Assembly (NCBI GenBank): GCA_020059745.1 | Contig: JAGVBK010000002.1 | Span: 104,301-168,300 of the forward strand | DNA length: 64,000 nucleotides | Direction: 5' to 3' | Source: Candidatus Shapirobacteria bacterium | Lineage (GTDB): Bacteria > Patescibacteriota > Microgenomatia > UM-FILTER-40-11 | In this document: positions 1 through 64,000 of the stretch, in pieces | Position numbering within the stretch: the stretch's first letter is position 1 | Layout of the letters: each line of letters begins with the position of its first letter | Position numbers and translations under genes: made by a program | The notes under the pieces: generated by a model | The model's input: the letters and a program-made list of their open reading frames with translations, nothing else | Databases searched by the model: none | Told to the model about the DNA's origin: nothing

Positions 1-185
1 ATCGGATATCTTGATTCTGAGGAAATTAAAACTGAATTCATTGTAAGCTGTCAACTATAAAACTTTAGTAATAAAGTGTATCAACCATTTAATTCTTTCA
101 ATTTACAATTATCAATTTTCATTAAATGCTTCATTGAATCAATGTTACATTGAAAATTCATTGTGAATTGAAAATTATTCAATAG

Positions 186-629
186 TTATTGAAGCATTTC
201 TCTCACAATCCTGCCAACCTCGTTTCCTTCTGCCCTACCCTTTACTTTTGCCATTACCATCCCCATTACTTTTCCAAAGTTATTTTTTTCGTTTTCCGGT
301 AAGGTGGAAATTACTTCCTGAACCACATTTCTTAATTCATCTTCAGAAAGCTGTTGGGGCAAAAACTTACTCAAAACCTCAATTTCAGCCCTTTCTTTAC
401 TTGACAATTCCTCGCGTCCTGCTTTTTCGTAAATCTCTGCAGATTCTTTTCTTTGTTTGATTTGCCTCTGTACTACCGCGATAACATCTTCGTCAGTGGC
501 TTCTCTTTGTTTGGCGATTTCCTCGTTCTTAACTGCGGCAAGAAGCATCCTTAAAGCAGATAGCTCCTCTTTTTGTCCTGCTTTTAAGGATTGTTTTATG
601 TTTTCCTCAATTTGGGTTTTTAAAGACAT
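186..629 (-). CDS. GatB/YqeY domain protein
   Basis: 147-aa ORF; the whole length resembles the YqeY/GatB C-terminal-like helical family (KAGxKxxLxxLRxLxAAxKNxEIA..., C-term NFGKVMGxVMxxxKGRA). Confidence 0.75.
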   Translation of the reverse strand: MSLKTQIEENIKQSLKAGQKEELSALRMLLAAVKNEEIAKQREATDEDVIAVVQRQIKQRKESAEIYEKAGREELSSKERAEIEVLSKFLPQQLSEDELRNVVQEVISTLPENEKNNFGKVMGMVMAKVKGRAEGNEVGRIVREMLQ

Positions 630-824
630 TTACTTATTACCTTTCTTAAGCTTTTTCATCTTTTCGTATTTAGCTCTTGAAGGCTTTACGTAAAACTCTC
701 TTTTTTTAAGTTCGCCGATAATGTCATCAGCAAGGACTTTTTTCCTAAATTGGGCAATAAGTTGGTCATCAGTTTGACCTGGTTGTTTTTTGACAATGGT
801 TGCCATGAGTGATTCAAATAACAC
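630..824 (-). CDS. rpsU: 30S ribosomal protein S21
   Basis: 64 aa, very basic. REFYVKPSRAKYEKxKK motif is typical of S21. Immediately upstream of the yqeY-like gene, as in many bacteria. Confidence 0.7.
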   Translation of the reverse strand: MLFESLMATIVKKQPGQTDDQLIAQFRKKVLADDIIGELKKREFYVKPSRAKYEKMKKLKKGNK

Positions 825-830
825 CTCCCC

Positions 831-1835
831 TCAATCTTTTTTATTATTTTTATTTAATATATTTTCTGGCTGTTTCCAGAACCTTTTTTCAGCTTCTTCA
901 ATGGGCATTTCAAGAGAAAAACCGGCTGCTTGTTTGTGGCCGCCGCCTCCAAGTTCAACAGCTATTTGGGAAACATCAAAATCTTTCCTTGAGCGCAAAC
1001 TGCCACGCACCAAACAACCTCCCTCTTCATTAAGTATTATACCAAATTCTGTCCCCCCAACAACAGGGGCAAACAAACTGGCCGCCCCCTCAATTTCAGT
1101 CGGGTCAACTCCCAACTCTTCTCTTTCTTTGGCGCTTATTTTTGACCAAATAAACTTACCGCTTTCGTCTATCTGCATATTGTTCAATATTTTTCCCCAA
1201 TACTTCAAAGTTTTAAAACTGTATGAGCGCAAACTAAACAAAACCGACTCATCAAGGGAAGCGCCTTTTTCAATAAGCTCGGCAGCGGCTAAAAAAGTGC
1301 GGGATGAAGTCATCGGATACTGGAAACCGCCGGTATCGGTCATTATGCCCCTGAAGAGAAGGTCGGCCAGTTTTTCGTTAATCTTTATCCCCCAGTCTTT
1401 ATAAAGCCAAAAAAGAAGCTCTGCCGTTGAGCTAAAAGGATAAACCAGGTTAATGTCTCCATACTTATTATTTGTGATATGGTGGTCAATGTTTATTACT
1501 TTAAATTTATTCGGGAACTCTTTTGGATACGGGCTTCTGGTAATCATTCTTTCCTGGGCACTGTCAAGGGCAATAAAAAGGTCAAAGTCGGAAAAATTTA
1601 TCTTTGAAAAATCAGTAATTTCAATTTTGCTTTCTCCGGCAAAGTCAAGAAGCTTGGGTGGAATTTGGCTAAAAGAAATTATTTTTGTTTCCTTGCCCAT
1701 TGACCTTAAAACTTGATCCATGCTTAAAGTTGAAGTCAAGCTGTCAATATCAGGCGAAACATGCAAGGAAAGAAGGATTTTTTTAGCTTTTTTAATTTCA
1801 GAAAGAACTTTCCTTGACTCTTTTTTTAAAAACAC
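831..1835 (-). CDS. DHH/DHHA1 family phosphoesterase (NrnA-like oligoribonuclease/pAp phosphatase)
   Basis: 334 aa. DHH motif (INIDHH), DxD-containing N-terminus, C-terminal GGGH motif of DHHA1. Confidence 0.75.
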   Translation of the reverse strand: MFLKKESRKVLSEIKKAKKILLSLHVSPDIDSLTSTLSMDQVLRSMGKETKIISFSQIPPKLLDFAGESKIEITDFSKINFSDFDLFIALDSAQERMITRSPYPKEFPNKFKVINIDHHITNNKYGDINLVYPFSSTAELLFWLYKDWGIKINEKLADLLFRGIMTDTGGFQYPMTSSRTFLAAAELIEKGASLDESVLFSLRSYSFKTLKYWGKILNNMQIDESGKFIWSKISAKEREELGVDPTEIEGAASLFAPVVGGTEFGIILNEEGGCLVRGSLRSRKDFDVSQIAVELGGGGHKQAAGFSLEMPIEEAEKRFWKQPENILNKNNKKD

Positions 1836-1856
1836 TTCTCTATTTTACTAAAATCT

Positions 1857-2942
1857 TTAGTTTCTTACCAGTCTGGCAACATCATTTATGGTGATAAGAA
1901 GCATCAAGGCTAGTAAAAGCGCCATGCCAATACTATTAGCCCAGACTTCAATTTTTGGATTAACTTTTTTCCTGAAAATTGCTTCATAACCTAAAAAGAC
2001 AAGTCTGCCGCCGTCTAAGGCCGGAAAAGGCAAAATGTTAATAATGGCAAGATTTACAGAAAGAATGCCCAAAAACTGAAGTAAAGCAAGGAAACCCGCT
2101 TCTTTTACCTGGCCGGTAATCTGGTAAATTCCAACAGGTCCTGCTAAATCTTTACTAGGCGCTTCACCCTTAACCAGCCTAAGAAGAACATTATCTTTTA
2201 GAGAAGTCAGTATCATTTTTCCCCAATTTATTGATTCTTTAAACCCTTCCCTCACACCTAAATAGGGCATTTGCCAGGCTGGATATTTTTTTAATTCCGT
2301 GTCTGAAATCGCTACACCTAAAGGCCCTTCGCCTTCTGGCGGCTCTTTTCTAGGCACTACCCGATAAACCTGGCTTTCATTTTCTCTGGCGACAGTAAGC
2401 TCGACCTCTTCCCCTGCTTTGGCAGTGGTATATTCAACAAAGCTGTCAATTTCGTTAAACTCCCTGCCGTCAACGGAAATGATTTTATCCTCTGGCATAA
2501 GCCCAATTTCGCTGGCCGGAGAACCAGATGATACTGCCAAGATTTTAATCTCTCCTGTTTTAGTCGGAATACCGTAAATAAAATAAAGGATAGAAAAAAC
2601 AACTATCGCCAATAAAACATTCATTGTTACTCCGCCGACAAGAACAGAAAATCTTTTAAAAAGCGACTTTTCAAAAAAGGCTCTACCTTTAGCTTTTTCA
2701 ATTTTCTCGGCTGTTTCTGCCTGCTCGCCATTCTCTCCAAAGAGTCTGACAAAACCGCCAATAGGAAGCGCGTTTATTGAGTAAATTGTTTCACCTACTT
2801 TTTTACCCCAAATTCTTGGAGGCAAGCCAAAACCAAATTCTTCAACTAAAATACCTGCTTTTTTGGCAGCAATAAAATGGCCGAGCTCGTGAATGAAGAC
2901 CAAAACCGACAGAATCAGAATAAAAATTATTAAAGTCATCAA
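1857..2942 (-). CDS. rseP: RIP zinc metalloprotease RseP (site-2 protease, M50) with PDZ domain
   Basis: HELGHF zinc-binding motif at the N-terminal TM, central PDZ-like segment, C-terminal LDGG motif, multi-TM. Confidence 0.85.
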   Translation of the reverse strand: MMTLIIFILILSVLVFIHELGHFIAAKKAGILVEEFGFGLPPRIWGKKVGETIYSINALPIGGFVRLFGENGEQAETAEKIEKAKGRAFFEKSLFKRFSVLVGGVTMNVLLAIVVFSILYFIYGIPTKTGEIKILAVSSGSPASEIGLMPEDKIISVDGREFNEIDSFVEYTTAKAGEEVELTVARENESQVYRVVPRKEPPEGEGPLGVAISDTELKKYPAWQMPYLGVREGFKESINWGKMILTSLKDNVLLRLVKGEAPSKDLAGPVGIYQITGQVKEAGFLALLQFLGILSVNLAIINILPFPALDGGRLVFLGYEAIFRKKVNPKIEVWANSIGMALLLALMLLITINDVARLVRN

Positions 2943-2946
2943 GAAG

Positions 2947-5900
2947 TTAGTATACCCTAATTTTTTCCTGATTCAAAGCAACAATCGCGCTTATGGTTGC
3001 GAGCAGCAAGGTAAAACCAAAATATTGAAGATACTGGGGGATGAAAATCAGAACTACTCTGCTCTCGTTTTCCGAGCCAGGCAACACCCAACCGTTTTCC
3101 CAATTATTGACAAGAACATGATCATTAATCTCCCGGCCAACTAAAGGCAGTAGAAAAGCGGGTCTTTTAATTAAGCTTTCTCCTTCGAAGTAAGCTTTCC
3201 AGCCTTCATGATAAGACTGGGATAAGACAAGAAGGCTTTCCTGCCGTGGGGGGACATCGATTTTATAAAGGCTGGGGTTGGGGTGAGAACTTTCCGCCTT
3301 CATGTATTTAATTGGAGCCAAAGAAACATCTTTTTGGAAACGAATTCCAGAAAGAAAGTAGTATGGAATTGGGTTGATAGTAATCATCCCCAAATCATTG
3401 ACAGATTCATGCCTGCCAATAGAGATATTGTCAAAATGGAGCCGGTAGCCAATGCCTGATTTCTGCATCGGTGGTTGGATAATGAACTTCTCTCCTCCTT
3501 CTTTTTGAAGATAAAATTCCTGGTCTGCCCTTCTTGCACTTTGATTTTCCAGCCAAAAAAGCAGGCTTTTGCCTTTGACATTTTCATTCTCAACTTTAAT
3601 AAGATAGCCGAATTTATGAAGCAAATTCTCAAAACTAAAAGTGGCTGAGCAGTTGGTGGAATTAACGGCGCTAAGCCTTAGAAAGTTATTCCCCTGTTTA
3701 TTTGCAATTTCATTTTTGACTGTACCGAAACTGAATTGATTGCAGTTTTTAGCTTCTAAGCCTCCGGCAGTCGGATTAACTTCACCGCTGAAATAGCCCC
3801 CAACCTTAGGAACAATCACCTCGATATTCCTTCCCTGAACATTTACCTTTGGAATAAGATACTTAACATCGCTAAAGTCCCCGGGGTTTACCCAAATGAG
3901 TTCTCTGCCGTCAAAATCTGGAAGCCTTAGTTCATATGACAAAACCTCTTGAGGCACTTCCTTTGAAAAAATAAAGCTGTCTTTTGTTTCCTTAATATTA
4001 AAATCAAAACCTTCTGTCCCCCTGCCGGTAAAAATGGAACGGAACGGATAGTAGTAGTCCGCTTCTTTTTGCTCTGAATATATCCCCAAATCCAAAAAAG
4101 CCCGGTCATAACTTCCCCACCTGTAAGAAGAAGCCACTTTGGCAGTATCGGTAGAAATAAAGACATAATTTTCTATTGGATAGTCCAGATTAACTTTATA
4201 AAGCAGGATATTGCCAAAAGTTTTTTCAAGGCTGAATTTTGGCGAAGAAAACATCTCTTCAAGCTCGTCAAAACCCAGAGCTTTATAGTTGCCGGTATTG
4301 TAAATGTTTTTATCGACAAGCGCGTATTCTATTTGGTACTTATCAAATATCTTTTCAAATATTTCATTTTTCCTTGAAAAAAGAGCATACGACATTTCCC
4401 AGTAATAGTTCTCGTTTTGGCTGCTCCACATGTCAAAATTACGGTCTAGAATCGGCTGGTTAATACCATACCAAATAAAACCCGAGCCGGTATAATTCCA
4501 ACGGTAAAGACTCCAACCCCAAAAACTTGATTGGGGAAAATCGGCAATTCTCCCGTCTTTACCGCTTTTTTTAAGATAAGAAAAAAGCTCAAAATAGTTT
4601 TCGGGAATGCGGGCTTTTACCCTTGGGTAAAATAATTTACCCTGAAAAACCGGATACAAATAAAACACGGGCAAAAAAGCCAAAAGGACAATGATTAAGA
4701 GGCTCTTTTTTGAGTTTGCCTTTGAACTTAACCAAAAACAAAATGCACCAAAATACAAAGAAAGGCAAAAAGCAAGCAAAGCGGAAAACTTAGTAAAAGG
4801 AAATCTGAACATCTGAGAAAATAGCGGAAGCTTAAAGAAAGCTTTTGACAAAAGCGAAATAACCGGTGTTTCGTTGGCTAAAACTAAAAAAGACAAGAAG
4901 AAAACCGGCAAAAAAGAGATTAATTTTTTAAATTTTAAAAATGAAATTAAAGCGCCTGCCGTTCCTAAGAAAAAAAGCAAAAACCCAAAGAAAGAAATCA
5001 CCGGATTTTCGAGGTGTCCTGTCCAAGGCGCCATTAGATAATTCACTGTTCCGTTCTCACTTGTTTCCGTGGTATCAAACCAAAAACCTTTAAGAAGAAC
5101 GACATTTTTTAGATCCCCGTATTTTTTGTTTTTAAGTAAGTTGTCTTCGGTTGTCATCTGGCTAATTTTTGACTGGACCGTGATATTAACATCCGAAAAG
5201 ACAAAATAAAGATTTGGCAAAAGCCAAAAAGCGTTAGTGATAAAAATAAAAGCAAAAGAAAGCAAAACCCTCTTAAGACTGCCTTTGTTTTGCAAAAGAT
5301 AAACAAAAGAAGCCAAACCCCAAGCCATTAAATAGACCGCAAAAAAGGTGCCTACATATCCCTGTGGCACAGCCAGCAAATTCACCAAAAGAAGAAAAAT
5401 AAGGCTCTTTTTATCCCTTTTCTCCAGGAAATTAAGATTAACTAAAAACAACCAGGGCAAAGAAGCAAAGTGGTGAGAAAAAGCTTCAAAAGGAACATAA
5501 AAAAGCTGAATTGTGGCCAGGTTAAAAAGATAAAAGACAGAGCCGGCCAGAGCGGAAAGTTTTTTCTTACCTTTTCCTGCCAAGAGAAAAGAAAGTAAAA
5601 AGTAAATCCCCAAAGACCCCAGGTAAAGCATTAGAAAGTGGTAAAAATATCTGAGAAACGAACTTGGGAGAAACAAAGAAAAAATCCATAAAATTAGCTG
5701 CCTTGGCAAGTCTGCGGCATGGCCCATGCCACCCATTAAACCCAAGCCCTGATACTCCTGCCAGGAAGCAAAAAATGATCTTTTAAGATTAAGGCCAAAA
5801 TCAAACTCAGGATGAAGGTTATCCCAACCTGAAAGCCATGTTCCGGCATGAGAATTTGCAATGCTTATAGCCAAAAAGACGGCAGTTAAAATCAGCACCG

Positions 5901-5949
5901 GCCAAATGTCAATTACTTTAAGGAAAAATTGTTTAAAAAAGTTTTTCAT
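2947..5949 (-). CDS. large polytopic membrane protein, putative GT-C-type glycosyltransferase (YfhO/arabinosyltransferase-like)
   Basis: 1000 aa. About 15 predicted TM helices in the N-terminal 550 aa, then a long soluble C-terminal domain. Sits with GT4 and GT2 DPM-synthase-like genes. Family assignment is by architecture only. Confidence 0.6.
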   Translation of the reverse strand: MKNFFKQFFLKVIDIWPVLILTAVFLAISIANSHAGTWLSGWDNLHPEFDFGLNLKRSFFASWQEYQGLGLMGGMGHAADLPRQLILWIFSLFLPSSFLRYFYHFLMLYLGSLGIYFLLSFLLAGKGKKKLSALAGSVFYLFNLATIQLFYVPFEAFSHHFASLPWLFLVNLNFLEKRDKKSLIFLLLVNLLAVPQGYVGTFFAVYLMAWGLASFVYLLQNKGSLKRVLLSFAFIFITNAFWLLPNLYFVFSDVNITVQSKISQMTTEDNLLKNKKYGDLKNVVLLKGFWFDTTETSENGTVNYLMAPWTGHLENPVISFFGFLLFFLGTAGALISFLKFKKLISFLPVFFLSFLVLANETPVISLLSKAFFKLPLFSQMFRFPFTKFSALLAFCLSLYFGAFCFWLSSKANSKKSLLIIVLLAFLPVFYLYPVFQGKLFYPRVKARIPENYFELFSYLKKSGKDGRIADFPQSSFWGWSLYRWNYTGSGFIWYGINQPILDRNFDMWSSQNENYYWEMSYALFSRKNEIFEKIFDKYQIEYALVDKNIYNTGNYKALGFDELEEMFSSPKFSLEKTFGNILLYKVNLDYPIENYVFISTDTAKVASSYRWGSYDRAFLDLGIYSEQKEADYYYPFRSIFTGRGTEGFDFNIKETKDSFIFSKEVPQEVLSYELRLPDFDGRELIWVNPGDFSDVKYLIPKVNVQGRNIEVIVPKVGGYFSGEVNPTAGGLEAKNCNQFSFGTVKNEIANKQGNNFLRLSAVNSTNCSATFSFENLLHKFGYLIKVENENVKGKSLLFWLENQSARRADQEFYLQKEGGEKFIIQPPMQKSGIGYRLHFDNISIGRHESVNDLGMITINPIPYYFLSGIRFQKDVSLAPIKYMKAESSHPNPSLYKIDVPPRQESLLVLSQSYHEGWKAYFEGESLIKRPAFLLPLVGREINDHVLVNNWENGWVLPGSENESRVVLIFIPQYLQYFGFTLLLATISAIVALNQEKIRVY

Positions 5950-5959
5950 TTTGTTTAAC

Positions 5960-7240
5960 TTATCCGTTTAACAAATAAGCGTATTTTTCTCCGATTGCCG
6001 ACCAGCTTCTTTTTTCAGACATGATCTTGGAAAACTTTTTCATTTTCCCCTGCAAAACCTTGCTTTCCGACACTTCTTTTAATTTTTTAAACAAATCTTT
6101 TGAATCAAGACTAAAAATAATCTCTTCCATTTTAAGATTACTTTTTTCTAATGCCTCTTTTATGTCCAAAGAAAGGCAGTAAGCGCTTAAAGGCTCAGAA
6201 AACAAAACCGGCTTTTTATAGGAAAAGGCAATGGACAGTGGTCCGCTGCTGCTGACAAATATCCGGTAAGGAAGTATTACTACATCACTTAAGCTAAAAA
6301 AGTCGTTTATATTTTCTTCATTAATAAAGCCGGTTATTTCGATGTTTTTACCTGCTTTTTTAGCGCATTTGTAAATAGCGGCAATGAATTTTTTATAAAC
6401 CCTATCCTCTTCATGAGTTTTTGCCGGACCGCCGGCCATTATGAGTTTGATGTTTGTTTTTTTGTTCTTTGAAAAATAATGGCTTAAGGTTTTAACCAAC
6501 CAGTCCGAACCCTTATACCAAGTCAAAAAACCAAAACAAAGAACCACAAAATCACTCTCTTTAATTCTCATTTCTTTAAGTTTCACTCTTGAAAGAGCTT
6601 CTTTTCTTTTGGAAGTTCTTCCGTTTGGCTCAACTCCTAATGAAATAGTAACCACCTTTGAGCGGTCAGAGGTAAACTGAAGAGCATGGTTCCTTAGTAT
6701 TTCTTCAAAAGCCACTGTTTTATGACTTAGGTTAACTCCAAGAAAGTAAAGTGTTTTTAAAGCCAAGGTGTATGCTTTCGCCCGAAAACTGTCTTTTTTA
6801 ATTCCCAATTGTTCCACTGCTAAATTGGCATCAGTTAAAATGCCGTGAGAAACAAAATAAACTTTTTTTTGCATGAGCCTTAAAAATAAAAGCAGTGCCG
6901 GAACGCCGGCAAGAAGATAGCGTTTATTGCCGAATATCGCCCATTCAAAAGCAAAAAACACTTTTAAACAGTTTCTCTCCTTTAGTATCTCCCGCACAAT
7001 CTGCAAAAAAAGCTTTGGCTTGTTTCTATCCCAAACTCTTTTTACCTTGATTTTGTCTTCAAAGTATTCTTCTTTACCACCGTCAAGCTTGTCCGCCAAA
7101 ACCACAAACTTTAGTTTTTTCTCTTTTTCCATGCTGGAGAGCAGGGTTTTTTTGGAATAAGGAGCAACTGCCGAATAAGGGTGGTTGTGTAAACTTCCTT
7201 TAGGAGGATAAGTGGTAATAACTAGAATTTTTTCTTTCAT
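5960..7240 (-). CDS. GT1/GT4 family glycosyltransferase
   Basis: 426 aa. C-terminal GT-B signature (...KGxDxLVK...IKLIMAGGP...). Part of a glycosylation gene cluster. Confidence 0.7.
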   Translation of the reverse strand: MKEKILVITTYPPKGSLHNHPYSAVAPYSKKTLLSSMEKEKKLKFVVLADKLDGGKEEYFEDKIKVKRVWDRNKPKLFLQIVREILKERNCLKVFFAFEWAIFGNKRYLLAGVPALLLFLRLMQKKVYFVSHGILTDANLAVEQLGIKKDSFRAKAYTLALKTLYFLGVNLSHKTVAFEEILRNHALQFTSDRSKVVTISLGVEPNGRTSKRKEALSRVKLKEMRIKESDFVVLCFGFLTWYKGSDWLVKTLSHYFSKNKKTNIKLIMAGGPAKTHEEDRVYKKFIAAIYKCAKKAGKNIEITGFINEENINDFFSLSDVVILPYRIFVSSSGPLSIAFSYKKPVLFSEPLSAYCLSLDIKEALEKSNLKMEEIIFSLDSKDLFKKLKEVSESKVLQGKMKKFSKIMSEKRSWSAIGEKYAYLLNG

Positions 7241-7255
7241 AGGGCAGAAAAGAAA

Positions 7256-8062
7256 TTAATATTCGAAAACTTTTTTAAAAGAAGAAACCACTACCTTTCT
7301 GAATTGTGGCCTTATCTGATAAATATTCTTTAGATCATTAACTTTAATGGCAAACATTTCTTTGAAAGCTCTCAAAATATCCCTTACCAGGTTAACTTTA
7401 CTTGACTTACTTATATGTTTCCAAGTAACAGGCAGCTCGACAATTCTGTAATTAAGCTTGTTGCTGACATAAATTACTTCCGGATCCAGCCCCCATCTTT
7501 CTTGAGTCAATCTGGGAAAAACATCGCGACAGACTTGGTAAGAAAAAACCTTAAAGCCGCCGGTAAAATCAGCAATTTTAATTCCTAAAACAGTTTGGAG
7601 AATTTTACTGTGAACCGTGCCGATTATTTCCCTAACCATACTTCTTTTAACCAAGGAAATAGTTTGGGGAAGCTTTTTGCTGCCTACTAAAACTTCATAA
7701 CCTTTATGCATAAAGAGAGAAAATTCTTTAAGGTTTTCAAGAGGAATTGACATGTCGCCGTCTAAAAACATGCCAAAATCAGTATTTACCTCTTTTACTC
7801 CCTGCATGACCGCATATCCCCGGCCTTTGTTTAAGGGATAGGAAATAAGGAAAATTTCCGTTTGGTCAATAATATTTCCGGAGTACTGTCTTTGGAAATT
7901 TTTCAGTAAAGAAAGAGTTTTGTCTTTACTGCCGTCATCAACAAAAATAAGTTTTTCAATCTTAATGCTTTTTGGGCTTTTGTAATTGACAAGATAACCC
8001 AAAGTTTTTTTAAGCCTTTTTTCTTCATTATAGAGAGGGACAATGACAGTTAATGTTTTCAT
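7256..8062 (-). CDS. GT2 family glycosyltransferase (dolichyl/polyprenyl-phosphate sugar synthase-like)
   Basis: VIVPLYNEE...VDDGSKD...DGD motifs are typical of GT2 DPM/DPG synthases. Confidence 0.8.
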   Translation of the reverse strand: MKTLTVIVPLYNEEKRLKKTLGYLVNYKSPKSIKIEKLIFVDDGSKDKTLSLLKNFQRQYSGNIIDQTEIFLISYPLNKGRGYAVMQGVKEVNTDFGMFLDGDMSIPLENLKEFSLFMHKGYEVLVGSKKLPQTISLVKRSMVREIIGTVHSKILQTVLGIKIADFTGGFKVFSYQVCRDVFPRLTQERWGLDPEVIYVSNKLNYRIVELPVTWKHISKSSKVNLVRDILRAFKEMFAIKVNDLKNIYQIRPQFRKVVVSSFKKVFEY

Positions 8063-8063
8063 C

Positions 8064-8348
8064 TTAAAACCCCTTTTCTTTCATGCACCTTTGGTATGAG
8101 TCCCAATCAGGGACACGGGCGCTGCTGCCGCCCTCAGGGTTCTCATAAGTATTGACGCCCACTGTCATACACCCCTGAACAGCATTGTTTTTTATCATTC
8201 TTTCCGATTGCCTGTATCCCAAAACCACCGCTCCAATAAGGGCGGCGCCGATTAAGATAGTTCCGATATCTTTTCTCATTTTTTCACCGATAAAAGCATA
8301 AAATAAATTTTTATACTTTAGTCGATGCGTAACCCGAAGAGTGTTCAT
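8064..8348 (-). CDS. small membrane/secreted hypothetical protein
   Basis: 94-aa ORF. One TM helix (ILIGAALIGAVVLG). Real start is possibly the internal MRKD. GC content is intermediate, at the edge of the GC-rich island. Confidence 0.4.
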   Translation of the reverse strand: MNTLRVTHRLKYKNLFYAFIGEKMRKDIGTILIGAALIGAVVLGYRQSERMIKNNAVQGCMTVGVNTYENPEGGSSARVPDWDSYQRCMKEKGF

Positions 8349-8403
8349 TTACCTTATGAAGGTAAACTACTAACCCTCCGGGTTACGCGATCGGCATGCA
8401 ATG

Positions 8404-9549
8404 CTACTTGACAAGTCCCAGATACTGCTCCCGCCAGAATGTGGCTGCAATAGCCATTCCTTCCCACCCTACGGGAATTCTGGCTTTGGGATAGCTTGGG
8501 ATCAATATCAAGTTTGGGTCGGTCGGCACCTCCAGACGCTCTCCGTCGAACGGAAATTCGAACGGATTCCTGATGAAAAACGCGTCTTGGGGAGGTGCCT
8601 GCCAGTTGCCGTTGCCCAGATCGACGAGCCTGACACTCGGTGCAAGGCCGAATGTTGAGCGGATCCACGCTTCGTTCACCTGTGAAGGCGAAAAAGCGGG
8701 GGTCGCACTGGGAACGACGGGCGTTGGGGCAGCTAGCGGAACTGGTGTCTGAGTTGGCACAACTTGGGCTACCAAAGTAGCTGTCGGCTGTACCAAACTT
8801 GAGACCTGACCGATTTGACCAACTGAGGTCACAGGGATCACGCCAGTGATCCTGTGATACTCGTCAATACTGAAAGGCCTGAACGTGATCCCCTGTACAG
8901 GACCACACCAACCAGCAGGAATTCCTGACCCAACTGCTTCTGGGGGAAAACCCTCTTCTAGGGTCCTCCCGTGCAACTCCCGCTGTCTGCGGTCCGCCAT
9001 CCAGCCATCTTGCCGGAAAGGAGTGAAGTTACAAACCTCAATGGAAACAATATTCCCAAAGAGGTCTTTCTCCTCCGGCACCTTCCAGCTCCATGGCTCA
9101 CCCCTAGCCCTGCTAACCTCGCTGGGCTCAATGGACGGCTGAGCCTGTCTCCTTGTTGCAAGGATAACAAACTCATCCACTGACCTTGGCCAATCCTCCA
9201 TGACCTCAAGGCCTAGAACCCTGATGTCGTCCAGAGTCTGACCGCCAGTCAGAGTAAGCCCGAAAGCCTGAACCCTAGGTGACGGTGCCATTGCAACCGT
9301 CGGTTCGGATTGAACAGCCTCCTGACCGGGAGTCGGAGTCACAAGGACCTCAACAACCCGAGTCACTTCGACCGGAACCTCCTTCTCGACAACGACGGTC
9401 TCCTTGACCACCTGAGGGACGACCCTGGTGACCTCGACCGGGACCGTCTCCTTGACGATCTCGGGCGTTGGTGTCAGAGCACTTTCCCTGAGCGCACAAC
9501 CCGTGATCATCACGATAGCCACCATTACAACCAGGAATATCATCTTCAT
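8404..9549 (-). CDS. lipoprotein, hypothetical (GC-rich island)
   Basis: 381 aa. Signal peptide with lipobox-like ITGC. Tandem VKETVPVEVTRVV/KEVPVEVTRVVEV repeats and Pro/Thr-rich linkers. Region is about 57% GC. Confidence 0.6.
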   Translation of the reverse strand: MKMIFLVVMVAIVMITGCALRESALTPTPEIVKETVPVEVTRVVPQVVKETVVVEKEVPVEVTRVVEVLVTPTPGQEAVQSEPTVAMAPSPRVQAFGLTLTGGQTLDDIRVLGLEVMEDWPRSVDEFVILATRRQAQPSIEPSEVSRARGEPWSWKVPEEKDLFGNIVSIEVCNFTPFRQDGWMADRRQRELHGRTLEEGFPPEAVGSGIPAGWCGPVQGITFRPFSIDEYHRITGVIPVTSVGQIGQVSSLVQPTATLVAQVVPTQTPVPLAAPTPVVPSATPAFSPSQVNEAWIRSTFGLAPSVRLVDLGNGNWQAPPQDAFFIRNPFEFPFDGERLEVPTDPNLILIPSYPKARIPVGWEGMAIAATFWREQYLGLVK

Positions 9550-9559
9550 CTCAACCCTC

Positions 9560-10156
9560 CTAATCCCTCTGATGTCTCCGAAGAAACCCTGGAATGTCCA
9601 ACTCCGAACCGGGCGGATCCAGAGGATTTTCAGGCGTCTGCCTTTCCTCTTTCATCTCCGCCGCCCTGAAATTCAACCGTTCCAATTCCTCGATAAGCTC
9701 CTCCCTTTTCTCGTTCAGCTTCTTGATCTCATTTCTCGCCTGCTCGAGTTGAACTCTTTTTTCGCCAACGACACTAGTCAACTCTGCCACAGTCTTCTGT
9801 AGTTCGAGAACTTCTCCGTACAACTCATTTTTTCGACGCTGGCCTTCCTCAATCTTCTCGTCTGTTGTTGAGGCAACTTCCTCTTTCCTCCCTCTCACGT
9901 TCAAGATTATGGAAAGAACGAAAAGCAAAACCCCAACGACCAGGAGAATCCAGACCCAAGGCTCAAAAATCGCGAAAAAGTCGACGAGGACAAGCCCAAC
10001 AACAATATTTACCAGGCTCACCCCCAAAAACACAGTACCAACAATAAGTAAGACCAACACCAGGCGCTTCATGTCTTCTTCTCCTTTGCATGCCGATGTC
10101 AAAGAACTACTTTTGGCTCCTTCCAAGAACCGCAATTGGTCCTCTTTCTGGGCCAA
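9560..10156 (-). CDS. membrane protein with coiled-coil, hypothetical (GC-rich island)
   Basis: 198-aa ORF. The likely start is the internal MKRLV at about 10072. Two TM helices followed by a charged coiled-coil (EELIEELERL). Confidence 0.5.
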   Translation of the reverse strand: MAQKEDQLRFLEGAKSSSLTSACKGEEDMKRLVLVLLIVGTVFLGVSLVNIVVGLVLVDFFAIFEPWVWILLVVGVLLFVLSIILNVRGRKEEVASTTDEKIEEGQRRKNELYGEVLELQKTVAELTSVVGEKRVQLEQARNEIKKLNEKREELIEELERLNFRAAEMKEERQTPENPLDPPGSELDIPGFLRRHQRD

Positions 10157-10285
10157 AAGACCGATTTTTCAAAATCGGAATAATACCCACTATTAATGAA
10201 CATCTTTCCGACTTCAAAAGACAACCAGCCGGAGAGAGAAAGATACGCTTGCGCGTAAACAAACTCTCTCCGGCGAGATGCCATC

Positions 10286-11086
10286 CTACTCGAACCAAAC
10301 CACTGCGGTCCAGACCTTAACGTGCCCCGGCCCCTTGAATTTGTCTAGGTTTTCCCCAAGAATTGGGTTCCACCCGGTGACCAAGGCATTCTCGGGCACA
10401 GCGAGCATGACAGGGTTTCCACCACTGTTATAGTCAAAGCTGCACCCATCCTTCCGAAGGGCCCAGACACCACCAGTGACAACATTGGCTTGAAGCCAAT
10501 CGATGCTTGGGCAACCCTCGGGTTGGTCCGGAATCGGGAGCCTCGGCAAAGGCGGATTGAACACCACTGGGAGAAACAAAATACTTTCTCCAGGTGTCGG
10601 AACCACCGTTGGCTCGGCGGTTGCCATTGCAGTTGGTTCCGGCGTGGCGGTCGGCGTTGCCGTTACAGTTGGTACTGTAACCGTTGGCTCGGCCGTTGCC
10701 GTGGCGCTCTGTGGCTCAATCCACAGAACCCCGTCCCAAAATTCTCCCGAACCAGGTCCTTCCACCAGAAGGTCTTTTTGGCCCTCCGGCTCCGGCCGCG
10801 GATCCCAACCAGTCATCTTGGATCCACCCGCGGGGACAACGAGCAAGATCGGCTCCTCAAACGGGCCTCTTCCGCTCTCGAAAACAAAATCACAACCTTC
10901 GTCGGGCCCGACTTTCCACATCGAGAGTTCACCCCCGATGTTTTCCGCGACCCACTCGAGATCCGGGCACTCTTGCGGGGGTTCCGGAATGGCAACCTCC
11001 GCTGAGAGCTGGAACGGCAAAACTGCCGCCAGCGCGACCACAACCGCGAGTACAAGACTGCGCTTCATTTCCCCTCCTGGGATCAT
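10286..11086 (-). CDS. secreted protein with internally duplicated Cys-containing domain, hypothetical (GC-rich island)
   Basis: 266 aa. Signal peptide (likely start MKRSLVLAVVV). Two homologous domains (PQECPDLEWV...GCDF...TGWDP and PEGCPSIDWL...GCSF...TGWNP) separated by a T/P/A-rich linker. Confidence 0.6.
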   Translation of the reverse strand: MIPGGEMKRSLVLAVVVALAAVLPFQLSAEVAIPEPPQECPDLEWVAENIGGELSMWKVGPDEGCDFVFESGRGPFEEPILLVVPAGGSKMTGWDPRPEPEGQKDLLVEGPGSGEFWDGVLWIEPQSATATAEPTVTVPTVTATPTATPEPTAMATAEPTVVPTPGESILFLPVVFNPPLPRLPIPDQPEGCPSIDWLQANVVTGGVWALRKDGCSFDYNSGGNPVMLAVPENALVTGWNPILGENLDKFKGPGHVKVWTAVVWFE

Positions 11087-11216
11087 AAGGATGGCAAATA
11101 CTCAATGTGCTTCTGGTCTCACCAGCCAGATTGGCGCTTACGCCTTTCTAGTTATTGAAACCAGAAAAGGAAATTGAACTCCTAGTTTCCTTTCCCGGCT
11201 TCAACCGGAAACTTCT

Positions 11217-11894
11217 TTATTTTTTAAGACGAAGCAGCATGTATCCGGCAAGACCGGCAATTGAGGTTAAAGGGGCAACGAAAAGCAAACTAGAACCTGT
11301 GGCAGGAGTTTCACCTAAAACTTTTTTAACTTTGGTAACACAAACTTTAGAAGTGTCTTCTCTTTCTTCACCGCCGAATTTAGCCCTGACAGTGTTTTTG
11401 ACATCACAGTCAAAATCTTTATCACTCGGAGTGGAAACAACAACTGTTTCAATCTGTTTCTCTTCTGATTCGCCAGGTCCTAAATCTAAAATATCAAAAG
11501 TAAGGCTTCCTGACTCAAGCTTTAACTCAGCCGGAAGAAAGTCTGTAACAGTCACTTTTTCAAAAGTGCTGTTGCTGTTGTTAATGATTTTTATTCTGAA
11601 AATAACTTTTTCGCCAATGCTGAATTTATAGCCTTCAGGAGTAATGTCGGCTAAATTGTCTTCGAACCTTTTGTCAATCGGGCTCCAAACCTTTTTATCT
11701 AAAACAAGCTCTTCAACTTCGGTACAGACTTCGCCGCCGCCGTATAAAGATTCGCAACGGATTGCTCCAAAAGCATTTTTAGGAGAAATAATAAAAGCCG
11801 CAATAAATAAAATTGCGGTTAACAAAGCATGTTTCCTGTCCATTTTCATTTTTATTAAGGCTAAATAATAAAGACATGGCGTATTATAGGGCAT
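11217..11894 (-). CDS. cell-surface DUF11-like protein with C-terminal sortase sorting signal (paralog A)
   Basis: Likely start is MKMDRKH at about 11849. Signal peptide, Cys-rich N-terminus, DUF11-like beta domain (VTVTDFLPAEL). C-terminus is LGETPATG, then a hydrophobic stretch, then RLKK. Confidence 0.65.
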   Translation of the reverse strand: MPYNTPCLYYLALIKMKMDRKHALLTAILFIAAFIISPKNAFGAIRCESLYGGGEVCTEVEELVLDKKVWSPIDKRFEDNLADITPEGYKFSIGEKVIFRIKIINNSNSTFEKVTVTDFLPAELKLESGSLTFDILDLGPGESEEKQIETVVVSTPSDKDFDCDVKNTVRAKFGGEEREDTSKVCVTKVKKVLGETPATGSSLLFVAPLTSIAGLAGYMLLRLKK

Positions 11895-11974
11895 GTTTAT
11901 TGCTTTGTCAACTGCCGATTTCTTGATTTTAGTAAACTTTTAAGAGATAATATCGCCGTTTACTAGAGGATATT

Positions 11975-12730
11975 ATGGAAATAATTCTTTTTGATTCATC
12001 CTGGGAAAAGGAAAAAATAATACCGGTTGATATTCCGGTTCCTAAACCTGTGGAACCAAAAATTTCTTCTTCTTTCCCTTTCGCAAAATTTGCCAGAGGC
12101 CTTGCTTTGGGCTTAATCGGCATTTCTCTTTTTGTTTTTGGCGCAGCAGTTTTGCCAATAATCAAGCTGGAATTAAGCTACCGCCTTAATCCTAAAAATG
12201 AAGCTGAAGCAAGAGAATACTTTCCCAAAACTCCAAGTTATGAGGTTGCCTTAGAAAACAAAAAGCAGCTTGCCTCACAAGAAGCAGCCAAATACGGGGT
12301 TGATACAGATTTTTCTCTGGTCATCCCTAAAATTTCTGCTACCTCAAAAATCATTGCCAATGTGGACCCGGCAGACGAAAATAAATACAAAGCTGCTCTT
12401 AAAAATGGAGTTGCCCACGCCAGCGGCACCAAATTCCCTGGCAGCAAAGGCACTATTTATCTTTTTGCCCATTCCACCAACACTTTAGTTAATGTTTCCC
12501 GCTACAATGCTGTCTTTTATCTAGTTAAAGAGCTGGAACCCGGAGACCAGGTTATCATCTTTTTTGCCGGTCTAAAATATTCGTACCGGGTAACCGAAAA
12601 GGTCATCACTACTCCAGAAGATTTATCTTTGATAAAAGACAACCAATCAACTGAAAAGCTAATTCTTCAAACCTGTTGGCCGCCGGGAACAACCTTAAAA
12701 CGGCTCATGGTTGTAGCAGAAAGAATTTAA
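11975..12730 (+). CDS. sortase (paralog A)
   Basis: 251 aa. N-terminal membrane anchor, catalytic His in LFAHS, catalytic Cys in LILQTCWP (TLxTC-like), conserved Arg downstream. Divergently paired with its substrate gene. Confidence 0.8.
   Translation: MEIILFDSSWEKEKIIPVDIPVPKPVEPKISSSFPFAKFARGLALGLIGISLFVFGAAVLPIIKLELSYRLNPKNEAEAREYFPKTPSYEVALENKKQLASQEAAKYGVDTDFSLVIPKISATSKIIANVDPADENKYKAALKNGVAHASGTKFPGSKGTIYLFAHSTNTLVNVSRYNAVFYLVKELEPGDQVIIFFAGLKYSYRVTEKVITTPEDLSLIKDNQSTEKLILQTCWPPGTTLKRLMVVAERI
12281..12395. repeat. near-identical 115-bp tract shared by the two sortase paralogs (second copy at 13871-13985)
   Basis: gaagcagccaaatacggggttgatacagatttttctctggtcatccc... is about 98% identical between copies, while the flanking gene sequence has diverged. 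Further short identical tracts lie near the catalytic Cys codons (12650-12690 and 14250-14290). Confidence 0.8.
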
Positions 12731-12845
12731 CTTTCCATTTAAAAGTTCCCGAAATTAGTTTTCAAAGAGCTTAAATTGAAAATAATGGTTGGGGTTTAGA
12801 GCAGTTTTAGAAGCATGTAACAACATGGTAATAACTTTGTTAAAG

Positions 12846-13490
12846 CTATCTTCTTTTACCAAAGAAGACCAAGGCCAGACCCAAGAGTCCGTTTACTAAA
12901 GAAAGACCCAAAGTTGCTGGCATGGCACCGCTTCCGGTTTTCGGTAAAACCGTTGGTTTCCTCTCAACAACTTCTCGTCTGCTTACGCAAATTCTTGAGG
13001 TATCTTTATCCTCAATTCCGTCAGCTTTAACCGCTACTTCGTTAAAATCACAGATAACATCCTTATCTTTTGGAAATCTGCCTTCACTTACTACCCTTAC
13101 CCTGATATCCCTTTCCTCCACTTCATTGCGGTCAAAATCTGTAATATCAAAATCCAAATCTCCAGAAACAAACTCTAAAAATGAAGGAAGAGTATCTCTT
13201 ACCTCAACCCTGTCAAAGTCTCTTTCTCCTGTATTTTCCACCCTAATCCTGAAAACAACTTCATCCCCGGAAAAAAACTCATGGTCAGTAAAATCAAGGT
13301 TGTCAACAAAACGGCCGTCTCTTGGGTCCTGCACTTTTTTGTCAACATCAATTTCAATCGGCGGGCAAACATCATACTGAGGCTCACAAATATCAGAAGC
13401 AGCCGCATCTTTCCTCAAAACAAAAAAAAATGAAGCGGATAAAAAGATTAAGCCAAGTTTTCTTAATGTCATTTTGCTTACAATTTCCAT
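12846..13490 (-). CDS. cell-surface DUF11-like protein with LPKTG sorting signal (paralog B)
   Basis: C-terminal VLPKTGSGA, then a hydrophobic helix, then GKRR. N-terminal signal peptide (likely start MTLRKLG). DUF11-like domain (VEVRDTLPSFLEF). Confidence 0.75.
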   Translation of the reverse strand: MEIVSKMTLRKLGLIFLSASFFFVLRKDAAASDICEPQYDVCPPIEIDVDKKVQDPRDGRFVDNLDFTDHEFFSGDEVVFRIRVENTGERDFDRVEVRDTLPSFLEFVSGDLDFDITDFDRNEVEERDIRVRVVSEGRFPKDKDVICDFNEVAVKADGIEDKDTSRICVSRREVVERKPTVLPKTGSGAMPATLGLSLVNGLLGLALVFFGKRR

Positions 13491-13603
13491 TTCTATTTAT
13501 TATTCACAGGGTGCCAAATCGTGTCAAGCAGAAAGAAACATTTTTAGTTCAAATTTATTTTTTTAGCTTGAATTTCCTAGCTTTTTTTTAATATAAACAG
13601 AGT

Positions 13604-14320
13604 ATGGAAATAATTCTTTATGAGGCTAAAGATAAAAAAAGCCTTGTTTTAAAAGAGTTTACAAAACTTTCTTTCATAAACTCCAAAGCCGCAGCCGAAT
13701 ACCTGGGCTACAGCTTTCTTGCCGCCTCCTTAATGTTTCTATTGGTCGGCTTTGCCCCGATTATTAAAGAAGAAGCAAAATATCAACTAAAAAGACTTTT
13801 TACTTTCTCTGCTCCGGAGGCAAGCGTTGAAAGTGTTTTTTTTGAAAACTCAAAAAAAATTGTTGAAGAGGAAGCAGCCAAATACGGGGTTGATACAGAT
13901 TTTTCTCTGGTCATCCCCAAAATTTCTGCAACCTCAAAAATCATTGCCAATGTGGACCCGGCAGACGAAAATAAATACAAAGAACTTCTAAAAACCGGAG
14001 TGGCACACGCGACAGGCACAAAGTTTCCCGGAAACAATGGCACTATTTATCTTTTTGCCCATTCCACCAACAACCCGGAAAACATTGTCCGCTACAATGC
14101 GGTTTTTTACCTTTTAAAAGAACTTGAGCCTGAAGATGAAGTCATTGTTTTTTTTGCCGGCCAAAAATTTGTCTATAAAGTTACCAAAAACTTTATTGCC
14201 GAAGCCGGTGACCTAAAATGGCTCTCGGGAGATGAGAATGAAGAAAAGCTAATTCTTCAAACCTGTTGGCCGCCGGGGACAACTTTCAAACGGCTCATTG
14301 TTGAAGCTAAACCTTTATAA
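13604..14320 (+). CDS. sortase (paralog B)
   Basis: 238 aa. LFAHS and LILQTCWPPGT motifs. Shares near-identical DNA tracts of about 115 bp with paralog A. Confidence 0.8.
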   Translation: MEIILYEAKDKKSLVLKEFTKLSFINSKAAAEYLGYSFLAASLMFLLVGFAPIIKEEAKYQLKRLFTFSAPEASVESVFFENSKKIVEEEAAKYGVDTDFSLVIPKISATSKIIANVDPADENKYKELLKTGVAHATGTKFPGNNGTIYLFAHSTNNPENIVRYNAVFYLLKELEPEDEVIVFFAGQKFVYKVTKNFIAEAGDLKWLSGDENEEKLILQTCWPPGTTFKRLIVEAKPL

Positions 14321-14359
14321 AGGTCTTTCTTAAAGAAAGCTTCATTTTATGTTAAAATA

Positions 14360-16528
14360 TTGATGGACAGAAACCAAATGACTGGAGAAGAATTACCTTT
14401 CTCATTGATTGAGATCCGTTTACCTAAATCAAGCGAAAAAACCCCGGAAGCGGCGGCTCAGCTTTTTGCGGCCTTTTCCTCCCTTCCTAAAAAGTCTTTT
14501 TTGTCTTTTAAACCTCCAGTAAGCATTTGTTTTGAAATTGTTTGTGTTGACCAGGTCGTCCATTTTCTCATTTCCTGCCCTAAGGAAATGAAAGGTTATG
14601 TTGAAAGCCAGCTTTCTGCCCAATATCCGGAAAGCATCCTTCTGGAAATTCCCAAAGATTATCTTGCCGGCTACACCCAAAACTCAAACCCAAACCTGGG
14701 CCAGCTTACTTTATCAAACAGCTTTTATCTGCCTTTGCGAACCTATAAGGAAGTTAAAGACTCTGATCTTATTTCTTCTGTTTTGGGCGCTATGTCCAAA
14801 GCCGGGCCGGAAGATTTTATGGCTATCCAATTTATTATCGCCCAAGCCGGTAACTGGCAAGGCTATGCCCAGGGAATCATTGACAGAGGAATCCCCTCAG
14901 GAGAGGAAGGAAAAACTCTTCCCCACCCCCAGGCAAAACACATTGCTGAAAAAATAAGCAGCGGTGGCTTTTGGACCGCCATAAGAATCATTGCCAGTTC
15001 AGAAGAACTTCTAAGAAATATTTCCAATTCCTTTTCTTCCTACCAAAGCGATGTCAATGGCTTAAAACTTAAAAAAATAAGCCCGAGAAACAAAAAAAAG
15101 CTGCTTGAATCTTGTCTCAAAAGGTCTTTCGAAATGGCTCCTGCTAACCAGGTTCTTAACCTTGACGAGCTCGCTTCTCTTTGGCACCCTCCATCAAAGC
15201 ATTTGTCGGGCATTAAAAACATCATGTGGACACAAACCATTATGAGTGAGCCTCCCCTAAACCTGCCTACAGCAATCGACCTTAATGAAGCTGACAAAAA
15301 AGAAATCAATTTCATAGCCCGGACTGAGCATAAAAACAAGGTGGCAACCTTTGGCATTAAGAAAAAAGACCGTAGAAGGCATGTTTACATTATCGGGAAA
15401 AGCGGTACCGGAAAATCAACTTTAATTGCCAATATGGCCATAAACGACTTAAGGAACCGGGAAGGTCTGGCAGTTATTGATCCTCACGGCGATTTAACTG
15501 AAATTCTTTTGGATTATATTCCCTCTTTTAGGATAAACGAAACTTGCTATCTTGACCCGAGCGACACCGCCAACCCTTTTCATCTTAATCCCCTTGAGGT
15601 TAAAAACCCGGCCCATAGAGAACTTGTGGCCTCGAATATTGTCGCCATTTTTTATAAGCTCTACCACTATTCCTGGGGGCCAAGGCTTGAATACATTTTA
15701 AGAAATACAATCCTGACTTTACTGCAAACCCCGCAGCCAACACTTCTTCAGATTACGGAAATGCTTTCCAATAAAAACTTCAGGAAAAGAGTGGTTGATA
15801 ACCTCAATGACCCGGTCTTAAAAAGCTTCTGGGTTAATGAGTTTGAAAAAATGTCTGAAAAAATGATGAATGAAGCGGTTTCTCCGATTTTAAATAAAGT
15901 CGGCCAGTTTACTTCCTCTCCCACCATCAGACAAATTGTCGGCTCTTATCACTCAACAGTTGACCTTGAGGGTATCATGAATTCCGGCAAAGTTTTGCTT
16001 GTTAACCTTTCCCAAGGAAAAATTGGAGAAGACAATGCTGCGCTTTTAGGTGCCATGATTATTACCCAGCTTCAACTGGCGGCCATGAACAGGATTAATG
16101 TTGCTGAAGAACAAAGGAGAGATTTTTATCTTTATGTTGACGAGTTTCAAAACTTTGCCACCAGTGCCTTTGTTAAAATACTTTCTGAGGCAAGAAAATA
16201 CCGCTTAGACCTTTGTCTGGCAAATCAGTATGTCGGCCAGCTTGAAGAAGACCTGCAAAAAGCAATTTTCGGGAATGCGGGAACTTTAATTTCTTTTGTT
16301 GTCGGTGCCGGAGATGCAGGCTACATGGCCCAGGAATTCGGCCAGATTTATAAAGAAGAAGATTTAGTTAATCTGGGCATGTATCAGGTGGCAATGAAGC
16401 TTTGCATCGACAACTTAACATCTTCTCCGTTTTTGGCTACCACCATGCCTCTTCCAAGATGCAAAAACCAAAACAGGTCAAAAGTGCTTAAGGTCTCCAA
16501 GGAAAGACACACGGTCAAGCAAAAATAA
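14360..16528 (+). CDS. VirD4/TrwB/TraD-like P-loop ATPase (coupling-protein-like), no TM segments
   Basis: 722 aa. Walker A IIGKSGTGKST followed by VIDPHGD, as in TrwB/TraG. Walker B LYVDEFQNF. Arg/Gln sensor region EARKYRLDLCLANQ. N-terminal roughly 340-aa domain of unknown function. Confidence 0.65.
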   Translation: MMDRNQMTGEELPFSLIEIRLPKSSEKTPEAAAQLFAAFSSLPKKSFLSFKPPVSICFEIVCVDQVVHFLISCPKEMKGYVESQLSAQYPESILLEIPKDYLAGYTQNSNPNLGQLTLSNSFYLPLRTYKEVKDSDLISSVLGAMSKAGPEDFMAIQFIIAQAGNWQGYAQGIIDRGIPSGEEGKTLPHPQAKHIAEKISSGGFWTAIRIIASSEELLRNISNSFSSYQSDVNGLKLKKISPRNKKKLLESCLKRSFEMAPANQVLNLDELASLWHPPSKHLSGIKNIMWTQTIMSEPPLNLPTAIDLNEADKKEINFIARTEHKNKVATFGIKKKDRRRHVYIIGKSGTGKSTLIANMAINDLRNREGLAVIDPHGDLTEILLDYIPSFRINETCYLDPSDTANPFHLNPLEVKNPAHRELVASNIVAIFYKLYHYSWGPRLEYILRNTILTLLQTPQPTLLQITEMLSNKNFRKRVVDNLNDPVLKSFWVNEFEKMSEKMMNEAVSPILNKVGQFTSSPTIRQIVGSYHSTVDLEGIMNSGKVLLVNLSQGKIGEDNAALLGAMIITQLQLAAMNRINVAEEQRRDFYLYVDEFQNFATSAFVKILSEARKYRLDLCLANQYVGQLEEDLQKAIFGNAGTLISFVVGAGDAGYMAQEFGQIYKEEDLVNLGMYQVAMKLCIDNLTSSPFLATTMPLPRCKNQNRSKVLKVSKERHTVKQK

Positions 16529-16531
16529 AAA

Positions 16532-16888
16532 CTAGGTTCTTCTTCTGGAAAAATTCAGAAACCGGCAACCATATCTTTTCCTGTGTTCCAAACCCTCCTT
16601 AACCTTACCGCTCATATGGGTGCAGGGCGCGCCCTTACCGGAAGTAATTACTTCAAACAACCTAGCTTTATCTTCTCCTGACAAAAACTCACTTTGCCTT
16701 AGCCTTTCAATTTCCGAAAGCGCTTCAGAAGATAAAGATATGTGGCTGCCAAATTGCTTTTCAATCCTTAAAAGTATTCCACCAAGCATGCCATTACCTC
16801 CCTCCTCAAAATAGCTTTTAACAAATTTTCCAAGCGGTCTAGCGGCAAGATCGCCAGATATTCTCTCAGGTCTCATAGTAATTTTCAT
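16532..16888 (-). CDS. hypothetical protein
   Basis: 118-aa ORF (likely start MRPER). No recognisable motif. Lies directly downstream of a minus-strand intrinsic terminator and candidate leader. Confidence 0.4.
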   Translation of the reverse strand: MKITMRPERISGDLAARPLGKFVKSYFEEGGNGMLGGILLRIEKQFGSHISLSSEALSEIERLRQSEFLSGEDKARLFEVITSGKGAPCTHMSGKVKEGLEHRKRYGCRFLNFSRRRT

Positions 16889-16920
16889 TATAGCAGTTTA
16901 GCTGAGATTTTTTCCAACAA

Positions 16921-17245
16921 AAAATCCGCCTATTCGGCGGACTTCTTGAAAACAATCGAGAGCCAGAGAGAGAATTTGGATTTGCGGGAAACGCTGGCTT
17001 AGCCAACGAATCTCATCCTCTTTCCTCTCTGGCTCTCACCTCCCCAAAGGGAGAAGATAAAGACATCGGACAAAACCTTCTTCTCATTCTCTCCTCTCCA
17101 GCAGCCATTGATGGAAAAGAAAGGTTTCCTGTGCCCCAGCTCACAGTTAGAGATTGGGTTTCTCCTAGTCTTTTTTTTAAAGGACTCCGCACAAAAAAAC
17201 ACTTTCTGCTTTCTTAGGAAGTGTTTGTGAGGAAGATAATAATAA
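16921..17245 (-). ncRNA. candidate structured ncRNA or long leader (unit 1) with sigma70 promoter and intrinsic terminator
   Basis: On the minus strand: TTGACA (17267-17262), 17-bp spacer, TGTTATTAT extended -10 (17244-17239). About 310 nt with no credible ORF and dense in hairpins. Ends in CCGCCGAATAGGCGG plus a U-tract (16946-16921). Identity unknown. Confidence 0.45.
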
Positions 17246-17277
17246 CAAATGCTATTTTTCTTGTCAAGCCCAACAAA

Positions 17278-17700
17278 AAACCCGCCTATTCGGCGAGTTC
17301 TTTGAGAAAACAAGGGAAAACGGATGGGGTCGGGGGAAGGCAACAATACATCAAGTGGTTTTAAAAACCCACAAAATGTATCTTTACCTTCCCGGGTTCC
17401 CCTTACCCTCCCGTTTGACGGGACCGACAGTTGCTTCTCTTTGGTTTGGTAAAAATACACCTTGCCTGGAGAAGCTGGCCCGCTTTAAGCGGAGCCAAAG
17501 GAAGTAGTCCGAGGATATCTGCGAATAAAAGGCAAAATCCCTCCTTTCCTTCAATCACTGCAGTGGCGGATACAACGCCGGGTCGGGGTAACCAAGCTTT
17601 TGTCTTTTGGGTCAGCTTGGTTTTTTAATCCGTTTTCCCTTTTAAAAGAACAAAACATTCTTACCTTTGCTTATAAAGATAAGAAAAATGACACTAAATA
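17278..17700 (-). ncRNA. candidate structured ncRNA (unit 2), homologous to unit 1
   Basis: Same terminator motif (CCGCCGAATAGGCGGG + U-tract at 17300-17278). Homologous upstream box (ATAGCATTT) and TTGACA at 17730-17725. GC-rich hairpins and 5'/3' complementary ends (GGGAAAACGG / CCGTTTTCCC). No ORF. Confidence 0.35.
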
Positions 17701-17744
17701 AATGCTATATAATTTTTTATTTTCTGTCAATATACACCTTGTGC

Positions 17745-18068
17745 CTAAACCTTTGTCCAGCCGGTTTTTTCAAGCTGGCTTATAAGCTGGGGACAATCGC
17801 CTTCTGTAGTAAGCTGCATCACGAAAGCTCCGGTGTCGGTAACCACCTCGCAGATTTCACCTACTTTTCTGCCCTCTTTATAAAGACAAAGACCGCCTTT
17901 TCTTTCCGTAATCTGCTCAGTGCCATGCCCATTTTGCCGAGAAAATCTGACTTCATGATACTCGTTTCCCTTATCGTTCCAAAAGTTTCCATTGCAGTTT
18001 TCGCTAAAGATACAGTGGTTTATAATCCAAACTGAAGGTTGAAAGTGTCCATTTTCAGGACTTAGCAT
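17745..18068 (-). CDS. hypothetical protein
   Basis: 107-aa ORF with more protein-like composition than the overlapping plus-strand ORF. No recognisable motif. Confidence 0.3.
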   Translation of the reverse strand: MLSPENGHFQPSVWIINHCIFSENCNGNFWNDKGNEYHEVRFSRQNGHGTEQITERKGGLCLYKEGRKVGEICEVVTDTGAFVMQLTTEGDCPQLISQLEKTGWTKV

Positions 18069-18201
18069 AATTAATTTTGATATTTTTCAACAAAAATTTC
18101 AATTATCAAATTAAGCCATAAAAATTGACATTATAGGATATTTATGATAAATTTCTGCCCATCCGTTCATTACGGTATGCACATTCACAACAGGAGGTAC
18201 A

Positions 18202-18729
18202 ATGTACATCCGGGAGTTGCCCGCAGTTGGAGAGCTAGCAAAAGTGCAGGCTCAAATCGTCCGGTATGTTCTGCTCACGATTTTTTTCGGATCTCTCCTT
18301 TTTCTCTCTGCCGCTCTTTTCGGCTCCGACATTGTTTGGAGCTGGGATGGCTTTGATCCCTTCTTGGGAGAAAGAGCCATCGAGGGCCTGGCAATCTCAT
18401 TTCTTACCTCTGGGCTGGAAATGCTCAGGGGCATATTGGTTGCAGGAGAAGTAGTAAAAAGGAAATCGCCCGAGTACTACCTTTTGTGCATCCTTGAAGC
18501 AGTTGCCTATGTAGTTGATATCATTACCAACTACTTGGGCATATCTGTACGGCGAGGAGAGTCGGCCTGGGGCTGGACGAGCGACAATGCTGTCGCCACT
18601 ATAGTCAAGGCAGGACTGGCCATCGTCGTCAGCTTCATGGAAATGTTTGTGTTCTGGTTTGCTGAGGCAACGGCTGTTTGCTCGAAATCTCTACAGGCTG
18701 CTGTAGAAACAAAAAAGCAACTGTCCTAG
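18202..18729 (+). CDS. hypothetical membrane protein (GC-rich islet)
   Basis: 175 aa with 3-4 TM helices. About 52% GC. Upstream promoter-like TTGACA-N17-ATAAAT at 18126-18154. Stem-loop at 18741-18780. Confidence 0.5.
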   Translation: MYIRELPAVGELAKVQAQIVRYVLLTIFFGSLLFLSAALFGSDIVWSWDGFDPFLGERAIEGLAISFLTSGLEMLRGILVAGEVVKRKSPEYYLLCILEAVAYVVDIITNYLGISVRRGESAWGWTSDNAVATIVKAGLAIVVSFMEMFVFWFAEATAVCSKSLQAAVETKKQLS

Positions 18730-18787
18730 CCTCATACCTAAGAGAGGGGGTCTCTTGTTTTTTTTGAGGGACCCTCTCTCGCCTTGC

Positions 18788-19387
18788 TTAAATAGAAGTA
18801 ATCTCTTCTTCTTTTCTCTTGCTTAATTCCTCTACTCTTCCTGTATATTCATCGGTTATTTTTTGCAAATCGTCCTCTGCTTTAAATTTCTCGTCTTCCG
18901 AAATTTCCTTTTCTTCAAAAGCCGTTTTTATTTCTCTTATCTTGTCCTGTCTTATGTTTCTAATCGCAATTCTTGCATTTTCTGTTTTCTGACTTAAAAG
19001 TTTGACGTATTCCTGTCTTCGTTCCGAAGTTAAAGGCGGCACTGAAATTCTTATGATGTTGTTATCAATTACCGGAGTCAATCCGACATTGGCAGCCAGA
19101 ATTCCCTGCCTTATCTCTCCAATCACTGAAGCATCCCAAGGCTGGATAAGAAGTGTTTGCGGGTCTGAAGCAGTAATCATACCCAAAGCCTGAACAGTCA
19201 TTTTTTGGGTTCCGCCGTAAGCGTTTACGGAGATATTTTCAACCAAAGCCGGCACGGCCCTGCCTGTTCTTATGGCAGAAATTTCCGTTTTAAAGTGGTC
19301 AACGGTTTTCTGCATATCAGCTTTAGTGTCTGAAAAATCAACCGCCATAGATAGTTGAAGCGTATCACAAAAGAAGGTTTGCTTCAA
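18788..19387 (-). CDS. frr: ribosome recycling factor
   Basis: Full-length similarity to Frr (DVRxxxxGRAxPxLL..., C-terminal coiled coil). The real start is likely the internal MAVDF at about 19348. Confidence 0.85.
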   Translation of the reverse strand: MKQTFFCDTLQLSMAVDFSDTKADMQKTVDHFKTEISAIRTGRAVPALVENISVNAYGGTQKMTVQALGMITASDPQTLLIQPWDASVIGEIRQGILAANVGLTPVIDNNIIRISVPPLTSERRQEYVKLLSQKTENARIAIRNIRQDKIREIKTAFEEKEISEDEKFKAEDDLQKITDEYTGRVEELSKRKEEEITSI

Positions 19388-19395
19388 GGAATTTA

Positions 19396-19854
19396 TTAGG
19401 CACCAACTTCAAACCTGGCAATTTTGCCGATTTGGATATTTTCCCTGATTTTGCCAATTGCCTCGTTAACAAGGTCTTTAACTTTTTTTGAAGGATCTCT
19501 AATATAATCCTGTTCCAAAAGCTCTTCCTTGTCCTTGGGGCTCATAGCTGCCACCTGCATAGCAAGCTCATGGGCTAAGCTTTTAAATTCATCGTTTCTG
19601 GCCACAAAATCAGTTTCCGAAAGAAGTTCAACCACGCCCACCACTTTTCCCCCGGCATGAGAGTAAACTTCAATAATTCCGGCTTTTGTTTCCCTTTCTT
19701 TTTTTTCTTCGGCAATCTCCAAGCCCTTTTGTTTTATTGCCTCGTAGGCCTTTTCTTCATCGCCTTCAAATTCTTCCAAAGCACGACGGCATTCCATTAT
19801 CCCTGCTCCGCATTTTTCTCTTAATTTTTTAATCTGTTCTGCGGTTACTTTCAT
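19396..19854 (-). CDS. tsf: elongation factor Ts (short form)
   Basis: N-terminal UBA-like IKKLREKCGAGIMECRRAL. 152 aa short form. frr-tsf-rpsB synteny. Confidence 0.85.
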   Translation of the reverse strand: MKVTAEQIKKLREKCGAGIMECRRALEEFEGDEEKAYEAIKQKGLEIAEEKKERETKAGIIEVYSHAGGKVVGVVELLSETDFVARNDEFKSLAHELAMQVAAMSPKDKEELLEQDYIRDPSKKVKDLVNEAIGKIRENIQIGKIARFEVGA

Positions 19855-19862
19855 ATTTCTCC

Positions 19863-20687
19863 TTATGCTGCTTTGACAACTTCTTTAACGCTTTCTTTTT
19901 TTACTTTACTGACTTTTTTTCCCTCTTTTTCTTCTTTTTCCGGAGCTTTTTCTACTTTCTTAGTCTCTTTTTTCGGCTCTGCTTCTTTTTCGCTTTTTGT
20001 GACCTGATTTTTAATTCCCTCTTCAATGGCCTTTCTTATTGTGTCCACAATTAGCTGAAGAGATTTTGATGCGTCATCATTGGCAGGAATCACATAATCA
20101 ACATTACCCGGATCAACATTAGTATCGACAATAGCAACAGTAGTAACTCCCCTGCCTTTGGCTTCTTTTAAAGCACCGTCATCTTTTCTGGCGTCGGTAA
20201 CAAAGATTGCCTCGGGAATGCCTTTAAGACCGGAAATGCCGCCAAAACTTCTCTCCAGCTTAACAATCTCTTTGTCAATTAAAATTCTCTCCTTTTTTGT
20301 TCTGTTTTTGAATCTTTCCTCGGTTTTGCCGGCTTTTAAATCAGCCAAACGGTCAATCCTTTTTTTAATCTGGTCCCAGTTTGTAATAAGTCCGCCAACC
20401 CATCTTTCCGTGATGTATGGCATCCCTACTTTTTCCGCTGCTTCTTTAACAATATCCTGAGCTTGTCTTTTGGTGCCAACAAAAATAATTTTGCCCCCTT
20501 TCGAAGCGATTTCCCTTAACTTTTCTGCCGCCTCTTCAAGGCCTTTTTTGGTTTTTACCAAATCAAAGATATGAATACCGTCCCTGGCTGTATAAATGTA
20601 TTCCTTCATTTTTGGATGCCAACGAGTGGTCTGATGACCAAAATGACATCCGGCTTCTAAGAGTTCTTTTAGTGAAACTTCTTCCAT
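19863..20687 (-). CDS. rpsB: 30S ribosomal protein S2
   Basis: GCHFGHQTTRWHPKM signature. Lys/Glu-rich C-terminal extension. Confidence 0.9.
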   Translation of the reverse strand: MEEVSLKELLEAGCHFGHQTTRWHPKMKEYIYTARDGIHIFDLVKTKKGLEEAAEKLREIASKGGKIIFVGTKRQAQDIVKEAAEKVGMPYITERWVGGLITNWDQIKKRIDRLADLKAGKTEERFKNRTKKERILIDKEIVKLERSFGGISGLKGIPEAIFVTDARKDDGALKEAKGRGVTTVAIVDTNVDPGNVDYVIPANDDASKSLQLIVDTIRKAIEEGIKNQVTKSEKEAEPKKETKKVEKAPEKEEKEGKKVSKVKKESVKEVVKAA

Positions 20688-20813
20688 ACTTCCTTTCTTT
20701 ATTAGGACTTAGCTCCTTTATTCCTCCACTTGGTTGAAGCGTTCAAGGAGCCAAACCAAGTGTGTGTTTTTATTAATTTATAAAATTCATTTTACCAAGT
20801 TCCCGAAAGGTTT

Positions 20814-21245
20814 TCAACTTTTGTTCATTTGTAGAACTTTCAACCCGGTTTCCGGGTCATAAGCTTTACTCAAATTGGTTTCAAGCTTGGTAAAAAGTAT
20901 TTCTCCCACTCCGGAAACCCTGGCATTGACTAAATGGCCTCCAACCATTTCTCCGTTAGGGCGGCTAAAAGAAGCATGGGCGTGAACTATTAATTTTCCC
21001 TCTTCGTCGGGAAAAACATTGCCGACAATGGAAACACCTTCTAATGGCTCTTCTAACATAAAACTGGTGTATTTTTGGGTGTCAACTGAGTAATGAGCCA
21101 ATTCTGCCCGGTCAACCGCCCCAATTCCGTAAAAAAAACCGTTTTTAATACCTTCCTTTTGGCAAAACTCAAAAATCTGACCTATAATTTCCTCCCTTCT
21201 GGTAAGATATATGACATACTTTTTTCCGTCACTATGATATTTCAT
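20814..21245 (-). CDS. PPC (DUF296) domain DNA-binding protein
   Basis: 143 aa. GEILSLSG-like PPC core (VGGHLVNARVSGVGEILFTKL). Confidence 0.6.
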   Translation of the reverse strand: MKYHSDGKKYVIYLTRREEIIGQIFEFCQKEGIKNGFFYGIGAVDRAELAHYSVDTQKYTSFMLEEPLEGVSIVGNVFPDEEGKLIVHAHASFSRPNGEMVGGHLVNARVSGVGEILFTKLETNLSKAYDPETGLKVLQMNKS

Positions 21246-21299
21246 ATATATTCAAACTACCAGATTTTAAAACCAATCTCAAGGAATTAACTTACAAAA

Positions 21300-21770
21300 A
21301 TGACACCAGAAAATACGCCCCATAAGGAAAACGATCCTCTTCGGGGGAAAAGGGTTTTAATTGTTGACGATGATATCTGTAATGTTTTTTGCTTCGAAGA
21401 AACTCTAAAGCATCTAAGCAACCGCAACAACTTAAACCTGACCATTTTTACTGCCCATTCAGGAAAAGAAGCATTAAAATTACTAGAATCAGGAGAAACA
21501 ATTGACCTTCTTGTCACCGACTGCAACATGGGCGAAAAATCCGGCCCTCGGCTTATTGGCGACATTAAGGCATTGTCTTTAAAAAAAGGCTTTGAATATC
21601 TTGCCTCAATGGCAATCATTATGGCAAGTGCCAGATTTTATGCAGACAGCGCTGAAAAACAGGCGCAAGAATACGGAGCTGATACAGGTTTTGCCAAACC
21701 GGTAAATCCCAAAATAGTGTTTGAAAAAGCAAGAGAAATTTTCAGAAGCCGTCTACAGAAGGCAACTTAA
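21300..21770 (+). CDS. response regulator receiver domain protein
   Basis: RVLIVDDD...LVTDCNM phospho-acceptor Asp context. Stand-alone REC domain. Confidence 0.7.
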   Translation: MTPENTPHKENDPLRGKRVLIVDDDICNVFCFEETLKHLSNRNNLNLTIFTAHSGKEALKLLESGETIDLLVTDCNMGEKSGPRLIGDIKALSLKKGFEYLASMAIIMASARFYADSAEKQAQEYGADTGFAKPVNPKIVFEKAREIFRSRLQKAT

Positions 21771-22506
21771 TAGTGACCCTTGTTCCCGAAGCTTCCTCGC
21801 CTAAATCTTTTCTGTTCCCTATCTCGATACTTCCTCCATGAGCTAAAACTACAGTTTTGGCAACAAAAAGACCGGTAGAAAGAACCTGAAGCCCGCCGTT
21901 TACTGTTTTGGTTGAGAACTTTAATCCAAACATGTCTTCTTTTGGCAATTTAACTCCCTCACCGTTATCAGTAATTTCCACAACAGTTTTTCCCTCTTCT
22001 TCTCTAACGCCCACTTCAACTTGAGAAGCACCTGCTTCTAAGCTGTTGGTAAAAAGACAGGCCAGAGCGTAAGAAAACTTTCTTTTGTCAGCCAAAAGCC
22101 TTTTTTCCCCCGAAAACTCAATCTTAAGCGAATCTTCCCCTTCCGGCATAAATTTCCCGGCAGCCTTGATAAGCTCATCTGTTTTCCCTCTCGAAAAGCT
22201 GTAATTATCAATCTGGCAAGCGTCATTAAGCTCTTTTAACTTTTTCATTATCCTGGTTATATCCTTGGCACTTTCAAGAGACAGCCTAAAATCTTTTTTT
22301 ACCTGATTTTCAGGAAGTTCTATCATGCCAAATTCCAGATAACCCTGAACTGTAACCATCTTGTTATTAATAAGATGAAGCAGTCCTGCTGAAAGCTGTT
22401 CTGCTGTCTCTACCGGACCGGTTGGAGAAAACCAGGCTTCGCCCTCGGGAGTAAGCTTGGGCATTTCTTTAACTAAGGTTTCTTTTCCAAATTGTTCTTC
22501 CATCAA
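21742..22506 (-). CDS. sensor histidine kinase (cytoplasmic)
   Basis: H-box-like LHLINNKM, HATPase_c motifs (NSLEAG, ITDNGEGV, GGxGLGL-like). No TM. Confidence 0.65.
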   Translation of the reverse strand: MMEEQFGKETLVKEMPKLTPEGEAWFSPTGPVETAEQLSAGLLHLINNKMVTVQGYLEFGMIELPENQVKKDFRLSLESAKDITRIMKKLKELNDACQIDNYSFSRGKTDELIKAAGKFMPEGEDSLKIEFSGEKRLLADKRKFSYALACLFTNSLEAGASQVEVGVREEEGKTVVEITDNGEGVKLPKEDMFGLKFSTKTVNGGLQVLSTGLFVAKTVVLAHGGSIEIGNRKDLGEEASGTRVTIKLPSVDGF

Positions 22507-22522
22507 AAAAATTAAAACCTAA

Positions 22523-23389
22523 TTACAAGCATTTTTCAAGTAGATTTGCAAAAAGAGAGGCCACGGTCACTGGTCCGATGCCTCCGGGAACCGGGGTAAT
22601 AAAGCTTGCTTTTTCTTTTACTGACTCAAAATCAAGATCTCCTTTGGGCTCGCCTTTTTCAACTATCATTACCCCAAGATCAAAAGCTTTTACCCCGTTT
22701 TTTAAATAGTCACCCATTATTATCCCCGGGCTGCCGGTACAGGAAATAACCGTGTCAGCCTTTCTCAAGTCTTGTAGTTTTTCTTCTGTGCCTAGATCAA
22801 TTTCCAAAACTTCAGCCCCATTGTTTTTTAAAACCAAAGCCATCCTCTTACCCACCCAGCCCTTAGCACCAACAACAGCAAAAACCCCCTCGGTTGGCTT
22901 TATTTTATAGGTATCCATTACCTCAAGAACCGCCCTGGTTACCGCAGGCATAAACAGCGCTTTGTTTTCTTTGAGTAAGTCAAATGAGGCTGTAGTTAAA
23001 CCGTCAATGTCTTTTTTAAGAGCAATTGCGTCAAGAATCTCCTGGGTACCTTCTTTTAAACCTTCAGGTAAAGGAAGCTGAACTGTTATTCCGTCAATAA
23101 AAGCGTCTTCTGAAAACTTGGTTATTTTCTTTTTTATTTCCTCTTTTGTTTTGTTTTCTACTATCCTTTTAATTAAGACTTCTACGGAAAGCTCTTGGGC
23201 AAGCTTTTGTTTTTGTTTTACATAAAGCTCTGAAGAAGGGTTTTTGCCAACAAGAACAAAGGCAACTTTTGGCTTGCGCCGGTGCTCCGTTTGCCAGCGT
23301 TCGGATAAATCTTTAAGCTTTATTTTTTGCTCTTTAGTAAATTTTCTGCCGTCAAAAACTATCATTCTGGAATCGGAAATCTCTCGCAT
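22523..23389 (-). CDS. folD: bifunctional methylenetetrahydrofolate dehydrogenase/cyclohydrolase
   Basis: VLVGxNPxSxxYVxxK, VVGAxGxVGKxMA and TPVPGGIGPVTVA motifs. Confidence 0.85.
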   Translation of the reverse strand: MREISDSRMIVFDGRKFTKEQKIKLKDLSERWQTEHRRKPKVAFVLVGKNPSSELYVKQKQKLAQELSVEVLIKRIVENKTKEEIKKKITKFSEDAFIDGITVQLPLPEGLKEGTQEILDAIALKKDIDGLTTASFDLLKENKALFMPAVTRAVLEVMDTYKIKPTEGVFAVVGAKGWVGKRMALVLKNNGAEVLEIDLGTEEKLQDLRKADTVISCTGSPGIIMGDYLKNGVKAFDLGVMIVEKGEPKGDLDFESVKEKASFITPVPGGIGPVTVASLFANLLEKCL

Positions 23390-24585
23390 AAAGTTTCAAC
23401 TTCTTTTAAAACATTCTTTTTCCCCTTTAAAACCAAGTTAATTAAGCCGGCAATTTCTTTCATTTCTTCTTCTTTCATCCCCCTTACTGTTACTGCCGGA
23501 GTTCCCAGCCTTATCCCTGAAGGCCGAAAAGGAGGATTAGGGTCATTGGGAATAGTGTTGGCGTTTAAGATAATACCCGACTCTTCCAGCAAAACCGCTG
23601 CTTTTTTACCGTCAATCCCGATATTTCTTAAATCCAAAACCATTAAGTGGTTGTCTGTTCCTCCGGTTACCAAATCAAAATCCAAGCTTTTAAGCTCTTC
23701 TGCTAAAACAGCTGCGTTTTTAACCACCTGCCTTGCATAATCTCTAAAAGAGTTACTCCCTGCTTTTTTAAGAGCAATGGCAATCCCGGCAATACTGTGA
23801 AGGTGCGGCCCGCCCTGCAATCCCGGGAAAACCGCTTTGTTTATCTTTTCTCCTAAATCTTTATCCTTTTTTAAGCCTTTGTCAGTCACAAGAATTATGG
23901 CTCCCCTCGGACCCCTTAAGGTCTTGTGTGTGGTTGAGGTAATAATATGGGCATATGGAGCCGGTGAAGGATGAACCCCCCCCACTACCAATCCGGCAAT
24001 GTGGGAAATATCGGCCATTAAATATGCTCCAACTTCGTCAGCGATTTGGGCGAATTTCTCCCAATTTAAAGTCCTCGGAAAAGCGGTTGTTCCCACCACA
24101 ATAATCTTTGGCTTCTCTTTAAGGGCAAGTTCTCTTATTTTCTCAAAGTCAAAATATTTTTCTTTTTCCGGATCAAGGCCGTACCTTATGCTTTCAAAAT
24201 ACTTACCGGAAAAAGTAATTTTCGGGTGGCCGTGAGTCAGGTGCCCGCCGCTTGAAAGCTCAAGCCCCATAATGCCGTCGCCCGGGTTAAGCAAAGCAAA
24301 GTAAACCGCCGCATTGGCAGGAGAGCCAGAGTATGGCTGAACATTGGCAAAAGGAACCCCAAAAAGCTTTTTTGCCTCCTCTACGGCTAGGGTTTCCACC
24401 TGATCGGCAAACTCATTTCCCTGGTAATAGCGCTTGCCGGGGTAGCCCTCTGCGTATTTGTGTACTAAAAAGGAACCCAAAGCGCTTCTTACCTCGGAGT
24501 AAGTGTAGTTCTCCGAGGGAATAAGCATGAGGGTTCGGGCTTGCCGCTCCTCCTCCTTTTTAATAAGCTCAAAAACTTCTTCCAC
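23362..24585 (-). CDS. glyA: serine hydroxymethyltransferase
   Basis: LIPSENYTS..., TTTHKTLRGPRG (PLP-Lys), VTGGTDNHL motifs. Confidence 0.9.
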   Translation of the reverse strand: MEEVFELIKKEEERQARTLMLIPSENYTYSEVRSALGSFLVHKYAEGYPGKRYYQGNEFADQVETLAVEEAKKLFGVPFANVQPYSGSPANAAVYFALLNPGDGIMGLELSSGGHLTHGHPKITFSGKYFESIRYGLDPEKEKYFDFEKIRELALKEKPKIIVVGTTAFPRTLNWEKFAQIADEVGAYLMADISHIAGLVVGGVHPSPAPYAHIITSTTHKTLRGPRGAIILVTDKGLKKDKDLGEKINKAVFPGLQGGPHLHSIAGIAIALKKAGSNSFRDYARQVVKNAAVLAEELKSLDFDLVTGGTDNHLMVLDLRNIGIDGKKAAVLLEESGIILNANTIPNDPNPPFRPSGIRLGTPAVTVRGMKEEEMKEIAGLINLVLKGKKNVLKEVETLCERFPIPE

Positions 24586-24595
24586 AGCCTCTATT

Positions 24596-25336
24596 TTACT
24601 CTCTCTCCCTACGAATTGAAACCCGAGGGTTAAGTTCTGCCTGCATTTCCCATATCAATTCCCTTTTTCCTTCAATTAACGGTCCAGTCTTCTCCCATAT
24701 TAATTCAGCTTGAGTTTCAATCGGCAGGGAGCCGTCAATCATAAAAATTCTGTCTTTAAACATGCAAGCAAAAAACAAATATCCATCTCTCACTCTTTTG
24801 TAATATTCAAGGCCATGCGAATCATAAACATTGTCTCTTTGCTCCCTTAACGCCACTCTTTGCGCTGACAACTCCGGAGAAATATCAGGGACAATAATTA
24901 AATCAGGACAAACCCCATCCAAACCTTTTTCATTCTCCTTCCAAACATTTTGCCATCCCAAATCCAAACCAAACCCCTGATAACAAAGACTGGAAAGAAC
25001 ACTGCGGTCAGAGACGACAATGGCTCCTCTTTCCAAAGCAGGCTTAATAAGGGTAGCAATTGTCTGCTCTCTTGAGGCGGCAAAAAGTTTGACCTCAACT
25101 CCGGGAAGCAGCTTTTCTCCGGTTTTTGACTGGGTAACAATCACCTCCCTTATCTGGCCGCTCTTTTCCGTTCCTCCAGGTTCTTTAGTAACTACCAGCT
25201 CTCTTCCCCGATATTCCCTTTTTATTCTTTCCCCCAAAAGCCGTGTTTGGGTTGATTTGCCGCAACCGCGGATTCCTTCCAGGGCAATATATACTCCGGG
25301 CAGACTGTTTCCAAGATAATGATTATTTCCGTTCAT
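24596..25336 (-). CDS. tmk: thymidylate kinase
   Basis: P-loop EGIRGCGKSTQ, TKEPGGT, DRSVLSSLCYQG (DRY-like) motifs. Confidence 0.8.
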   Translation of the reverse strand: MNGNNHYLGNSLPGVYIALEGIRGCGKSTQTRLLGERIKREYRGRELVVTKEPGGTEKSGQIREVIVTQSKTGEKLLPGVEVKLFAASREQTIATLIKPALERGAIVVSDRSVLSSLCYQGFGLDLGWQNVWKENEKGLDGVCPDLIIVPDISPELSAQRVALREQRDNVYDSHGLEYYKRVRDGYLFFACMFKDRIFMIDGSLPIETQAELIWEKTGPLIEGKRELIWEMQAELNPRVSIRRERE

Positions 25337-25339
25337 TTT

Positions 25340-26251
25340 TTATTTCATTCCAAATATTAAATGGTCATGTGGGTAAATCTCGTCATTCGCGTGAGCCACT
25401 ATCCCATCCTTAACCGGATTACCGCAACTTCTTTTCCCCTCCAAACATTTATCTCTGGAGCACTCCGGCCCTGCAGACTCAAAAATGGAAGGAGCTTCTT
25501 TGTAAGCCAAAAGAACCATTTGAGTTGCTACCATATCAAACTCCCATTGGGCTAGAGCGCAAGTTCTCTTGGAAGCAAATTCCAAAAGGGCTCTTGGATT
25601 CATCGAAACGGTAACGTTTGTAGCCGCGGCATTCGGCAAAAACATGCGCGCATCCTCTTCGGCATGGCCTTCTTTTATTGCTTTTATGTAAAACCTTAAG
25701 TCTCCCTTTATTTTGTCGACATAGTCTCTAAAATCAGACTCTGAATACCTGAAAGACGGAGGAACAACAAAGTTAAAAAACGGTCTTTTCAGCTTTTCGG
25801 CTACCGGGTTAGTATATCTTTGGCTTTGTTGAGAATAGGAGGCGTGACGATGGCGCACTAGCTGATGACTACAGGCACGGGAAATTCCTTCAATACTAAA
25901 TGTAAAAATTCCATGCTCCGCCACTGAATAATGTCTTGACGGTATTATCCTCTCTCCTAAAAATTCCCTGCTTTGATCGGTCGTAAGATTAGGGTAAACT
26001 TCAGAGGCCGGGAAACGGCTATAACAGCTTTTTCCGGCAGCTGCCATAACATTTTCCATGTTTGGCGAACTGGCAATCAACACAACACGGCCAGTTGTGG
26101 GAACTAACTGGATTTCCCTGTTGTCAATTTCTAAAACAAGAGCTTCCTCTTCAATATTAAATCTAACCACATCCATCTGGGGATTTCTGGCTTTCACCTC
26201 CAAATTTCCGTCGGAATTAAAGGAATAAGTTCTGGGCAATTCTTTGCGCAT
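25340..26251 (-). CDS. thyX: flavin-dependent thymidylate synthase
   Basis: ThyX signature RHRHASYSQQSQRY (RHRxxxxxS). Confidence 0.8.
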   Translation of the reverse strand: MRKELPRTYSFNSDGNLEVKARNPQMDVVRFNIEEEALVLEIDNREIQLVPTTGRVVLIASSPNMENVMAAAGKSCYSRFPASEVYPNLTTDQSREFLGERIIPSRHYSVAEHGIFTFSIEGISRACSHQLVRHRHASYSQQSQRYTNPVAEKLKRPFFNFVVPPSFRYSESDFRDYVDKIKGDLRFYIKAIKEGHAEEDARMFLPNAAATNVTVSMNPRALLEFASKRTCALAQWEFDMVATQMVLLAYKEAPSIFESAGPECSRDKCLEGKRSCGNPVKDGIVAHANDEIYPHDHLIFGMK

Positions 26252-26293
26252 ATTAAACTCCCTGGGCAGGGATATAAAATTAATAACTGAAGT

Positions 26294-26716
26294 TTACCTT
26301 CCAGTGCTGCCAAAACCGCCTGTCCCTCTTTCGGTTTCGGAAAGATTATCTGCCTCTTCTATCTCGGCTTGTTCGATTTTTTGCAATAAAGCCTGGCATA
26401 CTTTGTCGCCTTTTTTAAAGCTTTTTACCTCTTCCCCGTGGTTTATAAGCGCCACAATCCACTCTCCTCGATAGCCATTGTCAATTACCCCCGCCAAAAG
26501 ATCTATTCCACTTTTAACCGCCAGTCCGCTCTTGGGAGCAAACCTAATAAAATAGCCGGGGGGCAACTCAGAGGCAATACCGGTCAAAAATCCATGTCTT
26601 TCTCCTGGTTTTAAGTCATAATCCTCCAGAGTATAAACATCCATAGCCGCATCTCCAGGCAATGCATAAGCAGGAAGTATTGCTTCTTTGTTTATTTTTT
26701 TAAATCTTATTAACAT
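26294..26716 (-). CDS. dut: dUTP diphosphatase
   Basis: dUTPase motifs AMDVYT, RFAPKSGLA, GVIDNGYRGE, ETERGTGGFGSTG. Confidence 0.85.
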   Translation of the reverse strand: MLIRFKKINKEAILPAYALPGDAAMDVYTLEDYDLKPGERHGFLTGIASELPPGYFIRFAPKSGLAVKSGIDLLAGVIDNGYRGEWIVALINHGEEVKSFKKGDKVCQALLQKIEQAEIEEADNLSETERGTGGFGSTGR

Positions 26717-26730
26717 ATTTCTCCCTTCTT

Positions 26731-28572
26731 TTAAATCCTCTGATTGGAGAATTGGCTTTGAACTTCTCCTTTTCCTTCTTCTTTTTTTTCTTTGGATATT
26801 TCAAAGGTTTTTCTTTCCGCAAATTCCCGTGCTTTTCCTTGATTCCAGCGTTTAACCGGTCTTAGGTAACCCACTATTCTTGAATAAACCTCGGTTTCTT
26901 TGCCGCATTTTGGACATATTTCAACCGCTCCTTTTAATCTGCCACAGCTTGAACAAACCGAAAAGGTCGGGGTAATAGTAAAGTAAGGAATCCTTGTTGT
27001 TTCCGCAATCTTTTTAACCAAAGCTTTAGCCGAGCGCCAATCATCCATTTCTTCACCTAAAAAGGTATGGAAAATAGTGCCGCCTGTATAAATGGACTGA
27101 AGCTCATCCTGAAGGCCTAAAGCTTCCCAGAGGTCATTGGTATAATCAACCGGAAGCTGGGTTGAGTTTGTCAGATAAGGATTTTGCTTTGTGCCGGCAG
27201 TTTTTATTCCCGGACAATATTTTTGGTCTAGAATGGCAAAACGATACGAAGTTGATTCAGCCGGAGTAGCCTCAAGGTTATACAGGTGTTTTGTTTCTTT
27301 TTGGAACTTAACCAGCTCATCTTTAATAAAGTTTAAGGTTTCGACCATCAACTTCTGCCCTTCTTTCGTGGTTAAAGACTTGCCAATAAGATTAAGGCAG
27401 GCTTCATTTCCGCCGCAAACGCCAATCGTAGAAAAATGATTTCTTACTGTTCCCAGATAATGCTTAGAGTACGGCATTAACCCTTCTTTCATGCTTTTTT
27501 CAACAATTCTCCTTTTTACTTCCAAGGCTTCCTTGGCAATTTCGAGATATTTTCTAATAAGTTTTTTAAATTCTTTTTGCTCACCCTTGGCCTCATAGGC
27601 TAGCCTATTTAGGTTAATTGTTACCACTCCTACCGAGCCGGTTGAATCTCCTTTAGCCCAAAGATTACCAGGCTGCTTAATAAGCTGGTTTAGGTCCATA
27701 TTAAGCCGGCAGCACATAGCCCTGATTGAACCCGGATCTAAGTTGCTGCCCAAATAGTTTTGGAAATAAGGCAACCCGTATTTGGCAGTTACTTTAAATA
27801 AAAGTTCCTGGTTTTCGCCGTTGGTTTCGAAAAATTCCTTGGTAATGTTGTAGGTGGGAATCGGAAAAGTAAACGGCCGGCCGTTTTTATCACCTTTAAG
27901 CATTACTTGCAAAAAAGCTTTGTTTATCATGTCAGCTTCTTTTTGAAACTGCTTGTATTTCTCTTTTCTTGGCTTGCCGCCGACAACTACATTTTGCTCA
28001 GCCAGGTCTTTTGAGATAATCCAGTCAAAAGTCAGGTTTGAAAAAGGCATCTCAAAACCCCATCTTGAAGGCAGGTTAAGAGAATAAACCAGCTTTTGAA
28101 TTTCCTGATAAACTTGACCATAACTTAGATTATCGTAATGTATAAAAGGGGCAAGCAGTGTATCAAAAGAAGAAAAAGCCTGAGCTCCAGCCCATTCCTG
28201 GTACATGATTTTAATAAAATAAACCACATGCTGGACTGCGGTGGCAAAGTGATGAGCAGGCTTGGTTTCTACCTGGCCTGCTACTCCGCCAAACCCGTCC
28301 ATCAGTAACTTCTGAAGCGACCAGCCGGCACAATAACCAACCAGCGAGTGAGCCAGATCGTGAATATGGATTTCTCCCCTGTCGTGGGCTTTTCTGGCTT
28401 TTGCAGAGTAAAGATTAAACAAAGCATACTTGCCTAAAACTGAAGCTGAAGTATGGGAAATTAAACCTGAAAGTGAATAGTTGGAATTGGAAGTTGCCTT
28501 TGCTTTCCAACCGTCCTGTTTAATATATTCGTCCACTAAAGAGGTAAAATCAAGCATCCCTTTCCTGGCCAT
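26731..28572 (-). CDS. nrdD: anaerobic ribonucleoside-triphosphate reductase (class III)
   Basis: 613 aa. C-terminal Zn ribbon CxxC...CPKCG and glycyl-radical motif RIVGY. No adjacent nrdG in the window. Confidence 0.85.
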   Translation of the reverse strand: MARKGMLDFTSLVDEYIKQDGWKAKATSNSNYSLSGLISHTSASVLGKYALFNLYSAKARKAHDRGEIHIHDLAHSLVGYCAGWSLQKLLMDGFGGVAGQVETKPAHHFATAVQHVVYFIKIMYQEWAGAQAFSSFDTLLAPFIHYDNLSYGQVYQEIQKLVYSLNLPSRWGFEMPFSNLTFDWIISKDLAEQNVVVGGKPRKEKYKQFQKEADMINKAFLQVMLKGDKNGRPFTFPIPTYNITKEFFETNGENQELLFKVTAKYGLPYFQNYLGSNLDPGSIRAMCCRLNMDLNQLIKQPGNLWAKGDSTGSVGVVTINLNRLAYEAKGEQKEFKKLIRKYLEIAKEALEVKRRIVEKSMKEGLMPYSKHYLGTVRNHFSTIGVCGGNEACLNLIGKSLTTKEGQKLMVETLNFIKDELVKFQKETKHLYNLEATPAESTSYRFAILDQKYCPGIKTAGTKQNPYLTNSTQLPVDYTNDLWEALGLQDELQSIYTGGTIFHTFLGEEMDDWRSAKALVKKIAETTRIPYFTITPTFSVCSSCGRLKGAVEICPKCGKETEVYSRIVGYLRPVKRWNQGKAREFAERKTFEISKEKKEEGKGEVQSQFSNQRI

Positions 28573-28683
28573 GGTGAAAATAATTTATGATAAAAATCGC
28601 CTTTTGTAAAGATAGCAATTTAGGCCTTTAAATGGGGAAACTTTTTTTCAAAGAAAAAAATTGAGGCTGTTTTTTCAAAGAAA

Positions 28684-30663
28684 TTACTGTTTTGGCGGCT
28701 TTCTCCAAGAAGCAAAGTCGCACTTAGGATAATTTGAACAACCGTAAAAACCTTTGCCCTTTTTAGTCTTTTTGTAAATTACTTCTCCCCCGCACTTCGG
28801 ACATTTAATGCCTTCCACTTTTTGAATGTAAGGAGCGCGCCAGTCGCAGTCCGGAAAACGGCTGCAGGATAAAAACTTTCCAAACCGGCCAACCCTGATT
28901 ACAACCGCGCCTTCTTTGCATTTAGGACAGGCTTCCCCGGTTGCTTCAGTCTGAATAGCCACTCTTTGAGCCACTTTTTTAACGCCCTCAAGTTTTTCTT
29001 CAAACGGCAGGTAAAATTCAGTTAAAACCGGCACTCTTTTTTTCTTTCCTCCGGCAATTTCGTCAAGGTCGTCCTCCATTTTGGCAGTAAACTGATAATC
29101 CAAAACATTGGGAAAGTACTCTGTCAAAAAATCATTTACCGCAATCCCTAAAGGAGTGGGAGAAAACTGGCGTTCCTTTTTTTCAACATAATTCCTGTCT
29201 TGAATAGTGGAAATAATCGGCGCATAAGTTGAAGGCCGGCCAATCCCAAGCTCTTCCAGGGTTTTAATAAGCGAGGCCTCATTATAGCGAGGCGGCGGCT
29301 GGGTAAACTTTTGCTCAGGTATAACCTCAAGAAGTTTAAGCTCATCTTTTTCGTTAAGCTTAGGCAGAGGCTCAATTTTGCCCTCCTCGTCTGTTTCTTC
29401 AGTAAGACCATAAACTTTTCTCCAGCCGTCAAATTTTTCCAATGCCCCTTTTGTTTCCAGGCTGTAAAGATTCTGGCCTCCTTCAGCCTGAACTGTCAGG
29501 GTAGTAATTTCTGTAATAGACTGCTCCATCTGGCAAGCAGCAAACCTTTTCCAGATTAAATCATAAAGTTTGGCTTGGTCTCCGTGTAGGCCTGCACCTT
29601 TTTCTCCAACATCAGTCGGCCTGATTGCCTCATGGGCCTCCTGGGCAGACTTACTTTTAGTGGCAAAAAACCTGGCTTTTTCCGGCAGATACTGGTCACC
29701 AAAATTAACCTTAATATAGTCTCTTAACCTTAGAACCGCTTCTGATGCTAAATTTGTGGAGTCGGTCCGATGGTAAGTAATTAAGCCCTGTTCATAAAGA
29801 TCCTGAGCAACATTCATGGTTTTTTTAGAACTCCAACCCAACCGGCTTGAAGCTGTCTGCTGAAGGGTCGAGGTGGTAAAAGGCGGCGGCGGGTTTCTAC
29901 GCGAGTCTTTTTTCTCCACCCCCGCCACTTCATAACCGGCAGATTCAAGCTCTTTGACAACATCCTGTGCTTCCGCGCCATTTTTAATCTCTATTTTTTC
30001 ACCGTTTTTTTTAACTAATTTTGACAAAAACTTTGGAGAATCAGGAAGGTCGCTGCCAGCCATTCTTTGCAGCAAGGTTTCAATTTCCCAGTATTCAACC
30101 GGAACAAACTTTTCAATCTCTCTTTCTCTTTCTACAATCAGTCTTACCGCCACAGATTGCACCCGGCCGGCAGAAAGACCTCTTCTCACTTTTTGCCATA
30201 GTAAAGGTGAGAGTTTATAGCCAACCAAACGGTCTAGAATCCTTCTGGCTGCCTGCGCTTCAACCAAATCAACATTTATACTTCCTGAATGTTTTAGAGC
30301 CTCATCAAGGGCTGAACGGGTAATTTCATGGAAGGTAATCCTGGCAATTTCTGCTTTTTTGGGAAGCATTTCCTTAACATGCCAGGCAATAGCTTCTCCC
30401 TCCCGGTCAGGGTCTGTAGCCAGATAAATCTTATCAGCAGTTTTGGCGATTTTTTTAAGCTTATCAATGGTTTCTTTCTTTTTAGAAGAAAGAACATATT
30501 CAGGCTCAAACTTTTCTTTTACATTTACTCCAAGCTTTTTTTCCGGCAAATCCCTAATATGACCCATAGTTGCCTCAACCCTGAATTTTTTGTCATCAAG
30601 AAACCTTCCTAAAGTCCTTGCTTTGGTTGGCGATTCAACAATAATTAAATCCATAATAAACAA
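28684..30663 (-). CDS. topA: DNA topoisomerase I
   Basis: TOPRIM N-terminus (IVESPTKA), active-site Tyr region (LYExGLITYHRTDS), C-terminal C4 zinc ribbons. Confidence 0.9.
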   Translation of the reverse strand: MFIMDLIIVESPTKARTLGRFLDDKKFRVEATMGHIRDLPEKKLGVNVKEKFEPEYVLSSKKKETIDKLKKIAKTADKIYLATDPDREGEAIAWHVKEMLPKKAEIARITFHEITRSALDEALKHSGSINVDLVEAQAARRILDRLVGYKLSPLLWQKVRRGLSAGRVQSVAVRLIVEREREIEKFVPVEYWEIETLLQRMAGSDLPDSPKFLSKLVKKNGEKIEIKNGAEAQDVVKELESAGYEVAGVEKKDSRRNPPPPFTTSTLQQTASSRLGWSSKKTMNVAQDLYEQGLITYHRTDSTNLASEAVLRLRDYIKVNFGDQYLPEKARFFATKSKSAQEAHEAIRPTDVGEKGAGLHGDQAKLYDLIWKRFAACQMEQSITEITTLTVQAEGGQNLYSLETKGALEKFDGWRKVYGLTEETDEEGKIEPLPKLNEKDELKLLEVIPEQKFTQPPPRYNEASLIKTLEELGIGRPSTYAPIISTIQDRNYVEKKERQFSPTPLGIAVNDFLTEYFPNVLDYQFTAKMEDDLDEIAGGKKKRVPVLTEFYLPFEEKLEGVKKVAQRVAIQTEATGEACPKCKEGAVVIRVGRFGKFLSCSRFPDCDWRAPYIQKVEGIKCPKCGGEVIYKKTKKGKGFYGCSNYPKCDFASWRKPPKQ

Positions 30664-30901
30664 ATACTACACTGGAAAATTTCAAATTCCAAGCTCCAAT
30701 TTCCAAATGGTTCGACCTTGCTCACCATCTTACAAACCCCAACTAAATTTTAAAATCCAAATTTTAAATTTTAATTCAAATTAAAATGATTAAATAATTA
30801 AGCATTAAAACATTTAAACATTCATTTAAAACTTTAAATTTAAAACTTAAAATTGCATTTTACTGCTTTGTTTCTTGTTTTTTGGAACTTGGCTGTTTGA
30901 T

Positions 30902-31789
30902 TTAATCTAGTTCTTCAAGTATATCCTCAACCCGTGTAACCAATTTGGCTCCCTTTTTAATTAAGCTCGCTGTTCCTTCAGACAAAGGAGAATTTACCGG
31001 TCCCGGCACGGCAAAAACTTCTCTTCCCTGTTCTGCTGCCAAAGAAGCGGTAATTAAAGACCCTGAATCAAGGGCTGCTTCTGTAACCAAAACTCCCCGG
31101 CAAAGCCCGCTAATTATTCTGTTTCTGGCGGGAAAGTTTGCCGGTGAAAGCTTTGTCCCAAAAGGAAACTCCGACAAAATTGCCCCTTTGTTTTTAACAA
31201 TTCTTTCTGCAAGCAATTTGTGCTCAGGCGGATAAACCCGGTCAAGCCCGCTGCCGATAACTGCAACGGTAATTCCACTGTTCTCGAGAGCTACCTCGTG
31301 GGCCACTCGGTCAACCCCGCGCGCCAATCCCGAAACAATCACCCAATTTTTTAAAACAAGTTCTTTAACAAGAGCCCGGGTTACCCTGTCGCCATAAGGG
31401 GTCATTTTCCTGCTGCCGACAACAGCTATCGTTTTCTTTCTAAAAATTTCCTTCAGGCTGGTTCTCTCTGACAATTTTACATATAAAACTGACGGTGCTG
31501 AATCAATTTCTTTTAACAAATCTGGGTAATTTTCTTCTCCGCTGAAAACTGCTTTTACCCCTTCATCGGAAAACCGAACAAAATCCGAACCAAAGTTATA
31601 TTTTTTCCTGAAGATTAAAAATTTATCGACTGTTTTTTGCGGCAAACCTATTTCTCTTAACTGTCTTTCTCCGGCATTAAAGGCTTTCTCTGCAGAACCA
31701 AAATAGTCTAAAAGAAGCTTAAAACGGACCGGGCCAATGCCCTCAAAAAGCGAAAAAGCAAGCCAGTATTTTTTTTCCCCTTCTTCCAT
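30902..31789 (-). CDS. dprA: DNA processing protein DprA (Smf)
   Basis: Rossmann-like VVGSRKxTPYG...VSGLARGVD...AVIGSGLDxVYP motifs. Confidence 0.85.
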   Translation of the reverse strand: MEEGEKKYWLAFSLFEGIGPVRFKLLLDYFGSAEKAFNAGERQLREIGLPQKTVDKFLIFRKKYNFGSDFVRFSDEGVKAVFSGEENYPDLLKEIDSAPSVLYVKLSERTSLKEIFRKKTIAVVGSRKMTPYGDRVTRALVKELVLKNWVIVSGLARGVDRVAHEVALENSGITVAVIGSGLDRVYPPEHKLLAERIVKNKGAILSEFPFGTKLSPANFPARNRIISGLCRGVLVTEAALDSGSLITASLAAEQGREVFAVPGPVNSPLSEGTASLIKKGAKLVTRVEDILEELD

Positions 31790-31836
31790 GATTCTATTAT
31801 CAGCTAATCTATCATTAAAAACAAAAGTGCAAAGTA

Positions 31837-33453
31837 TTATTTGTTTTCAAAATACTTCTTGAGAATTTCTTTTGCGATTGGACCAGCGACCGAAGAACCC
31901 TCTCCTCCTTTTTCAACCAAAACCGTCAGCACTATTTCAGGATTCTCGAGAGGGGCAAAAACTGTAAACCAGGCATGGGTTGTTTTTCCGTCTCCTGTTT
32001 CCGCTGTGCCTGTTTTACAAGCCACTTGGGGTTGAAAACCAAAAAAAGGCCAAGCAGTACCACCTTCCTGGCAAGCTAAAAACATTCCTTTTTTAACAAC
32101 CTGAAGATACTGCCTTTTAATGCCAATTTCCCGGCAATCAGCTTGATAAGGAGTGTTTTCCGCCTCGATTTTAAGCATTCTTGGAGTACAAATTTTGCCG
32201 CCACTGGCCACAACCGCGGTCATAAGGTTAACCCCCAAAGGGGTTAAATCTATATCTCCCTGACCGATTGACATGTGATAGGTATTACCCAAAAACCAAG
32301 ATTCGCCCTTTGCCTTCATCTTCCATTCAGGCGTGGCAATGAAACCTGCAAGCTCCCCCGGCATGTCAATGCCAAAAGCTTTATCAAGATTAAACTTTTC
32401 TGCCCAATAATTAAGTTTCTCAATACCTATCATTTCACCGAGCTTATAAAAGTAAGTGTCTGTTGATCTGGCCAGCGCTTTCTCAACATTTATGTCCCCT
32501 TCTTTACCGCCATAACTCGTGTAATACCAATTGGAATAACTGAAAGAGCCAATATAAATTACACCCGGATCGTTTATAAGGGTTTGGGGGGTAATTTTTC
32601 CTTCTTCAAGCCCGGCAATTGAGGTAACAATCTTAAAAGTTGAGCCTGGCTGGTAAAGCCCGCCGATTACCCGGTTTAAAAGAGGCCGGTTTTTTTCATC
32701 GCCAATGATTTGACCAAGTTCTTGCCTTTCATCGTTTAAAAAAAGATTGGGATCATAGGACGGCGAGGAAAAAAAGACAAGTATTTCGCCGTTTTGGGGG
32801 TTAGAAGCAATTACTGCTCCTTTTTTGCCAGCCATTTCTTTGGCCGCAACCTCCTGAAGATTTTTATCCAAAGCAGTAGTGAGGACTTTTCCCGGCAAAG
32901 GCAAAACCCTACCCATTCGCCTGATAATTCTTCCCTGGGTATCAACTTCAACAAGCTCGCTACCGTCTTTCCCTTTTAGAAGCTCCTCATATTGTGCTTC
33001 AAGCCCCACCCTGCCAATAAGGCTACCTAAACCATAACCTTTTAACTCAAGTTTTTTTTCAGTAAATTCTTCTTCCGTCACCTCGCTTAAATAACCAACA
33101 GCATGAGCAAAGAGCTCTTTATGGGGGTAATTTCTTTTTAAGCTTATTTTTAAGTTTTTATCTTCTGCCCTCGACTGAAGACTCAGCGCCTCCTCCCGGG
33201 AAACGGTTTCTTTTTTGTCAACCTCTTTTTCAAGAAGATAAACCGGCTGGTTTTCGGCAATTACTTCATTGTTTCTGTCTAAGATAAGGCCTCTGGGTGC
33301 CTCAATCCTTTTCCTTTGAATTCGGTTGTTATCAGCCAAAAACCTGTTGTCTTTTCCGTTTATAACTTGAAGCTGATAAAGCCTTGACAAAAGAACGGCA
33401 AAAAAGGCAAAGACTAAAAAAACCATTAGTCTCAGGCTAAATGTTTTGTTCAT
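31837..33453 (-). CDS. mrdA: penicillin-binding protein 2 (class B transpeptidase)
   Basis: N-terminal TM, STFK (SxxK), SSN-like and KTGTAE motifs. Downstream of mreBCD. Confidence 0.8.
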   Translation of the reverse strand: MNKTFSLRLMVFLVFAFFAVLLSRLYQLQVINGKDNRFLADNNRIQRKRIEAPRGLILDRNNEVIAENQPVYLLEKEVDKKETVSREEALSLQSRAEDKNLKISLKRNYPHKELFAHAVGYLSEVTEEEFTEKKLELKGYGLGSLIGRVGLEAQYEELLKGKDGSELVEVDTQGRIIRRMGRVLPLPGKVLTTALDKNLQEVAAKEMAGKKGAVIASNPQNGEILVFFSSPSYDPNLFLNDERQELGQIIGDEKNRPLLNRVIGGLYQPGSTFKIVTSIAGLEEGKITPQTLINDPGVIYIGSFSYSNWYYTSYGGKEGDINVEKALARSTDTYFYKLGEMIGIEKLNYWAEKFNLDKAFGIDMPGELAGFIATPEWKMKAKGESWFLGNTYHMSIGQGDIDLTPLGVNLMTAVVASGGKICTPRMLKIEAENTPYQADCREIGIKRQYLQVVKKGMFLACQEGGTAWPFFGFQPQVACKTGTAETGDGKTTHAWFTVFAPLENPEIVLTVLVEKGGEGSSVAGPIAKEILKKYFENK

Positions 33454-33460
33454 ATTTTTT

Positions 33461-33667
33461 TTAAATCTTTAAACGGTGGTTATCCTGTCTTAGCCGCCAG
33501 AAAAAGAAATACAAAATAAGGTAAAAAAGAAGAATAAGTATTCCGCTTTGGCCAACCGGCCTTAAACTCCAAAAATCAAAAAAAATGCTTATAAGTAAAA
33601 CCCCCGCTAAAAGCGGAGTTTTTTCTGAACGAAAAATTAAAAAAGTGATAAGAAAAAGAAAAAGCAT
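33461..33667 (-). CDS. small membrane protein, possible truncated MreD
   Basis: 68 aa with two TM helices. Called only from position (between mreC and PBP2). Confidence 0.3.
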   Translation of the reverse strand: MLFLFLITFLIFRSEKTPLLAGVLLISIFFDFWSLRPVGQSGILILLFYLILYFFFWRLRQDNHRLKI

Positions 33668-34425
33668 TAAAGTCTGCCTCTTACTAAAAATATGGTGTTT
33701 AGCTCTTCAGGGTTATAAAACCTTTTGACTGAGACATTTTTAAAAACTTCACCCTGATTTTGAAAAATTTCTTCTACTTCGCCCACAAACAATTCCCCTC
33801 CTTCAACACTGGTAAAAATTAGATTCCCTTTTTCGGCTTTTTCTGACGAAAGAATCTGCTCAACCTTCATTTTCCCCTCTCCCTTGCCCACCAAAAGGCC
33901 TTTACCAAAAATTTCTTTGTCTTTCGAGGTAATATTAACTACCGCCTTTTCTTCAAAAAAAGAAGCAAGCCTGACTATGGCAATTTTTTCGCTGACTTTC
34001 TCCACTTTACCTAAATAAGTTTCTCCGAACACAGCTATCATGCCTTCACTGACGCCGTCCCTAATACCGCTGCTTATAGTTAGCTCTTCTCCTTCTGAGC
34101 CAATCACTTTGACTGTCATAAACTGCCAATTCTTTGGTAAAGGAGAAGAAAGAAGCCTCTTTTGGGAAAGATTTTCCTCTTCCAAAACAGCAATTCTTGC
34201 CTTAAGCTCTTTAACCTCTTTCTCGTTAATAAGGCCACAACCGTCTAAGTCTTTTTTAAATCTCCTTTGCCAGGTATAAATTTTTTCTTTTAAGGGAACA
34301 ACTAAGGTTGACTCAGCCAAAAATCTTAAACCCTTAAAAGCGCCTAAAAAGTTTAAAAAGTACAACAAAAGAAAAAGAGCAAGAAGACAGTAGAAAAAAG
34401 AAGATAATCTTTTTTTGTTAAACAT
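33667..34425 (-). CDS. mreC: rod shape-determining protein MreC
   Basis: N-terminal TM, coiled-coil (ELKARIAVLEEEN), C-terminal beta-domain. Position after mreB. Confidence 0.7.
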   Translation of the reverse strand: MFNKKRLSSFFYCLLALFLLLYFLNFLGAFKGLRFLAESTLVVPLKEKIYTWQRRFKKDLDGCGLINEKEVKELKARIAVLEEENLSQKRLLSSPLPKNWQFMTVKVIGSEGEELTISSGIRDGVSEGMIAVFGETYLGKVEKVSEKIAIVRLASFFEEKAVVNITSKDKEIFGKGLLVGKGEGKMKVEQILSSEKAEKGNLIFTSVEGGELFVGEVEEIFQNQGEVFKNVSVKRFYNPEELNTIFLVRGRL

Positions 34426-34462
34426 TGACCCAATAATAACAGTTTATGAAGCTAAAAAAAAG

Positions 34463-35515
34463 TTATCTTACCCCGCCCCTGACCATAACCTTATTAAGAA
34501 GCTCGTTGTCCTCAAGCACCTTTGAACAACCCCTGACTACCGCAGAGGTAGGGTCCTCGACTACCATGCAAGGAATTTTTGCAATTTCTGTAACCAGGCT
34601 TTCCAAACCAGGCAGCTGGGAAACGCCTCCGGAAAGATAAACTCCTTTTTGGGTAATGTCTCCTAAAAGCTCAGGCGGAGTTTCTTCAACGATGTCAGTA
34701 ATGCCGGAAAGAATCTGATTTAAAATCGGGGCCAAAGCCTCCCTTATCTCAGCCGCACTCACCCTTAATGATTTTGGCAAGCCGTTAGAAAGGTCTCTGC
34801 CTCTGACCACCATCATTTTTTCATTTTTGCCGCTGTCGCTGGCTGAACCAATTTGCACCTTTAAAGCCTCTGCTGTCGGCAGGCCGATTAAAACCGAATA
34901 TTTAAGCCTGAGATAATTTATTATTGCCTCGTCCATTTCTGTTCCTGCAATTTTAAGGGATTTATTTATCACAATACCGCCAAGGGAAATAACTGCCAGT
35001 TCTGTGGTTCCGCCGCCAATGTCAACCAAAAGAATTCCGGCTGCTTCAAAAATTGGCAAATTACTGCCAACTGCAATTGCTAAAGGATGTTCAATTAAAA
35101 AAGCTTCCCTGGCACCGGCAGCCAAAGCAGCATCACGAACCGCTTTTTTCTCAACATCAGTCACACTGGTAGGAATGCCAACCGCCACTCTTGGCCTGGG
35201 AACTTTTATCCTAAAACCATGGCTTTCATGAAGCTTCTTAAAATAGTAAGAGAGCATCCCAACTGTGGCATCAAAATCGGAAATTACACTATTTTGAAGC
35301 GGTAAAACCGTTTCCAGCTGACCGGGGGTCCGGCCAATCATTTTTTTTGCCTCTGAGCCAACCGCCACAATTTCTTTGGTTTTTTTATTTCTGGCAACCA
35401 CAGTTGGTTCCCTAACGGCAATACCCTTTCCTAATACCTGAATTAAGATATTTGAAGAACCTAGATCTATTCCCAAATCATAACTAACCAGCTGAAAAAG
35501 TTTATTAAACATCAA
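34463..35515 (-). CDS. mreB: rod shape-determining protein MreB
   Basis: Actin-fold motifs IGIDLGSSN, EPTVVA, VDIGGGTTE, SGGVSQLPG. Confidence 0.9.
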   Translation of the reverse strand: MMFNKLFQLVSYDLGIDLGSSNILIQVLGKGIAVREPTVVARNKKTKEIVAVGSEAKKMIGRTPGQLETVLPLQNSVISDFDATVGMLSYYFKKLHESHGFRIKVPRPRVAVGIPTSVTDVEKKAVRDAALAAGAREAFLIEHPLAIAVGSNLPIFEAAGILLVDIGGGTTELAVISLGGIVINKSLKIAGTEMDEAIINYLRLKYSVLIGLPTAEALKVQIGSASDSGKNEKMMVVRGRDLSNGLPKSLRVSAAEIREALAPILNQILSGITDIVEETPPELLGDITQKGVYLSGGVSQLPGLESLVTEIAKIPCMVVEDPTSAVVRGCSKVLEDNELLNKVMVRGGVR

Positions 35516-35600
35516 AATTAATTTTAACAGGAAGAAAGATGAAAGTTAAGAATACCGGGGAAGCCGAAAATAAAAAGCCTATCGGCTTCCCCTAGAGAAA

Positions 35601-35828
35601 CTACCAACCAACCGGCAAAACCTCAAGAACTCCATCTCGACACCCCAGCAAGTCAAAATCTCCGACCCGTCCGTTTCCGAAATGAAACCGGTAAATCGAC
35701 TCCAAACTTTCCTTGAGGGTCCCGCCTTTGGGTTCTACCAAAAAGTCAGGTTCATGCCCAACAAAGCGGACACGAACTTTGCCCAAAAACGGCTCGTTCA
35801 GCGTCAAGGGAAGTAACATGGTAACCAT
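35601..35828 (-). CDS. hypothetical protein (GC-rich cassette)
   Basis: 75 aa with its own AAGGAG RBS 6 nt upstream. About 52% GC. Followed by an 11-bp-stem hairpin at 35546-35582. Confidence 0.4.
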   Translation of the reverse strand: MVTMLLPLTLNEPFLGKVRVRFVGHEPDFLVEPKGGTLKESLESIYRFHFGNGRVGDFDLLGCRDGVLEVLPVGW

Positions 35829-35837
35829 GAATTCTCC

Positions 35838-36167
35838 TTAATTGCTGGCCAGTTCTGCAACCACCTCGGCAATGTCGCCATTCAGTGTAAGTTCCACATT
35901 TTTGAAACTATCAACAGTAGCCCGAAACGATCCTCGATCGCTATACTGAATAAGCACAATAGTGATTAACTCCAAGATTGTCTGGCCAACTCCCCTGATT
36001 ATCTTCCCGTTAATTCCTTCTTCACCTACAATCGTGACAGAAAGCCTTCCGCGGCATCGGCACAAAAGTAACCTCCTGTCTTCCTTCCTTCTTCGGCGTT
36101 CTCTTAGAAAAGCAAGAAGCCCCATTTCACTCCTTTCTTCCGGTTGGTTTTCAATGTGCATTTCCAA
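35838..36167 (-). CDS. hypothetical protein (GC-rich cassette)
   Basis: 109 aa with an Arg-rich N-terminal region. Appears translationally coupled to the downstream 75-aa ORF. Confidence 0.4.
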   Translation of the reverse strand: MEMHIENQPEERSEMGLLAFLRERRRRKEDRRLLLCRCRGRLSVTIVGEEGINGKIIRGVGQTILELITIVLIQYSDRGSFRATVDSFKNVELTLNGDIAEVVAELASN

Positions 36168-36270
36168 GCGCTTGAGCTTGGCTTGCCAATTTGAGGCAAT
36201 TATAGCACTTTAGGTCCATTTGCCAGTGTTCTTTTTTATTAAAGAAAGATTCTGATATACTTTTAAAATA

Positions 36271-38373
36271 ATGAAACTTGATAACTTCTTTAAAAAAGCG
36301 ATTTTTTTTCTTTTTTCGGCGCTGTTTTTTACGGTTCCTCTTTTTTTTACTCCCTATAATTCTGAACTTTTTGAATTTAACAAAATTCTTCTTGTTTACA
36401 GCTTTACCGTCCTGATTCTTGGCTTTTGGCTTGCCAGGATGTTCCTTTTAAAAAAGATTGTTTTCAGAAAAACTCCGCTTGATATTCCTCTTTTTATGTT
36501 TTTTATTTCTCAGGTTGTAAGCACCATCTTTTCAATTGACCCCCATACCAGTATTTTTGGCTATTACTCCCGTTTTAACGGCGGACTGCTTTCAACCACC
36601 TCCTTTTTATGTCTTTATTGGGCCTTAGTTTCAAACTCAAAAAAGATAGATATTTTTAGGTATATTAAAGTCTCTTTTGTCTCGGCTTTGTTGGTTTCTT
36701 TTTACGGCATTTTGGAGCATTTTGGTCATTCATTTAGTTGCCTTTTTTTTGAAGGCAAGTTCGATGTCTCCTGCTGGATTCAGGATGTTAAAACCAGGGT
36801 TTTTGCCACCGTCGGCCAGCCAAACTGGCTGGCTTCTTATCTTGCTGTTTTCATTCCCGTTACTTCTGCTTTTTTTCTAAGAGCAAACTCGATAAAGACC
36901 AAAATCTACTACACACTACTTACTACTAGCTACTTTCTGTGCCTTCTGTTTACCGGTTCGCGCTCTGGCTTTTTAGGTTTTGTAGTCTCTTTAGTTTTTT
37001 TCTGGGCTTCTTTTGTTTTCTCAAGGCTAAAATACCCAAGTAAGCTAAACTCGATTATCAAGCCCTCCGTTTTCTTTGCCCTATTTTTACTTTTCATCTT
37101 ATCCTTGTTCGGCTCCCCTTTTGCTCAGATAAATCGCTATCTTCAGATTAAAAACTGGTTTCCCAAAAATGAGGCTCCGGTTCAAGCCGAAGCAGCAAAC
37201 TTAGTTGTCGAACCCCAGCTTGAGTCAGGCGGCACAGAATCAGGCATAATAAGAAAAATTGTCTGGAATGGCGCTTTGGATATTTTTAAAGCCAATCCTC
37301 TTTTAGGAACCGGTCCGGAAACCTTTGCCTATTCCTACTATAATTTCCGGCCTATGGAACACAATTTAGTTTCTGAATGGGATTTTCTCTATAACAAGGC
37401 ACATAATGAGTACCTTAACTTCCTTGCCACCACCGGCCTTGTCGGTACCGGCACTTATCTTCTTTTTATCGGGTTTTTCTTAGTATGGGGAACAAAAAAA
37501 GCCCTGAAAAGTACTGCAGATAATTTTTTGCTTTCGGTCTCTATCCTTGCTGGTTTTACCTCAATCCTGGTTGCCAATTTCTTTGGCTTCTCCGTAGTTT
37601 TGGTATCCCTTTATTTTTACCTTCTTCCCGGGTTTTTCTTTATCCTTTCAGCCGAAGAACAAGAAAATCTTAAAGTGTCAAAAATTTCCACATTTCAAAC
37701 CTTATCTTTCCTAGCCTTAGCCCTATCCTCGGTTTATCTTCTCTCTGCCGTTATTAATCTCTGGCGCGCTGATTATTATTATTCCCTAGGTCAAAAGCTT
37801 AACAAAGGCAGCGACTATGTAAACGGTTATCAAATGCTTGCCAAAGCCGTGGAAATTTCCCCTAACGAGCCTGTTTTCTTAAATGAGCTTTCCACTGTCA
37901 CTGCAAGTACTGCTCTTCTTTCATACCTTCAGAAAGATGAAAGCGCCGCTCCCCTGGCTGAGGCAGCGTTATATTATTCCGACCTTGCTCTTGAAAAAAG
38001 CCCCAAAAACTTAAATATTTATAAAAGCAGAGTCAGGGTTCTTTACACTCTTTCTCAGATTAATGAAATATATCTTGATAAAGCTATTGAAACGATTAAT
38101 AAAGCCATTAGCCTGGCTCCAACTGATCCAAAACTTGTTTACAATCTCGGCCTTCTTTACGGTCGCAAGGGCATGGTTCAGGAAGCGCTTGATACCATCA
38201 AAAAGTCAATTGAAATGAAACCAAATTATGAAGAAGCTAGAAACGCTTTGGCAATTTTTTATGAAGATTTGGGCATGAATAAAGAAGCCCTAGAGCAGCT
38301 TGAGATTATCTATAAAAACAAAAAAGACGACCCGTCACTGCTCCAAAGAATTGAAAAACTAAAAAATCTTTAA
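36271..38373 (+). CDS. O-antigen ligase (Wzy_C)-like polytopic membrane protein with C-terminal TPR repeats
   Basis: 700 aa, about 12 TM helices with a large loop. C-terminal TPR-like repeats (AISLAPTDPKLVYNLGLLY...). Architecture is common in CPR. Confidence 0.7.
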   Translation: MKLDNFFKKAIFFLFSALFFTVPLFFTPYNSELFEFNKILLVYSFTVLILGFWLARMFLLKKIVFRKTPLDIPLFMFFISQVVSTIFSIDPHTSIFGYYSRFNGGLLSTTSFLCLYWALVSNSKKIDIFRYIKVSFVSALLVSFYGILEHFGHSFSCLFFEGKFDVSCWIQDVKTRVFATVGQPNWLASYLAVFIPVTSAFFLRANSIKTKIYYTLLTTSYFLCLLFTGSRSGFLGFVVSLVFFWASFVFSRLKYPSKLNSIIKPSVFFALFLLFILSLFGSPFAQINRYLQIKNWFPKNEAPVQAEAANLVVEPQLESGGTESGIIRKIVWNGALDIFKANPLLGTGPETFAYSYYNFRPMEHNLVSEWDFLYNKAHNEYLNFLATTGLVGTGTYLLFIGFFLVWGTKKALKSTADNFLLSVSILAGFTSILVANFFGFSVVLVSLYFYLLPGFFFILSAEEQENLKVSKISTFQTLSFLALALSSVYLLSAVINLWRADYYYSLGQKLNKGSDYVNGYQMLAKAVEISPNEPVFLNELSTVTASTALLSYLQKDESAAPLAEAALYYSDLALEKSPKNLNIYKSRVRVLYTLSQINEIYLDKAIETINKAISLAPTDPKLVYNLGLLYGRKGMVQEALDTIKKSIEMKPNYEEARNALAIFYEDLGMNKEALEQLEIIYKNKKDDPSLLQRIEKLKNL

Positions 38374-38419
38374 GAGACTTTTCCTTTTCCATCGTCCTGG
38401 GTTGGGGTATAATTAAACT

Positions 38420-38950
38420 ATGGCAAAAATCATCACTGTTCCTGATCCGGTTTTAAGGGAAAAATCAAAAGAAGTCTCTGTCGATAAAAAAACTCTTGAC
38501 TTGGTAAAAACCCTTAAGCAAACCATTAAAGAAAGCAAAGACATTAAAGGCGTTGGCCTGGCAGCTGTCCAGGTCGGTATTCCTAAAAGAGTCTTTATTG
38601 CTTATTCTGATGCAAGCAAAAAATTTTTAACCTTTATTAACCCGGAAATTACCTGGGTTTCCAAAAGACTGACTAACCAAAAAGAGCAAAAATTTGAAGG
38701 CTGCCTTTCCATACCTAATAAATGGGTTTTAATTAAAAGGCCAAAAGAAGTTAAGGTTAAATACCAAACCGAATCTGGCCAGACGCAAATAAGAAAGTTT
38801 TCCGGCCAAATGGCTACCGTTGTCCAGCACGAATATGACCACTTAAACGGTGTTTTGATTGTCGACCGGGCTTTGGAACAAAAAGAAAAAATTTATGAGC
38901 TGGAAAAAGACGAAAAAGGTGAAGAATATTTAAAAGAAGTGGCACTTTAA
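38420..38950 (+). CDS. def: peptide deformylase
   Basis: GVGLAAVQVG, EGCLSIP, HEYDHLNG motifs. Confidence 0.85.
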   Translation: MAKIITVPDPVLREKSKEVSVDKKTLDLVKTLKQTIKESKDIKGVGLAAVQVGIPKRVFIAYSDASKKFLTFINPEITWVSKRLTNQKEQKFEGCLSIPNKWVLIKRPKEVKVKYQTESGQTQIRKFSGQMATVVQHEYDHLNGVLIVDRALEQKEKIYELEKDEKGEEYLKEVAL

Positions 38951-38961
38951 AGAATAAAAAT

Positions 38962-39804
38962 ATGTTTGTTTTTTTTGGCTCTTCGATTCATTCTGCTTAT
39001 TTTTTAGAATTGGGCGTAAAAAACGGCCTTAAAATTGACCTTGTGGTCTCAAACCCTCCCAAACTGCTTGGAAGAAAAAAAATCCTTACTGAAAACCCTA
39101 CTGTTTCTGCTGCCAAAAAACTTGGTATTCCCTATCTTTTAGACCTTAGGGGGTTAGAAAAATTCCAAAACCTGAAGCTGGGCTTGATTCTTGATTATAA
39201 TAAAATTATTCCCGGCGCTTTTATAGACCTTTTTGAAAAAGGCATTATAAATGTTCATTTTTCAAAGCTTCCTGAGTATCGCGGGCCTTCTCCGGTCCAG
39301 CAAACCATTCTTGACGCGAAAACCAAAGCCCATATTTCCTACTTCCTGATTTCAGAAAAGCTTGACCAGGGAAACATTCTTTTCCAATCAGAAGAAGATA
39401 TCAGTCAAAATGAAAATACAGGCTCGCTTTACCTCAAATTAACAGAAAAAGCCTCGAAAGAGATTAAAAAGATGGTTTCTAATTATCTTTCCGGCAAACT
39501 TGTCCCTCAACCCCAAAAAGGGAAAGCCTCTTATACCAAAAAATTTACTGCTGAAGACTGCAAAATCGACTGGCAAAAACCTGATGAATATTCAGAAAGG
39601 CTAGTAAGGGCTTGCTCCCCTGAGCCCGGTACCTGGACTCAAGTACGCATCGGTCCCCAAGTAAAAAGGCTTAAAATCCTTTCTGCCCAGCTTGAGCAAG
39701 GAAAATTTGTGCCTTTAGTTGTCCAACTTGAAGGAAAAAATCCGGTAATGTGGAAGCAATTCTGGCAAGGTTATCCCAATGCGGAGATTATAAAAGAAGC
39801 TTAA
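38962..39804 (+). CDS. fmt: methionyl-tRNA formyltransferase
   Basis: HxSxLPxYRG motif (HFSKLPEYRGPSP). def-fmt synteny. C-terminal domain present. Confidence 0.8.
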   Translation: MFVFFGSSIHSAYFLELGVKNGLKIDLVVSNPPKLLGRKKILTENPTVSAAKKLGIPYLLDLRGLEKFQNLKLGLILDYNKIIPGAFIDLFEKGIINVHFSKLPEYRGPSPVQQTILDAKTKAHISYFLISEKLDQGNILFQSEEDISQNENTGSLYLKLTEKASKEIKKMVSNYLSGKLVPQPQKGKASYTKKFTAEDCKIDWQKPDEYSERLVRACSPEPGTWTQVRIGPQVKRLKILSAQLEQGKFVPLVVQLEGKNPVMWKQFWQGYPNAEIIKEA

Positions 39805-40040
39805 GCAGTTACCGCTTTTTTTTCTTCTAAATCAGCCTGTTCTTTTTTAATTCTTTTAAGGCACTTCATACAAAGAAGCATCTGCACACCATTAATGGTA
39901 GCCGGGTGCAGGTTTGGTTTAAACACTTTGACTGTTTTTTGTGCTCTTTTTGCCCACTGTTTACCTGCCACCCCTCTTTTGTGGCGTGATTGCCTTCCTA
40001 TTTGTCTGGCTTTGGCGCAAATGAAACACTGTTGAGACAT
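39801..40040 (-). CDS. rpmB: 50S ribosomal protein L28
   Basis: 79 aa, basic. CxxC...KVFKPNLH...CxxC pattern of L28. Confidence 0.65.
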   Translation of the reverse strand: MSQQCFICAKARQIGRQSRHKRGVAGKQWAKRAQKTVKVFKPNLHPATINGVQMLLCMKCLKRIKKEQADLEEKKAVTA

Positions 40041-40121
40041 ATTTGTTTGCTTGACCTAAATTTAAGCTAAAGGTTATAATAACACAATCTTGGCTTGGAG
40101 ACAATAACTTTTTAAGGATTT

Positions 40122-40766
40122 ATGAGTGTAATTTTAACCTTACTTGGATTTATTTTTTTTATCTACTCTGTTATCGTCCACGAAATTTCCCATGGCTTTA
40201 TAGCGGAAAAACTGGGAGACCCGACAGCTAGGCTTTCCGGCCGGCTGACCTTAAACCCGCTCCCCCATATTGACCCGGTTACCAGCCTTCTTTTACCCTT
40301 ACTGCTTTTAACAACCGGCTCGCCAATAATAATCGGCGCTGCCAAACCTGTCCCCATTGATCCTTTTAATCTAAGAAATCCAAGAAAAGAAATGGGGCTT
40401 ATTGGCCTGGCGGGCCCAGCTTCAAACCTGCTTTTAGCCATTGCCTTTGGTTTGGTGGCCAGATTAATTTCTCCGGCAACCCCTTCACCCGAAATTTTCG
40501 CTTTCTTGGCCAGGCTTTCACTCATTAATATTGTTTTAGCAGTCTTTAACCTGATCCCCATTCCCCCTTTAGACGGAGGCAGGATCCTGGCGGCAATTTT
40601 ACCCAAAAACGCAGCTCAATCCCTTATGGGCCTGGAACGCATTGGCATCTTTATTGTTATTTTCCTGCTTTTATTCCCCAACCCAATCTTTTCCCTTCAG
40701 AACATAATCTTTAGTATTACCTCTACAATTTTCGGGATTATTTTTCCTTCTTTACCTGTAATTTAA
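40122..40766 (+). CDS. M50 family site-2 protease (SpoIVFB-like)
   Basis: HEISHG zinc motif in TM1. LDGGR motif. Polytopic. Confidence 0.8.
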   Translation: MSVILTLLGFIFFIYSVIVHEISHGFIAEKLGDPTARLSGRLTLNPLPHIDPVTSLLLPLLLLTTGSPIIIGAAKPVPIDPFNLRNPRKEMGLIGLAGPASNLLLAIAFGLVARLISPATPSPEIFAFLARLSLINIVLAVFNLIPIPPLDGGRILAAILPKNAAQSLMGLERIGIFIVIFLLLFPNPIFSLQNIIFSITSTIFGIIFPSLPVI

Positions 40767-41139
40767 TGCTGCTCCCCATGGCCGGAAATTAAGGTTTTTC
40801 CCTCTATGTCGCAGCATTTAATTGCTTGATTTTTGTGCCTGGGTAGGCTAGACTTTAAATAGTCCTGCCAGCAAGGCAAAGGTTTTGAAAACGCTTTTCT
40901 CTACAATTTCAATGCGTAAGGGAAAGCGAAGTTCTAAAAGAGCGTGCTTTTTTAGACAGCTTACCCACCTGGTTTTCCAGGGAAATGCGCTCAAAACCAC
41001 CTATATTGGCGGGACTTTCCACATCCAAAACCACTCTTTTCCACCCACAAAACCATTTACCCTTGAGGCTTTTTAAGGTAAAATATACATGTAAATATTT
41101 TTTGCCGAAGTAACTCAGCGGCCCGCCCGCCACGCAAGC

Positions 41140-41225
41140 CAGCTTGCTGGTGTTGCGGGCAGGTAGAGCAAATGTTTTGCCTACCCGCAGTGCTACAGCG
41201 TTGCAGGCGGGCCTGCCCACAGAAG
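41140..41225 (+). other. GC-rich multi-hairpin element immediately upstream of tRNA-Thr(TGT)
   Basis: Hairpin TGCGGGCAGG-[tagagcaaatgttttg]-CCTACCCGCA, plus outer GGCCCGCC/GGCGGGCC pairing. The loop mimics the AGAGC...GTTTTG (D-stem to anticodon) sequence of the downstream tRNA. A homologous element sits upstream of tRNA-Pro. Confidence 0.4.
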
Positions 41226-41229
41226 CCTA

Positions 41230-41303
41230 GCCCTTCTAGCTCAACGGCAGAGCGACGGTTTTGTAAACCGTTGATCAGGGTTCAATTCCCTGGAAGGGCT
41301 CCA
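41230..41303 (+). tRNA. tRNA-Thr (anticodon TGT)
   Basis: Cloverleaf: acceptor GCCCTTC/GAAGGGC, anticodon loop TTTGTAA, T-loop TTCAATT, encoded CCA. Confidence 0.85.
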
Positions 41304-41403
41304 GTTTAGGTAGGCGGGTAAACATAGGTCGTCAGTTCAATCCTGACCGTCGGCTCTTGATAGTCGGTTAGTTTATTAGTATGTTAGAATTTAGTATTAA
41401 TTT

Positions 41404-41488
41404 GCCGAGATGGCGGAGCGGTCAAACGCAATGGTCTGTAAAACCATCGCTCGAAAGGGCTACGTAGGTTCGAATCCTGCTCTCGGCA
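41404..41488 (+). tRNA. tRNA-Tyr (anticodon GTA), long variable arm
   Basis: Acceptor GCCGAGA/TCTCGGC, anticodon loop CTGTAAA, type-II variable arm, T-loop TTCGAAT. Confidence 0.85.
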
Positions 41489-41495
41489 CTTAACC

Positions 41496-42122
41496 TTAGA
41501 ACTTAAGAATTGAAAACTTCAGGTTCTCCCCTTCAAGCTCAAAAAGAAACCAGACCGAGTAGTCTTTGTTGTTTCTAATATACAAATTTTGCTTTTGGGA
41601 ATTAAGGCCTCCTGAAGGTACAAACTTGATTGAAGTGCCGTATTTTGAGTCAATGCCGGGAATGGCGGCAAAATCATGGTCAACCTCAGCTCTCACTTCC
41701 AAACCTGCTTCCTGGGCGGTCCAATTCATAAGAGAAGCCAGGTGACAAACTCCGTTTCCGCCTAAACCTGCCACTACTTTATAGCCATCATTAACCATAA
41801 ATCCGCTTTCTTGGGTAATTATCTTTTGCCCTTCGTATTCCGGAAGAATGTTTTTATGAAAGCTGAAAACCTCGCCAGGGTTTAGGATAATTACTCCGCT
41901 ACCTACCTTGTTTAAATAGTCTGTGGCAATAAGAATATTTTCTTTAAACCCATTACTGATGGCAGGCTCTGGATAACGGTAAGAAAGGTCAATAGATTTG
42001 GAAGCAATAGTTTCCCATTTAAAGAGATCTTTTTTCTCTTTTTGGGCCGAAACTGTGGCGTTTGCCTCACCTCTAAGTATTAAAGAGGCGACAAGTAGGG
42101 CAGAAATTATTTGATTGAGCAT
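41496..42122 (-). CDS. VanW-like secreted protein
   Basis: Signal peptide. VAGLGGNGVCHLASL resembles the VanW GGGxCQ motif. Confidence 0.55.
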   Translation of the reverse strand: MLNQIISALLVASLILRGEANATVSAQKEKKDLFKWETIASKSIDLSYRYPEPAISNGFKENILIATDYLNKVGSGVIILNPGEVFSFHKNILPEYEGQKIITQESGFMVNDGYKVVAGLGGNGVCHLASLMNWTAQEAGLEVRAEVDHDFAAIPGIDSKYGTSIKFVPSGGLNSQKQNLYIRNNKDYSVWFLFELEGENLKFSILKF

Positions 42123-42500
42123 TATTTATACAACAAAAAAAGTGTTCTCAAAGAGAACACTTTTTCGCCTTACCTCAACTAAGTAAGCTGATTTTACCAA
42201 GCGCTTATAGGACAAGTCAAGGGCTTGTTTGAGGCTAATTTTGTCTAGTTTTAAAACAATTTTCTTTTCGTCTCCTCGCGAATATGAATGCTGGCTTTTG
42301 ATGCCTTTTATTTTAGTCTTCTATGTAAACAAAAATTTACTTTTATTTTGTTACTATGAGATACTTTACAAATATTTTCTTTAATTTGTTTGAGTAAAAT
42401 ATTTGCTCTATACCATACTAAAGAATAAATTTTCACCTCTCTTCTTTTTTGTATTTACTTGTTCCCAAAAATGCTGAAGTTTGCTAAAATTACTAGACTC

Positions 42501-42573
42501 GCCTAAGTAGCTCAGTCGGTAGAGCATTCCCTTGGTAAGGGAAAGGTCTCGGGTTCGATTCCCGACTTAGGCT
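42501..42573 (+). tRNA. tRNA-Thr (anticodon GGT)
   Basis: Acceptor GCCTAAG/CTTAGGC, D-arm GCTCAGTCGGTAGAGC, anticodon loop TTGGTAA, T-loop TTCGATT. Confidence 0.85.
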
Positions 42574-42654
42574 CAAGGCTAAAAACCGCTAGAAAGCTTT
42601 TAAAAGGCTTTTTAGTTTTAAATTTGATATAATTCCATCTAGAAAGGAAGAAAA

Positions 42655-42825
42655 ATGGCTAAAGGACAAAGAATGATGCTTGGTTTTGCTTGCTCTGTTT
42701 GCAAGAAACTGAACTACTTAACAGAAAAAAACAGGACTAACACTCCTGATAAATTGGTATTGAAAAAATTCTGCAACACCTGCAAAAAAGTAACTGACCA
42801 TAAAGAAAGCACCAAATTTAAGTAA
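42655..42825 (+). CDS. rpmG: 50S ribosomal protein L33
   Basis: 56-aa ORF, too short for the supplied ORF track. MAKGxR...CSVCKK...KFCNTCKK zinc ribbon. RBS AGGAAG upstream. Confidence 0.75.
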   Translation: MAKGQRMMLGFACSVCKKLNYLTEKNRTNTPDKLVLKKFCNTCKKVTDHKESTKFK

Positions 42826-42839
42826 ACCGAAAAACTAAA

Positions 42840-43301
42840 TTATTTCTTCTCCGGAGGTTCTGGATATTTTAAAAATTTTGTTTTCTCCCTGTTAACCTTT
42901 AATGTTCTGGCGTGTCTTCGCCCATCAACAGGGCACCTAAGCTCAGAAAGCACTATTGCCATTGCCGGAAGTTTTTCCCCTCTCTTTATAATTTCCCTGG
43001 GCAGTTCAACCCCCTTTTCTGTTTCAAAGCCAATGATAAAATTATTGTAATAAAGAGGGCCTTGACAGCGTCTGCATCTTTTAGGTTCTCCCGAAGTCTC
43101 TCTTGCCGGGATGTCGCGGCCAAGGACAAACACATCGCTGTGCCACTCTTCAATTTCATTTTTACGGGCTTTTGGGGAATTTTCAGGGTGTCTTGGGTGA
43201 GGCTTAGGGAGGATCGGTGAAGAATATTGGACCTCAAAACCAGGCATAGTCATCTGCCCAAAAGAAGAATGTCCTTCAAGTATTAATTCCTTTACAGACA
43301 T
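42840..43301 (-). CDS. hypothetical protein with CxxC...C zinc-ribbon-like segment
   Basis: 153-aa ORF. RCRRCQGP...CPVDG motif. No family recognised. Confidence 0.45.
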   Translation of the reverse strand: MSVKELILEGHSSFGQMTMPGFEVQYSSPILPKPHPRHPENSPKARKNEIEEWHSDVFVLGRDIPARETSGEPKRCRRCQGPLYYNNFIIGFETEKGVELPREIIKRGEKLPAMAIVLSELRCPVDGRRHARTLKVNREKTKFLKYPEPPEKK

Positions 43302-43416
43302 ATCCTATATTATACACGAAAGTATCAAGTTTTACCTTAAAACGGCAATCTTTGAATATCTTTTGTGATATATAGCAATCTTACTGTAACAGTTTGCTTT
43401 TGCTAAAGTCAAGAAT

Positions 43417-44238
43417 TTAAAAAATAAAGTGGCCGGCATCAAAAAATACAAATCGGTTAGCCAGATAAAGATGTGAGTTGAGCATGCTTTCCACCACTTC
43501 CCTGTCTCTTTCGCTGCTGCCAATGTAATAAGTAATGTCCGGACCTACTTTTTCTATCATTCCGGCCAAGTCCTCACCTGCCGAACCTATAGGTTTATTG
43601 GGAACCACCAAGAGCTTGTCTTTCCCCAGCCTTTCCAGCCTTCTTACTGTATCATCGTCTATAAAAGGAAAATAGCTAATTGGCCCCCGAAAAGGCTCAG
43701 CCAGTTTTCTTAGTGGTCCTACTTTTTGCAAGGTCTCGTCAGAAAGATAAAAACGGCTGCTCCAAAAAATTGTGAGATCAGAAGCTTTTATTATCCTGGC
43801 AAAAGCCAAGGCTGTTTTTTGGCTTATCTTGCCTCTTTCTTTTGCCTCTCCAAAAGCTTTTTTAATAGCAATTTCACCGTTAAAAACACCGTTTACCACC
43901 TCGTGTAGGGTGTGGGCCGGACTGACAAAAACACCGTCAAAATCAGTAATTGTCAGCACCTTACATTCTCCGCCCTGTCCCAGTACTCCTGACAGCATTC
44001 TTTCCGAAGAGGTGAACTCGTTTAGGTTAACTCTTCTTCCCAACCTTAATCCAAGAAGGCTTCTGTCAAGAACGCTATTAAGATTGGGAACACCATTGCC
44101 GTCATAAATAATCCTGCTCTCCGCCCCTATCCTTCTAATTACCCTTCTGCATTCTTCTGCCCGGCCAAAACAAGGGACAGTTGGGTTAATAAATGTTTCA
44201 ACAGACATTGTTAGTCTTGAAGTTTTTGCTTCAACCAA
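43417..44238 (-). CDS. HAD-superfamily hydrolase (IIB-like)
   Basis: HAD motif I TITDFDGVF. Real start is probably the internal MSVETF. Adjacent to the sugar nucleotidyltransferase. Confidence 0.5.
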   Translation of the reverse strand: MVEAKTSRLTMSVETFINPTVPCFGRAEECRRVIRRIGAESRIIYDGNGVPNLNSVLDRSLLGLRLGRRVNLNEFTSSERMLSGVLGQGGECKVLTITDFDGVFVSPAHTLHEVVNGVFNGEIAIKKAFGEAKERGKISQKTALAFARIIKASDLTIFWSSRFYLSDETLQKVGPLRKLAEPFRGPISYFPFIDDDTVRRLERLGKDKLLVVPNKPIGSAGEDLAGMIEKVGPDITYYIGSSERDREVVESMLNSHLYLANRFVFFDAGHFIF

Positions 44239-45110
44239 ATTTTAAAGTCTTCTCCAAACTTAGGGTTTTCTATGCCCAGTTCGACTAAGGTCTTAAGATA
44301 ACCATACCTATCTCCTGTATCAAAAAAGCGGTAGTTTTGATATTCAACCGCATAAACTTTTCTGCCGCCGGCAAGCTGGCCTTTTATACCGTCAATATAA
44401 TAAAGCTCTCTTTGTTCTTCAATTTCTTTGTCTGCTTTTTTAAGATATTCAAAAATGTCCGGAGTAAAAATCTGGCCAGACATGGTTGCCAGGTCAGAAG
44501 GAGCCTGGCCTACACCTGGTTTTTCAATCACATCGCTGACTTCTATAACTCTTTCTTTTACTTCTTCTCCAACTGCAAATCCAAACCTGGCTCCATCTTC
44601 GGGGTTTCCGGTTCTGATACAGCCTAAAACCGTTCCTCCGTATTCATTGTAGACCTCCAAAAGCTGAGTAACCCTGCCAGGGCTGGCTTTATAAAACTCA
44701 TCGGCAAACAAAAGCAAAAAAGGCTCGTCGCCAACAAGTTCCTGGGCAGAAAGAATGGCCACACCGGTTCCCCTTCTTTTTCCTTCTTTTTGCAAACAAA
44801 AAGAAAACTTAGCCATTTGCTCAATTTCCTTAAGCTCATTTAAATAGTCTTCCTTACCTCCTTCTGCAAGCACCTTGTTTAATTCCTCAAAGGGCTCAAA
44901 ATGCCTTCTAATTTCCTGGGTAAAAGGAGAAAGCACAAAAATCACTTCTTTTATGCCTGCTTCAACCGCTTCCTCGGTCACATACTGAATAATCGGCCTG
45001 TCAATAACCGGAAACATGATTTTTGGAACCGCTTTGGAAGCAGGAAGAAAACGGGTACCAAACCCTGCCGCCAAGATAACAGCTTTGTTAACTTTTTTAA
45101 TTTCTGACAT
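44211..45110 (-). CDS. galU: UTP-glucose-1-phosphate uridylyltransferase-like sugar nucleotidyltransferase
   Basis: AVILAAGFGTRFLPASKAVPK and VGDEPFLLLFADE motifs. Start trimmed to the internal MSEIKK to avoid overlap with the upstream gene. Confidence 0.75.
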   Translation of the reverse strand: MSEIKKVNKAVILAAGFGTRFLPASKAVPKIMFPVIDRPIIQYVTEEAVEAGIKEVIFVLSPFTQEIRRHFEPFEELNKVLAEGGKEDYLNELKEIEQMAKFSFCLQKEGKRRGTGVAILSAQELVGDEPFLLLFADEFYKASPGRVTQLLEVYNEYGGTVLGCIRTGNPEDGARFGFAVGEEVKERVIEVSDVIEKPGVGQAPSDLATMSGQIFTPDIFEYLKKADKEIEEQRELYYIDGIKGQLAGGRKVYAVEYQNYRFFDTGDRYGYLKTLVELGIENPKFGEDFKIWLKQKLQD

Positions 45111-45117
45111 TTTTCCT

Positions 45118-45753
45118 TTACTTGGGTTGACTATCGGGTTTAACTCTTTGAGCATAGTTTTCACTGTCTTCTTTAAGGCAAACAAAGACATATTGAGCCT
45201 TGTCAACCTCAAGATAATCGCCGGGTTTATCCGGCCTGGCAAGAGGATTGCTGTCCATATCAGTAAGTAAAACTGCCCCCCAATCCCACTGGCCTTTCTC
45301 TGTTCTGTAGCTAACTACAAACCGAACCTTAAACTCATCTTTAAAAGAAAGCGCCTTCCCGGTATCTGTTTCTTCATTAACTCTGGGAAATCTTCTGACT
45401 TTTAGCCCGATTGGGCTGCCAACTTTGTAAATTGCTGTCTTTTCAGAATATTCATCAACCGGAGTGACACTAAGCTCTCCAATTTTCTGGCCGGAAAACT
45501 TATTTGCAATTTCTTCTTTAAGCAAGGCTGTTTTTTGGCTTACCAATTTCTTTTCAGCTTCTTTTTCCAAAAGAGGGTTTTCGGGAGTCGGGAATTTAGG
45601 GGCTTCAGGGACACCTTGAGAAGCAGCTTCAAGAAATGCTTTATCTCTCTTGCCAAGCCATCTGTTTACAAATAATGCGGCTGCCCCCACGGCTCCGGCT
45701 TTTATAAGCGTTCTCCTGCCGGGGTCTTTTGGCCCTTCTCCTGTCTCGGACAT
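45118..45753 (-). CDS. Tat-signal secreted hypothetical protein
   Basis: Twin-arginine motif RRTLIKAGAVGAAAL near the N-terminus. Confidence 0.5.
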   Translation of the reverse strand: MSETGEGPKDPGRRTLIKAGAVGAAALFVNRWLGKRDKAFLEAASQGVPEAPKFPTPENPLLEKEAEKKLVSQKTALLKEEIANKFSGQKIGELSVTPVDEYSEKTAIYKVGSPIGLKVRRFPRVNEETDTGKALSFKDEFKVRFVVSYRTEKGQWDWGAVLLTDMDSNPLARPDKPGDYLEVDKAQYVFVCLKEDSENYAQRVKPDSQPK

Positions 45754-45835
45754 AAACTGATTATATTATATGGCATATTTTACATACAAGAGTCTAAATT
45801 GACTCTCTTTTTAGATTCCGTTAACATGACAAGGT

Positions 45836-46648
45836 ATGATTGATACTCATGCCCACCTTCAGTTTCCCGAGCTTTTGAGAAAAATCGAGGAGATTATCTC
45901 TCAAAGCAAAAAAGCCGGAGTTTCCGGGGTGGTTATTGCCAGCAGCAATGTCTCAGATTCCAAAAAAGCTGTCGAGCTTGCAGAAAAATATTCGGGTTTT
46001 TTATTTGCTTCAATAGGTATTCACCCGCAGAAAACAGATCCCTACAATAAATCATCAATTACCGAGCAAATTGCCAGCTTAAAGGCACTTTTAACTAAGT
46101 CTCAAGATAGCATTTTTGCCATTGGTGAAACCGGACTTGACTTTGCCCCTGCCCCGCCGGTTGAAGAAGACCGTTTGCTTAAAGATCAGGAAAAGCTTTT
46201 TATAGAACAAGTAAAACTGGCCCAAGAATTTAAGCTTCCTCTTATCCTTCATGCCAGGCAAGCCAACGACCAGCTAATTGAAATGCTTAAGCAAATTAGT
46301 GATCCTAATCTTAAAGGAGTTTTCCATTGCTATTCCGGCGGCAAAAAAAAAATTTCAAAAATTCTTGAGATTCCGGGCGAGTGGTATTTTGGCTTTGACG
46401 GCAACCTTACTTATGATCAGGGGCTTCAGACTACCATACGCTTTATTCCTGAACAAAGAATTTTAGTGGAAACAGATTCCCCCTACCTTAGCCCTGAACC
46501 TTACCGGGGTAAAGTTAATACCCCGGCTACAATTCCGATTATCGTTAAAAAAATAAACGAAATTCTCGGTAAAGATACTTCTGAGAATATTTTTGAGAAT
46601 TCAATAAAGCTTTTTAATCTTAAAAAGTTATCTAGCCATAACCCTTAG
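45836..46648 (+). CDS. tatD: TatD family hydrolase/DNase
   Basis: MIDTHAHL, GETGLD and LHARQA motifs. Confidence 0.85.
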   Translation: MIDTHAHLQFPELLRKIEEIISQSKKAGVSGVVIASSNVSDSKKAVELAEKYSGFLFASIGIHPQKTDPYNKSSITEQIASLKALLTKSQDSIFAIGETGLDFAPAPPVEEDRLLKDQEKLFIEQVKLAQEFKLPLILHARQANDQLIEMLKQISDPNLKGVFHCYSGGKKKISKILEIPGEWYFGFDGNLTYDQGLQTTIRFIPEQRILVETDSPYLSPEPYRGKVNTPATIPIIVKKINEILGKDTSENIFENSIKLFNLKKLSSHNP

Positions 46649-46695
46649 CTCTTTTTGCTAAATACTGATTGAAACCTTTATAGTATTTTGTTAAA

Positions 46696-46896
46696 ATGTC
46701 CTTTATGCCGCAAACAAACCCGGCTAAATTTTTGAGTGAGGTTAAAAGCGAACTAACCAAAGTCACCTGGCCTTCCAGGCCTGAAGTTGTCCGCTTAACC
46801 ATGGTGGTAGTAATAATCTCCCTTATTGTCGGACTTTTTGTTGGAGGGCTTGATTTAATTTTTACCAAAATCATACAGCTAATTTTAGGAAGGTAA
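46696..46896 (+). CDS. secE: preprotein translocase subunit SecE
   Basis: 66 aa. KVTWPSRxE followed by a single TM. Precedes nusG. Confidence 0.8.
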   Translation: MSFMPQTNPAKFLSEVKSELTKVTWPSRPEVVRLTMVVVIISLIVGLFVGGLDLIFTKIIQLILGR

Positions 46897-46898
46897 GT

Positions 46899-47537
46899 AT
46901 GGCCAAGAAAAAACAAGAAGAAATTAAAGAAGAAAAAGTTAGTGAAAAAGAAACCCTAAAAAAAGAGAAAAAAGGGTTTCCTAACCACTTGGTAATTACC
47001 AAATCTGATGACCCAAGAGCTAAGTGGTTTGTTGTCCATACCTACTCTGGCCATGAAGCCAGAGTAATGGCTTCTTTGCAGCAAAGAGTGGAAACCATGA
47101 AGCTTGCAGACAGGATTTTAGAAGTCTTAATCCCTACACAAGAACAAATTCAAATAAGGTCAGGCAAAAAGCACCAGGTTACGGAAAAGATTTTTCCCGG
47201 CTATATCTTGGTTAGAATGATTCTGGATGACAACTCCTGGCTGGCAGTAAGAACTACCCAAGGAGTAACCGGCTTTGTCGGTGTTGGCAACAAACCAACC
47301 CCAATCTCAGACGAAGAAGTTAATACCATCCAAAAGTTCATGAGCATGGAAGCTCCTAAATACAGGGCCAAGTTTTCTGCTGGTGAAGCGGTTAAAATTA
47401 TTGACGGCCCTTTTAATGAGTTTTTAGGCTCAATTGAATCAATTGACGAGGAAAGAGGCAAACTTAAAGTGCTTGTTTCCATTTTCGGAAGAGAAACTCC
47501 GGTAGAACTGGACTTTCTTCAAGTTAAAAAGCTATAA
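46899..47537 (+). CDS. nusG: transcription termination/antitermination factor NusG
   Basis: KWFVVHTYSGHE NGN domain and C-terminal KOW (GEAVKIIDGPF). Lys-rich N-terminal extension. Confidence 0.9.
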   Translation: MAKKKQEEIKEEKVSEKETLKKEKKGFPNHLVITKSDDPRAKWFVVHTYSGHEARVMASLQQRVETMKLADRILEVLIPTQEQIQIRSGKKHQVTEKIFPGYILVRMILDDNSWLAVRTTQGVTGFVGVGNKPTPISDEEVNTIQKFMSMEAPKYRAKFSAGEAVKIIDGPFNEFLGSIESIDEERGKLKVLVSIFGRETPVELDFLQVKKL

Positions 47538-47579
47538 TTCAACTTTGTTTAGAGTTTAAAATTTTAAATTTTTAAATAT

Positions 47580-48005
47580 ATGGCAGCAAAAAAAGTTAAA
47601 ACAGTTATCAAGCTAAATTTACCGGCCGGAGAAGCCAATCCTGCTCCTCCTGTTGGTCCGGCCTTAGGACAGCACGGCCTTCCAATCATGGACTTTATTA
47701 AGGCTTACAACGAAAGAACTGCCCAGCTTAAAGGCAATGTTATTCCGGCAGTTATTACCGTTTATGAGGACAGAACTTTTTCCTTTGTTACCAAGCTTCC
47801 TCCGGTAGCAGCCATGATTAAAAAGACCTTGAGCTTGTCGAAGGGTTCGGGAAAAGCAGGCCGGGAAACAGCTGCCACTTTAAGCAAGTCTCAAGTTGAA
47901 CAAATTGCTAAAGAAAAAATGGAAGACTTAAACACTAAAGATTTGGAGGCTGCAAAAAGAACGGTTGAGGGAACAGCAAGAAGCATGGGAATCAAAATAA
48001 AGTAA
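47580..48005 (+). CDS. rplK: 50S ribosomal protein L11
   Basis: PPVGPALGQHG signature. Confidence 0.9.
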   Translation: MAAKKVKTVIKLNLPAGEANPAPPVGPALGQHGLPIMDFIKAYNERTAQLKGNVIPAVITVYEDRTFSFVTKLPPVAAMIKKTLSLSKGSGKAGRETAATLSKSQVEQIAKEKMEDLNTKDLEAAKRTVEGTARSMGIKIK

Positions 48006-48047
48006 ATATAACAATTACAACGGTTATAAAATTTATAAATATTATAC

Positions 48048-48788
48048 ATGGCCAAAGATAAAGATAAAAAAGACGAAAAAGAAAAGAAAGTAAAATCTTC
48101 CGGTAAGGGCGAGCGGTTTGTGGATATGTCAGCCGATGCTGTAGTTGTCGACGAAAATGTTCTTGAAGAACAACTTAACGAGGAAAAAGAAGAGAAAGAA
48201 CCTAAAGTCAGAGGTAAAAAATACCAGGAAGCAAGAAAAAAAGTTGATACCACCAAAGCCTATTCGCCTAAAGAGGCCTTTGAGCTTCTTAAAGAAGTTT
48301 CAGTTTCTAAGAAAAACGGCACTGTTGAAGCCCATTTCAATGTCACTGAAAAAGGCTTAAGCGGAGACACCAACCTTCCCCATTCAACCGGAAAAGCAAG
48401 GAAAGTGGCCATATTTAGCGACGAACTGGCAGAACAAATCAAGGCCGGAAAAATTGACTTTGATGTTCTTTTGGCCACTGCTGCTGACATGCCGAAAATT
48501 CTGCCTCTAGCAAAAGCTTTAGGACCCAAAGGTCTGATGCCAAACCCAAAAAGCGGCACTCTTGTTCCTGATCCCAAAAAAGCTTTAGAAAACTTTTCGG
48601 GAAATAGCCTTCACTATAAAACTGAAAAAGATTTCCCTCTTATCCATACTGTCATTGGCAAAGTTGACCAGCCGGTTGAAGAATTAACAGAAAACCTTAA
48701 AGCCCTGGTAAAAGCAGTAAACCCCAAAAACATCAAAAAAGTCACGGTCAAATCCACCATGAGCCCGGGAATAAGAGTAAACTTCTGA
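48048..48788 (+). CDS. rplA: 50S ribosomal protein L1
   Basis: L1 fold motifs (AHFNV...KGLMPNPKSGT). Lys/Glu-rich N-terminal extension. Confidence 0.9.
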   Translation: MAKDKDKKDEKEKKVKSSGKGERFVDMSADAVVVDENVLEEQLNEEKEEKEPKVRGKKYQEARKKVDTTKAYSPKEAFELLKEVSVSKKNGTVEAHFNVTEKGLSGDTNLPHSTGKARKVAIFSDELAEQIKAGKIDFDVLLATAADMPKILPLAKALGPKGLMPNPKSGTLVPDPKKALENFSGNSLHYKTEKDFPLIHTVIGKVDQPVEELTENLKALVKAVNPKNIKKVTVKSTMSPGIRVNF

Positions 48789-48792
48789 AAAA

Positions 48793-50100
48793 TTAGCTTG
48801 TCTTGTTTCTTAATTGCCTGAATTTGTCTTGAACTTCAATTGGTAAATCCTCTGTGGCTTTCCCCTTCTCACTGACCATGATTCCGTAGATAGTGTCAAG
48901 CACTTCCTCTGGCCTTAACTCACGACCCCCGGTTTCAAAAGATGAACGCCTTAAAATTGCGTATTCAAGTTCCAAAAGATTTTGAGCATTTTCTAAAGTA
49001 GGATTTCCTCCCCTTTTTACTGCTCTTGCCCTTAATTCAACTACTTTATCCCTCAGTCTTTCTCCATTGGTAATATAGTTTTTATCTAGCTCTCCGCTTA
49101 GATAACCTTTTATTCTATTAACCAAATCCTCTGTTTTATAAGTAAAATTATGGCTGCCCATAATTGTCCTTCCTTTAAGTGCTTCTAAAAGTTCAGAAAA
49201 AAGCTGTGAAGAAGCAATGCTTGGTTTTTCCCGAGATTTTTCTTCAGGCTTTAAAGCCGGCTCAGCCCGATATCCTGTCACTTCGGTGGCAACAACAGTA
49301 ATGTCATCTTTTTTTGCCCTGAAATGGCGGCTTTGCGCTCTTTCCAGAGCTTTTTCCACCAACCTTTTTGCCACTTGTTTTGAATTCCCAAAAAGAGCTT
49401 CTTTAATTTCCTCATCAGTCAAGTTATCGGAAACTCCGTCAGTTACCCCGATAATCCTGTCTCCGGGTTTAAGAGCCAAGACAAAAATATCAGGAAGTTC
49501 TTCTTCGTCGCTGCCAAGATAGCGAACCAGCTTATTTCTGTGCTTGTAAAAAAGACCCACCTCCGGTCTAAGATTTTTAAGTTCCGACTCATTTTTTGCC
49601 TGGTCAACCGCCTTAGCTTCGCTTGGAGTTATTTTCCCGGCATCAACCATTTCATTTAAAGGATTGTGGTCTTTGGTTATTTGTTCAAGCCTTCCGTCCC
49701 GGTAAAGGTAAACCCGGCTGTCTCCAATATTCCCAATTACTACTTTTTTTCCTCCTTCCACAAAAAGAGCAGCAACCGCAGTTGTTCCAGACTCAGGAAC
49801 TCCATTTCTAACACCTCTTCCTGCTTCAATAAAAGCTTCCTCTAAAGTCCTTCTTGCCTCAAACTCATTGCTGTTAGAAGAAAAACCTTTTAGTTTTCTG
49901 GAAAAGACCAAATTCGCCCTTGAGGCAGCCTCTTTCCCTCCTGACATGCCTCCCATACCATCAAAAACAGCAAAATTGCTTCCTTCGGTCCAAAAAGAGT
50001 CTTCGCCCTTTTCCGCCCTGTTTTCAACAGCCAAAGTAGCAGAAAGCCTTTGGCTGGTTTCCGGAGGTCGGGCAAATTCCTGAAAAGATTGGTCGCTCAT
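48793..50100 (-). CDS. PP2C-family Ser/Thr phosphatase with a roughly 180-aa C-terminal domain of unknown function
   Basis: FAVFDGMGGMSGGKEAAS, VTDGVSD and DDITVV PP2C motifs. Inserted antisense between rplA and rplJ. Confidence 0.7.
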   Translation of the reverse strand: MSDQSFQEFARPPETSQRLSATLAVENRAEKGEDSFWTEGSNFAVFDGMGGMSGGKEAASRANLVFSRKLKGFSSNSNEFEARRTLEEAFIEAGRGVRNGVPESGTTAVAALFVEGGKKVVIGNIGDSRVYLYRDGRLEQITKDHNPLNEMVDAGKITPSEAKAVDQAKNESELKNLRPEVGLFYKHRNKLVRYLGSDEEELPDIFVLALKPGDRIIGVTDGVSDNLTDEEIKEALFGNSKQVAKRLVEKALERAQSRHFRAKKDDITVVATEVTGYRAEPALKPEEKSREKPSIASSQLFSELLEALKGRTIMGSHNFTYKTEDLVNRIKGYLSGELDKNYITNGERLRDKVVELRARAVKRGGNPTLENAQNLLELEYAILRRSSFETGGRELRPEEVLDTIYGIMVSEKGKATEDLPIEVQDKFRQLRNKTS

Positions 50101-50194
50101 CTTAGACCATGATATTTTGTTTTTTCTTTCAATGCAACCAATACCATTGCCAAGAAATAAATATAAATGCTATAATATTAATAGCTTATAGTAT

Positions 50195-50530
50195 TCATTG
50201 TCTGATAGCCGTTGCCGTCGTCTTCTTCCCCCAGGAAAAGGAGGCATCGTGGCAAAGCCGGCAAGAAAGGGCAATGGATCAAAGCCTCGGGGTGAAAAGG
50301 GTCAAGCCAGGCACAGAAGCGCCAGGCCAGTCATTCCTGATCCTTCTCCACTCGTGGCAGGCGGAGACTACAGTGACGAGAATTTGTTGGCAAGAGCCGA
50401 AAGGGGCCTGCTACATTCTCTGCACATCACCTGAAGTCCCCCCTCCCCACCGGTCCGGTGTTGAAGCGCTGCTTGCAGCCCTTCTTTTTTTCACCGGACC
50501 TTTTTCTGGCTTTCTTCTACTCCCTTGCTT
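50195..50530. ncRNA. GC-rich ORF-free structured block upstream of rplJ (candidate L10 leader or other ncRNA)
   Basis: About 335 bp at roughly 56% GC, in an otherwise AT-rich gap. No convincing ORF on either strand (the plus-strand ORFs start with TTG and look like GC-driven artefacts). Contains AAAGCCGGC...AGGGCAA and GGGGUGAAAAGGGU motifs and many hairpins. A terminator-like hairpin at 50604-50656 precedes the rplJ RBS. Confidence 0.35.
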
Positions 50531-50674
50531 TTAAAACACTTTCATGCTATTATTTTTTAAGCCTTAAGACAGTAAGTGTCTGGTGAAACCGGACTTAATT
50601 TCTTACCGAGGGGACAAATTAATCTTTTGTTTTTGCCTCGGTAAAGCCGGGGTTTTTATTTTTTAAGGAGTAAA

Positions 50675-51193
50675 ATGAAAAAACAAGATAAATTTTTTGA
50701 AGTTGACAACTTAAATGCAAAAATTAAGGACGCCAAATCAGTGGCCCTGGTTGACTACCGCGGCATTACCGTCTCTCAGGCTACTGCTTTAAGAGAAAAA
50801 GTAAAAGAGGCCGGCGGTGAGCTTCAGGTTGTAAAAAATAACCTTTTCTTTAGGGCCTTAAGACAAAACGACTACGAAGTTGAAAAAGAAAAACTTGAAG
50901 GCCCTTCCCTTGCCCTTTTTGCCAACGCTGATGAGATTACTCCCCTTAAAGCTTTAGTTTCATTTGCCAAAACATCAGGACTTCTACCTTTTAAAATTGG
51001 TTTTATGGAAGGAAGAGTTCTTTCTGAGGCTGAACTTAACCGCTTTGCCAATCTTCCCAGCAAACAGGAACTGCAAGCCAAACTCGTCGGCATGTTGGCA
51101 AGTCAGCCCGGCCGTTTGGTTTATGCTTTAAACTACAACTTACAAAGACTGGCTTTAGTATTAAATGCTGTAAAAGAGAAAAAACAGCAATAA
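50675..51193 (+). CDS. rplJ: 50S ribosomal protein L10
   Basis: L10 family similarity over the whole length. rplJ-rplL synteny. Confidence 0.9.
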
Positions 51194-51230
51194 TTGTTTA
51201 AAATTTAAAATTTTTGTAAGGAGGTGTAAA

Positions 51231-51641
51231 ATGGCAGACGAAGCTCAAGTATCCAAAAATGTTGAAGGCTTAATTTCAGAAATCGAAAAACTGTCTGTTT
51301 TAGAACTGGCAGATCTAGTCAAGGCTTTAGAGGATAAATTCGGTGTTAGTGCCGCTCCTGTAGCCATGGCTGCTCCTGCGGGCGCTGCTCCCGCTGCTGG
51401 CGGCGAAGCTGCTCCAGCCGAGGAACAAACCACTTTCAATGTGGTTATTGCCAACGCAGGCGCCAACAAAATTTCGGTTATTAAGGCTGTAAGAGAAATC
51501 AACCAAAACCTGGGTTTAAAAGAAGCTAAGGATTTAGTTGAAGCAGCCCCGAAAGAAGTCTTAACCGGGGTTAACAAGAGTACCGCTGAAGAAGCCAAGA
51601 AAAAACTCGAGGCAGCAGGCGCTACTGTTGAATTAAAATAA
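51231..51641 (+). CDS. rplL: 50S ribosomal protein L7/L12
   Basis: Ala/Pro-rich hinge. C-terminal domain KAVREI...[10 protein letters not shown]...VELK. Confidence 0.9.
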
Positions 51642-51656
51642 GGCTAAGCACACCTT

Positions 51657-51686
51657 AAAAATCCCCTCTTTCTGAGGGGATTTTTA
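51657..51686 (+). terminator. intrinsic terminator after rplL
   Basis: AAAAATCCCCTC-TTTC-TGAGGGGATTTTT hairpin followed by a T-tract. Confidence 0.8.
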
Positions 51687-51799
51687 GTGGAAAAACTACA
51701 AAAATTGTAATTGCTTGACAAGCGGTTGTAGAATACATCTATAGAAAAAAGCTAAAAAGAGGCTAAAGCGCTTCTTAACAGCTTATTTTTTGTTCTTTG

Positions 51800-52617
51800 A
51801 AAAGGGAGACAGAGTTGAAGACCGAAAGGCGAAGGCACAAAACCTTCGGCTTTCGGTCTTCAGCATTCAAGATAGCCAAAAATGGCAGAAAGGAGAACTT
51901 GGCTACGGATTAGTCGATCCGCCTTACTCACCCCCAGGAGAAAAAAGTGAGAGTAGTTACGGTCGGTTCGGCAAAGGTAGTTCCAACTATCGGGGAAGAG
52001 ATGTTCCCAATGGTCGGCTTCGGACTGGGAGTCCAAACGTCAATGGGAGGCTGTTTCGGACTTAGGTCTGACCACGATGAGTCGGTTCTTGTCTGGAACA
52101 GCCAAAAGAAGCTTCCCGAGCTGCTTGAAGAAGCAGGTATTCCCTTCGTGCAGACGGGGAAAGAGTTCACAACTACTGTTCCCGGCTGCAGGGAGACTGT
52201 AATCAAATCTGGAGAAAGATTGTCTTGGAGCTTCCCGATGCCCACCCTGACAAGCGGACACCCAAAGTTCGCATTCCTTCCCCAACCCCGGTTCGCACGC
52301 ATTGGAGAAGGAAGAAGACAATACTACCTGATCAAGCTTCTCGGCGCACTGGTCGGCACCCAAGAGGCCATTGTATGCCTCGAGTTCGGACAGTTCAGCT
52401 CAAGTTACAAGAACTTGTGCTACAAGTTCGAGCTCAAGGGGGTGGTGGCAATCGGACCAAAAGAACATCTTTTCTGGCAGTTTGAACTACCCCCAGAAGA
52501 AAGCTTTGATTCTCTTCTCAAGAGAATCAAGCTTTACTAGATCCTGGCTCGCGTGCCAATTTTCCCCCAGCCTTGCGGCACGCGAGCCTTCCGTTTGGCA
52601 CTCTCTGTCTCCCTTTT
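51800..52617. mobile_element. 818-bp GC-rich element bounded by perfect 15-bp terminal inverted repeats (candidate non-autonomous mobile element)
   Basis: Left end AAAAGGGAGACAGAG (51800-51814) and right end CTCTGTCTCCCTTTT (52603-52617) are exact reverse complements. Subterminal 13-bp and 12-bp stem hairpins sit at 51816-51860 and 52546-52588. About 52% GC, against roughly 37% in the flanks. Confidence 0.5.
51947..52540 (+). CDS. hypothetical protein encoded inside the TIR element
   Basis: 197 aa with a GTG start and AGGAGA RBS 6 nt upstream. No TM and no recognisable transposase or nuclease motif. Confidence 0.45.
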   Translation: MRVVTVGSAKVVPTIGEEMFPMVGFGLGVQTSMGGCFGLRSDHDESVLVWNSQKKLPELLEEAGIPFVQTGKEFTTTVPGCRETVIKSGERLSWSFPMPTLTSGHPKFAFLPQPRFARIGEGRRQYYLIKLLGALVGTQEAIVCLEFGQFSSSYKNLCYKFELKGVVAIGPKEHLFWQFELPPEESFDSLLKRIKLY

Positions 52618-52799
52618 GTAATTCTTCTATTTTCTTTCTCTTTTTTTTACTATAAAAACATCAATATATTTCAAAATGTCTAAAAGTATTTCACCCCTTT
52701 TATATCCTATTGACAACTTTTTAACTACTGTGATACTCTTTTGATTAGAAAAACATATTCTAAAGTTTAGTATTTTGAATTTCTCCCGAAAGGAGCTAT

Positions 52800-53015
52800 A
52801 TGCCTGATAAAAAGAATCTTAACCTGGATAATCTTCCCGACTTGCTTACTGTCCGCGAGGTAGCTGAAATTCTAAGAGTTTCTCCCCTAACCATTAAAAG
52901 ATGGGGCAAAAGAGGCAAGCTGCCGGCAATCAGAATCAATTCCAGAGGCGACAGAAGGTATAAAAAAGAAGCGGTCCTTTGGATGCTAGGTATTCAACCG
53001 AAAGACCAAATCTAA
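52800..53015 (+). CDS. helix-turn-helix DNA-binding protein (excisionase/MerR-like HTH_17)
   Basis: 71 aa. LLTVREVAEILRVSPLTIKRWGKRGKLPAIRI is a classic Xis/MerR-type HTH. Confidence 0.6.
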   Translation: MPDKKNLNLDNLPDLLTVREVAEILRVSPLTIKRWGKRGKLPAIRINSRGDRRYKKEAVLWMLGIQPKDQI

Positions 53016-53089
53016 TTTTTAAAAAATTTGTTTCTTTTTAAAATCGAATAAACAGAGTTTGAAAGTTGTTTTTGCACAGTTTATAAAAA

Positions 53090-53872
53090 TTAAGAATTTA
53101 TTTTAAATTTTTCTCGAAATATTAACCAAGGAAACACAACTGTTGCCGTCCACACCCTTTTTAAGTGCCCCGGCTTTGTTAAACCTCGCCAAAGCCACTC
53201 TAAACCAATCTTCCGCATCAAAAAAGGCGCCCTCTTACTAAAACCCGTTAAAAAGTCAAGAGAGCCACCTATGCCGATAAACACTTTGGCGTTTATTTTT
53301 TCTTTATTGCCAATAATCCACTCTTCTTGCTTAACCATGCCGTGGCAAGCGAAAACAATTTTAAGCCCGCCTGCCGGATGGGCAGGTTTTAAATCTTGCC
53401 TGTCGGCAGACAGGTTTTCTATTTTAAATTCTAAGTTATCGAGGTTAACAAATTTGACCCGAGGGTACTTTTCAGATAACTTTTTAAAAAGAAACTCAGC
53501 TTCCCCTCTATCTCCTCTTCTGGCTCCGGCAATACCCACAGACCAGCCTTTACTATTAGCTGTTTCAAGTAAGCAGGAAACAAGATCAGCACCGCTTACT
53601 CTTTCTTTAACTTCCTTCCTAAATACTCTTGAAAAAAGAACCAAACCAAAACCGTCAGGAATGTTGATATCAGCCACTTTAAGGATTTCTTTGAATTTTA
53701 GGTTTTTTTGAGCTTCAACTAGAAATTCAGGATTAGGAGTAAAAATAATCAGGGGGGGCTTAGCCTCAAAACCTGGCTTTTCTTCAATTAACCCCTCAAT
53801 TTGGTCTAGCAAACTTGGCAGCTGAGTGCTATTTATGGGTACACCTAGAATATTAGCTATATTTCGGCTCAT
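53090..53872 (-). CDS. WecB/TagA/CpsF family glycosyltransferase (GT26)
   Basis: ANILGVPIN N-terminus and family-typical length and motifs (FVNLDNLEFKIENL..., GIGGSLDFLTG). Confidence 0.75.
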   Translation of the reverse strand: MSRNIANILGVPINSTQLPSLLDQIEGLIEEKPGFEAKPPLIIFTPNPEFLVEAQKNLKFKEILKVADINIPDGFGLVLFSRVFRKEVKERVSGADLVSCLLETANSKGWSVGIAGARRGDRGEAEFLFKKLSEKYPRVKFVNLDNLEFKIENLSADRQDLKPAHPAGGLKIVFACHGMVKQEEWIIGNKEKINAKVFIGIGGSLDFLTGFSKRAPFLMRKIGLEWLWRGLTKPGHLKRVWTATVVFPWLIFREKFKINS

Positions 53873-54228
53873 TTTTTACATCCCCTTTGGCTTTTATGGC
53901 TGTTTTTTTTGATTTTTTCCTGCCCTGTTTTTTGCCCGCTTCAAATTTTTTTTATTTTTTTGCTAATTTTTTTGTATTTTTGTTAAAAAAAACAGGTTTT
54001 TGGCAAAAAAGACATAGGGTTTTTTTATTTTTTTCTCTTTTAATCTTACAGGATATTTTTAAAAAATAGTGTTTGTTTACTTTTTTCAGTTTTTGGGCAA
54101 ATGTTTTACTCTGGCTTTTAAACTTAATTTTTTGTTTTTCAAAGGATTTTTGCTAAAAAAATCAACTTAAAAGCTATAAGATTTATTGCTCTATTTCTAC
54201 AAGCTTATTTTTTAACACAAATTTGCTC

Positions 54229-55233
54229 CTATTTTCTAGTGACTGATCGCTTGTAAAGTTCAATGTTTTCCAAAGCAATTCCCGTTCCTTTAACAACGCA
54301 AAAAAGCGGGTCTTCGGCCACATGGCAGGAAACTCCCAACTCCTTAGTTAGCATCTTGTCAAAACCTCTAAGCAAACTTGTTCCTCCGGTCATCACAATT
54401 CCCTTGTCAATAATATCTGAGCTTAACTCAGGTGCGGTTTCTTCTAAAACCTCCTTAAGCATGTTCACAATCATGTTTAAAACCGGCTTTATTGCCTCGG
54501 TAACTTCATTTGAAGAAATAGTGATAATCTTAGGAAGACCAAGCAGAGAATCCCGGCCCTTGACTTCAAGGCTTTCTTCTTTTACCAAAGGCAAAGCAGA
54601 GCCGATTTTAATTTTAATCTCCTCAGAGGTTTGCTCGCCAATAACAATATTGTGCTTTCTCCTTAAATAAGAAGCAATTGCTTCATCAATCCTATTACCA
54701 GCCACTCTCACGCTTTTATGGACCACAACTCCGCCCAAAGAAATTACCGCTGCCTCAGAAGCACCGCCGCCCATATCTAAAACCATGTTACCCGAAGCCT
54801 GGGCAATCGGAATTTTGGCACCTATGGCCGCAGCTAAAGGCTCGTCAATAAGATAAGCGTTTCTGGCACCGGCAGAAAGAGTGGCATCCAAAACTGCCCT
54901 TCTTTCCACCTGGGTTACTCCAGCCGGAGTGCAAATCATTACCTCGGGCTTAAAAAGCCAAATCTTGCCGCAAACTTTCTGGACAAAATAGCGAAGCATT
55001 GCCTCGGTTACTTCGTAGTCAGCGATCACGCCTTCCCGAAGCGGTCTTAAAGCGGCAATATTACCGGGAGTTCTTCCCAGCATTGTCTTTGCCTCACCGC
55101 CAACTGCTAAAACCCGGTTATCTTCAACTGAAACCGCCACCACGGTTGGCTCATTAAGAACAATGCCCTTCCCAACCTCCCAAACCACAGTGTTTGCTGT
55201 CCCTAAATCAATGGCAATCTGCTTAGAAATCAC
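54229..55233 (-). CDS. MreB/Mbl-like actin homolog (second paralog)
   Basis: IAIDLGTANT, EPTVVA, LDMGGGASE, MTGGTSLLRG motifs. Confidence 0.85.
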   Translation of the reverse strand: MISKQIAIDLGTANTVVWEVGKGIVLNEPTVVAVSVEDNRVLAVGGEAKTMLGRTPGNIAALRPLREGVIADYEVTEAMLRYFVQKVCGKIWLFKPEVMICTPAGVTQVERRAVLDATLSAGARNAYLIDEPLAAAIGAKIPIAQASGNMVLDMGGGASEAAVISLGGVVVHKSVRVAGNRIDEAIASYLRRKHNIVIGEQTSEEIKIKIGSALPLVKEESLEVKGRDSLLGLPKIITISSNEVTEAIKPVLNMIVNMLKEVLEETAPELSSDIIDKGIVMTGGTSLLRGFDKMLTKELGVSCHVAEDPLFCVVKGTGIALENIELYKRSVTRK

Positions 55234-55347
55234 TTGATATCTTCTGATATTAAATGCATATAGATAGAGACAGTTTTTAGACTATCTCTAAACTTTATTA
55301 TACAGACCTTCAAGGCTTTAGCAAGAATATTTGTAAGCTTTGCTTGG

Positions 55348-56688
55348 TTGTCTAAAATAAAGAAAAAAGATATAATTGCTAAAATGTTAAACCTTTCCAA
55401 ATACCGGGTACCCTTCTTTTTTTTAATCGTTGCTTTTGTAATCATTGGCACCTATGTTGCCATTAAATTCACTCAAGGTTATAGATTTGACTTTTCCAGT
55501 AAGTCGGTAATGCCCACCGGCATGCTGGTAGTTAACTCTTCTCCCCATGGCGCTCAAGTTTTTATTGACGGCAAGCTTAAAGGAGCCACAAACAGCACTC
55601 TTTCCCTTCCTCCGGGCGAATATCTGGTTGAAATTAAAAAACCTGGTACTTTCCCCTGGCAAAAAAAATTACTGATTGAAAAAGAGTTGGTTACCCAGGC
55701 TAACGCCTTGCTTTTCCCCCAGGTTCCTGATCTTAAACCCCTAACCTTTACCGGTGTGGAAAACCCAAAAATTTCACCTGACGGAGGAAAGATTGTTTAC
55801 AGCATTTCCTCACCTAGTCCCCAAGCCGGGCTTTGGGTTCTAGACTTGGGTGGTTTTCTTTTTAGCTCTAATCGAGAACCAAGGCAGATTGCAAAAGATA
55901 GGGCCGGTTATAACTTCTCTGAACTTAACTACTACTGGACTCCCGACTCAAGACAAATTCTTGTTGAAACCCAAAAAGAAAAATATCTGCTTGATCCCAG
56001 CCAGCTAAACCCGTCTGCAAGCTTTGTTGATGTTTCCAAAAGCCTTGAACAAATGGCTTTAACTTGGACTAAAGAAGAAAAAATCAGAAATGAAGCCAGG
56101 TTTAAGAAAGTTCCAGAAAAGTTAAAAGAAATTCTGGCTAGTTCTGCCACAGATATAAGCTTTAGCCCCGACGGCACTAAAATCCTTTACACAGCTACCG
56201 CTTCGGCTGAAATTCCGGAAAAGTTGATTCCGCCGGTTCCCGCTTCCTCAAACCAGCCTGAATCAAGAAAAATCGAGGCAGGTAGGCTTTATGTTTACGA
56301 CATAAAAGAGGATAGAAACTTTACAATTCCCTTTAATCTGCCTGAACCTACCCCCACCCCAACACAAGCCAAAAGCGTAAAAACAAAAGATAAAACCATA
56401 ACTCCCACTCCAACCCCCACCCCGGTTAAGATTGAAACGGAAAACTGGCTAACTAAACCCAATTGGTTTCCTTCAAGCAACCACTTAATCTGGCTTGAGG
56501 CGGGAGAGAACGGAGACAAGGTCATTATCTGCGAGTATGACGGCACCAACTCCACTGCTGTTTACTCTGGCCCAATGGTAAGTCCATTTGCCTTTGTTTC
56601 TCCAGGCGGAGAAAGGCTGGTTATTCTTACTCAGATTAGTTTTGACCCTGAATCAAAACCAAACCTCTACTCTGTTTCCTTGAAGTAA
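55348..56688 (+). CDS. membrane-anchored PEGA-domain protein with TolB-like beta-propeller
   Basis: N-terminal TM. PEGA motif (LPPGEYLVEIKKPG). Repeated ...SPDG.KI.Y... WD40/PD40-like units. Thr/Pro linker. Confidence 0.65.
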   Translation: MSKIKKKDIIAKMLNLSKYRVPFFFLIVAFVIIGTYVAIKFTQGYRFDFSSKSVMPTGMLVVNSSPHGAQVFIDGKLKGATNSTLSLPPGEYLVEIKKPGTFPWQKKLLIEKELVTQANALLFPQVPDLKPLTFTGVENPKISPDGGKIVYSISSPSPQAGLWVLDLGGFLFSSNREPRQIAKDRAGYNFSELNYYWTPDSRQILVETQKEKYLLDPSQLNPSASFVDVSKSLEQMALTWTKEEKIRNEARFKKVPEKLKEILASSATDISFSPDGTKILYTATASAEIPEKLIPPVPASSNQPESRKIEAGRLYVYDIKEDRNFTIPFNLPEPTPTPTQAKSVKTKDKTITPTPTPTPVKIETENWLTKPNWFPSSNHLIWLEAGENGDKVIICEYDGTNSTAVYSGPMVSPFAFVSPGGERLVILTQISFDPESKPNLYSVSLK

Positions 56689-56755
56689 CTTCTCTGAACT
56701 AAACAAATTGTCCCGCCCTTAGCGGGACAATCGTTCTCACATATCCTAATTTTTT

Positions 56756-57535
56756 TTATTCACTTTCCCCTACCGGAGCAATTGACCAGTCTTTAATCAG
56801 CCTGGTTTCTTCTACCTGGTTTAAGGAAGAATCCCAAGTTCCGCTTACCCTGACACGGTGGCCCTCTTTAAGCTCGGAAAAGGGAATCTCCTTGTGAGCC
56901 CTATTAACAATTTTAGTGCTCTCTTTAACAAGTACGGCTTGATCCTCTCTTTTTGCCGTCTCAATAACCAGCTTGCCCTCGCTTAGGCTTTTTATCTTGC
57001 CCCAAAAAGTGGCAAACCTCTTTTGTAAGGAAAGATCTCTCAAAATCCTTAATTCAAGTACCGCGTTGTCGCTGTCCTGCCAGGTTCCCCGGGCAGAAAC
57101 AAGATGGCCGACTTTAAGATCAGAAACCAAAGCCTTTCCTCCATATTTTTTAAGAATGACTGTTTTCTCAGTTACCAAAAGCTTAACTTCTTTACTTTCA
57201 TGGGTAACAGTAATTTCGTTTCCGGAAATTACTTTTATTTCTGCTTGGTTAAGTCCGGCCGGAAGAAGCTTTGGGTAAAGTTTTCTTATTCTTTCAAGAA
57301 TTCTTGAACGGATGTTTTGACCTGCCTGGCCTGAAGGCGTTGCCAATCTTTTTTCTTCCGTTATCTCGTTTCTTGCTTCTTCTTTTATCCCTTTAATGCT
57401 TTCCCTTACCTCCTCCTTAATTTCTTTTCTTATTGCATTTTGCATTTGGGGAGCATTGCCCTGGCCAAAAACCTGGGTATTAAAAAGAAAAAGAAAGATG
57501 ACAAAAAAAACAGCAGTTTTCTTCAATGGTCTCAC
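56756..57535 (-). CDS. secreted hypothetical protein with duplicated domain (DUF5666-like)
   Basis: Signal peptide. Two similar modules (VGHLVSARGTWQDSDNAVLEL / EGHRVRVSGTWDSSLNQVEET). Confidence 0.45.
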   Translation of the reverse strand: MRPLKKTAVFFVIFLFLFNTQVFGQGNAPQMQNAIRKEIKEEVRESIKGIKEEARNEITEEKRLATPSGQAGQNIRSRILERIRKLYPKLLPAGLNQAEIKVISGNEITVTHESKEVKLLVTEKTVILKKYGGKALVSDLKVGHLVSARGTWQDSDNAVLELRILRDLSLQKRFATFWGKIKSLSEGKLVIETAKREDQAVLVKESTKIVNRAHKEIPFSELKEGHRVRVSGTWDSSLNQVEETRLIKDWSIAPVGESE

Positions 57536-57599
57536 CCCCTTTCTTTTTATTAATACCCCAAAAGAAGCAAAAAAGTTTCAAACTGCTAAAGGTTTGGGA

Positions 57600-58049
57600 T
57601 TATTCAATTTCGTAGTAAACCACTAGCTCTTCTTCCGCATCTCCAATTTCATTTCCGGCTACTACCAAAATATAGTTTTCCCCTTCCTCAAGTTCAAGGG
57701 AAACATTGAAACTCCCGTCTTTGTCGGCAACAGTCTCTTTATCATTCACAAACACTTCAGCTTGAGCCAATGTTTTACCCCTAACTTCAACTATGGCTTG
57801 GCCTAGCGTGGTCTTGTTTTTAGGGCTCTCTATTTCAAGAAAGAATCGCTCTTTTTTTAATAAAGAATCTTCTTCCTTGTTTACCGCTGTTTGGCTTTCC
57901 TCGGTTAATTCCTTCAGGCTCTCCGGCTTTTGGGTGAAAACAAGGTACCCCCCCAAAAAAAGAAGAATAATAAACCCGGCAAGTAAATAAATTGTGGCTG
58001 CTCCTTTATTTTTCATTTTCTTTAAAGAGAATATATAAAGAAAAAGCAA
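57600..58049 (-). CDS. membrane-anchored hypothetical protein
   Basis: 149 aa. N-terminal TM, then a beta-rich ectodomain. Confidence 0.4.
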   Translation of the reverse strand: MLFLYIFSLKKMKNKGAATIYLLAGFIILLFLGGYLVFTQKPESLKELTEESQTAVNKEEDSLLKKERFFLEIESPKNKTTLGQAIVEVRGKTLAQAEVFVNDKETVADKDGSFNVSLELEEGENYILVVAGNEIGDAEEELVVYYEIE

Positions 58050-58389
58050 AAGTTGTCACTAAGAAGAAAAGCAGGAAAAGCTCTTTTAATGGGTTTGCCT
58101 CAAGCATGGCTTGAAAAACTGCCCTAGGTTCTGTGGCTAGCCAGCTTTTATCCCAAAAAAGAAGCTGCCAGAACCCAAGGCTGTTAAGTGTTTTTGATAC
58201 CTGGAAAGCTTGCCTGACTGTAAAGAAAGCCAAAAGCACGGAAAGAAAAAGAAGCAAAAAAGAAAGCCTTCTTTCCCAAAGCTTTATTGCCTCCATTTTA
58301 ATTATTTCCCAAATGATTTTTTCAACCGGCCTTTTAGGCTCTACCTTAGGCAAGTTTTCAATTAGTTTTTTTAATTTGTCTTCTTTCAT
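58006..58389 (-). CDS. putative anti-sigma factor (membrane)
   Basis: 127 aa with two TM helices. Sits immediately downstream of the ECF sigma factor and is probably co-transcribed. Confidence 0.4.
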   Translation of the reverse strand: MKEDKLKKLIENLPKVEPKRPVEKIIWEIIKMEAIKLWERRLSFLLLFLSVLLAFFTVRQAFQVSKTLNSLGFWQLLFWDKSWLATEPRAVFQAMLEANPLKELFLLFFLVTTFAFSLYILFKENEK

Positions 58390-58390
58390 T

Positions 58391-58945
58391 TTAAATTAAA
58401 TCGCTAAGTTCTGATTCAAGCTTTTCCTTGCCCCTTTTGATGTGGGTTCTTATGGTATTAACCGGCATACCCAGGCTTTCGGCAATCTCATTATATTTCA
58501 AGTCTTCAAAATAGTATAAAAAAAGTGCTAAACGGTACTTTTCAGGCAGTTTTTGCAAGGCTTTCTGCACTCTTTCCGCTATCTCATTCCCGCAAACTTC
58601 ATCTAAAAGGTTAGTTTTCTCATCTACCACTTCCTTTTCCTGCCATTCTCCGTTTTCGTTTTTAATTTTAGGAAAAAGAAAGGTTGTTTTTGCTTTCCTA
58701 AAGCTTAAACAGGTGTTTGTGGCTACCTTGTAAGCCCATGGTTTAAACCGTGAGCCCTTGTCAAAAGTTTTAAGATATTTATAAATTCTTAAAAATATTT
58801 CGCTGGTCAGGTCTTCAGCTAAAAAGTGGTCGCCAAGAAAACGGTAAGAAAGATTAAAAAAAGGTTTGTGATAACGCCTAAAAAGCTCTCCTAAAGCTTC
58901 TTTATCGGAATTCAAAACCCTTTCTACTAATTCTTCGTCTGTCAT
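58391..58945 (-). CDS. ECF-type RNA polymerase sigma-70 factor
   Basis: Region 2 (FLRIYKYLKTFDKGSRFKPWAYKVATN) and region 4 HTH (LKYNEIAESLGMPVNTIRTHIKRG). Confidence 0.85.
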   Translation of the reverse strand: MTDEELVERVLNSDKEALGELFRRYHKPFFNLSYRFLGDHFLAEDLTSEIFLRIYKYLKTFDKGSRFKPWAYKVATNTCLSFRKAKTTFLFPKIKNENGEWQEKEVVDEKTNLLDEVCGNEIAERVQKALQKLPEKYRLALFLYYFEDLKYNEIAESLGMPVNTIRTHIKRGKEKLESELSDLI

Positions 58946-58976
58946 TAATAAAAATTAATTAAAAGGGCAGAATTTG

Positions 58977-59049
58977 TGCCGCTGGAGGGAATCGAACCCC
59001 CAACCTTTCCCTTAGGACGGGACTGCTCTATCCGTTGAGCTACAACGGC
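58977..59049 (-). tRNA. tRNA-Arg (anticodon CCT)
   Basis: Reverse complement gives acceptor GCCGTTG/CAGCGGC, D-arm GCTCAACGGATAGAGC, anticodon loop GTCCTAA, T-loop TTCGATT. Confidence 0.75.
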
Positions 59050-59115
59050 ATTTTGTCATAAATTTACGACATATGTATTTTACCTTAAATAGCCTCGGGA
59101 AACAAACCGAAAAAG

Positions 59116-59562
59116 CTAATAGCTAACCCTATCTCCTATTTCAATGCCATTTGCTTCGCACCAGCCTGAATTAACCTCAATTACTTTGTCTGCCGGTTCG
59201 CGGCTGGTATAGGTTTTCCTTGGGCTCTCAAACTCATGAGGTCCTGGCCTAGAAACGCTTTTGGCAATATCGACAATGGTTTCTCCTCTTACCCAAATAA
59301 TATCAATATCAAAATGCATCTTCCTCATCCAAAAGCCATAAAATCCAGGTTCTGGAAACAAAAAAAGCATACCGCAATCTGGGCACAAACTTTTTCTCTC
59401 CGACAAACCCTGCTGCCTTAGGCTGGACGTATCAGCAATTTCAACTTCAATTTTTTTTCCATTAATGCTTATATAGTTTTTGCCTTCAGTTTTATGATTA
59501 AAAAAAATCAGGCCAATGATCAGAAAGACAAGACCAAAAATTATAATGCGAAGCTTAGCCAT
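59116..59562 (-). CDS. DUF192 family protein
   Basis: Signal anchor. Core DUF192 motif (CPDCGMLFLFPEPGFYGFWMRKMHFDIDIIW). Confidence 0.65.
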   Translation of the reverse strand: MAKLRIIIFGLVFLIIGLIFFNHKTEGKNYISINGKKIEVEIADTSSLRQQGLSERKSLCPDCGMLFLFPEPGFYGFWMRKMHFDIDIIWVRGETIVDIAKSVSRPGPHEFESPRKTYTSREPADKVIEVNSGWCEANGIEIGDRVSY

Positions 59563-59599
59563 GCTTTAATTTTAGCATCTCGGGTGTTAAGATTTAGGT

Positions 59600-61366
59600 A
59601 TGAAGAAAATTTTTTTTGCCTTCTTGTCTTTACTACTTTTTTTCTCAAAACCCGCTTTTGCCCAAAAATACGGCTCACACCCTTACATTATAAACAACTT
59701 TGAAGCAGAAATTGACCTTAACAAAGACACTTCTTTAACTGTAACGGAAAAGATAAATACCCAGTTTAATATCCCCTCGCACGGCATTTTCAGAGTAATT
59801 CCTGTTACCTATACTGCCGGAGCCAAAACAATTAATGCAGACTTTGAAATACTTTCCCTTACTGACGAAAGCGATAATCCTGTTCCTTATGAAACAAGCC
59901 GGCTCAAGCAAAGCGTGAATATCAAAATCGGTAATCCTGACAGAGAGATAACCGGCGAAAAAACTTACCTTCTAAAATACAGAATTAAAGGCATTGTTTT
60001 AAGGTATGAGAACCACGATGAGATTTACTGGAACGTTACCGGCTGGGAATGGGACACCTGGATTGTCAAAGCCTCGGCTACCATAAATTCTCCCTATGCT
60101 GAGATTGCAAACCATCACTGTTTTGTCGGCAGTTTCGGCGAAAAAGAAACCGACTGCAGTGTTCAGAGTAGTAAAAATAAAATTGTTTTCTCCGCTAACA
60201 CCCCACTTGAGCCGGGAGAAAACCTAACTGTTGTTACCGGTCTTAACAAAAATAACCAACTTGCCTTCCCTGGCTTTTTTGAAAGGACTTTAAAAATAAT
60301 TATTGATAACTCCGGCTATTTACTGGCTTTACTGCCTTTGGCAGTTATCCTTATTGCCTGGTATAAAAAAGGCAGAGATTTAAAGTATCAATCTGATAAT
60401 GTCTATATAAAACAAGATCCGAAAACAGCTAAGGCAAAGCCTCTTTTTGCCAGAGAACACCTACCCACGGTTTACTCACCAATTGAAGGACTTACCCCTG
60501 CTGAAATCGGCACCATTCTTGACGAAAAAATGGATATGAACGATTTAATTGCTGAAATTGTGGAACTGGCCAGACTTGGGTTTTTAGAAATAAAAAAGAC
60601 AGAAGAAAAAGGGTTTTTGGTCAATAAAACCAATTATTTGTTTACTAAAAAAGGCAAATCTCCTTCAAACCTAAAGGAACACCAGAAATTGCTTCTTGAG
60701 AAGCTTTTTAATAATAAAGAAGAGGTAACCCTGGAAAGCTTAAAAAACCGTTTTTACAAACATATTCCCGCTTTTAAAGACAAAGTTTATGTTTCACTTA
60801 CTAAAGAAGAAGTTTTCGATAAAGACCCCCAAAAGGTAATTAAAAAGTGGTATTTAGTCATATTTCTTATTGGCCTTGCGGTAAGTGTGGCAATATTTTC
60901 ATTATTCCCGACACAAGGTAACCCCTTTGTGTTTGTTGTCTTGGTCTTTTCGCTGGTTGCCTCTTTTTTGGTGGTCAGACACATGCCCAGAAAAACAGGC
61001 TGGGGATACTCCCTTTATAGGCAAATAAAAGGACTAAAATATTATCTTGACAAGGGAAAGTGGCGGGAAGAAATTGCTGAAAAAAATTTGTTCTTTCAGG
61101 AAATTTTGCCTCTAAGCATTAGCCTGGGTCTGGTTCACAAGCTTTCGCGCGAAATGGCTGATTTGGGTGTTGAGCCGCCAAGTTACCTAAACGGCTTTAC
61201 CGCTGCCAGCTTTTCTTCAGACTTTAGCAGCTTTTCAAGCAGTGTTTCCGGCAACTTAGGCTCCTCTCCCAGTGGCAGATCTGGTTTTTCGGGAAGTTCT
61301 GGGTTTTCCGGAGGCGGAGGCTTCTCAGGCGGAGGTTTTGGTGGTGGTGGCGGCGGAAGATGGTAA
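59600..61366 (+). CDS. DUF2207 domain membrane protein with Gly-rich C-terminus
   Basis: Signal peptide, N-terminal DUF2207 beta-domain, three central TM helices, C-terminal SGSSGFSGGGGFSGGGFGGGGGG tail. Confidence 0.7.
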   Translation: MKKIFFAFLSLLLFFSKPAFAQKYGSHPYIINNFEAEIDLNKDTSLTVTEKINTQFNIPSHGIFRVIPVTYTAGAKTINADFEILSLTDESDNPVPYETSRLKQSVNIKIGNPDREITGEKTYLLKYRIKGIVLRYENHDEIYWNVTGWEWDTWIVKASATINSPYAEIANHHCFVGSFGEKETDCSVQSSKNKIVFSANTPLEPGENLTVVTGLNKNNQLAFPGFFERTLKIIIDNSGYLLALLPLAVILIAWYKKGRDLKYQSDNVYIKQDPKTAKAKPLFAREHLPTVYSPIEGLTPAEIGTILDEKMDMNDLIAEIVELARLGFLEIKKTEEKGFLVNKTNYLFTKKGKSPSNLKEHQKLLLEKLFNNKEEVTLESLKNRFYKHIPAFKDKVYVSLTKEEVFDKDPQKVIKKWYLVIFLIGLAVSVAIFSLFPTQGNPFVFVVLVFSLVASFLVVRHMPRKTGWGYSLYRQIKGLKYYLDKGKWREEIAEKNLFFQEILPLSISLGLVHKLSREMADLGVEPPSYLNGFTAASFSSDFSSFSSSVSGNLGSSPSGRSGFSGSSGFSGGGGFSGGGFGGGGGGRW

Positions 61367-61428
61367 ATAAACGAACGAGGGGTAGCAAAACCACAAGGCA
61401 AGAAACTGCTTTGCCACCCCTCCGGCCA

Positions 61429-61581
61429 CTACCAACCTGATACCATGGAGAGAAATGCTCCTCCCCATTCTCTCAGTAGCGGCAGAATGCCGGTAAAAAA
61501 GGTCCAAAAAAAGATTACCTCGAAAACCGCGACCCCCATCCATGCCAAGGCGCACAGCGGATCGAATCCCAGCTTTCTCAT
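61429..61581 (-). CDS. candidate small hydrophobic peptide (50 aa) in GC-rich islet
   Basis: MRKLGFDPLCALAWMGVAVFEVIFFWTFFTGILPLLREWGGAFLSMVSGW. GGGG RBS 5 nt upstream. Extended -10 TGGTATAAT at 61678-61670 on the minus strand. Hairpin with U-tract at about 61395-61425 acting as a minus-strand terminator. Too short for the supplied ORF track. Confidence 0.3.
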   Translation of the reverse strand: MRKLGFDPLCALAWMGVAVFEVIFFWTFFTGILPLLREWGGAFLSMVSGW

Positions 61582-61701
61582 TTTGCCCCTTTTGCCAGCT
61601 AGGCACTTGAGCCTGAACGACGCTTAAGTCTGACCAGACTCTTAAACCTCTTAAAAGTGCTATATAGTAATTATACCAAAAGGTATCAAATTATTGCGGT
61701 T

Positions 61702-61971
61702 TCAGGAAGTTTTCTGAGGATCGGAAGTCTTTTGAAAAGAAACATCGACCCCTGTTCCGTTGATAGGAAGATGAAGCTTAACTATATCCCCTACCTGGGA
61801 AATCCCGATTTTGCCACCATTTTTATGGACTATGATTTTTAACGCACCCATAAAAGCATCCGCTGCCTCGGGACCAAGAATTTTTTTAAAAGCTTCTATA
61901 GATTTTGCTACTCGGTCATCTTCTCTTTCCGACATATTGCTAAAATATATCCAAAAGAGCTTTAAAATCAA
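61702..61971 (-). CDS. hypothetical small protein
   Basis: 89-aa ORF. The likely start is the internal MSERED. No motif recognised. Confidence 0.3.
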   Translation of the reverse strand: MILKLFWIYFSNMSEREDDRVAKSIEAFKKILGPEAADAFMGALKIIVHKNGGKIGISQVGDIVKLHLPINGTGVDVSFQKTSDPQKTS

Positions 61972-62029
61972 CCCCCAAAATGCTAAAATTCTATTGATAG
62001 CGAGCGTAGTTCACCCGCCTGCAAAAGCT

Positions 62030-62092
62030 GACGCTTTAGCGTCTGCGGGCAGGTCGGTAGAATGCACGGTTCAGCCTGCCCGCCAACAACAA
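62030..62092 (+). other. GC-rich hairpin element immediately upstream of tRNA-Pro(CGG), homologous to the 41140-41225 element
   Basis: GACGC-ttta-GCGTC hairpin, then TGCGGGCAGG-[tcggtagaatgcacggttcag]-CCTGCCCGCC. The loop copies the TCGGTAGAACGCTCGGTTC D-arm sequence of the adjacent tRNA-Pro. Confidence 0.4.
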
Positions 62093-62095
62093 CGC

Positions 62096-62170
62096 CGGAA
62101 TGTAGTTCATCGGTAGAACGCTCGGTTCGGGACCGAGAGGTAGAGGGTTCAATTCCCTCCATTCCGACCA
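62096..62170 (+). tRNA. tRNA-Pro (anticodon CGG)
   Basis: Acceptor CGGAATG/CATTCCG, D-arm GTTCATCGGTAGAAC, anticodon loop TTCGGGA, T-loop TTCAATT, encoded CCA. Confidence 0.8.
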
Positions 62171-62194
62171 GCTTCTAAATGCTAAAATAAATAA

Positions 62195-63097
62195 ATGCCT
62201 AAAACTGTTGTAACAACTGGTAAGCGATTTTGCGATATTGACGGTCTTGCTTGTGTTGTTGCCTACAGTGAAATTCCCCAAGTTCGCCCTATTCCGGTAA
62301 TTGTTTCCACCTTAAACCACAGTATCAGTAAAGAAATAAGGCAATGGCCGCTTAACTTTTTAAAACATTATGAAGACGAGCCTGACACCAGCTATGTAAT
62401 TGTCGATGTTTCTGAGCCCGACCAATTCCCCCCCTTTGTCAAAGACGAAAGGATTATTGAAATAATTGACCATCATGTTGGTTTTGAAAATCATTGGCAA
62501 GAAAAAATCGGGGAAAAAGCAAAAATTGAAGAAATCGGTGCTTGCGCCACACAAATTTGGGAAGAATTTAAGCTTCGAAAGCCGGGAGCCAAAATGAGCA
62601 GTCTAAGCGCCAATCTTTTATATACTGCCATTTTGTCAAATACCTTAAATTTTCAGTCTTTCTGGACCACTGAGAGGGACAAGAAGGCCTTCGAAGAGCT
62701 TAAGGCATATGTTAACCTACCTCCAAACTGGATTTCCATTTATTACCTTGATCAGGAAAGAGAAATTTACCAAAAACCTGAGGTTGTTCTTAAAAACGAC
62801 ACTAAAATTCAGACCATAAAGGGAATGAAGTGTACTTTCGGCCAGATTGAGCTTTACAACAGCAGGGACTTTTTAAAACAATTCAGCGGGTTGGTGGAAT
62901 CTGTTTTAAAAGAATACGGCAGCGAAGCTTGGATTTTGTCCTCCCCCTGCATTAGCGAAGGAAGAAACTATCTCTTCACTAAAAATAAAACTTTAAAAGA
63001 CTTAATAAGCAGGGTTTTACAAGTCTCTTTCGAGGGTAATGTGGGAGTAACCAGGAAGATTTGGACCAGGAAAGAAATTCTTCAAAAAATTCAGTAA
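62195..63097 (+). CDS. DHH family phosphoesterase (family II inorganic pyrophosphatase-like)
   Basis: N-terminal DxD context (CDIDGLACVVAY) and IIDHH motif. About 300 aa, typical of PpaC-like enzymes. Confidence 0.5.
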   Translation: MPKTVVTTGKRFCDIDGLACVVAYSEIPQVRPIPVIVSTLNHSISKEIRQWPLNFLKHYEDEPDTSYVIVDVSEPDQFPPFVKDERIIEIIDHHVGFENHWQEKIGEKAKIEEIGACATQIWEEFKLRKPGAKMSSLSANLLYTAILSNTLNFQSFWTTERDKKAFEELKAYVNLPPNWISIYYLDQEREIYQKPEVVLKNDTKIQTIKGMKCTFGQIELYNSRDFLKQFSGLVESVLKEYGSEAWILSSPCISEGRNYLFTKNKTLKDLISRVLQVSFEGNVGVTRKIWTRKEILQKIQ

Positions 63098-63141
63098 AAA
63101 GTGCTTGATAAATTTTTTTCTTCTTGGTAAGGTTATAGAGA

Positions 63142-63477
63142 ATGAAGCTGTTGCTTGATCTTTTAGTAAAAACTGCGGCAATCTTTATTTCTGCCTACAT
63201 TCTTGAGGGTGTAGTGGTCAGGGATTTTTTAACTGCTTTTATAGTTGCCATAGTTTTGGGCTTGATAAATCTTGTTATCAAACCAATCCTCATTCTGCTA
63301 ACACTACCAATAAATGTCCTTACATTGGGACTTTTTACACTTGTTATTAATGCTTTCCTTATCCTCCTTGTCGGTAGAATTGTCCCCGGTTTTACTGTGG
63401 CCAGTTTTGGCTGGGCTCTTGCCTTTGGTATTATTTTAGCTCTGGTAAACTGGTTCCTCAGCCGTATAATTAAGTAG
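63142..63477 (+). CDS. DUF360/phage-holin-4-family small membrane protein
   Basis: 111 aa with four TM helices. Matches the PF04020 family pattern along its length (LEGVxVxxFxTAxIxAxVLGLINxxIKPILxLLTLPIxxLTLGLFxLVINA). Confidence 0.65.
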   Translation: MKLLLDLLVKTAAIFISAYILEGVVVRDFLTAFIVAIVLGLINLVIKPILILLTLPINVLTLGLFTLVINAFLILLVGRIVPGFTVASFGWALAFGIILALVNWFLSRIIK

Positions 63478-63630
63478 CTTTCTCCTCTTCTATTTCCATT
63501 TAGAGAAAGTTGTGTTATAATTTCTGCTCAGATACCCTGACTTTGTCTAAGTTTCACCGTCTCTGGTTAACCTAGAGCACTAGGAAAACTCACAGAGCTC
63601 TAGGGGCCCGAGAGGAGGTGAAATTTTTAA

Positions 63631-63909
63631 ATGGCATATCAGGATCAAGTTCTTAAATGTAAAGAATGCGGTAACGAGTTTACTTGGACCGCTTCTGAGC
63701 AGGAATTCTACGCCCAAAAAGGCTTTCAGAATGCTCCCCAAAGATGTCCTTCCTGCCGTCAGGCAAGAAAACAGCAATTAAGGGGTAACCGGCAAATGCA
63801 CACTGCTGTCTGCGCTCAATGTGGTAAAGAGTGTGAAGTTCCTTTTGAACCAAGAGGTGACAAACCGGTTTACTGCAACGAGTGTTACCAACAGCATAAA
63901 AACGGTTAA
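63631..63909 (+). CDS. zinc-ribbon domain protein (two CxxC...CxxC units)
   Basis: 92 aa. CKECG...CPSCRQ and CAQCG...CNECY. Strong RBS GAGGAGGTGA upstream. Confidence 0.6.
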   Translation: MAYQDQVLKCKECGNEFTWTASEQEFYAQKGFQNAPQRCPSCRQARKQQLRGNRQMHTAVCAQCGKECEVPFEPRGDKPVYCNECYQQHKNG

Positions 63910-64000
63910 CACTTTATTGAAACAATAAACCCCGCCGACTCGGCGGGGTTTTTGGTTGGCAAAAAAGGATTGAGGAGCGTTTTTCGCGGATAAGTTTTTT

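Follow-up and report, generated by a model that had tools for sequence, protein, structure and literature searches.

Cognate tRNA genes split by mobile tRNA-carrying cassettes in Patescibacteria

tRNA genes are targets for several kinds of inserted DNA. Phages, ICEs and genomic islands integrate into them, often in the anticodon or T loop, carry in attP a replacement 3' segment that keeps a working tRNA, and leave a tRNA fragment as a footprint (reportedly described in Reiter 1989 and Williams 2002). Those elements are kilobases long, encode an integrase, and duplicate only the 3' part of the tRNA as a direct repeat. The disrupted tRNA genes of Archaea and red algae include non-canonical bulge-helix-bulge introns and split and permuted tRNAs (reviews PMC4090602, PMC3978253, PMC3218864). 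In these, several insertions can occur per gene, in the D, anticodon and T regions, GC-rich helices lie next to tRNA pieces, and related inserts recur at different positions; the inserts are removed by the splicing endonuclease at a bulge-helix-bulge site and the interrupted gene is the functional one. In Patescibacteria, tRNA genes carry group I introns, self-splicing ribozymes of 184-894 nt in the only copy of the tRNA, including at position 35/36 (PMC13011429).

Other small elements are also relevant. REP/REPIN with RAYT, Rickettsia palindromic elements, Neisseria Correia elements and yeast mitochondrial GC clusters are short, GC-rich, imperfect palindromes that are non-autonomous, occur in many copies in AT-rich compact genomes and sometimes lie inside genes. 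None of them is known to carry a gene, to be confined to tRNA genes or to replace the function it destroys, and the mobilizing enzyme is known for REP (RAYT). Homing introns and inteins, and conceptually the engineered "cleave-and-rescue" gene drives, are selfish elements that sit in an essential, conserved gene without killing the host, which depends on the element once it is in place. Introns and inteins avoid harm by splicing themselves out.

Here we describe small GC-rich insertion cassettes that split resident tRNA genes and bring a complete tRNA with the same anticodon. The insert is about 105 nt, encodes no protein, carries a whole tRNA between inverted GC-rich ends and leaves both resident halves without any duplication, in contrast to the integrative elements. 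Compared to the archaeal and algal genes, the host is bacterial, the junctions lack the bulge-helix-bulge geometry, the insert holds a complete cognate tRNA and the interrupted gene decays. Compared to the group I introns of the same phylum, the inserts are 29-133 nt, match no ribozyme family and carry a second, intact tRNA. The hairpin-only copies look like the small palindromic repeats, although no enzyme corresponding to RAYT was found in the window. The element appears to avoid harm by bringing a spare copy, which is the logic of a rescue drive, and no nuclease is known for it. Literature searches restricted to open-access papers and preprints found only the group I introns in Patescibacteria tRNA genes and no earlier description of this layout.

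We examined a window of 64,000 nt (the whole stretch of DNA analyzed) from Candidatus Shapirobacteria bacterium (GCA_020059745.1, contig JAGVBK010000002.1). The preliminary description, made from the sequence alone, had noted a conserved hairpin upstream of tRNA-Thr(UGU) and tRNA-Pro(CGG) together with nearby tRNA fragments, and this observation was confirmed, with all sequence features at the stated coordinates. The exact 9-mer GCGGGCAGG/CCTGCCCGC, counted on both strands, occurs 3 times in 64 kb against 0.33 expected, always just upstream of one of these two tRNAs, and 0 of 100 shuffled sequences reached 3. With one mismatch allowed the count was at chance (8 against 8.0). The signal is therefore the exact copies and their position next to two tRNAs. 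The same locus is present in independent assemblies, in JGI and Logan contigs. The features of both loci are collected in Table 1, in which L numbers denote retrieved loci.

Table 1. Features of the two interrupted tRNA loci in the 64,000-nt window.
Position	Strand	Feature	Basis
41079..41084	+	-10-like box TAAAAT of the resident tRNA-Thr(UGU) gene, 19 nt upstream of its first base	Promoter scan; the same TGnTAAAAT box precedes tRNA-Thr(GGU), tRNA-Arg and locus 2; function inferred
41104..41121	+	Resident (outer) tRNA-Thr(UGU) relic, piece 1: acceptor 5' strand, D-stem 5' strand, D loop up to GG	Matches GCCGAAGTAACTCAG.GG of the outer Thr(tgt) in L057 and the native genes in L006-L008
41122..41163	-	42-nt hairpin-only ("empty") copy of the cassette, inverted, inserted in the D loop of the relic	Reverse complement reads CCTGCCCGC...GGCGGGCGGG; without it the D loop is the normal AGCGGTA
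41155..41163 with 41180..41188		Hairpin stem: GCGGGCAGG pairs with CCTACCCGC	Read from the sequence
41164..41179	+	Relic piece 2: D-loop end, D-stem 3' strand, anticodon-stem 5' strand, anticodon loop up to G35	Loop of the hairpin in the preliminary description; in silico rebuilding
41180..41211	+	32-nt hairpin-only copy, direct orientation: CCTACCCGC-AGTGCTACAGCGTT-GCAGGCGGG	Abuts the next cassette end to end
41212..41318	+	107-nt cargo cassette: left end CCTGCCCAC (41212-41220), leader, complete tRNA-Thr(UGU) with encoded CCA (41230-41303), trailer, right end GTAGGCGGG (41310-41318)	tRNA called by ARAGORN and Rfam (69 bits); matches the family pattern; tRNA 0.97 identical to the cassette tRNA of L203, which sits in a different outer gene
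41319..41355	+	Relic piece 3: U36 onward, anticodon-stem 3' strand, variable loop, T arm, acceptor 3' strand, discriminator	Three non-pairing positions in the rebuilt gene: A6.G67, A10.C25, A27.A43
61984..61989	+	-10-like box TAAAAT, 10 nt upstream of the locus-2 relic	Read directly from the sequence; function inferred
62000..62013	+	Locus 2: relic of a resident tRNA, most likely tRNA-Pro(CGG), piece 1 (acceptor 5' strand, D-stem 5' strand)	With the insert removed, its D arm is almost the same as that of tRNA-Pro (GTTCATCGGTAGAAT against GTTCATCGGTAGAAC)
62014..62053	-	40-nt hairpin-only copy, inverted, in the D loop of the relic	Reverse complement reads CCTGCCCGC-AGACGCTAAAGCGTCAGCTTTT-GCAGGCGGG
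62045..62053 with 62075..62083		Hairpin stem: GCGGGCAGG pairs with CCTGCCCGC	Read from the sequence
62054..62074	+	Relic piece 2: TCGGTA GAAT G CACGG TTCAG; ends after anticodon position 36; the anticodon reads CAG where CGG is expected	Four Pro(cgg) cassettes in metagenomes sit at the same junction, between GTTCGG and GAC
62075..62095	+	Left end CCTGCCCGCC plus an 11-nt leader of the cargo cassette	
62096..62170	+	Cargo tRNA-Pro(CGG) with encoded CCA; trailer, right end and 3' half of the relic missing	Called by ARAGORN and Rfam (68 bits); close to the cassette tRNA of L161, which still has its right end; L008 has the same truncated layout

To determine what the fragments are, we removed 41122-41163 and 41180-41318 in silico, and this gave a 72-nt tRNA-Thr(tgt) that ARAGORN recognizes. 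The fragments are three pieces of one resident tRNA-Thr(UGU) gene. The 5' fragment had been likened to tRNA-Tyr at 41401, but that likeness is generic, and the 3' fragment is a real T arm plus acceptor 3' strand (41331-41355) that pairs with 41104-41110. The hairpin loops are tRNA sequence running from the 3' strand of the D stem to the anticodon, and they belong to a broken resident tRNA rather than to the adjacent intact one.

Relatives with the same synteny (def-fmt-L28-M50 protease-tRNAs-VanW) carry an intact tRNA-Thr(UGU) in the same place and no such element there. The outer gene is 0.79-0.83 identical to the native genes of L006-L008 but only 0.70 identical to the adjacent tRNA, while the inner gene groups with cassette-borne genes (0.97 and 0.82). 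In contrast, the same termini split tRNA-Thr(GGU) in L007, where the outer gene is perfect, and in L008, where the 3' half is lost; that gene is intact in the window. Further cases in named genomes are L050 and L057. Contigs of the closest relatives, L005 at 82% protease identity, L010 at 88% and L013 at 69% DHH-protein identity, end before or inside the loci.

The interpretation offered in the preliminary description was only partly supported. It was right that the hairpin is a recurrent element rather than chance and that the tRNA fragments are footprints of insertion. On the other hand, partial duplications of the kind left by integrases were not supported, as the fragments are non-duplicated parts of one split gene. 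The proposed mimicry of a D arm was not supported either: the stem is two cassette termini, the left end of the tRNA-carrying cassette and the same end of an inverted hairpin-only copy, and the loop is the stretch of resident tRNA caught between two insertion points. A conserved regulatory or processing leader, which had also been suggested, is unlikely.

Several other readings were considered and dropped. We first took 41104-41357 as a split tRNA-Gly(GCC) with an intron, until relatives showed that the outer gene is tRNA-Thr(UGU), broken between G35 and U36. ARAGORN with introns up to 300 nt and lowered thresholds did not find the outer gene because of the D-loop insert, Rfam E-value scans of both loci found nothing but the tRNAs, and a repeat search of the whole window did not link the two loci because the copies differ by indels. 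Encoded CCA appeared to mark foreign tRNAs, as both window cargos have it and the other three tRNAs in the window lack it; however, most cassette cargos lack CCA and the tRNA-Pro allele of L010 has it. AAATGCTAAAAT, which lies on both sides of locus 2, is not a target duplication but the genome's common extended -10 box, and it also precedes other genes.

To assess how widespread the layout is, we scanned metagenomes with a pattern of the cassette ends. This gave at least 120 stretches, of which 118 hold a tRNA, of 30 different anticodons; the two without a tRNA are in high-GC loci and look like chance. Exact excision, from the first base of the left end to the last base of the right end, rebuilt an outer tRNA in 69 cases (69 sense, 0 antisense) with no bases duplicated. 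In 59 of these ARAGORN called the same anticodon for the inner and outer tRNA. At least four of the other ten are visibly cognate relics that ARAGORN misfolded, for example CGGTTTTG and TAAACCGT on either side of the insertion, called Phe. No target consensus was found around the junctions beyond what tRNA consensus sequence gives. Every host that could be named is in Patescibacteria: Shapirobacteria, Levyibacteriota, Moranbacteria, Magasanikbacteria, Portnoybacteria and the Parcubacteria group.

A full cassette is about 100-130 nt, with left end CCTGCCCGCC, a short leader, a complete tRNA gene, a short trailer and right end GGCAGGCGGG. The two ends and part of the leader and trailer pair into a 12-17 bp helix. 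In every copy retrieved this helix has a U.G at position 3 and a C.A at position 7, but these bases were fixed by the search pattern and their constancy is not independent evidence. Hairpin-only derivatives of 29-42 nt also exist, in both orientations. Only 1 of 118 cassettes has a TANAAT box in its leader, while 21 of 68 outer genes have one within 45 nt upstream, against 7 of 68 in a control region.

The inner and outer genes differ in their state of preservation. Both window cargos are recognized as tRNAs by Rfam RF00005 (69.0 and 68.0 bits against a threshold of 29), and across 25 Arg cassettes 18 of 32 predicted cloverleaf pairs have compensatory changes, on both sides of the pair. The Thr cargos of the window and L203 likewise differ by a paired change in the T stem (CAGGG/CCCTG against CAGAG/CTCTG). 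In contrast, stem-mismatch marks average 1.49 in outer genes and 0.20 in inner ones (Wilcoxon p = 6.6e-5), and about half of the outer genes cannot be rebuilt at all. However, 38 of 59 outer genes still have perfect stems, which fits recent insertion but also fits outer genes that remain in use.

The cassettes also appear in different genetic backgrounds. Cassettes 0.94-0.99 identical sit in unrelated outer genes and flanks, and cassettes with identical leader and trailer sit at different loops of cognate genes. The inner tRNA of L107 matches the outer tRNA of L127 in the anticodon arm, L173 is nested three deep, and L106 has stacked 5' halves.

With respect to a mobilizing enzyme, none was found inside any copy. 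No transposase, integrase or other recombinase, reverse transcriptase or HUH (Y1) domain is in the window, whose 63 ORFs were scanned, and no left-end...ORF...right-end form occurs in the 1.65 Mb of retrieved loci, a sample that does not include whole genomes. The cassettes resemble MITEs in their terminal inverted repeats, small size, lack of coding capacity and many copies, but have no target-site duplication. Unlike REP/REPIN elements, which are extragenic, nearly all copies lie inside tRNA genes or their relics.

The most likely explanation, which we hold with fair but not full confidence, is that both loci are resident tRNA genes invaded by a family of non-autonomous, protein-less foldback cassettes that disrupt and replace. 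In this view, cassettes insert into DNA with no target duplication and no loss of bases, in the loop-coding parts of tRNA genes: D arm 21/22 or 23/24, anticodon loop 33/34 to 37/38, and T loop 56/57. The insertion would kill the resident gene, and the cargo tRNA, in the same orientation and without a promoter of its own, would be transcribed from the resident promoter and cut out by the ordinary tRNA-end processing enzymes. The cell would then depend on the cargo while the resident halves decay. We infer that insertion into tRNA loops is promiscuous and that in these small genomes, probably with one gene per anticodon, only insertions that bring a cognate replacement survive; hairpin-only copies would be tolerated only in halves that are already dead. 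The cargo would itself be a fresh target, giving serial replacement and nests. Our data establish the anatomy, exact insertion, the cognate rule, the sense-only orientation, mobility between genetic backgrounds, decay of the outer gene and constraint on the cargo, whereas insertion at the DNA level, expression from the resident promoter and processing of the cargo, selection as the cause of the cognate rule, and a mobilizing enzyme acting in trans are inferred. No known transposition chemistry matches the combination of no target duplication, a foldback between the two ends and loop-directed targets.

It could be speculated that the cassette is an intron, removed from the transcript by cleavage at the base of the terminal helix and ligation of the outer halves, so that one gene yields two tRNAs of the same anticodon, with spread by reverse splicing into tRNA loops and reverse transcription. 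The exactness of the insertions, their restriction to the three loops exposed in a folded tRNA, the outer genes with perfect stems and the many tRNA introns of Patescibacteria, including at 35/36 (PMC13011429), are consistent with this; however, it is unlikely given the excess of mismatches in outer genes, the many that cannot be rebuilt and the 3' halves that are simply missing in window locus 2 and L008. In addition, hairpin-only copies are found inverted, which insertion into the sense transcript does not predict. By inspection, both junctions abut a continuous helix of 12 bp or more without the two 3-nt bulges and 4-bp helix of a bulge-helix-bulge site, and in D-arm cases the right end runs straight into the D-stem 3' strand. 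No splicing endonuclease or ligase domain is in the window, the only 64 kb of the genome that was available. There is no Rfam intron or ribozyme match at either locus, and 29-133 nt is too short for a group I or group II intron. Another possibility, which we also regard as unlikely, is cargo-directed homing, in which the cargo tRNA, or the relic halves flanking it in donor DNA, act as a guide or as homology arms, with spread by gene conversion after DNA uptake and possibly with help from a nuclease that cuts intact tRNA genes. The cognate rule across 30 anticodons, insertion into copies of a cassette's own cargo tRNA (L106, L173), the usual placement of near-identical cassettes at the same position of the same tRNA type and the presence of DprA in the window are in its favor. 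On the other hand, related cassettes at different loops of the cognate gene cannot be produced by recombination through the flanks alone, inner and outer genes are often only about 70% identical, which is poor for pairing, no nuclease was identified, and hairpin-only copies, with no cargo to guide them, still land in tRNA loops.

The two readings of the preliminary description are very unlikely. tRNA genes are classic integration sites, with crossover in the anticodon or T loop (reportedly, Williams 2002), and a relative, L012, has a large serine recombinase element at the tRNA-Pro site; however, attL/attR-type footprints of a phage or island integrase are contradicted by the rebuilding of exactly one gene and its low identity to the adjacent tRNA. 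The 107-nt protein-less insert, the absence of a recombinase domain in the window and 0 pattern matches in 2.9 million viral contigs also speak against them, and the last of these speaks against a phage origin. Native hairpins of tRNA precursors, for example RNase III stems, would fit a leader-trailer helix that brackets the cargo much as a processing stem would and a region that folds more stably than shuffled sequence (z = -2.8 for 41098-41229 and -4.6 for 41098-41362). The locus-2 hairpin, however, is not more stable than shuffles (z = -1.1), the hairpins are absent from the orthologous tRNA in relatives and always bounded by halves of another tRNA, and near-identical copies lie in unrelated backgrounds. 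This reading is contradicted as a sole explanation, although a secondary role of the helix in processing the cargo is not excluded.

A more speculative possibility, which we consider improbable but have not ruled out, is that the cognate rule is not only a survivor effect. The cassette would use its own cargo, either the tRNA or pre-tRNA with its terminal helix or the tRNA gene as DNA, to recognize the matching resident gene and insert into one of its loops. This would be a protein-less, self-guiding "disrupt-and-rescue" element, a natural counterpart of engineered rescue gene drives, mobilized by a yet unidentified enzyme that acts on hairpin loops. It would also make Patescibacteria a living model for how split, permuted and intron-bearing tRNA genes arise.

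These findings have consequences for the genomes concerned. tRNA annotation will contain unrecognized relics and nests, tRNA gene trees in Patescibacteria will not follow species trees, and contigs may break at these loci. The insertion chemistry, loop-directed, without target duplication and with foldback termini, could be a new DNA- or RNA-joining activity, although if the mobilizing enzyme belongs to a known transposase family the element would be better classed with that kind. The cassettes are a bacterial, ongoing example of tRNA genes being split in the D, anticodon and T loops, which bears on the long-running debate over the origin of split, permuted and intron-containing tRNA genes and on why tRNA genes attract mobile DNA. 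If confirmed, this is a new strategy for a selfish element, which parasitizes essential single-copy genes by replacing them rather than by splicing itself out, and which turns over tRNA genes horizontally across a major bacterial phylum.

The window is a Patescibacteria (Microgenomates-type) genome segment of about 40% GC that carries def, fmt, rpmG, 6S RNA and five tRNA genes. The features listed in the preliminary description, namely a recurrent hairpin upstream of two tRNA genes and nearby tRNA fragments, were all present, and that observation is confirmed. The exact 9-mer GCGGGCAGG or its complement occurs three times in the window, against 0.33 expected, and 0 of 100 shuffled sequences reached three. 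All three copies lie within 80 nt upstream of tRNA-Thr(tgt) or tRNA-Pro(cgg). In contrast, when one mismatch was allowed the count was at chance. An Rfam search found nothing at these sites except the tRNAs. The 6S RNA gene, which lies between the M50 protease gene and the tRNA promoter, matched RF00013 at 38.2 bits (E = 2e-6), below the gathering score of 46.4; the relatives L007 and L008 carry two tandem copies of this element.

To determine the origin of the tRNA fragments, we compared the locus with that of relatives having about 65% protein identity, which keep the synteny def-fmt-L28-M50 protease-[tRNAs]-VanW. These relatives carry an uninterrupted tRNA-Thr(tgt), GCCGACTTAGCTCAGCGGTAGAGC..TGTTTTGTAAACA..GTCGGCT, whereas the window holds the same gene in three pieces. 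Deleting 41122-41163 and 41180-41318 in silico gave a 72-nt tRNA-Thr(tgt) that was recognized by ARAGORN, with three non-pairing positions (A6.G67, A10.C25 and A27.A43). This outer gene is 0.79-0.83 identical to the native genes of the relatives and only 0.70 identical to the intact tRNA-Thr(tgt) lying inside it. The inner gene, on the other hand, is 0.97 and 0.82 identical to tRNA-Thr(tgt) genes carried inside the same kind of insert in other organisms. The pieces described previously as a 5' fragment and an isolated T arm are therefore the two ends of one displaced resident gene.

The inserted DNA is bounded by imperfect inverted repeats, with a left end CCTGCCCGC(C) and a right end (G)GCAGGCGGG, and locus 1 contains three such units. 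The hairpin noted in the preliminary description is the pairing of the inverted copy's end with the left end of the next unit, and its loop is the stretch of resident tRNA between the two insertion points. Locus 2 has the same design: the relic 5' part and an inverted hairpin-only copy are followed by the left end, a leader and tRNA-Pro(cgg), while the right end and the relic 3' half are missing. A -10-like box (TAAAAT) lies 19 nt upstream of the first relic and 10 nt upstream of the second, as it does for ordinary tRNA genes of this genome.

Coordinates of the features in the window and in other loci (L numbers designate retrieved loci)
Sequence	Coordinates	Strand	Feature	Position in the resident gene
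Window, locus 1	41104-41121		Piece of the resident tRNA-Thr(tgt)
Window, locus 1	41122-41163		Inverted 42-nt hairpin-only copy	D loop
Window, locus 1	41155-41163		End of the inverted copy that pairs with 41180-41188
Window, locus 1	41164-41179		Piece of the resident tRNA-Thr(tgt)
Window, locus 1	41180-41211		Direct 32-nt hairpin-only copy (left end 41180-41188)	Between G35 and U36
Window, locus 1	41212-41318		107-nt cassette with the complete tRNA-Thr(tgt)	Between G35 and U36, abutting the previous copy
Window, locus 1	41319-41355		Piece of the resident tRNA-Thr(tgt)
Window, locus 2	62000-62013 and 62054-62074		Relic 5' part with the D arm of tRNA-Pro and an anticodon loop reading TTCAG where TTCGG is expected
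Window, locus 2	62014-62053		Inverted 40-nt hairpin-only copy
Window	40859-41019	+	6S RNA gene
Window	about 8000-16530		Region of higher GC
Window	11217-12730 and 12846-14320		Two duplicated gene pairs, each a sortase plus a DUF11 surface protein
Window	14360-16528		TraG/VirD4-like coupling ATPase
Window	30902-31789	-	DprA gene
Window	42840-43301 and 43417-44238	-	Two ORFs with no Pfam match
L008	5462-5737		tRNA-Tyr insert with different termini
L057	about 7950-7690	-	tRNA-Thr insert with different termini
L011/L012	1-3000		Large serine recombinase gene and 276-aa gene in the place of the tRNA-Pro body
L106	2371-2800		Relic tRNA halves with further GC hairpins
L107	300-329		Hairpin-only copy or pair of termini apparently outside any recognizable tRNA context
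L132	1225-1260		Hairpin-only copy or pair of termini apparently outside any recognizable tRNA context
L097	9636-9792		Hairpin-only copy or pair of termini apparently outside any recognizable tRNA context

Similar arrangements were observed in other genomes. In L007 the termini enclose a complete tRNA-Thr(ggt) inside a perfectly rebuildable outer tRNA-Thr(ggt), and in L008 the same insert has lost its right end and the outer 3' half; in the window that gene is intact. L050 (Levyibacteriota) has the insertion between G35 and U36 in tRNA-Thr(tgt), and L057 has a 32-nt hairpin-only copy in the D arm of an otherwise perfect outer gene. In addition, tRNA genes are nested in cognate relics by inserts with different termini. 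In L008 a tRNA-Tyr insert has ends ATCCCCA...TGGGGGAT and has replaced the D-loop-to-anticodon segment, while in L057 a tRNA-Thr insert has ends CCCAGCA...ACTGGGAT and carries its own promoter-like TTGCCA/GATAAAAT. The phenomenon is therefore wider than the one family of termini.

To assess how common the arrangement is, we scanned the metagenome collection with the pattern CCTGCCCRM-N50-80-GTYCRAWTC-N14-40-GYAGGCGGG, which puts no constraint on the flanks. The scan yielded at least 120 stretches. Of the 120 examined, 118 hold a tRNA, with 30 anticodons represented, and the two without a tRNA (0.62 and 0.66 GC) look like chance matches. Exact excision rebuilt an outer tRNA in 69 cases, 69 in the sense and 0 in the antisense orientation, and in 59 of these ARAGORN called the anticodon of the cargo. 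At least four of the ten rebuilt outer genes with a different call are cognate relics that ARAGORN misfolded because of extra inserts. The pattern had 0 matches in the viral contig collection. Every host that could be named is in Patescibacteria, from both the Microgenomates and Parcubacteria branches, and the median GC of the loci is 0.41.

The junctions cluster in three places, with no duplicated or lost bases and no sequence consensus: the D arm, at 21/22 (GGATA/GAGC) or 23/24 (GGTAGA/GC); the anticodon loop, at 33/34 to 37/38; and the T loop, at 56/57 (GGTTC/GAATCC). However, the target range may not be strictly tRNA loops, as a few hairpin-only copies, or pairs of termini, appear to lie outside any recognizable tRNA context (L107, L132 and L097). 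In L097 a right end abuts position 8 of a tRNA, with about 100 nt of AT-rich DNA between the termini.

The 5' flank of the cassette, from the left end through the leader, is 12-28 nt (mode 19), and the 3' flank, from the trailer through the right end, is 13-32 nt (mode 17). A typical pair is CCTGCCCGCCATGGCCTGA ... AGGCGATGGCAGGCGGG. RNAalifold applied to 25 Arg cassettes gave a terminal helix plus a cloverleaf, with compensatory changes in 18 of 32 pairs, nearly all of them in the tRNA stems. The cargo is therefore under selection as a tRNA. The U.G at position 3 and the C.A at position 7 of the terminal helix were fixed by the search pattern, so that their constancy in the survey is not independent evidence, although the copies found without the pattern (the window, L007 and L057) share them with small variations. 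Only 1 of 118 cassettes has a -10-like box of its own. In comparison, 21 of 68 outer genes have one within 45 nt upstream, against 7 of 68 in a control region.

Comparisons among the loci indicated mobility and turnover. Cassettes that are 0.94-0.99 identical lie in unrelated outer genes and flanks (L116 and L146, L157 and L185, and L203 and the window), and cassettes with identical leader and trailer lie at different loops of cognate genes (L175 in the D arm against L194 in the anticodon loop, and other pairs). The cargo of one locus is the outer gene of another in its anticodon arm (Ile, L107 and L127). The outer gene of L175 is itself flanked by decayed termini inside a still older relic, L173 is nested three deep, and L106 shows stacked 5' halves with one complete cassette at the center. 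The DprA gene in the window (DNA_processg_A, E = 5.6e-75) is compatible with natural transformation as a route for cassette exchange.

Among 59 cognate pairs, stem-mismatch marks averaged 0.20 in inner genes and 1.49 in outer genes (Wilcoxon p = 6.6e-5). About half of all outer genes cannot be rebuilt, because they are truncated or carry further hairpin inserts. Hairpin-only copies are found mostly in such relic halves, and in both orientations. Relic halves also often carry further 15-19-nt GC hairpins of other sequence families (TCCGCCTCTGGCGGA, TCAGCCAGAGGCTGA and CGGCGGGTAAATGCCGC), mostly in the D loop, as in L106, L102, L146, L119, L194 and others; in L106, units containing them are tandemly repeated with a 70-nt period.

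The two ORFs with no Pfam match lie between rpmG and the NTP-transferase gene, where relatives have different genes, and this is therefore a variable spot next to the tRNA cluster. In L011/L012 (GCA_018830165.1, JAHJSG010000062.1), a relative whose DHH protein is 83% identical, only the last bases of the tRNA-Pro (..TCGACCAGCTCTAAAATGC) remain next to the DHH gene. The tRNA-Pro site is a hot spot for a second, unrelated kind of element. In the window, the region of higher GC (0.47-0.52 against about 0.40 elsewhere) holds the two sortase and DUF11 gene pairs, which are about 80% identical repeats, followed by the TraG/VirD4-like ATPase, and it may be a secretion or conjugation-type module.

We compared the cassette with several known families, and it failed defining tests for each of them. 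Unlike integrase att footprints, it shows no repeat and no integrase. It has no ribozyme and is too short for a group I or II intron, and its junction geometry is wrong for a bulge-helix-bulge intron. In contrast to MITEs there is no target duplication, and no autonomous partner was found in 1.65 Mb of loci; in contrast to REP elements the copies are intragenic, and no RAYT gene was found in the window. The cassette works most like a cross between a tRNA-targeting integrative element, which restores the gene it enters, and a palindromic mini-repeat. Full-text literature searches, limited to open-access papers and preprints, turned up only group I introns in Patescibacteria tRNA genes (PMC13011429) and nothing describing a tRNA nested in its cognate gene.

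Two main alternatives could be considered. One possibility is that the insert is excised at the RNA level, so that the outer gene stays functional. We favor insertion into DNA instead, as some copies are inverted, 3' halves are freely lost and the outer genes decay. Another possibility is active targeting guided by the cargo or by homology; however, we favor promiscuous insertion filtered by selection as the reason for the cognate rule, since hairpin-only copies, which cannot rescue anything, are seen mostly in halves that are already dead. The remaining readings, integrase footprints and native regulatory hairpins, both raised in the preliminary description, are contradicted by the in silico rebuilding of a single outer gene, by the identity comparisons of outer and inner genes, and by the absence of the elements at the orthologous gene in relatives. 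The interpretation offered in that description is partly supported.

Taken together, the data fit a non-autonomous mobile cassette that inserts into loop-coding parts of tRNA genes, destroys the resident gene and supplies a cognate replacement expressed from the resident promoter. Insertion at the DNA level, the selective filter and expression of the cargo from the resident promoter are inferences from sequence, and no mobilizing enzyme was found in any copy, in 1.65 Mb of loci or in the window. The anatomy of the cassette and its evolutionary behavior, on the other hand, are well supported by the analysis, and what is present at these tRNA genes appears to be a widespread and previously undescribed kind of element.

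Follow-up and report, generated by a model that had tools for sequence, protein, structure and literature searches.

The interval 50100-50674, between an antisense PP2C gene and rplJ, most probably (about 0.78) carries on its plus strand two independent units: a small-gene cassette (Unit A) and an ordinary rplJL promoter with its L10 leader (Unit B). The coordinates in Table 1 are those of the whole 64,000-nt stretch of DNA that was analysed (the window). A preliminary description had read the GC-rich block in this interval as a structural RNA; comparison with L027 (Logan SRR27370448), the only relative found with the block, replaces this reading with a conserved small protein-coding ORF, on the evidence of reading frame, codon periodicity and protein similarity.

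Table 1. Features of the interval between the PP2C gene and rplJ, with the flanking genes
Feature	Position	Strand	Remarks
PP2C gene	48793-50100	minus	antisense, between rplA and rplJ; start codon at 50100
Unit A (small-gene cassette)	about 50147-50518	+	promoter, leader, ORF, terminator-like hairpin
Promoter-like P1 of the cassette	50147-50176	+	-35 TTGCCA, 18-nt spacer, TG-extended -10 TATAAT
5' leader of the small gene	50183-50248	+	66 nt
Long imperfect hairpin (5' domain), predicted	50193-50279	+	outer stem AUUCAUUGUCU / GGGCAAUGGAU
Small-protein ORF	50249-50434	+	61 codons, GTG start, TGA stop
Conserved 3' element	50452-50500	+	outer stem GGUCCGGUG / CACCGGACC; hairpin 50463-50484, U7 run 50485-50491
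Unit B (rplJL promoter and L10 leader)	50525-50667	+	
Promoter P2 of rplJL	50525-50553	+	-35 TTGCTT, 17-nt spacer, -10 TATTAT; read directly from the sequence
L10 leader (Rfam RF00557)	50545-50667	+	covariance-model match
rplJ (ribosomal protein L10)	50675-51193	+	ORF list; Pfam Ribosomal_L10 on the identical gene (precomputed annotation)

The GC-rich block contains a small open reading frame

The segment 50195-50530 has a GC content of 55.4%, against 41.1% for the window, and only 2% of 336-nt windows are as GC-rich. Several features given in the preliminary description are present as reported: a hairpin with a T-run (50635-50653 plus tail) lies directly 5' of the rplJ Shine-Dalgarno sequence, with the ATG at 50675; the antisense PP2C gene, whose Pfam match covers only residues 37-274 of 435, splits rplA from rplJ; and the motifs AAAGCCGGC-N5-AGGGCAA (at 50254) and GGGGTGAAAAGGGT (at 50289), which had been likened to conserved regions of RNase P RNA, can be found, while GGUAAAC is absent. 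ACAGAA, which had been called missing, occurs at 50313, inside the ORF, where it has no meaning for RNase P. The segment had also been called free of ORFs, yet it holds a 141-codon ORF (50109-50534) and a 78-codon ORF (50198-50434), and nested within the latter is the conserved 61-codon ORF with a GTG start.

An Rfam scan of the whole window at gathering thresholds, together with a scan of 50050-50720 (671 nt, both strands) at E <= 10, returned L10_leader (RF00557) and nothing else. The RNase P, tmRNA, 6S and SRP models were unmatched on either strand in the 671-nt search at E <= 10, and ARAGORN found no tmRNA in the window; the block is therefore not RNase P, tmRNA, 6S or SRP RNA. A divergent RNase P RNA or other housekeeping RNA, which a size of about 300 nt, the GC-richness, a GGGUGAAA-GGGU-like string and one ACAGAA would call to mind, accordingly has a probability close to nil. 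The motifs cited for it lie inside a coding frame that diverges freely in L027, and the block is missing from close relatives, where an essential RNA with a fixed locus could be missing only if its gene had relocated. Lack of an Rfam match and lack of conservation in relatives had been named as signs against a structural RNA; the first was found, yet one relative does conserve the block, in the form of a coding gene.

It is barely conceivable that the block, taken on its minus strand, serves the divergent PP2C gene as a long 5' UTR or regulatory region. The PP2C start codon lies about 50-90 nt from the block, and the minus strand folds somewhat better than shuffles, but L027 has the block and no PP2C gene and another relative, L013, has the PP2C gene and no block, which refutes the idea; furthermore, the scan showed no promoter-like site on the minus strand beyond the block. 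On both strands the predicted fold of the whole block is only modestly better than that of shuffled sequences (z = -2.3 for plus, -2.1 for minus).

The ORF evolves in the manner of a coding sequence

The 61-codon ORF encodes a basic, hydrophilic product, MAKPARKGNGSKPRGEKGQARHRSARPVIPDPSPLVAGGDYSDENLLARAERGLLHSLHIT, in which GQAR, PVIPDPSPLVAGGDYSDENLLAR and GLLHSLHIT occur. Gene calls for it are inconsistent: NCBI annotates the 61-aa protein (RJR25522.1), JGI and Logan call a spurious 141-aa frame, and no gene is called in L027. The homologue in L027 is a 59-codon ORF that shares the Shine-Dalgarno sequence and the GTG start with the window (AAGGAGGCAUC-GUG is identical); the two stop codons, TGA in the window and TAG in L027, occupy one alignment column, with a length difference of 6 nt. 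The Shine-Dalgarno sequence stands 4 nt upstream of the start, with the same spacing as at rplJ. Because a 1-nt indel in the leader breaks the upstream frame, the start is fixed at the GTG at 50249 and earlier starts are excluded.

Between the window and L027 the ORF is 43% identical as protein and 56% as DNA, with identities of 0.56/0.65/0.37 at codon positions 1/2/3 and, for this one pair of sequences, an uncorrected pS of 0.71 and pN of 0.39. Codons 1-5 carry three synonymous and no non-synonymous changes, and these synonymous-only changes begin exactly at the GTG, the leader 5' of it being invariant. In the diverged part, the proteins reach a BLOSUM62 local score of 47, against 20.6 +/- 4.2 for shuffles (p = 2e-4, one pair). 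Only this pair of frames is stop-free in both genomes; the other frame pairs score <= 34 or contain stops, and other frames gain stops in L027. Judged by this two-genome comparison, the ORF is a genuine, fast-evolving coding sequence. Its GC3 is 0.52 and that of host genes about 0.35, a difference that is unusual for a gene long resident in its genome.

These observations bear directly on a rival reading, in which the block would be a novel noncoding RNA, structured and about 310 nt long, whose 5' and 3' domains are conserved and whose middle varies; the 61-codon ORF would then be a by-product of its GC-richness. Such an RNA would fit a GC-rich block in an AT-rich genome, with its own promoter and terminator-like end, conserved ends (95-100% and 91%) and a diverged middle, a fold that beats shuffles (z = -2.4 in the window, -3.3 in L027) and candidate long-range pairings such as CCAGGAAAAGG / CCUUUUUCUGG. 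We nevertheless consider it very unlikely: in the middle a single frame remains open and its stop aligns, codon periodicity and significant amino-acid similarity are seen, and other frames acquire stops; synonymous-only changes set in at the GTG, next to an invariant leader; a canonical Shine-Dalgarno sequence precedes the start at the same distance as at rplJ; and no Rfam family matches.

The coding ORF belongs to a small-protein family with no relatives detected beyond L027. A word-index search of the 78-aa translation against 5.8 billion proteins matched only itself, and Pfam, NCBIfam, PHROGs and PADLOC gave no match for ORF61, for ORF59 or for the family of ORF197, a protein encoded on the other side of rplJL. 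A search for the function of the cassette proteins also produced a PDB sequence match to the designer 'Bagel' propellers, which is an artefact of an 18-residue repeat motif.

An invariant leader and a structured 3' element flank the ORF

P1 is the only sigma-70-like site that a scan of 49900-50800 found, with 11/12 consensus positions and a predicted transcription start at about 50183. Its -10 hexamer and the sequence downstream are conserved in L027, whereas the upstream sequence differs. No significant support emerged for the cassette promoter being a duplicate of the rplJ promoter or marking a long target-site duplication (window, p = 0.39; L027, p = 0.06).

Aligned with L027, the leader is identical at 65/65 bases, plus one 1-nt indel that throws the upstream frame out of register; the stretch is therefore noncoding. 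The flanking rplK, rplA, rplJ and rplL genes are only 77-85% identical between the same two genomes, and the leader is conserved beyond even the first and second codon positions of rplJ (0.89 and 0.94). Across the block, the 5' segments are 95-100% conserved and the region 50448-50518 at the 3' end is 91% identical, while the middle has diverged so far that the middle third of the block cannot be aligned. The cassette has been kept through about 17% divergence of the neighbouring genes with its untranslated regions almost unchanged, and in this alignment the leader and the 3' element are far more conserved than the ORF.

The consensus fold predicts a helix in which an anti-Shine-Dalgarno sequence of the leader, GUCUUC (50220-50225), pairs with GGAGG (50240-50244), the Shine-Dalgarno sequence. 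This helix lies within a 5' domain hairpin that, as predicted, also takes in the GTG start and roughly the first ten codons. Both the helix and the outer stem of the hairpin are predicted alike for the window and for L027, with paired columns that are invariant in these two sequences, and the GNGS codons in the outer stem are identical at the DNA level. The fold of the 5' domain has a z of -2.35 in the window and only -1.0 in L027. The translation-initiation region is predicted to be more paired than in 94% of 52 window genes, with a mean unpaired probability of 0.28 for the window and 0.38 for L027, where window genes average 0.50 +/- 0.15; predicted Shine-Dalgarno sequestration is thus moderate, not extreme. 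With two sequences of the cassette known, something other than RNA structure could account for the invariance of the leader, which is the only puzzling feature of the cassette.

In the 3' element, an outer stem encloses a terminator-like hairpin followed by a U7 run. The fold is shared by the window and L027 (z = -4.7 and -4.9), and the inverted repeat also appears in the inverted-repeat listing. L027 has an interrupted U-run after the hairpin (UUAUUCUUUU); the terminator may therefore leak, and transcription of the cassette may continue into the rplJ leader.

These elements suggest how the cassette might be expressed. Transcription would start near 50183 from the sigma-70-type P1; the 66-nt leader and the first codons would fold into the long hairpin, pairing GGAGG and the GUG start with the upstream anti-Shine-Dalgarno sequence. 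The leader would then throttle translation by sequestering the ribosome-binding site until it is opened, or would be bound by a protein, for example the ORF product, and the conserved hairpin with its U-run would end or attenuate the transcript just before the rplJ promoter. We infer only that P1 and the terminator are probably active and that the leader may act by throttling or may be bound by protein.

A standard L10 leader lies upstream of rplJ

The preliminary description had also suggested an autoregulatory L10(L12)4 leader with an attenuator, and this part stands for 50545-50667 only. The segment matches RF00557 at 51.8 bits (gathering 44; model positions 1-138), ends 8 nt before the rplJ ATG and is a standard, already known L10 leader. 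A terminator scan found 50635-50653 with its U-run, and the antiterminator UUACCGAGG (50606-50614) / CCUCGGUAA (50636-50644) overlaps both neighbouring helices; in folding of truncated transcripts the antiterminator forms and competes with the terminator. The leader also contains an anti-antiterminator hairpin, the putative L10(L12)4-binding element, and its first hairpin has a UAA-containing internal loop.

In Bacillus subtilis, the L10 leader mediates L10(L12)4-dependent attenuation by a three-structure model (PMC4538822), which the helices of the window leader match. By analogy, the first hairpin is expected to be the putative L10(L12)4 binding site: L10(L12)4 would bind it and block the antiterminator, so favouring the terminator. 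The window leader resembles the RF00557 Bacillus-type attenuator in its place directly 5' of rplJ, its mutually exclusive antiterminator and terminator helices and its U-run; it differs as a short form of 123 nt versus the 138-nt model and otherwise in nothing notable.

Upstream of rplJ, the RF00557 family or its conserved core was found in six relatives; the matches in L013, at 49.5 bits, and in L003, at 47.9 bits, exceed the gathering score. The leader core GACAGUAAG...CUUACCGAGGG is conserved in 5/6 relatives and altered but recognisable in L002, and the P2 core CTTGCTTT...ATGyTAnnAT is invariant in all six relatives aligned.

The same comparison separates the leader from the GC-rich block. 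An autoregulatory leader that extended upstream to take in the block would be suggested by their adjacency on one strand, and read-through of the weak U-run in L027 could join the two transcripts. However, the invariant rplJ promoter sits between them, the covariance model covers 50545-50667 only, and L013, L001, L002 and L003 have the leader and lack the block at this locus, so that the extension is extremely unlikely and essentially refuted; for the block, the earlier guess of an L10 leader fails.

The cassette was found in part of one clade only

L013 has the PP2C gene and the L10 leader in the same synteny but lacks 50145-50518. In this relative P2 directly abuts the PP2C-side flank, which places the right-hand edge of the insertion at about 50518. 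L027, which is closer to the window than L013 is, carries the block between rplA and rplJ.

The route that led to this relative was a phmmer search with the neighbouring ORF197, which retrieved P0125, encoded on the L027 contig. L10-based loci in GTDB genomes yielded relatives with the leader and without the block, and PP2C-based searches yielded L013 along with distant PP2Cs whose contexts are unrelated. When window proteins were looked up by exact match, only the same species was found; identity was at least 99.9%, and the block showed no SNP. For the block, BLAST searches of phage and plasmid records gave nothing real; three pattern scans of viral contigs gave nothing, or chance 15-mer matches without nhmmer support; and no further copies of the block were found in the window or in the fetched loci. 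In these searches, the cassette was confined to part of a Microgenomates (candidate phyla radiation) clade.

The ORF197 cassette (block 2, 51739-52661) likewise has conserved ends and a diverged ORF. The window and L027 have both cassettes, and L013 has neither; shared ancestry explains this co-occurrence, which is therefore no evidence of joint function. A CCCCCAGRA motif common to the block and block 2 was not significantly enriched (5 found versus 1.7 expected).

Comparison with known systems

The moron concept reportedly comes from lambdoid phage genomics (Juhala/Hendrix 2000). The term denotes a single gene that brings its own promoter and terminator, is inserted between genes adjacent in relatives and often deviates in base composition. 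Unit A is similar in having its own promoter- and terminator-like signals (consensus predictions only), in sitting between PP2C and the rplJ promoter, which are adjacent in L013, in its GC content (55% versus 41%) and in having no detectable relatives outside a narrow clade. It differs in lying in a bacterial chromosome beside a ribosomal operon, not in a prophage, and no mobility signature is evident. The neighbours (rplA, PP2C and rplJ) and the lack of any match among phage records and viral contigs speak against residence in a phage.

RNA thermometers, type I toxin mRNAs such as hok and autoregulated ribosomal-protein leaders all sequester the ribosome-binding site, and they share with the cassette the predicted pairing of Shine-Dalgarno sequence and start with upstream sequence, a leader conserved far above the ORF and a possible pairing of the 5' and 3' ends; here, by contrast, there is no Rfam thermometer or leader match, and sequestration is only moderate. 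The cassette also differs from type I toxin mRNAs, in that its peptide is basic and hydrophilic with no hydrophobic stretch and no antisense RNA or cognate partner was identified. As a candidate, a type I toxin-antitoxin mRNA was rejected on that peptide and on the failure to find a minus-strand promoter-like site.

Some small RNAs have a dual function and also encode small proteins, such as SgrS/SgrT and RNAIII/hld. The cassette resembles them in the length of its predicted transcript (about 300 nt), in having a promoter and a terminator to itself, in its short ORF and in its conserved non-coding segments. A transcript that both encodes the small protein and uses the leader, the 3' element or both as RNA (a protein-binding autoregulatory site, a base-pairing regulator or read-through into the rplJ leader) is possible, if unlikely. 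It would account for a leader that exceeds the rplJ first and second codon positions in conservation, for outer-stem GNGS codons unchanged in their DNA, for the conserved, strongly structured 3' element and for the same pattern of conserved ends and diverged ORF in block 2. In the cassette, however, the conserved RNA parts flank the translation-initiation region and the terminator, so ordinary cis-regulation of ORF translation and termination explains them equally well.

A bolder proposal, which we regard as decidedly doubtful, is that the leader, perhaps with the 3' element, would be a novel regulatory RNA that acts in cis and could be a translational switch, responsive to a protein or a ligand, for a rapidly diversifying small basic protein. 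The cassette and the ORF197 cassette would then form a clade-specific accessory pair on either side of the stalk operon in some Microgenomates, and the L10/L12 stalk might be their target or share their regulation.

Discussion

The reading as a small-gene cassette beside an ordinary L10 leader is mainly a correction: what looked like a GC-rich, well-folding "noncoding" island in an AT-rich genome of the candidate phyla radiation is a fast-evolving small protein gene, as far as the comparison of two genomes indicates. The attenuator architecture of the Bacillus type is also found in Microgenomates. The cassette leader deserves the attention of specialists, with 65 nt identical where ribosomal-protein genes differ by 15-23% and the ORF protein is 43% identical. 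If more homologs confirm the pattern, the leader element and the small-protein family would both be new ones, from an uncultivated phylum.

Two units upstream of rplJ

The window derives from a Candidatus Microgenomates genome (candidate phyla radiation), and its 50000-52800 stretch is 100% identical to GCA_003599075.1 contig QZIO01000009 and one JGI contig; a second JGI contig and several Logan contigs match it at 99.9% or better. On the plus strand, secE, nusG, rplK and rplA are followed by rplJ and rplL, past the minus-strand PP2C gene and a flagged interval that the preliminary description (50100-50674) read as a structured noncoding block and possibly an L10 leader. We recovered its GC-rich segment (55.4% at 50195-50530, a level reached by only 2% of same-size windows; whole window, 41.1%), the hairpin with a T-run ahead of rplJ and all the quoted motifs. 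The segment is not ORF-free, holding 141- and 78-codon ORFs, and ACAGAA, said to be missing, lies at 50313.

Using cmscan (Rfam 15), we found L10_leader RF00557 as the sole cis-regulatory match in the window, taking in the hairpin and U-tract noted earlier. Folding of progressively longer transcripts predicted three mutually exclusive structures (first hairpin, antiterminator and terminator), a layout that matches the one established experimentally in the rplJL leader of Bacillus subtilis, where L10(L12)4 on the first hairpin promotes termination (PMC4538822). The leader and the rplJ promoter are kept in every relative obtained, and two relatives' leaders (L013 and L003) also exceed the RF00557 gathering threshold. 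The L10-leader reading is correct for 50545-50667, where it is already known biology, and fails for the GC-rich block, which is a separate unit.

Features of the rplA-rplL region and its slots (window positions unless a relative is named)
Feature	Position	Strand	Details
rplA	48048-48788	+	
PP2C phosphatase gene	48793-50100	-	slot content in window and L013
Block promoter, sigma-70-like	50147-50176	+	TTGCCA, 18 nt, TG-extended TATAAT
5' leader	50183-50248		65/65 identical to L027, plus one 1-nt indel
ORF between leader and 3' element	50249-50434		56% DNA, 43% protein identity to L027
3' element	50448-50518		91% identical to L027
Outer stem of 3' element	50452-60 pairs 50492-500	+	perfect 9 bp, encloses hairpin and U7
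Terminator-like hairpin	50463-50484, then U7 run	+	predicted fold
rplJ promoter	50525-50553	+	CTTGCTTT, 17 nt, TAnnAT
L10_leader RF00557	50545-50667	+	51.8 bits (gathering score 44), entire model covered
L10 leader first hairpin		+	GACAGUAAG...CUUAAUUUCUUAC, predicted fold
L10 leader antiterminator	50606-14 pairs 50636-44	+	UUACCGAGG with CCUCGGUAA, predicted fold
L10 leader terminator	50635-50653, then U-run	+	predicted fold
rplJ	50675-51193	+	
rplL	51231-51641	+	
L001 slots	160-770, 1968-2714 (L001)		HD-domain-like gene and 248-aa minus-strand gene
L002 slots	3760-3800 (L002)		nothing inserted

The block's promoter is the single sigma-70-like site detected in the region and is directed into the block, and its 3' element is predicted to be far more stable than shuffles (z = -4.7). 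Because the block begins promoter-like and ends terminator-like, with the rplJ promoter 3' of its 3' element, it carries start and stop signals of its own and is not part of the transcription unit of rplJ. At 50448-50497, the window and L027, a relative's contig (Logan SRR27370448), share without any change a 13-bp palindrome (CACCGG-T-CCGGTG) and, 44 bp further downstream, a third CACCGG half-site; these repeats make up the predicted outer RNA stem enclosing the terminator-like hairpin, yet could equally be a DNA operator just 5' of the rplJ promoter.

Distribution among relatives

When relatives' loci were compared, as the preliminary description had proposed, loci retrieved from GTDB genomes by way of L10 (L001-L003; L10 63-68% identical) had the leader and lacked the block. 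L013 carries P0002, the only full-length PP2C homolog among 5.8 billion proteins (50% identical), with the window's synteny (PP2C, rplJ, rplL, HTH gene, WecG, MreB, PEGA) and a partial gene past PP2C at the place of rplA. Its PP2C-side flank abuts the rplJ promoter directly (aatgcaacc / actcccttgctttt), so the window holds ~374 extra bases, 50145-50518. Block translations had no homologs in the 5.8-billion-protein index. A full phmmer scan with ORF197, from a second cassette 3' of rplL, gave two distant homologs, one of which sits on L027. There the order is rplK, rplA, a 650-nt gap, rplJ, rplL, the ORF197 homolog and the HTH gene, with a clear block homolog inside the gap. Same-species contigs of other samples showed zero SNPs in the block.

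The PP2C gene itself, present in the window and L013, is missing from L027; Pfam covers residues 37-274 alone, with no match over the C-terminal ~160 residues.

The Rfam scan of 50050-50720 (both strands, E <= 10) matched no RNA family in the block, and no RNase P, tmRNA, 6S or SRP across the interval; ARAGORN found no tmRNA. Together with the presence/absence pattern, covariance-model searches refute the block as an extended L10 leader, as a PP2C 5' untranslated region and as the RNase P suggested earlier.

A small coding sequence in the block

Window and L027 ribosomal-protein genes share 77-85% DNA identity, and conservation of the block is very uneven along its length. Both genomes keep AAGGAGGCAUC-GUG and a single open frame (61 codons in the window, 59 in L027), with stops TGA and TAG in one alignment column; since the 1-nt leader indel leaves no upstream start in frame in both genomes, we place the start at GTG 50249. 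Codons 1-5 show three synonymous differences and zero replacements, and identity at the three codon positions is 0.56/0.65/0.37, with uncorrected pS at 0.71 and pN at 0.39. From codon 14 on, the DNA is essentially unalignable and the BLOSUM62 local protein score is 47 versus 20.6 +/- 4.2 in shuffles (p = 2e-4); remaining frame combinations score <=34 or carry stops, and in L027 stops interrupt the 141-codon frame that JGI and Logan call. By these comparisons, the diverged part is coding sequence, not structural RNA. These signatures at 50249-50434 disfavour a pure noncoding RNA, and the transcript may have a dual function. We regard it as established how the cassette is laid out, that its ORF is coding, and that leader and 3' element are under unusually strong constraint, and put the coding-cassette reading at about 0.8.

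The ORF61 product (MAKPARKGNGSKPRGEKGQARHRSARPVIPDPSPLVAGGDYSDENLLARAERGLLHSLHIT) has a basic N-terminal half, probably disordered, and a probably helical C-terminus; nothing matched it in Pfam, NCBIfam, PHROGs or PADLOC. Gene calls differ: NCBI has the 61-aa frame, JGI/Logan (L016/L017) a 141-aa product at 50109-50534, and L027 none, an example of how inconsistently a small GC-rich gene can be annotated.

For expression of the coding cassette, we tentatively propose Shine-Dalgarno sequestration, a model somewhat short of even odds. Transcription would start near 50183, and the leader and first ~10 codons are predicted to fold into a ~90-nt hairpin with outer stem AUUCAUUGUCU / GGGCAAUGGAU, in which GUCUUC (50220-25) would pair with the Shine-Dalgarno GGAGGC (50240-45), and GCCG (50214-17) with UGGC (50250-53), overlapping the start codon. 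The hairpin would limit ribosome access: of 52 window genes, 94% have a more accessible initiation region, although accessibility in L027 is only at the 19th percentile. The paired columns are invariant between these two sequences. Conservation of the entire leader could reflect an RNA fold, binding of a protein, possibly the basic product itself, or something else. Just ahead of the rplJ promoter, the transcript would be ended or attenuated by the 3' hairpin with its U-run; because the U-run is interrupted in L027, some read-through is possible.

Accessory genes around the stalk operon

A second GC-rich cassette (51739-52661, 49-54%), present in L027 and L029 and absent from L013 and L002, follows the rplL terminator (51660-51686) and precedes the MerR-type HTH gene. 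Its leader of ~110 nt hardly varies and contains a 20-bp hairpin (51816-51862), a 12-15 bp inverted repeat (51800-14 / 52603-17) links the 5' and 3' ends of the cassette, and its 3' hairpin (52546-57 / 52577-88) shows compensated changes in L027. Its ORF197 (51947-52540; GTG start, Shine-Dalgarno AGGAG) represents a real protein family of three members, matching no family or fold. The HTH gene (52800-53015) encodes a 71-aa HTH_17/MerR-like protein differing at 1 or 2 residues from those of L013, L027 (counted from the shared MPDKK start; the annotated ORF begins 23 codons upstream) and L029, conserved at least as well as these genomes' L10 and L12; its promoter region (52662-52795) is 94% identical to L013.

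Elsewhere, the window's most GC-rich island (8404-11177; 58-62% GC, GC3 0.55-0.61 versus ~0.35 for the host) is probably foreign DNA. It holds three minus-strand ORFs (381, 198 and 266 aa), one with a weak sub-threshold Phage_holin_3_6 match and two without Pfam matches.

The rplA-rplJ and rplL-HTH slots vary in content across the clade and appear to be hot spots at which genes flanking the stalk operon are gained and lost. The block resembles a moron-type cassette in its predicted promoter and terminator, its deviant composition and its position between genes adjacent in relatives; unlike a moron, it is chromosomal and without a mobility signature. Because L027 is the closer relative, the joint occurrence of the block and the ORF197 cassette in it and the window reflects shared ancestry. 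Overall, the interval comprises a known L10 leader and a new, narrowly distributed small-protein gene, which is unusual only in that its leader is perfectly conserved.

Follow-up and report, generated by a model that had tools for sequence, protein, structure and literature searches.

A clade-restricted gene between rplL and an HTH gene in Microgenomates, with a tightly folded mRNA whose ends are able to pair

Do the perfect inverted repeats that enclose a G+C-rich ORF at positions 51800-52617 mark the ends of a mobile element, or do they have another role? The locus lies in a 64,000-nt stretch of a Candidatus Shapirobacteria contig, referred to here as the window. A preliminary description had reported perfect 15-bp inverted ends, a 13-bp stem inside the left end and a 12-bp stem inside the right end, a G+C content above that of the AT-rich surroundings, and a 197-aa ORF with a GTG start, a preceding ribosome-binding site (RBS) and no recognizable motif; it likened the whole chiefly to a MITE-like or cargo-only element. 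These observations are all borne out. The two ends, AAAAGGGAGACAGAG and CTCTGTCTCCCTTTT, are exact reverse complements (15/15), both subterminal stems are present (Table 1), the G+C content is 0.51 compared with 0.41 for the window, and the ORF has an upstream AGGAG and no match in Pfam, PHROGs or PADLOC. The mobile-element interpretation fared differently. We find that the unit is a small clade-restricted protein gene whose mRNA is unusually G+C-rich and tightly folded, with ends able to pair. The explanation that we favor, with slightly more confidence than doubt, is one vertically inherited transcription unit that arose by a single gain within a narrow subclade of Microgenomates and whose repeats form an RNA helix closing the ends of the transcript.

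Table 1. Features of the unit between rplL and the HTH gene (window coordinates)
Feature	Position	Strand	Basis or remark
Promoter-like TTGTAA-18-TAGAAT with an overlapping, invariant TTGACA	51705-51734	+	Scan; precedes the left repeat and lies outside it
Small leader hairpin AAGAGGC-(6 nt)-GCTTCTT	51757-51776	+	Three orthologs
U-rich tract AGCTTATTTTTTGTTCTTTG	51780-51799	+	Invariant in all three orthologs
5' arm of the putative closing helix (left 'TIR'), AAAAGGGAGACAGAG	51800-51814	+	Invariant 12-nt core AAAAGGGAGACA
Hairpin P1, 13 + 6 bp, 7-nt loop	51816-51862	+	Directly adjoins the 5' arm
Middle of the 5' UTR: conserved block GCC..GGCAGAAAGG, then a variable hairpin	51863-51929	+	Ortholog alignment
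Ribosome-binding context ACCCCCAGGAGAAAA	51930-51946	+	14-15 nt invariant; C5-AGGAG
CDS of the 197-aa orphan protein, GTG start, TAG stop	51947-52540	+	Orthologs, codon-position pattern, dN/dS
Hairpin PR, 12-bp G+C-rich stem, 19-nt loop	52546-52588	+	12 perfect pairs
14-nt linker TTCCGTTTGGCACT	52589-52602	+	Conserved
3' arm of the putative closing helix (right 'TIR'), CTCTGTCTCCCTTTT	52603-52617	+	Invariant 12-nt core TGTCTCCCTTTT
T-rich tail, probable 3' end of the transcript	52618-52648	+	Last lineage-specific DNA before the HTH upstream block

Locus, boundaries and copy number

The order rplL, unit, HTH gene was found in four diverged lineages (the window, L012/L013, L014 and L066), between which the flanking genes have dS values of 0.75-1.7. 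The unit is absent from L005, L067 and L069-L072, and the rplL-HTH spacer contains a different gene in L004 and a different insert in L006, which supports a lineage-specific gain of the unit in a spacer that is variable among relatives. The idea that the L006 insert encodes an IS200-like transposase found no support in Pfam. Downstream follow an HTH_17/MerR protein gene (52800-53015) and then a WecG/TagA glycosyltransferase gene on the minus strand. The former, earlier described as 'Xis-like', belongs to the core genes of Microgenomates (6450 homologs) and not to the unit. The order rplL, HTH gene, wecG(-), mreB(-) also occurs in relatives without the unit. Because that order is ancestral in the clade, the missing rpoB-rpoC 'where rpoB is expected', earlier taken to indicate a local rearrangement, carries no such signal; what stands of the suggested insertion hotspot is the variable spacer and the lineage-specific gain. 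Nor does the unit directly follow the rplL terminator (51656-51686), as had been stated: a conserved 113-nt stretch with a promoter-like site intervenes.

Empty sites bounded by the repeats, which the preliminary description had suggested looking for, were not what we observed. In the empty spacers of L071, L067, L069 and L005, the boundaries lie at about 51687 and about 52648. Conservation and the presence/absence boundary reach 113 nt to the left of the repeats, where they take in the promoter-like site and the leader, and 31 nt to the right, where they take in the T-rich tail. The sequences flanking the repeats (...TTCTTTG on the left and GTAATTC... on the right) share no direct repeat, in agreement with the earlier remark that no clear target-site duplication is present, and a 10-nt near-repeat at the wider boundaries (ACTACAAAAA and ACTATAAAAA) is not conserved in L012.

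The other suggested check, for multiple copies, was likewise negative. There is no second copy of the unit in the window, where the arm sequence has no matches beyond the two arms even with 2 mismatches (chance expectation 0.37). All homologs found sit at the same rplL-HTH locus, and no other copies were detected in 5.8 billion proteins, 1.84 billion representatives, or scans of metagenome and viral DNA. Scanning metagenome contigs for an invariant 20-mer gave 4 matches, all coding-sequence coincidences ('FFEKGD'); a 16-mer scan of viral contigs gave 44 matches, for which BLAST against the unit revealed similarity never extending beyond the short matched stretch (<= 21 nt); and BLASTN against phage genomes returned a single 34-nt chance match. 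The genes up to about 10 kb to the left and right include no transposase, recombinase or reverse transcriptase; the unit has flanking inverted repeats, as in retron ncRNAs, but no reverse transcriptase in its neighborhood. With regard to composition, GC3 is 0.57-0.58 in the three orthologs (0.57 in the window CDS) compared with 0.31-0.43 in neighboring genes, and lies about 20 points above that of the respective genomes. That GC3 has been kept at 0.57 despite saturated divergence speaks for selection and against a recent origin from foreign DNA.

A non-autonomous DNA transposon (MITE-like or carrying cargo) that inserted after rplL and is now fixed would account for the repeats as transposase-binding ends and for the subterminal hairpins as recognition structures. 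The unit does resemble MITEs in its perfect 15-bp terminal inverted repeats and in having no transposase gene; moreover, it is lineage-specific, differs in G+C from its host, and shares its spacer with other inserts in L004 and L006. Such an element is nevertheless very improbable here, as the unit is single-copy in the window and in the collections searched, has no target duplication and no transposase nearby, occupies an unchanged orthologous locus in lineages with dS around 1, overruns its own repeats in conservation and in presence/absence on both sides, holds its GC3 at saturated divergence, and carries cargo under long-term purifying selection. By the preliminary description's own checks, given above, the MITE-like reading is largely refuted.

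The encoded protein

Orthologs of the 197-aa protein (P0002 and P0003) were recovered by an exhaustive HMMER search; word-indexed protein searches with the ORF or with a 3-sequence profile found nothing beyond the family itself, and no family or fold match was found for the protein. The orthologs are shorter (168-173 aa), yet the three proteins align end to end at 41-46% identity, and in the protein-based alignment the gaps fall between codons. Identity at the three codon positions is 0.60, 0.65 and 0.32, with third positions diverging fastest, and dN/dS is 0.08-0.22 where dS is finite. In addition, the RBS and the start position are conserved. Judged from these alignments, the ORF is a real protein gene under purifying selection. 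The length of the ORF alone is weak evidence for coding, as 24 of 2000 shuffles (1.2%) contain a stop-free run of equal length. The AlphaFold2 model built from a 4-sequence alignment (pLDDT 75.9, pTM 0.75; pLDDT 33 without the alignment) comprises 13 strands and 4 short helices. Together with GRAVY values of about -0.03 to -0.25, it predicts a globular, soluble, beta-rich fold.

Three further leads were rejected. P0004, a match to a repeat of an 1853-aa surface protein (E = 5e-5), was not trusted because it covers a 24-aa insertion unique to the window protein. PDB profile hits to designed 'Bagel' propellers reflected a single 18-aa motif multiplied by repeats. A TTG start just after the 5' arm, used in the L012 gene call (218 aa), is not conserved because stop codons close this extension in the window and in L014.

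Folding of the transcript and pairing of its ends

All three orthologs fold far more stably than shuffled sequences, with z values of -8.0, -15.5 and -7.0 against the shuffles of the folding tool and of -10.0, -7.1 and -8.5 against separate dinucleotide shuffles. The CDS alone has a z value of -5.8, compared with 0.03 for wecG. When synonymous codons were shuffled, the z values were -4.9, -4.5 and -4.2 (-4.9 for the window) versus -0.07 to -2.8 for four control genes, which shows, at the level of sequence comparison, that folding has been selected at synonymous sites. In favor of a plus-sense RNA, the minimum free energy (MFE) is lower on the plus than on the minus strand in all three orthologs, both P1 and the small leader hairpin contain G.U pairs on the plus strand, and the conserved promoter-like site precedes the 5' arm. 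The molecule folds into branches and lacks a rod shape, as the maximum ladder distance (102, 127 and 89) is no greater than in shuffles (116±22, 108±18 and 109±19). MFE pairs common to the three orthologs are confined to the closing helix and P1, and one perfect hairpin in the CDS is already weakened in strain variants; in these predictions, the orthologs share the stability of the CDS fold but no particular structure within it. As a natural example of mRNA folding under long-term selection, the unit is unusually clean: three orthologs with saturated synonymous divergence have all kept a high GC3, folding 4-5 SD beyond synonymous shuffles, a predicted end helix and near-invariant UTR modules.

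Such signals could also be expected of a large structured non-coding RNA gene in which the ORF is an accident of composition. The strongly negative folding z values and the high G+C in an A+T-rich genome would fit, as would the shuffles that reproduce the stop-free run. This explanation is hardly credible in view of the third-position-biased divergence, a dN/dS of about 0.1-0.2, gaps between codons, the conserved RBS and start position, and the confident AlphaFold2 model. Moreover, the covariance models of Rfam 15, among them riboswitches, introns, ribozymes and the GOLLD, ROOL, OLE and HEARO families, matched nothing in 51800-52617 at the gathering score and yielded nothing above noise at E <= 10, with no ribozyme matches in the unit, and internal pairs are not conserved in position. 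The preliminary description had hedged its reading with 'structured RNA gene' and 'protein-coding insertion'; both were partly right, since the unit is protein-coding and its RNA is unusually structured.

Outside the CDS, mean column identity is 90% in the 5' module (51753-51866) and 85% in the 3' module (52541-52625), compared with 54-72% at third codon positions of neighboring genes, and this alignment shows that the UTR modules are conserved above the neutral level. P1 consists of 13 perfect pairs, a G.G mismatch and 6 further pairs (20-nt arms, 95% complementary); one of its pairs has changed from A-U to G-C in a compensatory manner, and it contains two G.U pairs in L012 and L014. One pair of the leader hairpin is G.U, A-U and G-C across the three orthologs. 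In L012 the centre of the PR stem, GCG/CGC, is swapped for CGTG/CACG with pairing still complete. Covariation is a weak signal in this set of three full-length, sufficiently different sequences: 2 of the 26 pairs in the 5' module have changed on both sides, as was the case in 103 of 500 shuffles.

The arms themselves enclose a segment of 788 nt containing the whole gene. Their 12-bp core is invariant in both arms and in every lineage, with no Watson-Crick-neutral variation, and among the inner pairs L012 has a compensatory change from G-C to U-A plus a 1-nt bulge. With natural flanks, the predicted pairing probability of the helix is 0.65-1.0 in all three orthologs, and the helix is found in all MFE and centroid structures. 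The arms are laid out as A4 and a G+C-rich stem at one end and the stem and U4, followed by a T-rich run, at the other; the rplL terminator has the same layout. These predictions are best read as an RNA helix that closes the transcript: each repeat would supply one strand, the strands would pair in vivo, and the duplex would combine an A4 tract, a G+C-rich core and a U4 tract. As a practical warning, perfect inverted repeats flanking a G+C-rich ORF can be RNA partners and not transposon ends.

An invariant 12-bp core is equally compatible with an RNA helix and with a DNA site recognized by a protein. Two explanations at the DNA level follow from this. The repeats may be operators at which a dimeric or tetrameric regulator binds the 12-bp sites at both gene ends and loops or represses the gene, with the adjacent HTH_17/MerR protein as a candidate. 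The invariance of the core in every lineage and the adjoining, highly conserved gene for a DNA-binding protein suit this proposal. We consider it unlikely, since thousands of Microgenomates without the unit carry the HTH gene as part of their core, the inner helix pairs include a compensatory change, the arms have a terminator-like A4, G+C and U4 anatomy with an ensemble pairing probability of about 1, and the global folding signal would be left unexplained. Alternatively, the unit may be an inverton, in which a site-specific recombinase flips the 788-bp segment so that transcription from a fixed outside promoter is either sense to the gene (ON) or antisense to it (OFF). As in invertons, perfect inverted repeats surround the whole ORF, a promoter-like site lies just outside the left repeat, and the core is invariant, as a recombinase site would be. 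This is a similarly doubtful proposal, given that all independent assemblies (about 9 samples) contain one orientation, although assemblies show the majority form, that no recombinase lies within about 10 kb, and that CDS folding selection, high GC3 and G.U-containing hairpins, which are signals at the RNA level, are not accounted for.

Proposed role and comparison with known systems

In the favored explanation of an end-closing RNA helix, the unit would begin, from 5' to 3', with its own promoter (about 51705-51734), a leader of roughly 60 nt with the small hairpin and the U-tract, the 5' arm and P1, and would continue with the variable leader, the C5-AGGAG RBS, the orphan gene, PR, the 14-nt linker, the 3' arm and the T-rich tail. 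The promoter-like site is conserved in L012 as TTGGAA-18-TAAAAT and would serve as the promoter. The U-rich tract may act as an anti-Shine-Dalgarno partner of the RBS; in the RNAalifold prediction it pairs with the RBS region, without covariation. Termination probably takes place in the T-rich tail, after which the conserved HTH upstream block starts at ACTATAA (52649). On the basis of these motifs, transcription would start just downstream of the promoter-like site and end in this tail. A scan rated PR and the TTCCGTTT that follows it as a weak terminator candidate, and transcripts ending there would lack the 3' arm.

The helix would have the anatomy of an intrinsic terminator stem with the whole gene as its loop, on a message kept G+C-rich throughout, coding part included, and very stably but branchily folded. 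Once transcribed, the 3' arm would pair with the 5' arm, and the arm helix, stacked on P1, would produce a long double-stranded end. This end may aid completion of the transcript in the following U-run, and may further shield both termini from ribonucleases or offer an RNase III-type processing stem. The message would be kept compact and poorly translated until opened or trimmed, resembling a hok-type fold-back lock. The proposed role would cover formation of the 3' end, stability of the transcript and a restraint on its translation. A bolder version, which we regard as possible but rather improbable, is that the transcript is a dual-function, end-closed, compactly folded chromosomal RNA of about 0.8 kb, which selection would keep G+C-rich and paired through its coding region, acting either as an RNA scaffold or decoy that encodes its own partner protein or as a new 'locked' mRNA translated only after the end helix is opened or cut. 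A separate small unit in the neighborhood, at 50147-50530, shares the RBS context and likewise has complementarity of its own between the 3' part and the RBS; it may therefore belong to this regulatory class as well.

Several known systems share parts of this architecture. The mRNAs of hok/sok-type (type I toxin) systems have a 5'-3' fold-back lock formed by tac-fbi pairing. The unit resembles them in its complementary 5' and 3' mRNA ends within a compact fold (in silico), in the candidate RBS-sequestering sequences of its leader and in a folding energy far below that of shuffled sequence. It differs in that its product is a soluble beta-rich protein of 168-197 aa, as opposed to a membrane peptide of at most about 60 aa, that no antisense RNA gene has been identified for it, and that its 5' arm starts about 60 nt in from the predicted 5' end. 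RNase III processing stems flank whole RNAs in bacterial rRNA precursors and some phage early mRNAs, where sequences on either side of a complete RNA likewise form a long-range helix. The helix of the unit is able to stack on P1, the 19-bp hairpin next to it; however, it has only 12-15 bp, its cleavage is putative and its cargo is an orphan-protein mRNA. Stem composition, A-tract and U-tract of the arms match those of Rho-independent terminators. Canonical loops in such terminators have 3-10 nt, whereas the 'loop' of the unit has 788 nt and includes a gene, and we know of no precedent for a terminator stem with a loop of this size.

To our knowledge, post-transcriptional control in the candidate phyla radiation is essentially unexplored. 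If the helix acts as proposed, fold-back and processing-stem logic, known from very small toxin mRNAs and from rRNA precursors, would also apply to a protein gene of ordinary size in this radiation.

Obelisks are viroid-like circular RNAs that encode Oblin-1 (bioRxiv 10.1101/2024.01.20.576352, PMC13096302), a protein described with an N-terminal alpha-helical bundle (PMC13096302). The unit is similar in being a heavily paired RNA of about 0.75-0.8 kb with one ORF of about 170-200 aa without known relatives. An Obelisk-like reading is ruled out by the location of the unit in chromosomal DNA contigs, at a fixed locus between rplL and the HTH gene, by its branched fold, which lacks a rod shape and ribozyme matches, and by its beta-rich protein as opposed to the helical bundle of Oblin-1, which was compared by description only.

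Layout of the unit and its orphan protein

The unit in the spacer between rplL and the downstream HTH gene consists of a 197-aa orphan ORF between two inverted arms, AAAAGGGAGACAGAG and CTCTGTCTCCCTTTT, which are exact reverse complements. With ≤2 mismatches allowed, these two are the only matches to the arm sequence in the 64-kb window. The anatomy given in the preliminary description was confirmed, including the hairpins inside the arms (P1 after the left, PR before the right), the G+C-rich composition (51%, vs 41% for the window), the ORF and its three neighbours (rplL terminator, HTH_17/MerR gene and WecG gene), and the lack of a clear target-site duplication (none at the unit flanks).

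Features of the unit and its surroundings (window coordinates)
Feature	Position	Strand	Details
PP2C-type phosphatase gene	48793-50100	-	between rplA and rplJ
Second G+C-rich unit	50147-50530	+	between PP2C/rplA and L10 leader
Promoter of second unit	50147-50176		TTGCCA-18-TATAAT with TG
ORF of second unit	50249-50434		GTG start, 61 aa
L10 leader	50545-50667		Rfam RF00557
rplJ	50675-51193
rplL terminator	51656-51686
U-tract	51780-51799		invariant
5' (left) arm	51800-51814
Hairpin P1	51816-51862		1 base past left arm; 13 perfect pairs, G.G mismatch, 6 pairs, 7-nt loop
Orphan ORF	51947-52540		GTG start, 197 aa, AGGAG upstream
Perfect CDS hairpin	52501-52537
Hairpin PR	52546-52588		12 perfect pairs; ends 14 nt ahead of right arm
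3' (right) arm	52603-52617
HTH upstream region	52649-52799
HTH_17/MerR gene	52800-53015		71 aa
WecG gene		-
Holin-like ORF	63142-63477	+	111 aa

The 197-aa ORF has no match in Pfam, PHROGs or PADLOC, and the unit, with no match to Rfam families even at E ≤ 10, falls outside every Rfam class. A word-indexed protein search matched just one sequence, a copy with 99% identity in the same species. Two true relatives, P0002 and P0003 (E ~1e-14), were identified by scanning 1.84 billion representatives exhaustively with HMMER, and their loci (L012/L013; L014) share the order rplL-ORF-HTH with the window. A fourth copy, resembling that of L014, was reached in contig L066 via look-up of a near-identical HTH protein, and the comparison set comprises three full-length orthologs and one partial. 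The ortholog proteins align end to end with 41-46% identity; all gaps in the protein-based alignment are whole-codon, and the window protein carries a 24-codon insertion. Identity at codon positions 1, 2 and 3 is 0.60, 0.65 and 0.32 (window vs L012), with a dN/dS of 0.08-0.22 where dS is finite. AlphaFold2 on the four-sequence alignment (pLDDT 75.9, pTM 0.75) gave a model with 13 strands, four short helices and 22 disordered N-terminal residues.

Distribution and boundaries

The order rplL-HTH-wecG(-)-mreB(-)-PEGA occurs widely among Microgenomates; the short rplL-HTH spacers of loci L005, L067 and L069-L072 lack the unit. The L004 spacer holds an unrelated ORF on the minus strand (1968-2714, 248 aa) that has no Pfam family. 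That of L006 has a different insert (3860-4378) with ~60-nt inverted ends, which reaches the contig end, contains an ORF with no Pfam match and may be an assembly artefact. In the spacer alignment, homology restarts at ACTATAA (window 52649), a block that lies ~7 nt past the rplL terminator in L071. The lineage-specific DNA therefore spans ~51687-52648: a promoter and leader (113 nt), the 818-bp segment delimited by the repeats, and a T-rich tail (31 nt). As a separate observation, L014 has ~95 extra G+C-rich bases (795-895), which follow the T-rich tail downstream of the 3' arm and precede the HTH upstream block; they are not present in the window, L012 or L066.

The preliminary description had likened the segment to a MITE-like or cargo-only element, among other options, and had proposed a search for empty sites bounded by the repeats. 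Unit-less spacers do exist, but their breaks fall at ~51687 and 52648, not at the repeats. There is no second copy in the 64-kb window, and neither BLASTN against phage genomes nor scans of metagenome and viral contig DNA detected a similar sequence outside the locus. No transposase, recombinase or reverse transcriptase is encoded within ~10 kb. With a single copy in the window, a fixed locus, boundaries beyond the repeats and no such enzyme nearby, the mobile-element reading fails on the refutation criteria set in the preliminary description; MITE identity is also rejected by the missing target duplication, and a retron by the lack of a nearby reverse transcriptase. Judging from the alignments, the unit probably represents one ancient gain, not a repeat-bounded insertion.

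The HTH_17/MerR ("excisionase family") gene is a core Microgenomates gene. Its product has 6450 homologs at E ≤ 1e-20 and is 96-99% identical across species, vs 82-94% for their ribosomal proteins. Its promoter (TTGACA-16-GATACT with TG) and the ACTATAA..CAATATAT block upstream are conserved whether or not a genome carries the 197-aa unit. Further along the window, a 111-aa ORF with a match to Phage_holin_4_2 (E = 3e-30), a family of phage holins, stands in otherwise housekeeping surroundings.

Conservation and folding of the transcript

Between the window and L012, dS is 0.75-1.7 and third positions are 54-72% identical for rplK, rplA, rplJ, rplL and the HTH gene. Mean column identity reaches 90% in the 5' module of the unit (leader hairpin, U-tract, 5' arm, P1) and 85% in the 3' module (PR, linker, 3' arm); compared with the third positions of neighbouring genes, these non-coding modules are strikingly conserved. 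ACCCCCAGGAGAAAA ahead of the start codon is invariant, as is a TTGACA overlapping a promoter-like site upstream of the left arm (TTGTAA-18-TAGAAT in the window, TTGGAA-18-TAAAAT in L012). Conservation thus extends upstream of the left arm, and the conserved block does not have its edges at the repeats.

Every ortholog's unit is far more stably folded than shuffled sequence.

Folding z-scores and GC3 of the three full-length orthologs
Quantity	Window	L012	L014
Whole unit, z, folding tool's shuffles	-8.0	-15.5	-7.0
Whole unit, z, separate dinucleotide shuffles	-10.0	-7.1	-8.5
CDS, z, synonymous-codon shuffles	-4.9	-4.5	-4.2
ORF GC3	0.57	0.58	0.57

The folding z of the window CDS alone is -5.8, vs 0.03 for wecG. 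Under synonymous-codon shuffles, which preserve protein and codon counts, the control genes rplL, rplA, wecG and rplJ score from -0.07 to -2.8. The value of -2.8 belongs to rplJ (0/60 shuffles as low), a signal that rplL, rplA and wecG do not show. GC3 of neighbouring genes is 0.31-0.43; since synonymous sites are saturated, the high GC3 of the ORF could be held only by continuing selection (or continuing bias). The fold is branched, not rod-like, with a maximum ladder distance no greater than that of shuffles, and the three MFE structures share just two elements by position, the closing helix and P1. Within the CDS, it is stability that is kept, not one particular structure. This clean and unusual signal of RNA-level selection stands though the mobile-element claim falls, and the description that fits the unit best is that of an orphan gene restricted to its clade, with a hyper-structured mRNA that is closed end to end and maintained by selection.

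Two strain contigs, L064 and L065 (SRR10812146/5), are identical to the window across 1.17 kb except for five substitutions, all within 15 nt (52493-52507). These change two residues (P->S, F->L) and make the perfect CDS hairpin weaker in its outer part. This cluster looks like a multi-nucleotide event, e.g., template switching at a quasi-palindrome or a small conversion patch.

When the helix formed by the arms is computed within its natural flanks (predicted start to T-rich tail), its 12 core pairs have ensemble probabilities of 0.65-1.0 in all three orthologs. This core is invariant; the three inner pairs of the 15-bp helix show a compensatory G-C to U-A change plus a bulged A in L012 and one mismatch in L014. 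In PR, the central GCG/CGC is replaced by CGTG/CACG in L012 with pairing complete, in P1 one pair changes on both sides from A-U to G-C and two G.U pairs occur among orthologs, and one leader-hairpin position is G.U, A-U or G-C. The G.U pairs, together with a folding energy consistently lower on the + than the - strand in three orthologs, favour a sense RNA. Because covariation over three sequences is not significant (103/500 shuffles equal it) and an invariant core is also how a protein-bound DNA site looks, we retain inverton repeats and a DNA operator pair as minor alternatives to RNA pairing of the arms.

Possible roles of closure and related systems

The arms read A4 + GGGAGACAGAG ... CTCTGTCTCCC + U4, followed by a T-rich run, a layout shared with the neighbouring rplL terminator, except that here the whole gene forms the loop. 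Since P1 adjoins the 5' arm, helix and hairpin could stack into a duplex of >30 bp. Such closure might aid 3'-end formation, shield both ends or supply an RNase III-type stem, and may hold down the translation of a compact message. In the RNAalifold prediction, the invariant U-tract additionally pairs with the ribosome-binding site, without covariation, which would make a second candidate lock. In our assessment, the end-closed mRNA of this orphan gene varies a regulatory theme that is already known.

In function, the unit comes closest to two known systems, the hok-type fold-back lock and the processing stems of rRNA. It belongs to neither family by their defining features: a type I toxin would be much smaller than this protein, no antisense RNA is known, and cleavage in the unit is hypothetical. 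An Obelisk was likewise rejected: the unit is DNA-encoded, its fold lacks the rod shape, and its protein is rich in beta strands, whereas Oblin-1 is described as helical (PMC13096302).

A second G+C-rich unit, also found in L012 (1238-1700) and missing from L005, L004, L069 and L071, has no match in Rfam or Pfam. It has a near-consensus promoter, a highly conserved 5' UTR, the C5-AGGA ribosome-binding context of the 197-aa gene (CCCCCAGGA occurs just three times in 64 kb), a fast-evolving ORF for a basic protein, and a conserved 3' hairpin with a T-run; its folding z is -3.6. Its ribosome-binding region CCAGGAAAAGG is complementary to CCTTTTTCTGG at the 3' end. The PP2C-type phosphatase gene is specific to the window species; in L012, without it, rplA is followed by the small G+C-rich unit and then the L10 leader.
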